Positions 1 to 8,279 of a stretch of DNA of 8,279 bases are shown here, piece after piece. Made by a program: the position numbers and the translations under genes. Numbering within the stretch: the first letter of the stretch is position 1; the number at the start of each line of letters is the position of its first letter. Source of the DNA: a virus (taxonomy: Duplodnaviria > Heunggongvirae > Uroviricota > Caudoviricetes); IMG/VR virus record IMGVR_UViG_2695420456_000001, positions 1 through 8,279 of that record. One strand, 5' to 3'. The notes below the pieces were generated by a model. The model was not told the DNA's origin, did not search any database, and saw nothing but the letters and a program-made list of their open reading frames with translations.

Positions 1-379
1 CCTTGCGCTCTTCCGGCTCAATTTCGCCGTCTGCCTCCGCAATGGCCACCGCCACATCCAGCACATCTTCCGCTTCACGCGTATCGTGTTTCACATCTTC
101 AATTTCACGCAATGCCGCTCGACGACCAATTTTAAAGTTCGTATCCAGCTGACCGATAATGGTTGCGCTAATCGCATTAATTTCTGACGTAAACGCGGAC
201 AACGCAGGCTGGTTACGCAAGACCTGCTCGATCTTCGCTTTCTCTGAAGCCTCACATTCACCATCTGCATAGGCCACCAGATAGGCAGCATTAATAACCG
301 CCTGTGCCAGATCACGTTTCTCAAACTTTTTAATTTCCACTGCCGCTCGGCGGGCTTTTTTACCAAAAATACCAAACAT
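1..379 (-). CDS. TerB-like domain protein, partial (about 126 N-terminal codons; C-terminus lies beyond the window start)
   Basis: ATG at 379..377 with AAAGGAA 7 nt upstream. Own translation MFGIFGKKARRAAVEIKKFEKRDLAQAVINAAYLVAYADGECEASEKAKIEQVL...VAVAIAEADGEIEPEERK shows two ADGE motifs in an Ala/Glu-rich helical context, as in TerB (tellurite-resistance) domains. Frame runs open to position 1. The ORF-track entry 91..408 is a different frame and looks non-protein-like. Confidence 0.55.
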   Translation of the reverse strand, partial: MFGIFGKKARRAAVEIKKFEKRDLAQAVINAAYLVAYADGECEASEKAKIEQVLRNQPALSAFTSEINAISATIIGQLDTNFKIGRRAALREIEDVKHDTREAEDVLDVAVAIAEADGEIEPEERK

Positions 380-511
380 CGTGACGTTCCTTTGGGTGGG
401 TGAGCCAACGCCCGGGAGCGATCTGCCCACAGAGAAAGTCACACTGACCACTCCGTAAGCTCACCCCCGAAAGGCTCTGTGGTTGATATGCGCCGGGCGT
501 GGCGCGGATAC

Positions 512-534
512 AAAAAAGGCCGCCAATAGCGACC
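512..534 (-). terminator. Rho-independent terminator (minus strand) downstream of the 69-aa gene
   Basis: Minus-strand RNA GGUCGC-UAUUG-GCGGCC (6-bp stem with one G.U pair) followed by UUUUUU. The G.U pair becomes a C-A mismatch on the plus strand, so it is minus-specific. Confidence 0.55.
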
Positions 535-568
535 TCAGTTACGGGATTATTCTGGGGTTAAACGACTG

Positions 569-778
569 TTACTCCCCCCAGACAAAATCATCACTTCCTG
601 TTCGATGCGAGCCATAGTGAACCTCGTACTTATCTCCCATCTTTCTTGCTTCCATTTCTGCGTCTTCCTCTGTCGCAAAAACCCCAACAAGATGCCAGGG
701 CGAGCTTCTTACCACAGCCCAACCTTTAACCCATCCTTTGTTGTCCTTATCTTCCATTAACACTTCAGAAACAAACAT
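569..778 (-). CDS. Hypothetical small protein (69 aa), possibly DUF2188-like
   Basis: ATG at 778 with AGGAGA 5 nt upstream; stop TAA at 569-571. Translation MFVSEVLMEDKDNKGWVKGWAVVRSSPWHLVGVFATEEDAEMEARKMGDKYEVHYGSHRTGSDDFVWGE. All three Arg codons are AGA, AGA and CGA. Confidence 0.55.
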   Translation of the reverse strand: MFVSEVLMEDKDNKGWVKGWAVVRSSPWHLVGVFATEEDAEMEARKMGDKYEVHYGSHRTGSDDFVWGE

Positions 779-830
779 ATTTATCTCCTTGTGGGTACCC
801 AGAGATATTTTATGATTGCTCCCGGTCAGA

Positions 831-1055
831 TCAATAAAGTGGCTTCAATTTTGCCTTAATGATCAAATCAGGGTGATTGACGGAATCGTACACCACCTCA
901 ATATTTTCATCCGTGGCGTCGATAAGATATTCTTTTACATAAGGACCTGTTGATTTTCCATGAAATACATCTTCAACAAGTACACTCTCCCCCTGAACAA
1001 CACGAAAACTAACTTCTGTTTCGAACGGACCAATCGTCACCATCAGTTTTTTCAC
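831..1055 (-). CDS. Hypothetical small protein (74 aa), unrecognised family
   Basis: GTG start at 1055 with AGGAGG 4 nt upstream; stop TGA at 831-833. Translation MKKLMVTIGPFETEVSFRVVQGESVLVEDVFHGKSTGPYVKEYLIDATDENIEVVYDSVNHPDLIIKAKLKPLY. No signal peptide is evident. Confidence 0.5.
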   Translation of the reverse strand: MKKLMVTIGPFETEVSFRVVQGESVLVEDVFHGKSTGPYVKEYLIDATDENIEVVYDSVNHPDLIIKAKLKPLY

Positions 1056-1107
1056 ATAGCCTCCTGATAAGCACTCGATTTATTAGTTAATGGTGTAACG
1101 CAGATAC

Positions 1108-1132
1108 AAAAAAAGGCCCGCAAAAGCGAGCC
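1108..1132 (-). terminator. Rho-independent terminator (minus strand) immediately after the tRNA cluster
   Basis: Minus-strand RNA GGCUCGC-UUUU-GCGGGCC (7-bp stem with one G.U pair) followed by UUUUUUU. It is homologous to the 512..534 terminator. Confidence 0.6.
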
Positions 1133-1145
1133 AAGTAAATAAATA

Positions 1146-1222
1146 TGGCACGTTGTACTGGATTCGAACCAGTGACCGATTGCTTAGAAGGCAATTGCTC
1201 TGTCCGACTGAGCTAACAACGC
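1146..1222 (-). tRNA. argO: tRNA-Arg (anticodon UCU)
   Basis: Manual cloverleaf on the reverse complement: acceptor GCGTTGT/ACAACGT, D-arm GCTC..GAGC, anticodon stem ATTGC/GCAAT with loop CTTCTAA, T-arm ACTGG-TTCGAAT-CCAGT, discriminator G, encoded CCA. The symbol is assigned from gene order by analogy with the ileZ-argN-argO cluster of Stx phages. Confidence 0.8.
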
Positions 1223-1235
1223 ATGATGCTGATAA

Positions 1236-1312
1236 TGGACCGCCATCGGGGACTTGAACCCCGCACAGCCAGCTTCGAAGGCTGACGCTCTATCCCGATG
1301 AGCTAATGGCGG
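1236..1312 (-). tRNA. argN: tRNA-Arg (anticodon UCG)
   Basis: Reverse complement folds with acceptor CCGCCAT/ATGGCGG (a C1-G72 pair), D-arm GCTC..GAGC, anticodon stem TCAGC/GCTGG with loop CTTCGAA, T-arm CGGGG-TTCAAGT-CCCCG, discriminator T, encoded CCA. The symbol is assigned by position only. Confidence 0.75.
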
Positions 1313-1319
1313 TATGTGA

Positions 1320-1395
1320 TGGTGGCCCTTGCTGGATTTGAACCAGCGACCTGGCGATTATGAGTCGCTCGCTCTCACCACTGAGCTAAAGGGCC
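1320..1395 (-). tRNA. ileZ: tRNA-Ile2 type (anticodon CAU, lysidine-type; a plain scan would call it Met)
   Basis: Reverse complement GGCCCTTTAGCTCAGTGGTGAGAGCGAGCGACTCATAATCGCCAGGTCGCTGGTTCAAATCCAGCAAGGGCCACCA has a perfect 7-bp acceptor, anticodon loop CTCATAA, T-loop TTCAAAT and encoded CCA. It closely resembles E. coli ileX as recalled. Confidence 0.85.
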
Positions 1396-1404
1396 GGGCG
1401 CAGG

Positions 1405-1433
1405 ATAATAACGGTACGTAACTAATTCTGCAA
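1405..1433 (-). promoter_or_regulatory. Candidate sigma70 promoter for the tRNA cluster
   Basis: On the minus strand TTGCAG, a 17-nt spacer, TATTAT, then the GC-rich segment CCTGCGCCC before tRNA position +1. The GC-rich discriminator resembles stable-RNA promoters. Confidence 0.45.
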
Positions 1434-1435
1434 TA

Positions 1436-1534
1436 TCATCCGTTCTGACTGACTACATTCTGAACTTCCCTGACCGTCTGCTCAAAACGCCCGCTCTCCA
1501 GCTCAACGCCAATTGCACGACGCCCCAGCGCCAT
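1436..1534 (-). pseudogene. C-terminal remnant of a DNA methyltransferase (about 32-42 codons)
   Basis: Minus-strand translation ...SVKAAMALGRRAIGVELESGRFEQTVREVQNVVSQNG* resembles the C-terminal AdoMet-binding region of beta-class N6/N4 methyltransferases (LGRRxIGxE). There is no catalytic region upstream; the frame runs into the 1558..1586 terminator hairpin. Confidence 0.3.
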
Positions 1535-1557
1535 TGCTGCTTTGACGCTACGGACAT

Positions 1558-1586
1558 AAAAAAGCCAGCCACTGGGGGAGGCTGGC
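1558..1586 (-). terminator. Rho-independent terminator (minus strand), second terminator downstream of the pR'-like promoter
   Basis: Minus-strand RNA GCCAGCC-UCCCCCAGU-GGCUGGC (7-bp GC-rich stem) followed by UUUUUU. Confidence 0.5.
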
Positions 1587-1767
1587 GAAACTCGTAGAGC
1601 AAAAGTGTTGTTACACTAACTTCGTCACAGGGTTATCCTGCAATACTCAAAATACACAATATTTACAAAACTAATAGTATACAAGGCGATCTTTAAGATT
1701 TTGTTATAAATTATTGCCTTTCTCCTCTTTCCATGAGCTTTCTGGATAGCCACAGAATTCCGGGTAC

Positions 1768-1794
1768 AGAAAAACCCGCTCAGCGGCGGGTTTT
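1768..1794 (-). terminator. tR'-like intrinsic terminator about 45-70 nt downstream of the pR'-like start
   Basis: Stem CCCGC/GCGGG (extendable by A-T pairs), loop of 6 nt, followed on the minus strand by UUUUU. A T-run on the other side could allow bidirectional function. Confidence 0.6.
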
Positions 1795-1843
1795 GCTACT
1801 TTGCCATCACGTACAAAATCGGCAAAATATCAGATTTGCATGA

Positions 1844-1872
1844 AATATATGCCTTTTAATCTACTTTTGCAA
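1844..1872 (-). promoter_or_regulatory. pR'-like late promoter immediately after the Q-like gene stop
   Basis: On the minus strand TTGCAA (1872..1867), a 17-nt spacer, TATATT (1849..1844). Predicted start near 1837, with a short leader ending in the 1768..1794 terminator, the arrangement expected for a Q-dependent late promoter. Confidence 0.45.
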
Positions 1873-1876
1873 TACT

Positions 1877-2545
1877 TTACTGTGAAAATGCCGCCTTTTG
1901 TTTTAAACGTGTTCTCGTCACGAACAATAAAGCCTCATTATCCAGCCGGTGAAAAATGTGTTTCATTGCAACCCAGTGGCCAGTAAATGTTTTGGACCAG
2001 TTTTTGGTTGTCACTCCCGCCAGTAATGCCAGCTCCTGGTATTCATAACCTTCCCCACCAAAAAGTTCTGCTTTTACTGCCTGCGCCGCCAGCCAGATTA
2101 ATTTTTTCAGGCGTTCCTGCGTTTTCCCTGCAATTTTTCTGGTACCAGATTGAGTATTAAATTCATTCCACGCCCACTGTGTTATCGCGATCTGATATTC
2201 CCAACAAATGCTCTCGCTGTAACACCACAACAACCAGGCTTTATGATGTTCTTCAAGAGACAGAACAGCCCGCCGCCACGATGATGTCGAAAACTCAACC
2301 GGACTGACCAGAGGAATTGACGTCCCCTTCGCCAGCGATTGCTTCCCCGGGATTGGTGGATTATCCCGCGTTATCATTTTTCCAGTCACTTCATCGCGGT
2401 ACCGGATTTTTTTTCGCCTGTAACGCCCTGTATCGAACATGGCATTCTCTTGCCAGGCTTCAAACTGACCTTTTGTTGCCCCACTCAAATCAGCGGTAGC
2501 GATAATGAGCTGCTCACGCACAAACTGTAAATACTGGTTATTCAT
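1877..2545 (-). CDS. Putative late-gene antiterminator Q-like protein (222 aa), not lambda-Q type
   Basis: Position is canonical: directly after rusA and directly before the pR'-like promoter, tR'-like terminator and tRNA trio. Likely start is ATG 2545, overlapping the rusA stop as ATGA; the track start at 2551 is GTG. No lambda-Q zinc-finger Cys pattern is present, so the family is uncertain and the call rests on synteny. Confidence 0.55.
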   Translation of the reverse strand: MNNQYLQFVREQLIIATADLSGATKGQFEAWQENAMFDTGRYRRKKIRYRDEVTGKMITRDNPPIPGKQSLAKGTSIPLVSPVEFSTSSWRRAVLSLEEHHKAWLLWCYSESICWEYQIAITQWAWNEFNTQSGTRKIAGKTQERLKKLIWLAAQAVKAELFGGEGYEYQELALLAGVTTKNWSKTFTGHWVAMKHIFHRLDNEALLFVTRTRLKQKAAFSQ

Positions 2546-2904
2546 GCGCACTCCAGTTCTGTGATTTTTATTCCAAGCCTCCCACCTGATACTTTCACAC
2601 CACGAATTACGCGAATGTCATCGAATTGCTCGTCGTCTTCCGCAAATCCGGCGTGGATAAGGGAGTCGAGTAAACCTTTCAGGATGTTGTCGAGGTCGCG
2701 GCGGCGGGAGTCTGGAACGTCTGCGATGACTTTGATACGGAGTCGTGATTTGGTGAAAATGTCTAACTTGAGTTGGCGGATGATTTGCTGAACGTCTTTT
2801 CGGTATTTCTGGCCTTTATCGCTGATGTAGTATTGGCTTCCCCGTCTTCGCCAGTAGGTGTTCAGCGACGGCGGATATGGAAGCACAAACTGATATTCGT
2901 TCAT
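2542..2904 (-). CDS. rusA: Holliday-junction resolvase RusA
   Basis: 120 aa, MNEYQFVLPYPPSLNTYW...DSRRRDLDNILKGLLDSLIHAGF...GGRLGIKITELE, matching E. coli RusA hallmarks (PDxRRRDLDN, acidic catalytic residues). Start ATG overlaps the ybcO-like stop as ATGA. Confidence 0.85.
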   Translation of the reverse strand: MNEYQFVLPYPPSLNTYWRRRGSQYYISDKGQKYRKDVQQIIRQLKLDIFTKSRLRIKVIADVPDSRRRDLDNILKGLLDSLIHAGFAEDDEQFDDIRVIRGVKVSGGRLGIKITELECA

Positions 2905-3191
2905 GGCTTAATCTTCCCCTCCTTCAGCAGTATCGCCTGCGTCCTGATCACGCCTTCAAGGTGGTAAAGTCTGGCGTCTTTGTTGTCGAGGTTATGGGTG
3001 CGTCGGTCGATTTCATCGTGACACGCGCTACAAGCCCATGCGCCGATCAGGTCGTCAGGCTTTATTCCCGTTCCGCAAATTCCAGCCATCCGGTAATGTG
3101 CCAGAACTGTAGTTTCAGGGTTTCCATTGCATACGCCGTAAATACGTACCTGGCATTCTCTGCCGCGCGCTTCTTTGCGTAGGTTAGCCAT
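2901..3191 (-). CDS. ybcO: YbcO-like DUF1364 protein (Cys-rich, putative nuclease)
   Basis: 96 aa, MANLRKEARGRECQVRIYGVCNGNPETTVLAHYRMAGICGTGIKPDDLIGAWACSACHDEIDRRTH..., closely resembling DLP12 YbcO as recalled. It sits directly upstream of rusA as in DLP12. Confidence 0.8.
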   Translation of the reverse strand: MANLRKEARGRECQVRIYGVCNGNPETTVLAHYRMAGICGTGIKPDDLIGAWACSACHDEIDRRTHNLDNKDARLYHLEGVIRTQAILLKEGKIKP

Positions 3192-3913
3192 TAAGCAGCC
3201 TCCCCTGTTACTTTCAGCATTCCGTTATCGAGCAGCTTTCTGGTCAGCCACTGTTGACCACGCCCGGTGATTTTTGTGGTGAACGATATCTGTATTCCGT
3301 GATTTGTATTGACCGCTGTTTCTTTCACTGTGAAATAGCCGCGATCCATATATTCCTGCATTGGCACATTGCGCCGGGAACCTGAAGCAATAAGGATTTT
3401 GTGTTCGCGCATCCACGCAAACAGTTTGTTTGGACCAATACCAACAACCTTTGCATAGTTTCCAATCAAAATTCCGCTGGCCTCGCCAACGCGATCGGCA
3501 AACTCAACTTTAGGTGCGGCAATTGCGAGCTGGTTTTCCAGTTGCATTTTCTGCTCAGCAAGATCAGCAGCAAGGCGCAACGCTTCTGGTAGAGTTTTGG
3601 GGATATTAACCGCAGCGTCTTCAAGCTCTCGCCAACGGTCAACAAGACGAGCGGTGAATTCCGGCGACAACTGGGCAACGACAATAATGCTGTCTCGCTT
3701 ACCTTGTTCGCCTTCGAATACATACACACGAAAACTTTGATTTAAGCCTAACCCATTGATTCTTCCACAATCCTCAATTTGAGGATGTCGGATAACACCA
3801 TTTTTAGCCAGCATTTCGATAGTACGTTTCACATTGTCATGACGCTTACCTGTAAGCTCAGAGATTTCAATGCTGGTCATTTTGATGACGTTGCTATTTA
3901 TCAGCTCGTTCAT
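3191..3913 (-). CDS. Phage antirepressor (Rha-type N-terminal domain, KilAC/ANT C-terminal domain)
   Basis: N-terminus ...MTSIEISELTGKRHDNVKRTIEML... is Rha-like; C-terminus ...YAKVVGIGPNKLFAWMREHKIL...NVPMQEYMDRGYF... is KilAC-like. The second ATG (3913) has GAGAGGA 7 nt upstream; the first ATG (3919) is only 1 nt from it. The stop overlaps the ybcO start as TAATG. Confidence 0.8.
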   Translation of the reverse strand: MNELINSNVIKMTSIEISELTGKRHDNVKRTIEMLAKNGVIRHPQIEDCGRINGLGLNQSFRVYVFEGEQGKRDSIIVVAQLSPEFTARLVDRWRELEDAAVNIPKTLPEALRLAADLAEQKMQLENQLAIAAPKVEFADRVGEASGILIGNYAKVVGIGPNKLFAWMREHKILIASGSRRNVPMQEYMDRGYFTVKETAVNTNHGIQISFTTKITGRGQQWLTRKLLDNGMLKVTGEAA

Positions 3914-3946
3914 TGTCATGTCCTCTCATATTGAAAATTCACCAAT

Positions 3947-3968
3947 AAAAAACCCAGCCGAAGCTGGG
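3947..3968 (-). terminator. Rho-independent terminator (minus strand) between the Roi-like gene and the antirepressor
   Basis: Stem CCCAGC/GCUGGG with a 4-nt loop, followed on the minus strand by UUUUUU. Confidence 0.65.
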
Positions 3969-3987
3969 TTTGTTAAGTTGTCAATTG

Positions 3988-4692
3988 TCAGTAGCGATGT
4001 AGTGAAGGAGGTAATTCTTTGTTCTTAAGCCTTACCCATGCGGAAAGATTCGTTGGTCCGTCTGGCTCATTAATATCAACATCTCGTGTGTGATTGATTA
4101 AAACGTCTCTCGCCATTCCAATAACATACGAGAACTCATGACCGTAGTCGTAACATCTGCCGGAATAGTTCGATTGAATTTGCTTTAGCGCTGGATACAA
4201 TTCGCGGAATAATGCCTGTGAGCGGTTAGCATAATCCCACAGCCATACAAGGCTGTCTGTTTCTTTTGCGGAAAGCCCGTTGAGCTTCTTCTCTTGTTTG
4301 CCAGTATTTTTCTCGCACTGGCTGAAATAGCAGTCTTCCAGTTTTTCGAACACTTCCCACGCCTGATCGGTTTCGAGCATTTTGGCGTGACGGGCTGCTC
4401 CGCGTTCTGTCCAGAGGATGAGGGAGCGGGCTTTCGGGGAAATTTGTAACCCTCTTAAAGATGGTTGCAAATTTTGTGAGTTACTTAAAGTAACCCGCAA
4501 AATTTTCAACTCATCACCAACAACCTTGAAAAAGTGTTTACCCTCAACAAAACGCTCGGAATTACGGGTGTAATTTACTTTGATGTTGTTGATCTCGGTA
4601 CAGTAAAGCTGTGCCAGTAACTCGGTAGTGATAACGGGAATTTGGTTGTGTGTAATTGGGGAAAGAGTTTCGACAGAAATCTGAGTGGCCAT
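3988..4692 (-). CDS. ORF6N-domain phage protein (Roi/antirepressor-like)
   Basis: N-terminus ...[10 protein letters not shown]...[11 protein letters not shown]...[16 protein letters not shown] is characteristic of ORF6N/Bro-N-related domains. Probable start is ATG 4692 (GGAG 9 nt upstream) rather than the track start at 4710. Confidence 0.7.
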
Positions 4693-4856
4693 AACGATAA
4701 CTCCGTACATTTGGACATTATCGCCACCGTCAGGTGCTAATCATCATGGTGGCGAACTGTGCGGGGTTAGCACTACCGGGTACGGAAACCGGCGAGCCTT
4801 TCGGCTCCCCCACACAGCCCGCCATAAATCGCGAATGTGACTGTGCAAACGATATG

Positions 4857-4877
4857 AAAAAAGACGCGGGCGCGTCT
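4857..4877 (-). terminator. Rho-independent terminator (minus strand) downstream of ninE
   Basis: Minus-strand RNA GACGCG-CC-CGCGUC (GC-rich 6-bp stem, minimal loop) followed by UUUUUU, inside a larger imperfect palindrome GATATGA...TCATATC. Confidence 0.6.
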
Positions 4878-4969
4878 CATATCGCTCCGTAAACATCCGG
4901 GGTGCTAATCCCGACGCCAGATTTTGCTGGCGCGTGAGGAATATAGCCCCGAATAAATCATCGCGTCAA

Positions 4970-5152
4970 TCACCTTGTTTTCCTCGCACGATGTCTTAGC
5001 CACCGGATATCCCACAGATGAGCCGTGTAGTTGAAGGTTTTTACGTCAGATTCTTTTGGGATTGGCTTGCGTTTATTTCTGGAGCGTTTCGTTGGAAGGT
5101 ATTTGCAGTTTTCGCAGATGATGTCGGTGATACTTCTTCGCTGTCGCCTCAT
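4970..5152 (-). CDS. ninE: NinE-family protein (60 aa)
   Basis: [60 protein letters not shown], recognised as NinE-like. Start ATG overlaps the Dam stop as ATGA. The track ORF 4970..5242 is an upstream extension overlapping dam. Confidence 0.7.
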
Positions 5153-5676
5153 GCCGCCCTTCTGACGCCCTGCCCGATCGCCATCAATGCCGCTTTGGAT
5201 ACGGTAGTAAACATCCGTCGAGGACTGATGAACGGTCGCCAAATCAGCAGCATGGAACCTTTGCTGTTTCCCTTCTTCTCCAGCCCTGTCGATGGTTCGA
5301 TAAAATTAATCCGTCCATCAGTGATAATACGAACTTCGTCAACACTCTCCAGAGCCTTGCTGAACCATCCGACTGACATATCCTCTGGTACAAGCATAAC
5401 TACCGTCTGTCGCTGTTGTATGCACTGCTCAGCGGCTTTTTCCACCCACGGCCTGATATTGCTGTACGGTGGGTTATTCCAGATTGCACCGTGGCTTACC
5501 CACTCAGAATTGAGCGCGTCGTCGGCCTCAGTTAGCCAGTGAGCACACAGAGCATTTTTGTCGCTCGCTGCCGAATCCAGCCAGAATCCAAACTCAATAT
5601 CCAGTGCATCAAAAAGCCAAAGCGGCGTTTGCCAGCAGTCCTTGTCGTGTGCTGGCGTATTTGATTTGATAGTCAT
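5149..5676 (-). CDS. Phage Dam-type DNA N6-adenine methyltransferase (175 aa)
   Basis: N-terminal [26 protein letters not shown] and catalytic NPPY motif (WNNPPYS), typical of the small phage Dam family. Start ATG overlaps the ninB stop as ATGA. Confidence 0.8.
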
Positions 5677-6119
5677 GCAGCCCTACCTTTTCGTTGTGAC
5701 CATTCATACTCTCGCCGGGAGTCATCACTCCACCGCACGTTGCGCTCTGAGCCGAACCAGAACATGATTTCGATAAGCTCAGTCATGCTGGCCTTCCGCA
5801 TTTTGCTGGTACGCACGCCAAGCATGACAACGCCACCGTCGATACCAGGCCCACTTCGTTGCTCCAGTTTTTTGGTCTTAAGCCACAGGGCAGTGAACAG
5901 GTCTTTCCAGTCTTCCGGCGCCAGCCGTTGACCATGCCATAGCACCTGACGCGAAACATCGTTCAGCATCGGCCACATACGGTCATTCTGCGCTTTGCTG
6001 CGCCTGGGTTCTTTAACGTGGACTTCGTGGGGTGACTTGTCGTCGATGGGTAGTGAGAGAATGGCGTCTATGGCGTTATTTCTGATTGCTTCGTTGCGAA
6101 GCAGAAAGGTTTGCTTCAT
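5673..6119 (-). CDS. ninB: Recombination protein NinB (148 aa)
   Basis: MKQTFLLRNEAIRNNAIDAILSLP...DVSRQVLWHGQRLAPEDWKDLFTA...[23 protein letters not shown] aligns with lambda NinB as recalled. ATG 6119 has GGAG upstream; the track start at 6221 is an N-terminal over-extension. Confidence 0.85.
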   Translation of the reverse strand: MKQTFLLRNEAIRNNAIDAILSLPIDDKSPHEVHVKEPRRSKAQNDRMWPMLNDVSRQVLWHGQRLAPEDWKDLFTALWLKTKKLEQRSGPGIDGGVVMLGVRTSKMRKASMTELIEIMFWFGSERNVRWSDDSRREYEWSQRKGRAA

Positions 6120-6312
6120 CTCCTGCTCTCCGGTTCCATTTTTCAGCCGCCGCAGCAACTGATGGTGCCCATGCCCCCCTGGCTTCACAGAGGTCACATT
6201 CTGCATAGCCCCACACATCAATATTTATTCCGGCCTCAACCCACAGACGAGCATTACCGCCGCAAAACGGACATTCTTTTAGCTTTGGCTGGGTTAATGA
6301 TAGGTCGCTCAT
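6076..6312 (-). CDS. lar: Lar-family restriction-alleviation protein (78 aa)
   Basis: Zinc-ribbon pattern KECPFCGG...CDLCEA followed by AAEKWNRRA, the hallmark of Lar/RalR from Rac. ATG 6312 has AGGAG 5 nt upstream. The 3' end overlaps the ninB start by 44 nt in another frame. Confidence 0.7.
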   Translation of the reverse strand: MSDLSLTQPKLKECPFCGGNARLWVEAGINIDVWGYAECDLCEARGAWAPSVAAAAEKWNRRAGDEANLSASQRSNQK

Positions 6313-6322
6313 GCTCACTCCT

Positions 6323-6538
6323 TCACTTTAAATCCAGACTCCGGATAATTCTGTTGCGCTGAAACTCATTGTTGAGTTTGAACAACCGTCGAAGAACACG
6401 GTCACGCGGATAGCGTCGTGCGGCAGGTGAATGCTCATACAACTCATCAAGCGGCAAACTGGACGATGAACGATACCGATACCAACGCACCAACTCTTCA
6501 CGAAAATTAGCCCTGACAAGCTCAGCTATCGTACTCAT
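6323..6538 (-). CDS. Hypothetical Arg-rich small protein (71 aa), unrecognised
   Basis: ATG 6538 with GAGGAGG about 10 nt upstream; stop TGA at 6323-6325 overlaps the lar ribosome-binding site. Translation MSTIAELVRANFREELVRWYRYRSSSSLPLDELYEHSPAARRYPRDRVLRRLFKLNNEFQRNRIIRSLDLK has 14 Arg. Confidence 0.45.
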   Translation of the reverse strand: MSTIAELVRANFREELVRWYRYRSSSSLPLDELYEHSPAARRYPRDRVLRRLFKLNNEFQRNRIIRSLDLK

Positions 6539-6670
6539 TTCTTAAAACCTCCTCAAACGCATTCTGACGCATTTTTCATTCTCGCTGCTTATCGGCATGC
6601 CTTGCACGTGCTTACCTCACCACAGAGCGATTGTGATGCCTTAAAAGCGATTTATTGAAGTGATATTTGC

Positions 6671-6949
6671 TTAATCGAAATTCTTTTCTTTGATTCCTGC
6701 GGCCCTGATGGCTTTCATTACTGCAATTACCGTTTTGTCACGCCCATCCTCATAACCCATCGCATAAGCACCTTCTTCACCATCTTTCCAAAGGTCGTCA
6801 TTCGATTCGGGCCAGTCGATATCCAGTTCAATAGCAGAGCGCGATGCCTGCCATATCACCCAGGCAAACTCTTTTAATTCATCGTCTCCCGTGAACTGGC
6901 TTTTGTCTTTTGACCACCAGTTTTCAAACTGTCGGTAGCTATCGTTCAC
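6671..6949 (-). CDS. Hypothetical acidic Trp-rich small protein (92 aa from GTG), unrecognised
   Basis: Probable GTG start at 6949 with GGGGAGAGGGGA just upstream; the track TTG start at 6964 lies in the terminator T-tract. Translation (M)NDSYRQFENWWSKDKSQFTGDDELKEFAWVIWQASRSAIELDIDWPESNDDLWKDGEEGAYAMGYEDGRDKTVIAVMKAIRAAGIKEKNFD has 21 Asp+Glu against 12 Lys+Arg, and 5 Trp. Confidence 0.45.
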   Translation of the reverse strand: MNDSYRQFENWWSKDKSQFTGDDELKEFAWVIWQASRSAIELDIDWPESNDDLWKDGEEGAYAMGYEDGRDKTVIAVMKAIRAAGIKEKNFD

Positions 6950-6962
6950 TCCCCTCTCCCCC

Positions 6963-6994
6963 AAATAAAAAGGCCTGCGATTACCAGCAGGCCT
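6963..6994 (-). terminator. tR2-like rho-independent terminator directly after ren
   Basis: Perfect 8-bp stem AGGCCTGC/GCAGGCCT with an 8-nt loop, followed on the minus strand by UUUUUAUUU. Its position after ren matches lambda tR2. Confidence 0.6.
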
Positions 6995-7019
6995 GTTATT
7001 AGCTCAGTGATGTAGATGG

Positions 7020-7310
7020 TCATCTTTTAACTCCATATACCGCCAATACCCGTTTCATCGCTGCACTCTGGCGACACTCCTTAAAAATCAGGTTCGTGCT
7101 CACCTTTCCTTCCCGTTCTTCCCTGGTAGCAAACCGGTAATACACCGTTCGCCAGACCTTACCATCAATGACCAGGATTCCTGCCCGCGCCATTTTAGCC
7201 GCAGCCTGATTTATGCTGGTTACGGTTGCGCCTGTTACCGCGGAAACGTCCTGTGCACAGAAGTTCTTATGCGTCCCGAGGTAATGAATAATTGCCTCTT
7301 TGCCCGTCAT
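7020..7310 (-). CDS. ren: Ren protein (96 aa)
   Basis: MTGKEAIIHYLGTHKNFCAQDVSAVTGATVTSINQAAAKMARAGILVIDGKVWRTVYYRFATREEREGKVSTNLIFKECRQSAAMKRVLAVYGVKR, near-identical to lambda Ren as recalled. Start overlaps the P stop as ATGA. Confidence 0.85.
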   Translation of the reverse strand: MTGKEAIIHYLGTHKNFCAQDVSAVTGATVTSINQAAAKMARAGILVIDGKVWRTVYYRFATREEREGKVSTNLIFKECRQSAAMKRVLAVYGVKR

Positions 7311-8008
7311 ACACTTGCTCCTTTCAGTCCGAACTTAGCTTTAATTTCTGCGATCTTCGCCAGAGCCTGTGCTCGATTTAGAGGTCTGCCGCCCATGACA
7401 GGAAGTTGTTTTACTGGTTCAGGTATCGTCTCACCACGGTTAATTCGTGCTGTCATACAGGTCAGTTCATCGGCAGCCTTGCGCCGTAATTCCGCGTCAG
7501 TCAGCGCATTGGCCCGCATGTTCTGGTACAGGTTGGTAACCAGCCAGTAGTGCGCGTTTGATTTCCACGGATAAGACTCTGCATCCGGATACAGGCCACG
7601 CTTCCGGCAATACTCGTAAACCATATCAACCAGCTCGCTGACGTTTGGCAGTCCGGCGATAACGGATGCTTCTTCCCGGCACCATGCAACAAACTGCCCG
7701 GGTGATGGAAGAAATGGTCGATTCTGCCGACGGGCTACGCGCATTCCTGCGTTAACCTGTTCCATCGAGGTGATCCCGTTTTCCCGGAAAGCCAGAACCC
7801 ACTGGCGGCGGATTTCATTCAGTTCGTTCTGGTCCCGGTTAGCCAGACTCGCCGGGAAAGTTGCCAGTAACTGGCTGAACACACCGTTGATGATCTGCGC
7901 TACCTGTTGTACCTGCGGCTTTTCGTCGTACTGTTCCGGCATGTTGTTGGCGATCCGACGCATCTGCTCACGGTCAAAGTTAACCATCTGTGCGGCGATG
8001 TTTTTCAT
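7307..8008 (-). CDS. P: Replication protein P (DnaB helicase loader, 233 aa)
   Basis: MKNIAAQMVNFDREQMRRIANNMPEQYDEKPQVQQVAQIINGVFSQLL...AKFGLKGASV, essentially lambda P in length and sequence as recalled. Start overlaps the O stop as ATGA. Confidence 0.9.
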   Translation of the reverse strand: MKNIAAQMVNFDREQMRRIANNMPEQYDEKPQVQQVAQIINGVFSQLLATFPASLANRDQNELNEIRRQWVLAFRENGITSMEQVNAGMRVARRQNRPFLPSPGQFVAWCREEASVIAGLPNVSELVDMVYEYCRKRGLYPDAESYPWKSNAHYWLVTNLYQNMRANALTDAELRRKAADELTCMTARINRGETIPEPVKQLPVMGGRPLNRAQALAKIAEIKAKFGLKGASV

Positions 8009-8279
8009 AAATCCACCCCGTAAATCCAGTCAGTGTTTGTCAGGTCGAGTTTTGGTTTTCCAGCTGTCACGCCAGCCTGTTGCTTGTTACGGTTGATTTC
8101 GAGTTGGGTCCACTTGTCGCGGAGTTTGGCCGGACTTAGCACGTTACCGGACCAGAAGTTGTCCTGGCATGCCCAGCGGAACAGCACGCACATGTCGCGG
8201 TGGTTACGTCCGTCACGTTCACGCATCAGGCGGATATCGTTAGCCCACCCTGCAAAATTCGGTTTTCTGGCTGATGGTG
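8005..8279 (-). CDS. O: Replication initiator O, C-terminal part (N-terminus beyond the window end)
   Basis: The frame is open from the window edge: ...PSARKPNFAGWANDIRLMRERDGRNHRDMCVLFRWACQDNFWSGNVLSPAKLRDKWTQLEINRNKQQAGVTAGKPKLDLTNTDWIYGVDL*, matching the lambda O C-terminus as recalled. The track ORF 8005..8226 is only its Met-initiated tail. Confidence 0.85.
   Translation of the reverse strand, partial: PSARKPNFAGWANDIRLMRERDGRNHRDMCVLFRWACQDNFWSGNVLSPAKLRDKWTQLEINRNKQQAGVTAGKPKLDLTNTDWIYGVDL

What the first reader, a model, noticed from the sequence alone, without database searches (positions are those of the whole stretch)
1..1132. Non-stx cargo at the stx-equivalent slot: two unknown small genes plus a TerB-like gene downstream of the Q / pR' / tRNA trio
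The Q-like gene, pR'-like promoter, tR'-like terminator and the Ile-CAU / Arg / Arg tRNA trio match the architecture that precedes stxAB in Stx-converting phages. Here the downstream slot holds a 74-aa and a 69-aa protein of unrecognised function and a truncated TerB-like gene. I found no convincing sigma70 promoter in 380..511 or 1056..1107, so expression probably depends on Q-antiterminated read-through across four intrinsic terminators, meaning induction-coupled expression like stx. This locus class is where lambdoid phages carry toxins, defence or anti-defence cargo, so this is the best candidate here for an undescribed system.
Basis: partly seen in the sequence, partly recalled or inferred. 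Interest (0 to 1): 0.7.

Follow-up and report, generated by a model that had tools for sequence, protein, structure and literature searches.

The report
Uncharacterised two-gene moron in stx slot
In this E. coli lambdoid prophage the place where Shiga-toxin phages carry stxAB holds a common TerB/TciA-like gene plus a rarer inserted pair of small cytoplasmic proteins of unknown function, which is an ordinary kind of phage add-on ("moron") and not a recognisable toxin or defence system.

Summary
On the minus strand the window reads Q, pR'-like promoter, terminators, Ile(CAU)/Arg/Arg tRNAs, a 74-aa gene, a 69-aa gene, and a TerB gene cut at codon 126. Homology with phage 933W stops about 10 nt past the argO terminator. 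In the full prophage it resumes about 90 nt past the position of stxB, so this is the stx slot.

The cargo is two unrelated modules, not one system.
- TerB plus DUF3927 (tciA/tciB-like) is commonplace: 840 of 5426 complete E. coli genomes, median 6 copies.
- The 74/69 pair is a discrete 597-bp insertion with its own terminator. Phage Evi shows the empty site. It occurs in 110 of 5426 genomes and behind four different Q types.

Relatives of the pair form a conserved adjacent pair in enterobacterial temperate phages. They normally sit just after Rz and before the terminase genes.

Both proteins are acidic and lack a hydrophobic N-terminal segment or other long hydrophobic stretch, so they are probably cytoplasmic. 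Confident models give a small beta-sandwich and a beta-beta-alpha-beta fold. Neither has an informative match in Pfam, NCBIfam, PADLOC, PDB or BFVD.

The 69-aa gene has a conserved -10-like element and a motif that masks its ribosome-binding site. It may therefore not depend only on Q read-through. Function remains unknown, and interest is modest.

The parts
1877..2551 (-). Late antiterminator Q gene (224 aa)
   Evidence: Pfam PF06323, E 4.8e-91; PHROG 304. RefSeq annotates it as 'bacteriophage antitermination protein Q'.
1844..1872 (-). pR'-like sigma-70 promoter: TTGCAA, 17-nt spacer, TATATT. It begins 5 nt after the Q stop codon.
   Evidence: Consensus scan and sequence. The position matches pR' in 933W. 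Not tested experimentally.
1768..1794 (-). First intrinsic terminator hairpin after pR'. Homology with 933W begins here.
   Evidence: Sequence CCCGC-loop-GCGGG followed by TTTTT. Alignment with 933W, which annotates a terminator at this position. Fold.
1558..1660 (-). StxS-like segment ending in the second terminator (stem 1586-1564, T-run 1563-1558)
   Evidence: Nearly identical to the 933W segment that ends at its second annotated terminator, about 258 nt from pR'. PMC7547250 places the functional tR' of Stx phages 258 nt from PR' and shows that the short transcript is the sRNA StxS.
1436..1534 (-). Remnant of a DNA methyltransferase gene (pseudogene fragment)
   Evidence: RefSeq annotation 'site-specific DNA-methyltransferase, incomplete' in L001 and L003. 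Conserved with 933W.
1405..1433 (-). pT-like promoter for the tRNAs: TTGCAG, 17-nt spacer, TATTAT
   Evidence: Homologous to the 933W feature annotated 'pT; putative tRNA promoter'.
1320..1395 (-). tRNA with CAU anticodon (ileZ-type tRNA-Ile2)
   Evidence: ARAGORN, Rfam 72.5 bits. Annotated tRNA-Ile in RefSeq and ileZ in 933W.
1236..1312 (-). tRNA-Arg (UCG), argN-type
1146..1222 (-). tRNA-Arg (UCU), argO-type
1092..1136 (-). Terminator after argO (stem 1132-1115, T-run to 1108). It is the left copy of the roughly 45-nt direct repeat that brackets the inserted module. Homology with 933W ends at about 1099.
831..1055 (-). p74: 74-aa acidic protein (pI 5.0), probably cytoplasmic, predicted small all-beta sandwich, function unknown
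807..834 (-). Promoter-like site for p69: TTGATC, 16-nt spacer, TAAAAT
   Evidence: Scan. The A and T at -10 positions 2 and 6 are invariant in 23 divergent loci. The -35 element is not conserved.
783..806 (-). Conserved element ATCTCT-GGGTACCC-ACAAGGAGAT: an anti-Shine-Dalgarno arm plus an 8-10-nt palindrome overlapping the p69 ribosome-binding site
   Evidence: Conserved across E. coli, Xenorhabdus, Yersinia and other loci. Includes the compensatory change GGGTACCC to GGTTAACC. The lowest-energy fold masks the ribosome-binding site in all six variants folded, at -5 to -9 kcal/mol.
569..778 (-). p69: 69-aa acidic protein (pI 4.9), probably cytoplasmic, beta-beta-alpha-beta fold, strongly conserved SPWHL and GSHRxGSDDF motifs, function unknown
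496..539 (-). The module's own intrinsic terminator (stem 536-516, T-run to 510). It is the right copy of the bracketing direct repeat.
   Evidence: Nearly every enterobacterial p69 homologue is followed by such a terminator.
380..495 (-). GC-rich leader of the TerB gene. It is contiguous with the tRNA terminator in phage Evi.
   Evidence: (z = -2.5).
1..379 (-). TerB-family gene (tciA-like), first 126 of 143 codons. The window ends inside it.
   Evidence: Pfam TerB, E 6.5e-12, 46.2 bits. PHROG 632, E 1.9e-59. Full-length protein against Klebsiella TerB 2jxu, E 4e-8. Full gene plus DUF3927 in L003 and L001.

Best explanation
The slot between the argO terminator and nanS-p, which holds stxAB in Stx phages, here holds two independent accessory modules.

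**(1) The default occupant.** This is a TerB-family gene plus a small DUF3927 membrane protein (tciA/tciB-like). It is very common in lambdoid prophages of EHEC/EPEC-type E. coli.

**(2) A 597-bp moron inserted just after the tRNA terminator.** It carries p74, a short intergenic control region, p69 and its own intrinsic terminator. Relatives of this pair normally lie at the distal end of the lysis cassette, between Rz and the small terminase subunit. Here one variant has been placed in the stx slot by recombination within the T-tract and the following 'GTATCYGCG' of two similar terminators.

**Expression (inferred).** During induction both genes are read by Q-modified RNA polymerase from pR', across the three upstream terminators, as stx2 is. 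In addition, p69 probably has a weak promoter of its own (conserved TAnnnT), and its ribosome-binding site is masked by a conserved hairpin or palindrome. It may therefore also be made, under control, in lysogens. Some read-through from the tRNA promoter pT could reach p74.

**Biochemical role (a guess, not shown).** The proteins are probably small acidic cytoplasmic binding proteins. p69 would be the conserved effector, with an invariant aromatic/His/Arg/Asp cluster, and p74 a fast-evolving partner. They would act on a host or competing-phage component. They are not secreted toxins.
For: **Slot identity**
- Homology with 933W runs from the first post-pR' terminator to 8-10 nt past the argO terminator.
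- It resumes right after DUF3927, about 90 nt past the stxB2 stop.

**Two independent modules**
- TerB-DUF3927 is in 840 of 5426 genomes, median 6 places per genome.
- The pair is in 110 of 5426 genomes.
- Phage Evi has the tRNA-terminator-TerB arrangement with a single hybrid site. Its left half matches the window's argO terminator and its right half matches the sequence after the p69 terminator.
- The same block lies behind four different Q types.

**Pair conservation and usual position**
- In about 120 deduplicated loci, p74-like and p69-like genes are adjacent in about 63. They keep the same order and strand, with 40-75 bp between them.
- Hosts include E. coli, Xenorhabdus, Yersinia, Pseudocitrobacter and Scandinavium.
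- The pair sits mostly between Rz and the small terminase subunit. Only the window-type variant (>=90% identity) lies between the tRNAs and TerB.

**Moron features**
- Each enterobacterial p69 gene is followed by a GC hairpin plus T-run.
- GC is 39-46% against 49% for the window.
- A conserved -10-like element and an element masking the ribosome-binding site precede p69.

**Protein nature**
- Confident models.
- Acidic, and no hydrophobic N-terminal segment or other long hydrophobic stretch is visible in the sequences (no signal-peptide or transmembrane predictor was run).
- No hits in Pfam, NCBIfam or PADLOC.

**Late-operon control**
- PMC7547250 shows PR' is constitutive, is terminated at tR', and is antiterminated by Q in Stx phages.
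Against: - No expression data were available.
- The promoter-like site has a poorly conserved -35 element. The scan finds 7 such sites per 2 kb against 2.5 expected by chance.
- RNAalifold predicted no consensus structure for the 5' element. Part of its conservation is simply the ribosome-binding site.
- The pairing is not obligatory. p74-like genes occur alone after Rz in 31 loci, including true Stx phages. p69-like genes occur alone in Pseudomonas, Ralstonia, Bordetella and Caulobacteraceae.
- Nothing points to a particular target or activity. The fold searches are uninformative.
Confidence: 0.6

Rival explanations
1. The 74-aa, 69-aa and TerB genes form one undescribed, strictly induction-coupled cargo system (toxin, defence or anti-defence) that replaces stx.
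For: - Same slot, strand and late transcription unit as stx.
- No strong promoter upstream of p74 or TerB.
- The block tRNA-p74-p69-TerB-DUF3927-NanS travels together behind several Q alleles.
Against: - TerB-DUF3927 is eight times more widespread than the pair and usually lacks it.
- Relatives of the pair mostly sit after Rz with no TerB next to them.
- Phage Evi shows the empty site.
- A terminator separates p69 from TerB.
- No PADLOC hit for any of the three proteins.
Confidence: 0.08
2. The pair is an accessory of the lysis or late-morphogenesis programme, for example a modulator of lysis timing or of DNA packaging. That would explain why its relatives sit between Rz and the terminase genes.
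For: - Most family members lie immediately after Rz.
- In Stx2a/Stx2c phages the p74-like start overlaps the Rz stop by 4 nt.
Against: - No visible membrane segment, signal peptide or lipobox (by eye).
- The genes are absent from most lambdoid phages.
- The Rz-to-terminase interval is itself a known site of accessory genes (bor in lambda; my own knowledge).
- p69 relatives in Pseudomonas and Ralstonia sit among tail genes, or outside any recognisable phage genes, rather than by the lysis genes.
- The pair works equally well, in evolutionary terms, upstream of the lysis genes, as in this window.
Confidence: 0.12
3. The pair is an anti-defence device. p69 would be a small sponge or inhibitor that neutralises a host immune signal or sensor triggered late in infection. 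p74 would be an accessory or a second inhibitor.
For: - Small, acidic, cytoplasmic, phage-borne proteins.
- p69 is very strongly conserved across phages of distant hosts, with an invariant W/H/Y/R/D cluster suggestive of a ligand pocket.
- p74 diverges fast, as proteins in conflict often do.
Against: - No similarity in sequence or fold to any solved anti-defence protein.
- The apparent promoter-plus-terminator (moron) organisation suggests expression in lysogens, which fits host modulation or exclusion better.
- Purely circumstantial.
Confidence: 0.15
4. The pair is a toxin-antitoxin or similar addiction module.
For: - Two small adjacent co-oriented genes.
- A palindrome near the start of the second gene could be an operator.
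Against: - No toxin or antitoxin domains.
- Both proteins are acidic.
- The genes are separated by 40-75 bp with separate ribosome-binding sites.
- Each gene often occurs without the other.
Confidence: 0.03
5. The two ORFs are not functional genes, that is, chance ORFs or decaying remnants.
For: Short length, and a 'hypothetical protein' label in every database entry.
Against: - Protein-level conservation from E. coli to Xenorhabdus and beyond, at E 1e-20 to 1e-40.
- Good ribosome-binding sites.
- Confident AlphaFold models.
- 102 of 110 genomes carry the module at >=99% identity with intact ORFs.
Confidence: 0.02

Closest known systems
stx2AB locus of Stx2-converting phage 933W (Q, pR', tR', ileZ-argN-argO, stxAB, nanS-p, S-R-Rz)
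   Same: - Same order of regulatory and tRNA elements. The tRNA region is 95-96% identical.
- The cargo boundaries coincide with those of stxAB.
- The same late-operon logic is expected.
   Different: - No stx genes.
- The Q gene and pR' are of a different type (PF06323 Q), so homology begins only at the first terminator.
- The cargo proteins have no visible signal peptide and no similarity to AB5 toxins.
Phage morons as defined for lambdoid and HK97-type phages (an extra gene with its own promoter and terminator between conserved genes, e.g. lambda bor and lom, HK97 gp15)
   Same: - Presence/absence polymorphism with an identifiable empty site.
- Own terminator.
- Promoter-like element.
- Lower GC than the surroundings.
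- Located in the late operon.
   Different: - A two-gene unit rather than a single gene.
- Products are probably soluble cytoplasmic proteins rather than envelope proteins.
- Promoter activity is untested.
tciA/tciB of phage P1 and TerB of the ter operon (Klebsiella TerB, PDB 2jxu)
   Same: - The truncated gene is a TerB-domain protein. It is followed, outside the window, by a DUF3927/TciB-like small membrane protein.
- Phage records annotate this pair as tciA/tciB.
   Different: - No other ter genes are present.
- The function of the phage tciA/tciB genes is unknown. P1 tciA scored as non-essential in PMC10695390.
PHROG 2571 and PHROG 4280 (unknown function); Pfam DUF7336
   Same: p74 matches PHROG 2571 (E 1.9e-26). 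p69 matches PHROG 4280 (E 2.2e-40).
   Different: - Neither PHROG has an assigned function.
- DUF7336 is matched only weakly, at 18.4 bits against a cut-off of 25.

Membership tests
Stx-phage-type late regulatory region | Q antiterminator gene directly upstream of a late promoter | tested here: met
   PF06323, E 4.8e-91. TTGCAA-17-TATATT begins 5 nt after the Q stop codon.
Stx-phage-type late regulatory region | Terminators and the ileZ-argN-argO trio homologous to those of 933W | tested here: met
   95-96% identity over window 1099-1450. Alignment from the first terminator onwards. tRNAs.
Stx-phage-type late regulatory region | stxA and stxB between argO and nanS-p | tested here: not met
   The slot holds p74, p69, TerB and DUF3927 instead. 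No toxin domain found.
Stx-phage-type late regulatory region | Q-dependent expression of the cargo on induction | not testable with these tools
   Requires RNA-seq or reporter assays with and without mitomycin C or Q.
TerB family (PF05099) | TerB domain above the Pfam gathering score | tested here: met
   46.2 bits against 24.4. Full-length protein matches TerB 2jxu over residues 15-137, E 4e-8.
TerB family (PF05099) | Role in tellurite, colicin or phage resistance | not testable with these tools
   The name rests on annotation only. P1 tciA is reported only as non-essential (PMC10695390).
Moron | Discrete insertion relative to related genomes, with an identifiable empty site | tested here: met
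   The single site in phage Evi is a hybrid of the two repeat copies. The repeat copies are 597 bp apart.
Moron | Own transcription terminator | tested here: met
   Hairpin 536-516 plus T-run. A terminator follows p69 in essentially all enterobacterial loci.
Moron | Own promoter active in the lysogen | tested here: inconclusive
   TTGATC-16-TAAAAT at 834-807. The A and T at -10 positions 2 and 6 are invariant in 23 loci. The -35 element is not conserved and there are no expression data. No promoter-like site before p74.
Moron | Base composition different from the flanking phage genes | tested here: met
   p74 39% and p69 46% GC against 49% for the window.
Known anti-phage defence systems (PADLOC-DB) | Match to a defence-system protein model | tested here: not met
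   No significant hit for p74, p69 or TerB. The only hit is Cas7c at E 0.027, taken as chance.
Type II toxin-antitoxin module | Recognisable toxin or antitoxin domain, and obligate co-occurrence of the two genes | tested here: not met
   No such domains. p74-like genes occur alone in 31 loci and p69-like genes alone in about 21 loci.
DUF7336 (PF24024) | Score above the gathering cut-off | tested here: not met
   18.4 bits against 25. Only 6 of 13 family members reach E <= 0.1.

The most novel reading that the evidence does not exclude
p74 and p69 constitute an undescribed two-protein phage accessory system. p69 would be a highly conserved small ligand- or protein-binding effector, found in temperate phages from Enterobacterales to Pseudomonas and Caulobacteraceae. 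It would be controlled by a conserved palindromic operator or a hairpin masking its ribosome-binding site. p74 would be a rapidly evolving specificity partner. The system would act in inter-phage conflict, as exclusion or anti-defence, or in host reprogramming.
Probability: 0.2. Interest if true: 0.6.

Novelty: new member of a known kind. Interest (0 to 1): 0.35.

Why it matters
- The stx slot of lambdoid prophages is a recognised site for accessory cargo, so knowing what else occupies it helps interpret the many stx-negative prophages of EHEC and EPEC.
- The slot here is not holding a hidden toxin or a known defence system. It holds a commonplace tciA/tciB-like module plus a mobile two-gene moron.
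- The useful new points are modest:
  - The two hypothetical proteins form a conserved pair.
  - The pair has a characteristic position after Rz, its own terminator, and a conserved control element in front of p69.
- These points give a defined, easily cloned 600-bp unit for functional tests.
- The same p74 family is carried by genuine Stx1 and Stx2 phages.

Tried and rejected
- **Family searches.** Pfam, NCBIfam, PHROGs and PADLOC on p74, p69 and TerB gave only TerB and unknown-function PHROGs.
- **Exhaustive HMMER search with p74.** It returned 11 cluster representatives. Two long repeat proteins among them (P0026, P0027) were judged spurious.
- **Apparent p74 fusions.** P0022, P0029, P0039, P0107 and P0118-P0126 looked like fusions of p74 with other domains. 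They are probably read-through or frameshift joins with neighbouring genes, or matches only to a C-terminal extension in my first alignment. Pfam found only DUF1737 and a faint tail-tip hit, so they give no functional clue.
- **Profile searches of PDB sequences.** Nothing.
- **Rfam.** Only the three tRNAs. The weak Qrr and IsrK-like hits are below threshold.
- **RNAalifold on the p69 5' element.** No consensus structure predicted.
- **Literature.** No paper mentions the protein accessions, ECO26_2257 or DUF7336. No paper held all of ileZ, argN, argO and prophage. One search for 'mEp237' was swamped by unrelated DOIs.
- **Rejected readings.** A toxin-antitoxin module and a single three-gene system were both considered and rejected, for the reasons given under the rival explanations.
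Full report
**What the window is**

All genes of the 8279-bp window lie on the minus strand. Together they form the early-right and late-regulatory region of a lambdoid prophage. In transcription order they are:
- end of a replication gene
- P, ren
- small genes including a Lar-like ORF
- ninB, an N6-adenine methylase, ninE
- two antirepressor-like genes
- DUF1364, rusA, Q
- three tRNAs
- two small genes
- a TerB gene cut by the window edge

The best full-length match is a prophage of E. coli 2013C-3264 (99.5% identity; locus L003). Downstream of the window that prophage continues with the last 17 codons of TerB, DUF3927, a SASA/NanS-p esterase, holin, lysozyme, Rz, and the terminase genes.

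**Check of the observation**

- Q (1877-2551) matches PF06323 at E 4.8e-91.
- Five bases after its stop codon lies TTGCAA-17-TATATT (1872-1844).
- Hairpin-plus-T-run terminators lie at about 1794-1768, 1586-1558, 1132-1108 and 536-510.
- The three tRNAs (CAU, UCG and UCU anticodons) are found by ARAGORN and Rfam. They correspond to ileZ, argN and argO of 933W.
- Window 1099-1450 is 95-96% identical to Stx2 phages.
- The 74-aa ORF (831-1055, GTG start, AGGAGG ribosome-binding site) and the 69-aa ORF (569-778, ATG start, AAGGAG ribosome-binding site) are annotated in RefSeq as hypothetical proteins.
- The TerB gene starts at 379 and is cut after codon 126 of 143.

**Is it the stx slot?**

Yes. 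In a three-way alignment with 933W and the O26:H11 11368 prophage, the sequences upstream of the first terminator differ, because each Q type brings its own pR'. From that terminator to 8-10 nt past the argO terminator (window about 1099) they are nearly identical. They then diverge exactly where the stxA2 upstream region begins in 933W.

In the full prophage, similarity to 933W resumes 16 nt after the DUF3927 stop codon. The matching 933W segment begins about 90 nt after the stxB2 stop. So a 1330-bp, four-gene segment here replaces the 1371-bp stx2AB segment.

**The cargo is two modules, not one**

TerB plus DUF3927 is widespread.
- It occurs in 840 of 5426 complete E. coli genomes, with a median of 6 places per genome that has any.
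- Phage records annotate it as tciA/tciB, after P1.
- The full protein aligns with Klebsiella TerB (2jxu) at E 4e-8.

The two small genes are much rarer.
- They occur in 110 of 5426 genomes. Of these, 102 carry them at >=99% identity, mostly in O26, O145, O111, O157 and related strains.
- They are bracketed by a direct repeat of about 45 nt, at 496-539 and 1092-1136, with copies 597 bp apart. The repeat consists of a terminator and the bases after it.
- Phage Evi has the tRNAs followed directly by TerB. Its single site is a hybrid: the left half matches the argO terminator and the right half matches the sequence after the p69 terminator.

The pair is therefore a discrete 597-bp insertion that brought its own terminator. 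The junction lies in the shared TTTTTTGTATCYGCG sequence. The same tRNA-p74-p69-TerB block is found behind four different Q types, so it is not tied to one Q allele.

**The pair elsewhere**

p74 alone finds few relatives. A profile finds 105 clusters. All carry 'hypothetical' names, and those with an organism name are Enterobacteriaceae. p69 has a small, strongly conserved family.

I scanned IMG/VR and one genome per GTDB species and searched the retrieved loci with HMMs of both families. In about 120 deduplicated loci:
- The two genes are adjacent in about 63. The order is p74-like then p69-like, on the same strand, 40-75 bp apart. Hosts include E. coli, Xenorhabdus, Yersinia, Pseudocitrobacter and Scandinavium. 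The cultured phage mEp237 also carries the pair (genes 060/061).
- Their usual position is immediately after Rz and before the small terminase subunit.
- Only the window-type variant (>=90% identity) sits between the tRNAs and TerB.
- p74-like genes occur alone after Rz in 31 loci, including genuine Stx1, Stx2a and Stx2c phages and H-19B. In these the start can overlap the Rz stop by 4 nt.
- p69-like genes occur alone in Pseudomonas, Azotobacter, Ralstonia, Bordetella and Caulobacteraceae. Some lie among tail genes, one next to a SocA/Panacea gene.

**Control elements**

Nearly every enterobacterial p69 gene is followed within 20-60 nt by a strong intrinsic terminator.

Upstream of p69, otherwise divergent intergenic regions share a TAnnnT hexamer. 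Its A and T are invariant in 23 sequences. Six to eight bases further downstream comes (A)TCTCC-GGGTACCC-AAA-GGAGA(T).
- The outer arms pair the ribosome-binding site with an anti-Shine-Dalgarno sequence.
- The inner 8-10 nt form a palindrome. In a Yersinia/Scandinavium group it changes from GGGTACCC to GGTTAACC and so stays palindromic.
- Pair counts exceed all 500 shuffles and all slid controls. However, the number of independent changes is small and part of the conservation is the ribosome-binding site itself.
- RNAalifold predicted no consensus structure.
- Single-sequence folds mask the ribosome-binding site in all six variants tried, at -5 to -9 kcal/mol.

In the window the corresponding promoter-like site is TTGATC-16-TAAAAT (834-807) and the element lies at 806-783. 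I read this as a probable weak promoter plus either a translational hairpin or an operator. It is untested.

No promoter-like site precedes p74 or TerB. The homologue of 933W's annotated tRNA promoter pT is conserved at 1433-1405.

**The proteins**

By eye neither sequence has a hydrophobic N-terminal segment or any other long hydrophobic stretch, so both are probably cytoplasmic; no signal-peptide or transmembrane predictor was run.

| Property | p74 | p69 |
|---|---|---|
| pI | 5.0 | 4.9 |
| AlphaFold model | six-stranded beta-sandwich, pLDDT 87 | beta-beta-alpha-beta unit, pLDDT 90 |

For p69, BFVD gave nothing significant. PDB sequence profiles gave nothing for either protein. PADLOC and NCBIfam gave nothing, and the PHROG families are of unknown function.

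p69 has 24 invariant positions, including SPWHL and GS(H)RxGSDDF. That suggests a conserved binding surface or pocket. This is an inference, not a result.

**How it most likely works**

What homology shows: the cargo lies in the pR' late transcription unit. In Stx phages, PR' is constitutive, terminates at tR' in lysogens, and is read through by Q-modified polymerase on induction (PMC7547250). The same is expected here. Three terminators precede p74 and p69, and four precede TerB.

What is inferred: p69, and possibly only p69, can also be transcribed from its own weak promoter, with translation or transcription tuned by the conserved element. This is the classic moron arrangement and implies some expression in lysogens.

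The biochemical role is unknown. My best guess is a pair of cytoplasmic binding proteins that act on a host or competing-phage component. I give roughly equal, low weight to exclusion or host modulation, to anti-defence, and to a late or lysis-associated role.

**Comparison and novelty**

The architecture matches that of 933W except for the Q/pR' type and the cargo. TerB is a member of PF05099. The pair meets three of the four moron criteria I could test; promoter activity remains inconclusive. It fails the tests for known defence systems, for toxin-antitoxin modules and for DUF7336.

No paper in the searchable library mentions these proteins. This is a new, uncharacterised member of a familiar kind of element, not a new kind.

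**Verdict**

The interest is modest. It rests on the conserved pairing, on the cis element, and on the presence of the p74 family in true Stx phages.

Noticed in passing
window 1558-1660 (minus strand): The segment ending at the second terminator is nearly identical to the 933W segment ending about 258 nt from pR'. In Stx phages that transcript is the Hfq-binding sRNA StxS (PMC7547250). This stx-negative prophage therefore probably makes a StxS-like RNA. Rfam has no model for it, and only weak Qrr and IsrK-like hits appear there.
   Followed up: partly
window 783-806 (minus strand); the same element in L005, L008, L010, L012-L021, L064-L136: A conserved element directly upstream of p69-family genes: an anti-Shine-Dalgarno arm plus an 8-10-nt palindrome, with the compensatory change GGGTACCC to GGTTAACC. 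A TAnnnT -10-like hexamer precedes it. It could be a hairpin masking the ribosome-binding site, an RNA thermometer-like element, or an operator.
   Followed up: partly
window 380-509 (minus strand): The GC-rich (58%) leader of the TerB gene folds into a long hairpin (-69 kcal/mol for 377-545, z = -2.5). Its conservation among the thousands of TerB copies was not examined.
   Followed up: no
window 338-362 (plus strand): A terminator-like hairpin plus T-run lies antisense to the 5' end of the TerB gene. It is similar to 110-134 and is an inverted copy of the terminator at 1557-1570. It may be chance.
   Followed up: no
L004 4001-4225; L137, L159, L161, L162, L168, L183: Genuine Stx1, Stx2a and Stx2c phages and H-19B carry a p74-family gene alone immediately after Rz. 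In L004 the start overlaps the Rz stop by 4 nt. It is about 41% identical to the window protein.
   Followed up: partly
L029 5280-6222; L024; L035: p69-family genes outside Enterobacterales sit in varied contexts. In a Pseudomonas saxonica prophage the gene lies among lambda-like tail genes, next to a SocA/Panacea-domain gene. In a Ralstonia MAG it lies near a tail-fibre chaperone gene. In a Caulobacteraceae MAG it lies between a GroEL-like ORF and a large ORF whose N-terminus looks TIR-like by eye (not checked).
   Followed up: partly
window 1436-1534 (minus strand): A fragment of a site-specific DNA methyltransferase gene lies between the second terminator and the tRNA promoter. It is conserved with Stx phages and annotated as a pseudogene in RefSeq.
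   Followed up: no
window 6076-6318 (minus strand): An 80-aa zinc-ribbon-like ORF overlaps the start of ninB. It corresponds to a 'Lar family restriction alleviation protein' that is annotated as frameshifted in the closest genome.
   Followed up: no
window 3191-4710 (minus strand): Two tandem antirepressor-type genes (Ant, 3988-4710, and a KilAC-domain protein, 3191-3919) lie between ninE and DUF1364/rusA in the nin region.
   Followed up: no
L003 17510-17832 (outside the window): The segment just after DUF3927 is homologous to the segment after stxB2 in 933W. It carries a minus-strand pseudo-CDS. PMC4104026 places the anti-sRNA AsxR 3' of, and antisense to, the stx2 transcript. Whether an AsxR/AgvB-type anti-sRNA is present here was not checked.
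   Followed up: no

What the first reader, a model, noticed from the sequence alone, without database searches (positions are those of the whole stretch)
497..1135. Two-gene cassette bracketed by a duplicated terminator element of about 35 bp
GATACAAAAAAGGCCGCCAATAGCGACC (about 507..534) and GATACAAAAAAAGGCCCGCAAAAGCGAGCC (about 1103..1132) are clearly homologous, including the same G.U position in the stem. They are oriented as direct repeats and flank exactly the 569..1055 gene pair. This is the footprint expected if the cassette was inserted by recombination at a terminator, duplicating it (a moron promoter-less unit ending in its own terminator).
Basis: seen in the sequence. Interest (0 to 1): 0.5.

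Follow-up and report, generated by a model that had tools for sequence, protein, structure and literature searches.

The report
Prophage gene cassette between two terminators
A pair of small genes of unknown function, carrying its own transcription stop signal, sits just after the stop signal of a prophage's tRNA genes, at the spot where related phages carry the Shiga toxin genes; this is an ordinary example of how such phages collect extra genes.

Summary
Two intrinsic terminators on the minus strand (1099-1132 and 503-536), in direct orientation, bracket a two-gene unit (831-1055 and 569-778). They share a 19-nt core that no shuffle reproduces.

The window is the late-regulatory region of a Stx-type lambdoid prophage, in the order Q, pR'/tR', three tRNAs, terminator, cassette, terminator, TerB gene. 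The predicted empty site exists: phage Evi and 826 of 5426 complete E. coli genomes join the tRNA terminator directly to the TerB leader with one terminator. The cassette is in 93 genomes. In 933W, stx2A follows the same tRNA terminator.

The "duplication" reading is only partly right. The distal hairpin stays with the cassette. It is nearly invariant in all cassette loci, and the same stem, often with a similar tail after the T-tract, follows cassette homologues in most sampled Xenorhabdus species. The proximal copy varies with the tRNA module.

The two terminators are therefore best read as members of one extended terminator family, joined at a roughly 15-19 nt shared stretch. A fresh copy made at insertion is less likely.

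This is a new member of a known kind (a moron at the known pR' moron site). The function of the two genes remains unknown.

The parts
1146..1395 (-). tRNA cluster of the prophage: tRNA(CAU) at 1320-1395 (called Met by ARAGORN; annotated ileZ/tRNA-Ile in 933W and RefSeq), tRNA-Arg(UCG) at 1236-1312, tRNA-Arg(UCU) at 1146-1222.
   Evidence: ARAGORN and Rfam tRNA hits. The region is 92% identical to the ileZ-argN-argO region of phage 933W.
1099..1132 (-). Proximal terminator 'J', the terminator of the tRNA cluster. Hairpin 1115-1132 (GGCUCGC-UUUU-GCGGGCC), T-tract 1108-1114, tail GTATCTGCG 1099-1107.
   Evidence: Terminator scan and fold of -14.8 kcal/mol, z -3.6. It is the orthologue of the terminator annotated upstream of stx2A in 933W. 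Homology to Stx2 phages ends at 1099.
831..1055 (-). First cassette gene, 74 aa, acidic (net charge -4), GTG start with an AGGAGG ribosome-binding site. Function unknown.
   Evidence: ORF list. RefSeq calls the E110019 copy (WP_000735807.1) a hypothetical protein. It matches phrog_2571, unknown function, with no Pfam, NCBIfam or PADLOC hit. Homologous partners of 31-45% identity sit upstream of the second gene in 7 other lineages.
779..830 (-). Intergenic region with a sigma-70-like site (TTGATC, 16 nt, TAAAAT; 834-807) and the conserved palindrome GGGTACCC (793-800) just before the ribosome-binding site of the second gene.
   Evidence: Promoter scan. The palindrome is kept in E. coli, Salmonella and most Xenorhabdus species while the rest of the spacer has diverged.
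569..778 (-). Second cassette gene, 69 aa, acidic (net charge -6). Function unknown.
   Evidence: ORF list. RefSeq calls the E110019 copy (WP_000498119.1) a hypothetical protein. It matches phrog_4280 at E 2e-40 and DUF7336 only below threshold. Homologues occur in Salmonella, Xenorhabdus, Yersinia, Pseudomonas and others.
503..536 (-). Distal terminator, the cassette's own. Hairpin 518-534 (GGUCGC-UAUUG-GCGGCC; extended stem 516-536), T-tract 512-517, tail GTATCCGCG 503-511.
   Evidence: Terminator scan and fold. The hairpin is constant, apart from one Y position, in all ~27 tail-linked cassette loci and accompanies the cassette in Salmonella L185/L034. The same stem follows cassette homologues in Xenorhabdus.
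380..505 (-). Leader of the TerB module. It begins with the G+C hairpin GCGCCACGCCCGGCGC (490-505) followed by ATATCAACCACAGAG. In empty-site alleles this 'tail' follows the tRNA terminator directly.
   Evidence: Sequence comparison of the window with L001, L002 and L003, a scan for the tail in viral contigs, and the fold of the empty site.
2..379 (-). 5' part of a TerB-family gene, the next module. It runs off the window.
   Evidence: Pfam TerB, E 6.5e-12. RefSeq annotates it as a tellurite resistance TerB family protein in L002, L003, L004 and L198.
1550..2551 (-). Upstream context that drives late transcription through the cassette: the antiterminator Q gene (1877-2551) and the pR'/tR' region with two further minus-strand terminator-like hairpin plus T-tract elements (about 1551-1590 and 1761-1800).
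   Evidence: Pfam Phage_antiter_Q, E 5e-91. The repeat family D2 and direct reading of the sequence show the hairpin plus T-tract elements; the terminator scan did not list them. Homology to the 933W region with annotated pR', qut and terminators.

Best explanation
The 569-1055 gene pair plus the distal terminator is a moron: a mobile two-gene unit that carries its own intrinsic terminator. It lies in the late-operon leader of a Stx-type lambdoid prophage, immediately after the intrinsic terminator of the phage tRNA cluster. This is the slot where Stx2 phages carry stx2AB.

The ancestral arrangement is tRNA, terminator J, tail, TerB. The cassette was joined in by recombination between phages. 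The left joint lies 9 nt after the J T-tract. The right joint lies inside a stretch of about 15-19 nt that the cassette's terminator and J share (GGCC T6-7 GTATCY GCG). The shared stretch exists because both terminators belong to one extended terminator family, roughly SS(C)UCGC, N4-5, GCGG(G)SS, U5-7, (C)RUAUCYG. The bracket is therefore two paralogous terminators. It is not a copy made at insertion.

Proposed function, inferred by analogy with stx2 in 933W and not measured here. In the lysogen the proximal terminator ends the tRNA transcripts and any pR' leak. The distal one stops transcripts that start inside the cassette from entering TerB and the lysis genes. After induction, Q-modified RNA polymerase from pR' reads through both, so the cassette is expressed with the late genes.

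Shown: the anatomy, the empty site, the shared junction with stx2, the linkage of the distal hairpin to the cassette, and stacking of further cargo. Inferred: the recombination route and the pattern of expression.
For: Anatomy and terminators.

Empty site with one terminator: phage Evi, KE26 and O157:H7, and 826 of 5426 genomes at 90-100% identity. The cassette is in 93 genomes, mostly at 99% identity or more. Its G+C is 38-45%, against 50-57% in the flanks.

Same slot as stx2AB: homology to Stx2 phages stops at 1099, and 933W has the same hairpin followed by T6 ATATCTGCGCC and then stx2A. The literature calls this region the moron insertion site downstream of pR' (PMC4104026).

Breakpoints of different cargos fall 0 to about 45 nt after the same T-tract.

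The distal hairpin is linked to the cassette. It is constant, apart from one Y position, in ~27 tail-linked loci, while the proximal loop varies. It goes with the cassette in Salmonella, where the downstream flank is an STnc100-like sRNA. The core UC[G/A]C-loop-G[C/U]GG follows the cassette in 5 of the 7 lineages, against roughly 3% of unselected terminators. Most Xenorhabdus species keep the stem, and several have a similar tail after the T-tract, such as T5 CGTATCTGC.

The two genes are a conserved pair in 8 lineages. In some phages they sit directly after Rz, at another position, with a terminator only downstream.

Stacking: an RmrT/RmrA unit lies behind the cassette with a third terminator and a 35-nt repeat of the tail. 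It is present in 2 complete genomes.

Lambda Red recombines diverged and short homologies efficiently (PMC2327257).
Against: No transcription data were available, so termination, read-through by Q and any cassette promoter are untested.

The polarity of the event is inferred only from frequency and diversity. Deletion by recombination between the two terminators would yield an allele indistinguishable from the empty site.

The Salmonella block looks derived (two tRNAs only, inserted into an sRNA gene). It therefore does not prove that GTATCC belonged to the cassette before the cassette met the TerB tail.

Two cassette lineages (L009, L192) have unrelated terminators, and adds three more in Enterobacterales (Pseudocitrobacter, Yersinia, Scandinavium). 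The identical hairpin also occurs in unrelated phages, so part of the hairpin conservation could be convergence.

The 35-nt tail repeat around RmrTA is longer than a microhomology joint requires.
Confidence: 0.7

Rival explanations
1. One reading: the cassette arrived without a terminator of this type, and the insertion event itself duplicated the resident tRNA terminator. One example would be integration of a circular intermediate by a single crossover inside the terminator. The distal copy has diverged since.
For: The empty site has exactly one copy. The two copies share the T-tract, GTATCYGCG and a similar stem with the G.U at the same place. RmrTA in L063 and the tRNA-plus-cassette block in Salmonella are also flanked by direct repeats of 22-35 nt whose single copy is seen in relatives. 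That pattern is what a Campbell-type single crossover would leave.
Against: The distal hairpin differs from J by loss of a base pair and by loop changes, whereas J stems rarely vary (mainly loop changes) across empty sites that differ by up to 10%. The distal hairpin stem, often with a similar tail, follows cassette homologues in most sampled Xenorhabdus species, far from any J. The proximal copy varies with the tRNA module and the distal does not.
Confidence: 0.15
2. The cassette-bearing arrangement is ancestral, and the 'empty' alleles arose by deletion through recombination between the two similar terminators.
For: A crossover in the shared 15-19 nt would give the empty-site sequence exactly (proximal hairpin plus distal tail), as seen in KE26. 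Some genomes carry both alleles in different prophages.
Against: Empty alleles are about nine times more frequent and much more diverse (90-100% identity) than cassette alleles, most of which are 99% identical or more. Other cargos (stx2AB, RmrTA, an AraC-family gene and others) break the same tail at different points, which fits repeated insertion into an intact J-tail. The cassette has deviating G+C.
Confidence: 0.07
3. There is no relationship at all. Two unrelated terminators happen to look alike because all intrinsic terminators share a G+C stem and a T-tract.
For: The identical 17-nt distal hairpin with a T-tract occurs in about nine unrelated viral contexts. The hairpin-only score against J is matched by two apparently unrelated terminators in a 152-member set that also contains J relatives. 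RTATC after the T-tract occurs in about 5% of other terminators in these loci.
Against: The match continues 9 nt past the T-tract with one transition, and three further differences in the next seven bases are all transitions. No shuffle out of 200 and none out of 5000 reaches it. The empty site shows that the distal tail is the same DNA that follows J when the cassette is absent.
Confidence: 0.05

Closest known systems
stx2AB moron of Stx2 phages (933W, Sp5/VT2-Sakai) at the pR'-downstream moron insertion site
   Same: Same backbone position: Q, pR'/tR', ileZ-argN-argO, and the same terminator hairpin GGCTCGCTTTTGCGGGCC, with the cargo starting within 11 nt of the T-tract. In 933W, expression depends on Q-mediated read-through. 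The site is described as a moron insertion site (PMC4104026).
   Different: The cargo here is two small acidic proteins of unknown function. In 933W, stx2AB occupies the place of TerB-DUF3927 between J and the STnc100 sRNA. Here the cassette is added in front of TerB-DUF3927. No toxin is involved.
Morons of lambdoid phages as defined for HK97/HK022 (Juhala et al. 2000, as cited in PMC4104026; review PMC3594210): an extra gene with its own terminator and often its own promoter, between backbone genes
   Same: It is present or absent between otherwise collinear relatives. It has its own terminator and deviating G+C. It is found at different backbone positions in different phages: after the tRNAs here, after Rz in AR_0013 and others.
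   Different: A promoter for the first gene is not evident. The joint uses a stretch shared between the moron's terminator and the resident terminator, so the product looks like a duplicated terminator.
Terminator annotated in 933W as 'possible rho-independent terminator upstream of the stx genes'
   Same: It is the orthologue of the proximal element: same hairpin and same distance from tRNA-Arg(UCU).
   Different: In 933W the tail reads ATATCTGCGCC and is followed by stx2A. Here it reads GTATCTGCG and is followed by the cassette.
Integron gene cassettes separated by attC hairpin sites
   Same: There are arrays of mostly promoter-less cargo units, each ending in an imperfect hairpin-containing repeat. 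The units can be stacked, as in cassette then RmrTA in L063 and strain N51.
   Different: No integrase or attI lies nearby. The repeats are transcription terminators in the sense orientation and are not fixed recombination sites. Breakpoints vary by 0 to about 45 nt. This is a resemblance in layout only.

Membership tests
Moron of a lambdoid phage | Extra DNA present in some phages and precisely absent from otherwise collinear relatives (an empty site exists). | tested here: met
   Phage Evi, KE26 and O157:H7 have tRNA, one terminator, then the TerB leader. The empty site is in 826 of 5426 genomes and the cassette in 93.
Moron of a lambdoid phage | Its own transcription terminator at the 3' end. 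| tested here: met
   Hairpin plus T-tract at 512-536. The same stem follows homologous cassettes in Salmonella and most sampled Xenorhabdus species. Termination activity itself was not measured.
Moron of a lambdoid phage | Its own promoter, allowing expression from the repressed prophage. | tested here: inconclusive
   No promoter-like site lies in the 43 nt before the first gene. One 9-of-12 match (834-807) lies before the second gene, next to a conserved palindrome. No expression data are available.
Moron of a lambdoid phage | Base composition differing from the surrounding phage DNA. | tested here: met
   G+C is 0.385-0.455 across 601-1100, against 0.49-0.575 in the flanks.
pR'-downstream moron insertion site of Stx-type prophages | Located downstream of Q, pR' and tR' and the tRNA genes, at the junction used by stx2AB. 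| tested here: met
   Q lies at 1877-2551. Positions 1099-1792 are 92% identical to the 933W pR'-to-tRNA region, and the homology ends at the terminator tail.
pR'-downstream moron insertion site of Stx-type prophages | sRNA genes (STnc100, with AsxR-type anti-sRNAs in 933W) between the cargo and the conserved esterase gene. | tested here: met
   STnc100 lies between DUF3927 and the esterase gene in the near-identical locus of E110019 and in O157:H7. STnc100 and AsxR lie after stx2B in 933W. This region is outside the window, and AsxR was not found in L198 or L003.
Intrinsic (Rho-independent) terminator | G+C-rich hairpin immediately followed by a run of U on the transcribed strand. | tested here: met
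   Both elements pass the scan and fold at -14.2 and -14.8 kcal/mol. On the + strand they lack a T-tract, so they are unidirectional.
Intrinsic (Rho-independent) terminator | Transcripts end in the U-tract in vivo or in vitro. | not testable with these tools
   Needs term-seq, 3' RACE or in vitro transcription.
Target-site duplication by a transposase, or an attC-type site-specific cassette | A recombinase or transposase encoded in or next to the unit. | tested here: not met
   The cassette encodes only the 74-aa and 69-aa proteins, with no recombinase family hits. The neighbours are tRNAs and TerB.
Target-site duplication by a transposase, or an attC-type site-specific cassette | Exact repeats of fixed length at both ends, with the same breakpoint for every insertion. 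| tested here: not met
   The repeats are imperfect (35 of 50) and the hairpins differ. Different cargos break the tail at different positions, 0 to about 45 nt after the T-tract.

The most novel reading that the evidence does not exclude
The terminators at this locus may be more than insulators. They could be a dedicated family of about 40-nt junction elements (stem SS(C)UCGC..GCGG(G)SS, a U-tract, then RUAUCYG, sometimes with a second G+C hairpin). Phage recombinases would use them as short-homology linkers. The leader of the late operon would then behave like an integrase-free cassette array, in which stx, defence units (RmrTA), TerB and unknown pairs such as this one are inserted, stacked and exchanged between prophages of E. 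coli, Salmonella and Xenorhabdus.
Probability: 0.2. Interest if true: 0.6.

Novelty: new member of a known kind. Interest (0 to 1): 0.35.

Why it matters
The position is the one that holds the Shiga toxin genes in Stx2 phages. The comparisons show that this slot takes many different cargos: stx2AB, TerB-DUF3927, this pair, an RmrTA defence unit and an AraC-family gene. All are joined within a few bases of the same terminator, and cargos can be stacked.

This bears on an old question in phage evolution: whether mosaic joints arise at random and are then selected, or at short conserved linkers. It also gives a simple marker, the tRNA terminator and its tail, for cataloguing accessory genes at the stx locus.

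The cassette itself is a conserved two-gene pair found from E. coli to Xenorhabdus, often near defence, toxin-antitoxin or Acb2/Tad1-domain genes. It has no known function and would be a reasonable candidate for a defence or counter-defence test.

Tried and rejected
1. Cargo function. Pfam, NCBIfam and PADLOC gave nothing above threshold. PHROGs gave only families of unknown function. A sequence search of the PDB found nothing. AlphaFold models were too poor (pLDDT 45 and 59) to justify fold searches. The exhaustive HMMER search found only 11 representatives for the 74-aa protein. A literature search for DUF7336 returned no papers.

2. Hairpin similarity as proof of duplication. This was rejected because the same hairpin recurs in unrelated phages and the hairpin-only score is not exceptional.

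3. Transposon or integron-type insertion. This was rejected because there is no recombinase and the repeats are imperfect with variable breakpoints.

4. Partial cassette hits in O145 and other genomes as independent contexts. These turned out to be IS3/IS600 disruptions of the same locus.

5. A known RNA family in the terminators or the TerB leader. Rfam found none at gathering threshold.

6. A sigma-70 promoter formed by the T-tract plus GTAT and a downstream -10. Inspection by eye found only weak matches, so no claim is made.
Full report
**What the window is.** All genes in the window lie on the minus strand and form the late-regulatory part of a lambdoid prophage. Replication gene P and nin-type genes are followed by an antiterminator Q gene (1877-2551; Pfam Phage_antiter_Q, E 5e-91). 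Next come a pR'/tR' region and three tRNA genes (1146-1395), then the feature under study, then the start of a TerB-family gene (2-379). Positions 1099-1792 are 92% identical to the pR'-ileZ-argN-argO region of Stx2 phages such as 933W.

**Check of the observation.** Read on the minus strand, each is an intrinsic terminator.
- The proximal element has the hairpin GGCUCGC-UUUU-GCGGGCC at 1115-1132, then U7, then GUAUCUGCG.
- The distal element has the hairpin GGUCGC-UAUUG-GCGGCC at 518-534 (extendable to 516-536), then U6, then GUAUCCGCG.
- Both are found by the terminator scan and fold at -14.8 and -14.2 kcal/mol.

They are direct repeats and bracket the 74-aa ORF (831-1055) and the 69-aa ORF (569-778). 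The 51-nt elements align with 35 of 50 identities, and the match continues past the T-tract. The local score is reached by 0 of 5000 shuffles. The 19-mer core occurs twice, against 0 in 200 dinucleotide-preserving shuffles.

**The empty site exists.** Phage Evi joins the TerB leader to tRNA-Arg through a single terminator. Its hairpin is the proximal type and its tail is the distal type. E. coli KE26 and O157:H7 YB14-1 show the same arrangement, and in KE26 the TerB-side flank is identical to the window up to the T-tract. A 156-nt query spanning the empty junction is found intact in 826 of 5426 complete E. coli genomes at 90-100% identity. The full cassette is in 93 genomes, mostly of O26, O111, O145 and O157 strains, and most copies are 99% identical or more. 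Partial cassette hits are IS3/IS600 disruptions of the same locus. The cassette has 38-45% G+C against 50-57% in the flanks. The greater frequency and diversity of the empty allele, together with the composition, point to insertion. Deletion by recombination between the two terminators would give the same sequence and cannot be excluded for individual genomes.

**The site is the stx2 slot and a hot spot.** In 933W the same hairpin is followed by T6 ATATCTGCGCC and then stx2A. The record annotates it as a possible terminator upstream of stx. Downstream of stx2B lie the sRNA genes STnc100 and AsxR. In TerB-type prophages, STnc100 lies after TerB-DUF3927. stx2AB and TerB-DUF3927 are therefore alternative cargos between the tRNA terminator ('J') and STnc100, and the present cassette is an additional unit in front of TerB. 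Tree et al. 2014 already describe the DNA downstream of pR' as a moron insertion site that holds stx2 (PMC4104026).

A scan of viral contigs for the TerB-side tail (GCGCCACRCCCGGCRCATATCAA) gave mostly empty sites (about 80), with the last tRNA 42-45 nt upstream. It also gave the cassette (about 640 nt upstream) and several other cargos, each ending in its own hairpin followed by T5-7, RTWTCC and the tail. These include single genes, a small membrane ORF and an AraC-family gene. One locus is broken exactly at the start of the tail. Across alleles the breakpoints fall 0 to about 45 nt after the J T-tract.

**Stacking.** In contig L063 the cassette and its terminator-plus-tail are followed by a two-gene RmrT/RmrA unit (PADLOC E 2e-17 and 2e-103). 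That unit is followed by a third terminator (GGCTCGC-TACT-GCGAGCC, T6, ATTTCC) and the tail again, giving a 35-nt direct repeat around the second cargo. The same arrangement is present at 80% coverage or more in two complete E. coli genomes, one of which (strain N51) matches at 100% identity.

**Whose terminator is the distal one?** Several results tie it to the cassette and argue against a fresh copy of J.
- In all ~27 tail-linked cassette-bearing loci the distal hairpin is GGTCGCYATTGGCGGCC. The proximal hairpin shows the same loop variants (TTTT, TTTG, TTCG) as empty sites do.
- In a Salmonella prophage (L185, identical in arrangement to L034) the block of two tRNAs, J, cassette and distal terminator ends at GTATCC. 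It is followed by the 3' part of an STnc100-like gene, whose 5' part lies before the tRNAs with a 22-24 nt overlap.
- The two genes are a conserved pair. Partners 31-45% identical to the 74-aa protein sit upstream of homologues of the 69-aa protein in seven further lineages beyond the 93% Salmonella copy. The pair lies between Q and the holin, or directly after Rz.
- Among the seven lineages, five have a downstream terminator with the core UC[G/A]C-loop-G[C/U]GG and the G.U as the fourth pair from the loop. Only about 3% of roughly 130 unselected terminators in the fetched loci have this core.
- In species-representative genomes, most Xenorhabdus species carry GG(G)UCGC-loop-GCGGCC after the cassette. 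The tails after the T-tract include T5 CGTATCTGC (X. budapestensis) and CATATCTGG (X. hominickii).

The distal element, including its RTATCYG tail, is therefore the cassette's own terminator. J has the same core and tail. The two are best described as members of one extended terminator family. The shared GGCC T6-7 GTATCY(GCG) is the natural place for the right-hand joint. Lambda Red is known to recombine diverged and short homologies efficiently (PMC2327257). Whether this prophage encodes such a system cannot be seen in the window.

**Caveats.** The identical 17-nt hairpin plus a T-tract occurs in about nine unrelated viral contexts. The hairpin-only score against J is matched by two apparently unrelated terminators in a 152-member set that also contains J relatives. 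RTATC follows the T-tract in about 5% of other terminators in these loci, against about 1.6% background. Hairpin resemblance alone therefore proves little, and some convergence is possible. Two cassette lineages (L009, L192), plus three further Enterobacterales representatives (Pseudocitrobacter, Yersinia, Scandinavium), have unrelated terminators. The Salmonella block looks derived. The repeats of 22-35 nt around the Salmonella block and around RmrTA, and a repeated unit of about 110 nt in Xenorhabdus bakwenae, are longer than a microhomology joint needs. They keep open a route through single-crossover integration of circular intermediates or through unequal crossing-over.

**How it most likely works.** In the repressed prophage the proximal terminator ends the tRNA transcripts and any transcription escaping tR'. 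The distal terminator keeps transcripts that start in the cassette out of TerB and the lysis genes. These could start at the sigma-70-like site at 834-807, which lies next to the conserved palindrome GGGTACCC at 793-800. After induction, Q-modified polymerase from pR' reads through both terminators, as established for stx2 at the homologous place. The cassette is then made with the late proteins. These steps are inferred from anatomy and homology, and none was measured.

**Cargo function.** Both proteins are small and acidic (net charge -4 and -6), with no family of known function and no relative of solved structure. The structure models were of low confidence. In other genomes the neighbours include HicAB, ParDE, a SIR2-domain gene and Acb2/Tad1-domain genes. 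That is compatible with a role in phage-phage or phage-host conflict, but this is a guess.

**Verdict.** The 'cassette at a terminator with an empty-site allele' reading is right. The 'terminator was duplicated by the insertion' reading is not supported. This is an undescribed but ordinary moron at a known moron site. It has one point of wider interest: cargos at the stx slot are joined at, and separated by, members of one terminator family.

Noticed in passing
window 4745-4946 (-): Rfam finds a C4 antisense RNA (4745-4829), isrK (4857-4933) and the c4 a1/b1 target (4894-4946), next to ORFs of 240 aa and 242 aa at 3988-4710 and 3191-3919 that were not characterised. This may be a P1/P7-type c4-ant immunity module inside a lambdoid prophage.
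   Followed up: no
window 1436-1546 (-): This is only the 3' end (about 32 codons) of a DNA methyltransferase gene that is full length (about 352 aa) in KE26, OkiPb01696 and L063. 933W-type phages match across this stretch, so they probably carry the same remnant between tR' and the tRNAs.
   Followed up: partly
window 380-505; L001 2881-3000; L003 1497-1620; L063 2480-2570: The leader of the TerB gene holds a homopolymer of variable length (5 C on the + strand here, 7 in L063, 10 in O157:H7, 11 in phage Evi). It also has long-range inverted repeats (CCACAGAG/CTCTGTGG and GGGTGAGC/GCTCACCC). It could be a structured or phase-variable leader. There is no Rfam family at gathering threshold.
   Followed up: no
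window 793-800 (palindrome) and 807-834 (promoter-like site): The palindrome GGGTACCC, just before the ribosome-binding site of the 69-aa gene, is conserved in E. coli, Salmonella and most Xenorhabdus species, although the rest of the spacer has diverged. A -10-like hexamer lies a few bases upstream. It may be an operator or an RNA element.
   Followed up: partly
L063 2570-4620; E. coli N51 NZ_CM165887.1 2836994-2839254: An RmrT/RmrA toxin-antitoxin defence unit is stacked directly behind the cassette. It is bracketed by a 35-nt repeat of the terminator tail and followed by a third terminator.
   Followed up: yes
L185 3336-4358 (Salmonella enterica GCA_004307725.1); same arrangement in L034: An STnc100-like sRNA gene is split by an 810-nt block (two tRNA-Arg genes, J, the cassette and its terminator). 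A 22-24 nt stretch containing the hairpin CCGGGAGGCACCCGG is present on both sides.
   Followed up: yes
L187 3140-3665 (Xenorhabdus bakwenae CP119194.1): Upstream of the cassette homologue, a unit of about 110 nt ending in a GGCTGCGC-type terminator occurs twice. The sequence TTTTTGGTCGCCAACTACCG also occurs twice, around an 84-aa ORF. This looks like a second example of cargo separated by repeated junctions.
   Followed up: partly
window 505-525, 1101-1121, 1551-1571, 1761-1781: All four minus-strand hairpin plus T-tract elements between Q and TerB end in a T-tract followed by (A/C)TGT(A)YC-like bases (repeat family D2). RTATC after the T-tract is several-fold enriched among terminators of the fetched phage loci.
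   Followed up: partly
L138, L155, L157, L181 (viral contigs); L138 5292-5463: Prophages with a different tRNA set carry a non-coding stretch of about 400 nt between the tRNAs and the J terminator. It contains the hairpin motif CGGGAGGCACCCG seen in STnc100, but Rfam did not call STnc100 in L138. L138 also has a sok antitoxin RNA hit elsewhere.
   Followed up: no
L199-L224: Homologues of the 69-aa protein reach well beyond Enterobacterales (Pseudomonas, Azotobacter, Stutzerimonas, Ralstonia, Bordetella, Caulobacteraceae). In a few cases (149-356 aa) the crude ORF extension suggests it may be part of a longer protein.
   Followed up: no

Follow-up and report, generated by a model that had tools for sequence, protein, structure and literature searches.

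An 8,279-nucleotide stretch of viral DNA, referred to here as the window, very probably carries the late-gene switch of a lambdoid Escherichia coli prophage, a switch of the phage 82 type in which a Q gene is followed in turn by a late promoter (pR'), a pause element and an intrinsic terminator (tR'). For this assignment we used the DNA to establish family membership, gene order, sequence elements and conservation, whereas antitermination itself, the Q-binding site, the pause and the transcription start are taken over from the biochemistry of phage 82.

The gene neighbourhood is that of a lambdoid prophage. A prophage of E. coli 2013C-3264 (NZ_CP027544) matches the whole length of the 8.3-kb window at 99.5% identity. 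The genes of the window are all on the minus strand and follow the order typical of lambdoid phages, which runs 5' to 3' from replication protein P and ren through a nin region (ninB, an adenine methyltransferase, ninE, two antirepressor-like genes, ybcO/DUF1364 and rusA) to Q. Beyond Q, the NZ_CP027544 prophage continues on the same strand with three tRNA genes and small accessory genes, and then with carbohydrate esterase, holin, lysozyme, terminase and capsid genes. Q thus closes the nin/delayed-early region, and the late operon begins directly 3' of it in the same orientation. The two antirepressor-type genes of the nin region adjoin one another and are unlike (3191-3919 and 3988-4710, minus strand), one carrying Rha and KilAC domains and the other ORF6N and the P22 antirepressor C-terminal domain. 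The rusA stop and the Q start overlap in an ATGA (2542-2545, minus strand) with no ylcG/orf45 between them; phages 82, 434, PhiR47_2, Gifsy-1 and CobraSix have this gene, which in phage 82 lies between rusA and Q.

The Q gene occupies 1877..2545 on the minus strand (ATG at 2545, TAA at 1879-1877) and encodes 222 amino acids. Q proteins form three families, Q21 (PF06530), lambda Q (PF03589) and Q82 (PF06323) (PMC9388147), and an earlier note on this DNA had proposed a Q outside the lambda family, to be checked by a profile search against Q families. The search placed the protein in the Q82 family over its full length: PF06323 scored 304.8 bits against a cut-off of 25 (E 4.6e-91), with residues 4-219 aligned to positions 1-216 of the 220 in the profile. 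The protein also matched PHROG 304, 'anti-termination protein Q-like' (E 2.5e-107). In the Pfam profile search PF06323 alone scored; at E <= 0.01 there was no match to the lambda family (PF03589) or to that of phage 21 (PF06530). NCBIfam profiles returned zero matches. Aligned without gaps to phage 82 Q (CAA63332, from X92588, a record that covers the nin-Q region of that phage), the window protein has the same residue at 172 of 222 positions (77%; E 9e-128). Its cysteines number just two, C108 and C114, so the CxxC...CxxC zinc finger of lambda Q is absent, as the note had said; with lambda Q (PF03589) and with phage 21 Q/AlpA there is no detectable sequence similarity. The exact protein sequence is already public under the name 'bacteriophage antitermination protein Q', and RefSeq gives the same name to the gene in a 99.9% identical stretch of NZ_CP027544 (WP_001064891.1).

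On structure, a sequence search of the PDB turned up no Q82-family protein with an experimental structure. Its one match, a marginal one to a Listeria phage endolysin (1xov; E 0.002, 20.8 bits), falls in a low-confidence part of Q and was set aside as chance. An AlphaFold model built on a 52-sequence alignment that included distant members reached a pLDDT of 78; one built on 26 sequences of 70-89% identity reached 52 and was discarded.

From the biochemistry of phage 82 we infer that the protein would act as the late-gene antiterminator. That it could instead be another regulator, such as one that simply activates transcription from the late promoter, is a reading that some record labels invite, N15 gp40 being called a 'late transcription activator' and the phage 434 protein a 'transcriptional activator/anti-terminator'. 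We consider this hardly credible for a protein that shares 77% of its residues with phage 82 Q, for which antitermination has been reconstituted in vitro (PMC4914094), and next to a promoter that in all relatives examined is directly followed by a conserved terminator, an arrangement that is sensible only for antitermination. The 'different regulator' that the earlier note had kept as an option is unsupported.

The window protein differs from phage 82 Q at 23% of positions and is seven residues shorter (222 against 229) because of a CAA-to-TAA nonsense change at codon 223; the ancestral stop remains in frame seven codons 3' of the new TAA. Such a change could mark a decayed remnant in which the premature TAA inactivated or weakened Q, leaving a promoter that makes a short leader and late genes that are no longer switched on. 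Decay is present nearby in the same prophage, where, according to the annotation of the closest RefSeq genome, a Lar-family gene farther 5' (about 6076-6318) is frameshifted and a DNA methyltransferase pseudogene fragment lies between the terminator and the tRNA genes (1435-1548, minus strand). However, the loss in Q is limited to the last seven residues, 222-residue forms are widespread (the cluster of protein P0005 has a member on at least 1000 contigs), and the late-gene set of the NZ_CP027544 prophage is otherwise complete. Moreover, phage 82 Q with a C-terminal His tag is active (PMC4914094), which suggests that the C-terminus tolerates change. We regard a decayed switch as improbable and retain the reading of a phage-82-type switch.

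For comparison with the window we assembled related loci, 80 from viral contigs together with phages 434, PhiR47_2, Gifsy-1, Klebsiella phage 2 LV-2017, Enterobacter CobraSix and Cronobacter phiES15. The block comprising promoter and pause element was recognisable in all collected relatives.

The promoter lies directly after Q. Four bases (AGTA) separate the Q stop from the -35 hexamer TTGCAA (1867..1872), which is followed by a 17-nt spacer, AAGTAGATTAAAAGGCA (1850..1866), and the -10 hexamer TATATT (1844..1849), all on the minus strand; the earlier note had placed the promoter correctly. Its term 'near-consensus', in turn, was an overstatement. Agreement with the consensus extends to nine of 12 positions (4/6 plus 5/6), and the same scan returned nine sites with a 9/12 match in 2.3 kb, against 2.9 expected, so that pR' is unremarkable when taken alone. 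What raises it above chance is its context: the composite motif of promoter and pause element has a single occurrence in the window, none of 200 shuffles produced it, and it is kept in relatives from five other genera. The -35 TTGCAA is invariant or nearly so across 82 related loci and the Klebsiella, Enterobacter, Cronobacter and Salmonella phages, and the same hexamer is found in the last 17 nt of X92588, TTGCAAAACTGGATTAA. The -10 hexamer, too, is conserved among the related loci. We rejected an overlapping candidate at 1886-1858 (TTCACA-17-TAGATT, likewise 9/12), which is off both the conserved register and the published AAA start.

The spacer is a candidate Q-binding element. Its mean conservation of 0.91 is well above what is usual for promoter spacers, and the block AAAAGTnnATTAAA is kept in relatives with as little as 51-62% protein identity. 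In phage 82 the Q-binding element sits between the -35 and -10 hexamers (PMC4914094), and by analogy the spacer at 1850..1866 would be bound by the window's Q. Our comparison with the phage 82 late promoter rests on published positional features and on the 17 nt of promoter that end X92588. Over the compared part of the spacer the window reads AAGTAGATT and phage 82 AACTGGATT, a difference of two substitutions (GTAGAT versus CTGGAT).

With a Q that is 23% divergent and shortened, and a spacer with two changes, specificity and activity equal to those of phage 82 are assumed. The differences from phage 82 in Q and spacer need not mean a different specificity, since recombinants that mix Q and spacer types exist. 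One related locus (L078) is a natural recombinant that joins an 82-like Q to a window-type spacer; in another (L073) the N-terminal two-thirds of Q are window-like, the spacer is of the 82 type and the pause region is of the window type. For the same reason, and because linkage confounds it, we discarded co-variation of Q type with spacer type as evidence on specificity.

The start site and pause element were assigned by register with the published features of the phage 82 late promoter. That promoter has a wild-type AAA start and a -10-like pause element, nearer consensus than that of lambda and preceded by an extended -10 TG (PMC5001585; the TG is also noted in PMC3326312). Insertion points at +9, +15 and +18 bound the element, and downstream of it come GCC at +15-17, an AT-rich segment from +18 to +25, a U at +25, and pauses at +25 and +26 (PMC5001585). 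In the window we place +1 at the first A of an AAA at 1837 (minus strand), 6 nt past the -10 hexamer, as this is the sole register that gives AAA at +1-3, GCC at +15-17 and U at +25. A transcript from 1837 would begin AAATCTGATATTTTGCCGATTTTGT, with all the published phage 82 features in register. The putative sigma70-dependent pause element (1821..1832, minus strand) consists of TG at +6 and +7, the -10-like TATTTT from +9 to +14 and GCC at +15-17; the element is present in the letters, and the pause is predicted, by homology with the 82 late promoter, at +25 (U) and +26 (1812..1813, minus strand), the putative site of Q loading. The pause predicted at +25 compares with +16 in lambda and +18 in phage 21. 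From +18 to +25 the window reads GATTTTGT, while AATGTTGT stands there in loci with a Q that, over the three thirds compared, matches that of phage 82 at 96-100% identity.

Two hairpins are predicted in the leader. The first (1797..1829, minus strand; dG -10.3 kcal/mol) pairs +9 to +17, the transcript copy of the pause element, with +33 to +41, and close relatives show weak covariation in it (79% of cells paired, with two pairs altered on both sides). The second is the intrinsic terminator tR' (1770..1793, minus strand; U-tract 1774-1770), which lies between the promoter and the late genes. Its stem, AAACCCGC/GCGGGTTT (1793-1772), has five G-C pairs and a dG of -14 kcal/mol, and, counted from the putative start at 1837, it covers +45 to +68, in agreement with the earlier note, which had put a terminator about 45-70 nt 3' of the promoter. 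A simple terminator scan missed this hairpin, probably because part of the T-run is absorbed by the stem. In relatives, 93% of cells in the tR' stem are paired and six of its seven pairs are altered on both sides. PhiR47_2, Klebsiella phage 2 LV-2017, CobraSix and one related contig locus (L072) carry unrelated hairpin-plus-T-run terminators at the equal position, and the occurrence of non-homologous terminators at one distance argues for selection for a terminator at this spot after pR'.

Agreement with the window, averaged over 57 unique segments from the 82 related loci, shows how far the unit extends. Mean agreement is 0.87 at the 3' end of Q, 0.94 in the promoter (0.91 in the spacer), 0.94 from +1 to +26 and 0.75 in the terminator, and it drops to 0.35 from +71 on. 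A fall of this size just past tR' indicates that the unit is inherited as a block and that the terminator forms the mosaic boundary.

Taken from phage 82 biochemistry (PMC4914094, PMC5001585), the course of events would be as follows. The delayed-early transcript across the nin region would end with Q (1877-2545), and sigma70 holoenzyme would recognise pR' and initiate at about 1837. Without Q, polymerase would stop at tR', at about +68, and a short leader RNA of about 68 nt (1770..1837, minus strand) would be the sole product. Retained sigma70 would re-bind the TG-TATTTT element and cause a scrunched pause at +25/+26, at which Q, sitting on its binding site within the spacer, would move onto the paused polymerase with the assistance of NusA. 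The Q-modified polymerase would then pass tR' (1770-1793) and, farther on, two terminator-like sites at 1132-1115 and 536-516, with read-through covering the tRNA genes and the small accessory genes and continuing into the lysis and head genes.

The genes that such read-through would reach first are the three tRNA genes at 1146..1395 (minus strand), identified by ARAGORN, Rfam and RefSeq as one with a CAT anticodon (tRNA-Ile in RefSeq), Arg-TCG and Arg-TCT. Their position makes them the first cargo 3' of tR', and gene order points to their dependence on Q read-through. We take the cluster for the one that Shiga-toxin phages carry as ileZ-argN-argO; within the window it is followed by no stx genes. 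On the same basis of gene order, it is plausible that the Q allele governs the tRNA and cargo genes 3' of the switch. Beyond the tRNA genes lie two small minus-strand ORFs of 69 and 74 amino acids (569-778 and 831-1055, respectively; PHROGs 4280 and 2571), which are accessory 'moron'-like genes of the late leader region. The two terminator-like sites, both found by the terminator scan on the minus strand, flank this pair: that at 1132-1115, after the tRNA genes, lies 5' of the 74-residue ORF, and that at 536-516 lies 3' of the 69-residue ORF.

Comparison with known phages places the window close to phage 82. The two share the PF06323 family, a Q gene after rusA, the -35 TTGCAA and a terminator soon after the promoter, and, in the transcribed region, the AAA start, the TG-extended -10-like element ending at +14, the GCC at +15-17 and the U at +25. 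Phages 434 and Gifsy-1 have Q proteins that are 74% and 66% identical, respectively, to that of the window, and both have the same promoter motif, closely followed by a terminator. The Q stop and the conserved promoter of Gifsy-1 lie about 0.8 kb apart, with a cassette between them, whereas in the window the promoter comes directly after Q; it abuts or overlaps the Q end in the window and in most relatives. The Gifsy-1 cassette (L003, 2178-3036) contains isrK, a C4-type antisense RNA with its a1/b1 targets, and the antirepressor STM2616.

The nucleotide that creates the TAA in Q also turns a TTGC-N6-TTGC repeat on the opposite strand into TTGC-N6-TTAC (1867-1880, plus strand). The phage 434 record annotates the TTGC-N6-TTGC repeat as a CII site and the paQ -35, and, if paQ is real in the Q82 family, the window allele may by this change have lost it.

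The leader of the window has a counterpart in IsrJ, a small RNA of Salmonella Gifsy-1. When a 96-nt stretch was searched, the Rfam isrJ model (RF01393) scored 20.5 bits (E 0.038), below the gathering threshold of 37, with model positions 1-75 aligned end to end to 1840-1770 of the window. An Rfam scan of the relatives placed isrJ at 100 bits at 3047-3121 of the Gifsy-1 locus (L003), just after the conserved promoter at 3015-3036, and at 62.6 bits within 2174-2279 of the CobraSix locus (L006), where it comes straight after Q and its conserved promoter. IsrJ and the window leader occupy an equal position, from a Q82-type late promoter to its terminator, share the 5' end AAAUCUGAUAU, and have the same layout of a hairpin followed by a terminator within about 70-75 nt; the central hairpin of IsrJ is at the equivalent place but is unrelated in sequence. 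Judged by sequence and position, IsrJ is the terminated late-promoter leader of a Q82-type switch, and the window leader is its diverged, sub-threshold and positionally equivalent counterpart. We found no such description in the literature on IsrJ that we consulted (including 10.1101/787010), although it may be stated elsewhere. Matches of isrK (18.3 bits) and of several leader and sRNA Rfam families to the window leader were rejected as apparently driven by the terminator hairpin.

These matches bear on a further possibility, namely that the promoter-to-terminator RNA of about 68 nt is the main product in the lysogen and acts in trans as an sRNA like IsrJ or the StxS of Shiga-toxin phages, beside its role in antitermination. 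IsrJ is reported to be an abundant RNA of about 74 nt that is required for efficient invasion (10.1101/787010), and in Gifsy-1 and CobraSix its position coincides exactly with the leader of this type of promoter. PMC7547250 describes a late promoter in EHEC that is always active and whose short terminated RNA is regulatory. In the window, the isrJ model aligns with the leader end to end, if weakly, and a hairpin at a conserved position precedes the terminator. Yet the isrJ score is under the Rfam gathering threshold, homology to isrJ is missing from the middle of the leader, and covariation in the leader hairpin is weak. We therefore treat an sRNA function as possible but doubtful, an addition to the antitermination switch in which the leader would still be the terminated product of pR'.

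Considered jointly, the traits of the unit, which are about 77% identity to phage 82 Q, truncation at codon 223 and two spacer changes, might mark a distinct allele group within the Q82 family. Such a group might have a Q-site preference of its own, might have lost CII/paQ antisense control through the nucleotide that creates the TAA, and might use its constitutively made leader of about 68 nt as an IsrJ- or StxS-like sRNA in the lysogen. We hold this combination to be unlikely as a whole.

The Q82 family has been under biochemical study since the 1980s, and the unit described here is already known as a textbook Q82-family antitermination switch whose gene is annotated as Q. With the gene annotated, the family long studied and the unit present in about one-fifth of complete E. 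coli genomes (approximately 1,090 of 5,426, counted at a unit coverage of at least 80%), it carries little weight as a discovery. For annotation it is of use in marking where the late operon begins and in pointing to the switch that would control the tRNA, accessory and lysis genes on induction. The window also contributes one more naturally occurring version of the late promoter and pause element of phage 82. Q82 is the one Q family without a solved relative in the PDB sequence search, and natural allelic pairs of Q and promoter could help to map how the Q-binding site is recognised.

Follow-up and report, generated by a model that had tools for sequence, protein, structure and literature searches.

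In phage lambda, a gene that lies beyond the terminator tR2 is reached by transcription from pR only if N permits read-through of both tR1 and tR2. The accessory genes of the lambda and P22 nin regions (ninA-ninH, ren and lar) provide the closest comparison for A and B, two small genes in an 8,279-nucleotide stretch of viral DNA (the window; positions 1 to 8,279 of IMG/VR record IMGVR_UViG_2695420456_000001): A and B share their operon position, tight packing and non-essential cassette behaviour, and are likewise joined at short conserved sequences that include stop/start overlaps, but are not homologous to any named nin gene. A second comparison is with the small acidic mimics T7 Ocr, ArdA, T4 Arn and Ugi; like the DNA-mimic anti-restriction proteins, the product of gene A is a small, acidic, early phage protein encoded close to anti-restriction genes. 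Both genes are already catalogued: they have carried a 'hypothetical' annotation ever since the genomes of 933W and VT1-Sakai, and now belong to curated families of unknown function. A literature search on both families, their accessions, their locus names and anti-defence work on the nin region returned no publication on either gene, and the paper on phage phiTE, for which the family of A is named, places the escape locus elsewhere, between genes 202 and 203. That A and B belong to these families and are independent cassettes of the nin region is close to certain.

Position of genes A and B in the early-right operon

The window represents the early-right (pR) operon of a lambdoid prophage, on the minus strand. 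Read from P, the gene order is P, ren, a hairpin, A, a 132-nt spacer, B, lar, ninB, dam and ninE, followed by an ORF6N/P22_AR_C antirepressor, a KilAC/Rha protein, ybcO, rusA, Q and three tRNAs. The features that surround the two genes are as follows.

7307-8008, minus strand: P
7020-7310, minus strand: ren, the upstream neighbour (phrog_142 Ren-like, E 3e-41; RefSeq 'protein ren')
6971-6994, minus strand: tR2 homologue, an intrinsic terminator hairpin with T-run found by terminator scan, at the left edge of the variable slot
6671-6949, minus strand: gene A (ORF, RefSeq CDS, phrog_343, dN/dS)
6539-6670, minus strand: non-coding A-B spacer of 132 nt, read from the sequence, which ends in the ribosome-binding site of B
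6323-6538, minus strand: gene B (ORF, RefSeq CDS, DUF7301, phrog_1785)
6307-6332, minus strand: conserved linker AAAGTGAAGGAGTGAGCATGAGC, a cassette junction at which the stop codon of B, a Shine-Dalgarno sequence and the start of lar come together
6076-6312, minus strand: lar (restriction alleviation), the downstream neighbour (PF14354, E 1.9e-10; TIGR03655, E 4e-17; phrog_599)
5673-6119, minus strand: ninB
5149-5676, minus strand: dam

The 901 bases around genes A and B share 99.7% identity with phage VT1-Sakai and 99.9% with several E. coli chromosomes. In the terminator scan, the stem spans 8 bp, of which 6 are GC pairs, and TTTTTATTT comes after it; the hairpin is base for base the Sf6 feature annotated as 'terminator, homology to phage lambda tR2 / boundary sequence bsq6'. 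The tiny 'ninA' ORF of some records corresponds to this tR2 boundary sequence and to neither A nor B. The original prediction had placed the two genes in a variable, early-expressed accessory slot directly past tR2 and ahead of lar and dam, and the context is as it described; the slot, which reaches from tR2 to ninB, is hypervariable. The G+C content of A and B (46-48%) is unremarkable against that of the window (49%), and in structure and genomic setting the locus is ordinary for a nin region. The nucleases RusA and YbcO are also encoded among the neighbours.

Family membership and protein anatomy

The window contains 62 ORFs of at least 40 aa; ORFs of this length are common by chance, so the case for coding rests on family scores and dN/dS. 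Both ORFs are present on the minus strand where they had been predicted, and each coincides with a RefSeq CDS of an E. coli prophage that is 99.8% identical: WP_001000130 ('phiTE_015 family protein') for A and WP_000103678 ('DUF7301 family protein') for B. Gene A is L0091 of 933W and H0045 of VT1-Sakai; gene B is orf6 of 933W, H0044 of VT1-Sakai and vb_24B_15 of phi24B. Both proteins are 98-100% identical to such long-annotated genes. For A, dN/dS is 0.05-0.28 in pairs with dS up to 0.5, and for B it is 0.43, from one well-diverged pair only. On these sequence comparisons, A and B are judged to be real coding genes under purifying selection.

The original prediction assigned neither protein to a family, yet both have one. 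Gene A matches phrog_343 over residues 1-92 (E 4e-29), and PF26207 (Phage_phiTE_015) is precomputed on cluster representatives 98-100% identical to it, so that it is a member of PF26207 Phage_phiTE_015 / phrog_343. When alignment A1 of the A family was compared by hhalign with the name-giving phiTE_015 (JQ015307, Pectobacterium phage phiTE), the probability was 98.2% (E 5.5e-14, 84 columns). The profile search places at least 1676 proteins in the A family at E <= 0.01, all of them small and unnamed, with relatives that include Sf6 gp48 and a protein of the rV5-like, strictly virulent phage phiTE. Gene B is a full-length member of PF23975 DUF7301 / phrog_1785, scoring 91.5 bits against the Pfam profile (cut-off 27; E 3.8e-26; profile positions 1-64 of 65) and matching phrog_1785 over 1-71 of 71 (E 2.1e-33). 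The DUF7301 family is tiny, with 46 representatives at 50% identity in an exhaustive profile search of 1.84 billion representatives; these relatives are 44-111 aa long, save two short fragments, and the same deep search revealed no domain fusions and no annotated remote kin. Among 5426 complete E. coli genomes, A is present in 602 and B in 544, each in up to 4 copies.

Gene A begins with GTG at 6949 behind a strong Shine-Dalgarno sequence (GGGGGAGAGGGGA precedes the GTG), as predicted; homologues carry ATG in its place behind identical upstream sequence, for example 'GGGGGAGAGGGAAATGAA' in the locus L077. Its product of 92 aa (D12, E9, K8, R4) has a net charge of -9 and a pI of 4.40. The length, acidity and charge given in the original prediction were correct, whereas the number of tryptophans is six rather than five. 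The acidic, Trp-rich character is conserved family-wide: 121 homologues, none of which has a positive net charge, show a median net charge of -8 and a median of 5 Trp. Three elements are conserved in the family, namely an N-terminal helix (SRxQFExW), a helix further along (W.AWQASRAAIE) and the C-terminus (AIRAAGIK); a hypervariable, indel-rich segment separates the first two, and a second variable loop, usually acidic, separates the last two. The protein of the window has all three conserved elements of this family, which is catalogued with function unknown; it differs in its GTG start, in a C-terminal variant that ends ...IKEKNFD-stop and not ...IKVKE-stop, and in an inter-helix segment that is short compared with relatives of 100-130 aa, and in nothing essential. 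An AlphaFold2 model of moderate confidence (pLDDT 70, pTM 0.44) predicts helices at residues 3-15, 23-40 and 72-83 and a small beta-hairpin, with the acidic stretch 41-63, which holds most of the acidic residues, modelled as disordered (pLDDT below 50).

The original prediction raised the possibility that A mimics DNA or otherwise inhibits a restriction or defence system; in this reading it would act directly, in an anti-restriction block with Lar and Dam. Acidity throughout the family, the location of A two genes upstream of lar and dam, and a conserved core with variable loops, which would fit an arms race, are all consistent with such a role. Nevertheless, in sequence and fold alike, A resembles none of Ocr, ArdA, Arn, Ugi and Gam, nor any solved inhibitor, and its charge density is modest (-0.10 per residue). 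The model places most of the acidic residues in the disordered loop rather than on a rigid DNA-like surface, and some loop variants have lost much of their acidity (such as 'ITAPKFIDSREALAKGFTVDYSNGFGD' in P0066). Moreover, A often occurs without lar, as in the loci where it directly precedes ninB, and its close relatives are under purifying rather than diversifying selection. A role of A as a DNA mimic or other direct inhibitor is improbable.

The composition reported for B stands: 71 aa with 14 Arg, for a net charge of +7 and a pI of 10.8, and this basic character is conserved across the family (median net charge +7). The family motif is RYW.SSSLP..E...RP....YRRDRVL.RL, followed by a variable C-terminal helix, and B has all of the residues that are conserved family-wide (S26, L28, E32, P38, R45, D46 and V48), differing in nothing from a family whose function is undescribed. 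The model of B is a helical hairpin of moderate confidence (pLDDT 75, pTM 0.48) with the invariant residues at the tip of the hairpin (SSSLP...YPRDRVLRRL). An apparent relationship of B to Cro or YdaS-type helix-turn-helix proteins was rejected: the match to P22 Cro (1rzs, E 8e-7, alignment A2) was owed entirely to a chimeric sequence, P0113, of which the N-terminal half is P22 Cro and which was removed in alignment A3. On its own, B matches only DUF7301, and its model is a plain helical hairpin with no helix-turn-helix. Sequence searches of the PDB gave no genuine match for A or B, and neither protein contains an enzymatic domain recognized by Pfam, NCBIfam or PADLOC; across the A/B region, PADLOC (0 families), NCBIfam and Rfam returned nothing.

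Cassette junctions and independent assortment

Genes A and B are bounded by short sequences that recur at other junctions. B ends ...TTTAAAGTGAAGGAGTGAGCATGAGC, which combines its stop codon, a Shine-Dalgarno sequence and the ATG of the next gene, and the same string of about 20 nt also ends variant A genes (...GIKVKE-stop), which are followed by lar, another small ORF or membrane ORFs. At the other edge of the slot, the sequence that follows tR2, TTTTTATTTGGGG[G/A]AGAG..., is common to whichever cassette stands first. In some A homologues, a TAA-to-GAA change leads to readthrough into a frame that overlaps the ninB start, and these homologues gain the tail EANIHASQRSNQK, which is the tail of Lar in the window. 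These linkers are classic lambdoid 'boundary sequence' and ATGA-overlap mosaicism, as described for the lambdoid nin region. Accordingly, part of the conservation of the A C-terminus (IKVKE-stop) is constrained at the DNA level, because it is common to the DNA linker, and may not reflect protein function.

The 132-nt spacer between A and B is present at full length in 169 phage records. At the loci whose flanking genes were examined, the gene before the spacer is an A gene ending ...KNFD-stop and the gene after it is B, and the spacer is absent when B stands directly after tR2. It ends in GAGGAGG, 9 nt and the ATG of B. A small RNA, promoter or terminator within the spacer was considered and rejected: Rfam has no match in 6300-7000 even at E <= 1, the predicted RNA fold is no better than that of shuffled sequences (z = -0.10), and neither a consensus promoter nor a terminator is predicted.

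The arrangement of the slot was examined by mapping P, ren, A, B, lar, ninB and dam on 157 IMG/VR loci gathered by means of A or B. The commonest order is that of the window, ren-A-B-lar-ninB. Other loci have ren-B-lar with no A, A-ninB with neither B nor lar, B'-A-ninB, or B'-A-B-lar, in which the upstream B' is a paralogue 45% identical to B; in a further arrangement, B is followed by two small hydrophobic ORFs, A' and ninB. Among loci in which the edge of the slot can be seen, B is missing from 19 of 76 that carry A, A from 12 of 46 that carry B, and lar from 14 of 75 that carry B, figures that describe arrangements and not unbiased frequencies, as the loci were chosen by similarity to A or B and are mostly near-identical Stx prophages. 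More distant DUF7301 genes are similar: four of five are in arrays of small genes, and three of the five have no Phage_phiTE_015 gene in the stretch that was read, while the fourth has one approximately 2 kb downstream and the fifth has one that adjoins it on one contig and is separated from it by a single small ORF on another.

The presence of loci with A or B alone, in both orders and with intervening genes indicates that A and B are frequent co-residents of one slot and not an obligate module. The idea that B is the basic partner of the acidic protein is contradicted by the same solitary loci, reversed orders and intervening genes. A two-component module of the toxin-antitoxin type, or an acidic/basic heterodimer, is suggested by the adjacency, small size and opposite charges of the two proteins, and DUF7301 and Phage_phiTE_015 genes are also neighbours, in the opposite order, in Stx2a_F349, L082 and the distant prophage L164. 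Such a module is nonetheless scarcely credible given the counts of solitary genes, the occurrence of both orders and of other ORFs between them in one arrangement, an untranslated spacer of 132 nt that leaves the two genes uncoupled in the window, an A family of at least 1676 proteins that is far larger than the B family, and the lack of any toxin or antitoxin match in PADLOC, Pfam or NCBIfam. The A and B families are themselves unrelated (hhalign probability 0.45%). Kinship between them had been prompted by 'GIKV'-like tails in two long B homologues and was rejected on that comparison, these tails being better explained by the DNA linker AAAGTGAAGGAGTGA. A and B thus assort without regard to each other or to lar, through recombination at the short conserved linkers.

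Expression and candidate modes of action

A scan of 6000-7400 for simple consensus sites, which a weak or non-sigma-70 promoter could escape, predicted no minus-strand sigma-70 promoter. Being located downstream of tR2 with no sigma-70 promoter of their own predicted, A and B are expected to be delayed-early genes, expressed upon infection or induction only and not in the lysogen. Both would be made when N-antiterminated transcription from pR passes tR2. A strong Shine-Dalgarno sequence precedes each gene.

A or B might instead be a moron, expressed from the prophage for lysogenic conversion or superinfection exclusion. Consistent with this, about 10% of complete E. coli genomes carry the genes, with as many as 4 copies of each, and the neighbouring ren is classed as an exclusion protein (phrog_142). 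On the other hand, the two genes share a strand and an operon with the early-right genes downstream of tR2, have neither a promoter nor a flanking pair of terminators predicted, and do not stand out in G+C content; furthermore, the A family extends to the strictly virulent phage phiTE. Expression of this kind is very unlikely.

The interpretation that we favour, by a small margin over even chances when the well-founded identity and cassette behaviour are taken together with the less certain function, is that A and B are two independent, non-essential accessory proteins of the nin region, delayed-early in expression, that act by binding. The small size of both proteins, their conserved charge, the lack of a catalytic domain and the combination in A of a core with variable loops point to a binding role, and each protein would act stoichiometrically rather than as an enzyme. 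In A, a small conserved helical core may serve as a scaffold for two hypervariable, mostly acidic loops, which would contact a basic protein of the host, of a defence system or of DNA metabolism. B would be an Arg-rich helical hairpin of approximately 70 aa, of which the tip may bind nucleic acid or an acidic protein.

Acidic tails dock on DNA-metabolism proteins, and the acidic-aromatic loop of A (DIDWPESNDDLW) is superficially like such docking tails, while the modelled Arg-rich hairpin of B could bind DNA. A function of A, B or both as accessory factors of phage replication or recombination, acting on SSB, RecBCD, NinB/Orf or the replication complex, would also match the theme of the neighbouring genes (P, ren, ninB, dam, rusA and ybcO) and the location of the slot, which in all the lambdoid genomes examined separates the replication module from ninB/Orf. 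Yet A and B are found beside replication modules that are unrelated to one another (lambda P, the phi24B primase-helicase, DnaC-like loaders and the Sf6 gp44 type), many relatives dispense with them, and neither has homology to any replication or recombination protein, which makes an accessory role in these processes rather unlikely.

Among specific functions for the two binding proteins, host takeover or counter-defence is the single most likely class for A or B, although we propose it only tentatively; an anti-defence role in particular is possible. Homology ties neither protein to any target. A bolder version, which we regard as decidedly unlikely, is that phages make widespread use of the Phage_phiTE_015 fold as a 'loop-display' scaffold for inhibition, in which a conserved three-helix core carries two hypervariable acidic loops, and that DUF7301 is a separate Arg-rich inhibitor or RNA binder. 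If so, different loop variants of A would each neutralize a different host immune or DNA-metabolism protein, and the slot from tR2 to ninB in Stx and other lambdoid phages would amount to a counter-defence island that encodes two or more undescribed families of inhibitors.

As they stand, A and B add two hypothetical proteins, already catalogued, to those of the nin region. What has been gained is their assignment to families, the refutation of their proposed partnership, a picture of cassettes exchanged through linkers, and the removal of a spurious Cro-like lead. Both genes are carried by medically important Shiga-toxin phages and, often in several copies, by about 10% of complete E. coli genomes, and the A family, with well over a thousand proteins, spans temperate and virulent phages. 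Should A or B prove to be a counter-defence or host-takeover factor, it would represent a new family of inhibitors and would help to explain the host range of Stx phages.

Variation in the slot between ren/tR2 and ninB

In some Stx2a phages, two DUF7301 paralogues, about 45% identical, lie on either side of a single copy of gene A (Phage_phiTE_015 family), so that DUF7301 has either been duplicated or been acquired twice inside one slot. This arrangement and other additions to the slot are located as follows (primes denote variants or paralogues of A and of the DUF7301 gene B; L-numbers denote related phage and prophage loci).

L167 (Stx2a_F349) 1945-2848, also L148 and L129: B'-A'-spacer-B-lar arrangement
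L162 (phage PA28) 1396-2007: HNH homing-endonuclease gene of 612 nt, inserted between ren/tR2 and gene A
L120 4221-4654: two small hydrophobic ORFs between B and a variant of A, in the equivalent slot of another prophage
Window, about 6946-7023, minus strand: tiny ORF across the tR2 hairpin

The homing-endonuclease insertion is a feature of PA28-type Stx phages; in Stx2a_F349, an IS66 transposase and an endonuclease lie upstream of that slot. The hydrophobic ORFs of L120 (63 and 60 aa) likely encode membrane proteins. The tiny ORF, named H0046, 933W orf4 or 'ninA' in some records, is probably not a gene, because the annotation of Sf6 labels the identical stretch as boundary sequence and tR2.

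One homologue of B, the 68-aa protein P0113 from a 3.2-kb Logan contig, consists of an N-terminal half of P22 Cro and a C-terminal half of DUF7301 that begins at 'YPRDRVLRRL'; it is a genuine recombinant or else a chimera created during assembly. The match of the B alignment to Cro is false, having been produced by the P22 Cro half of P0113.

Spacer sequence recurring in virulent phages

The final ~40 nt of the spacer between A and B (AAAATGCGTCAGAATGCGTTTGAGGAGGTTTTAAGAA; window 6539-6580, minus strand) are 85-88% identical to a stretch in phi92-like (Justusliebigvirus) virulent phages, in which no homologue of B is found near the match. In phi92, the only record checked for placing, the match is almost entirely intergenic (L176, 1201-1242); some other records have a hypothetical protein annotated over it.

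tRNA genes and a putative antisense switch

Window 1146-1395, minus strand: three tRNA genes (Met/CAT, Arg/TCG, Arg/TCT), downstream of Q
Window 3988-4710, minus strand: ORF6N/P22_AR_C antirepressor gene, directly 3' of the RNA matches
Window 4745-4946, minus strand: Rfam matches to C4 antisense RNA, isrK and c4 a1/b1 target

A tRNA trio 3' of Q is a usual trait of Stx phages. The 1.1 kb past the tRNA genes of the window contains only small ORFs (74, 69 and 105 aa), none of stx size. Within the nin region, the Rfam matches are all strong (C4 antisense RNA, 78.8 bits; isrK, 74.4 bits; c4 a1/b1 target, 49.8 bits), and the antirepressor gene is followed by a KilAC/Rha gene. With antisense RNA matches immediately 5' of an antirepressor gene, the combination looks like a switch on ant of the P1/P7 immI antisense type.
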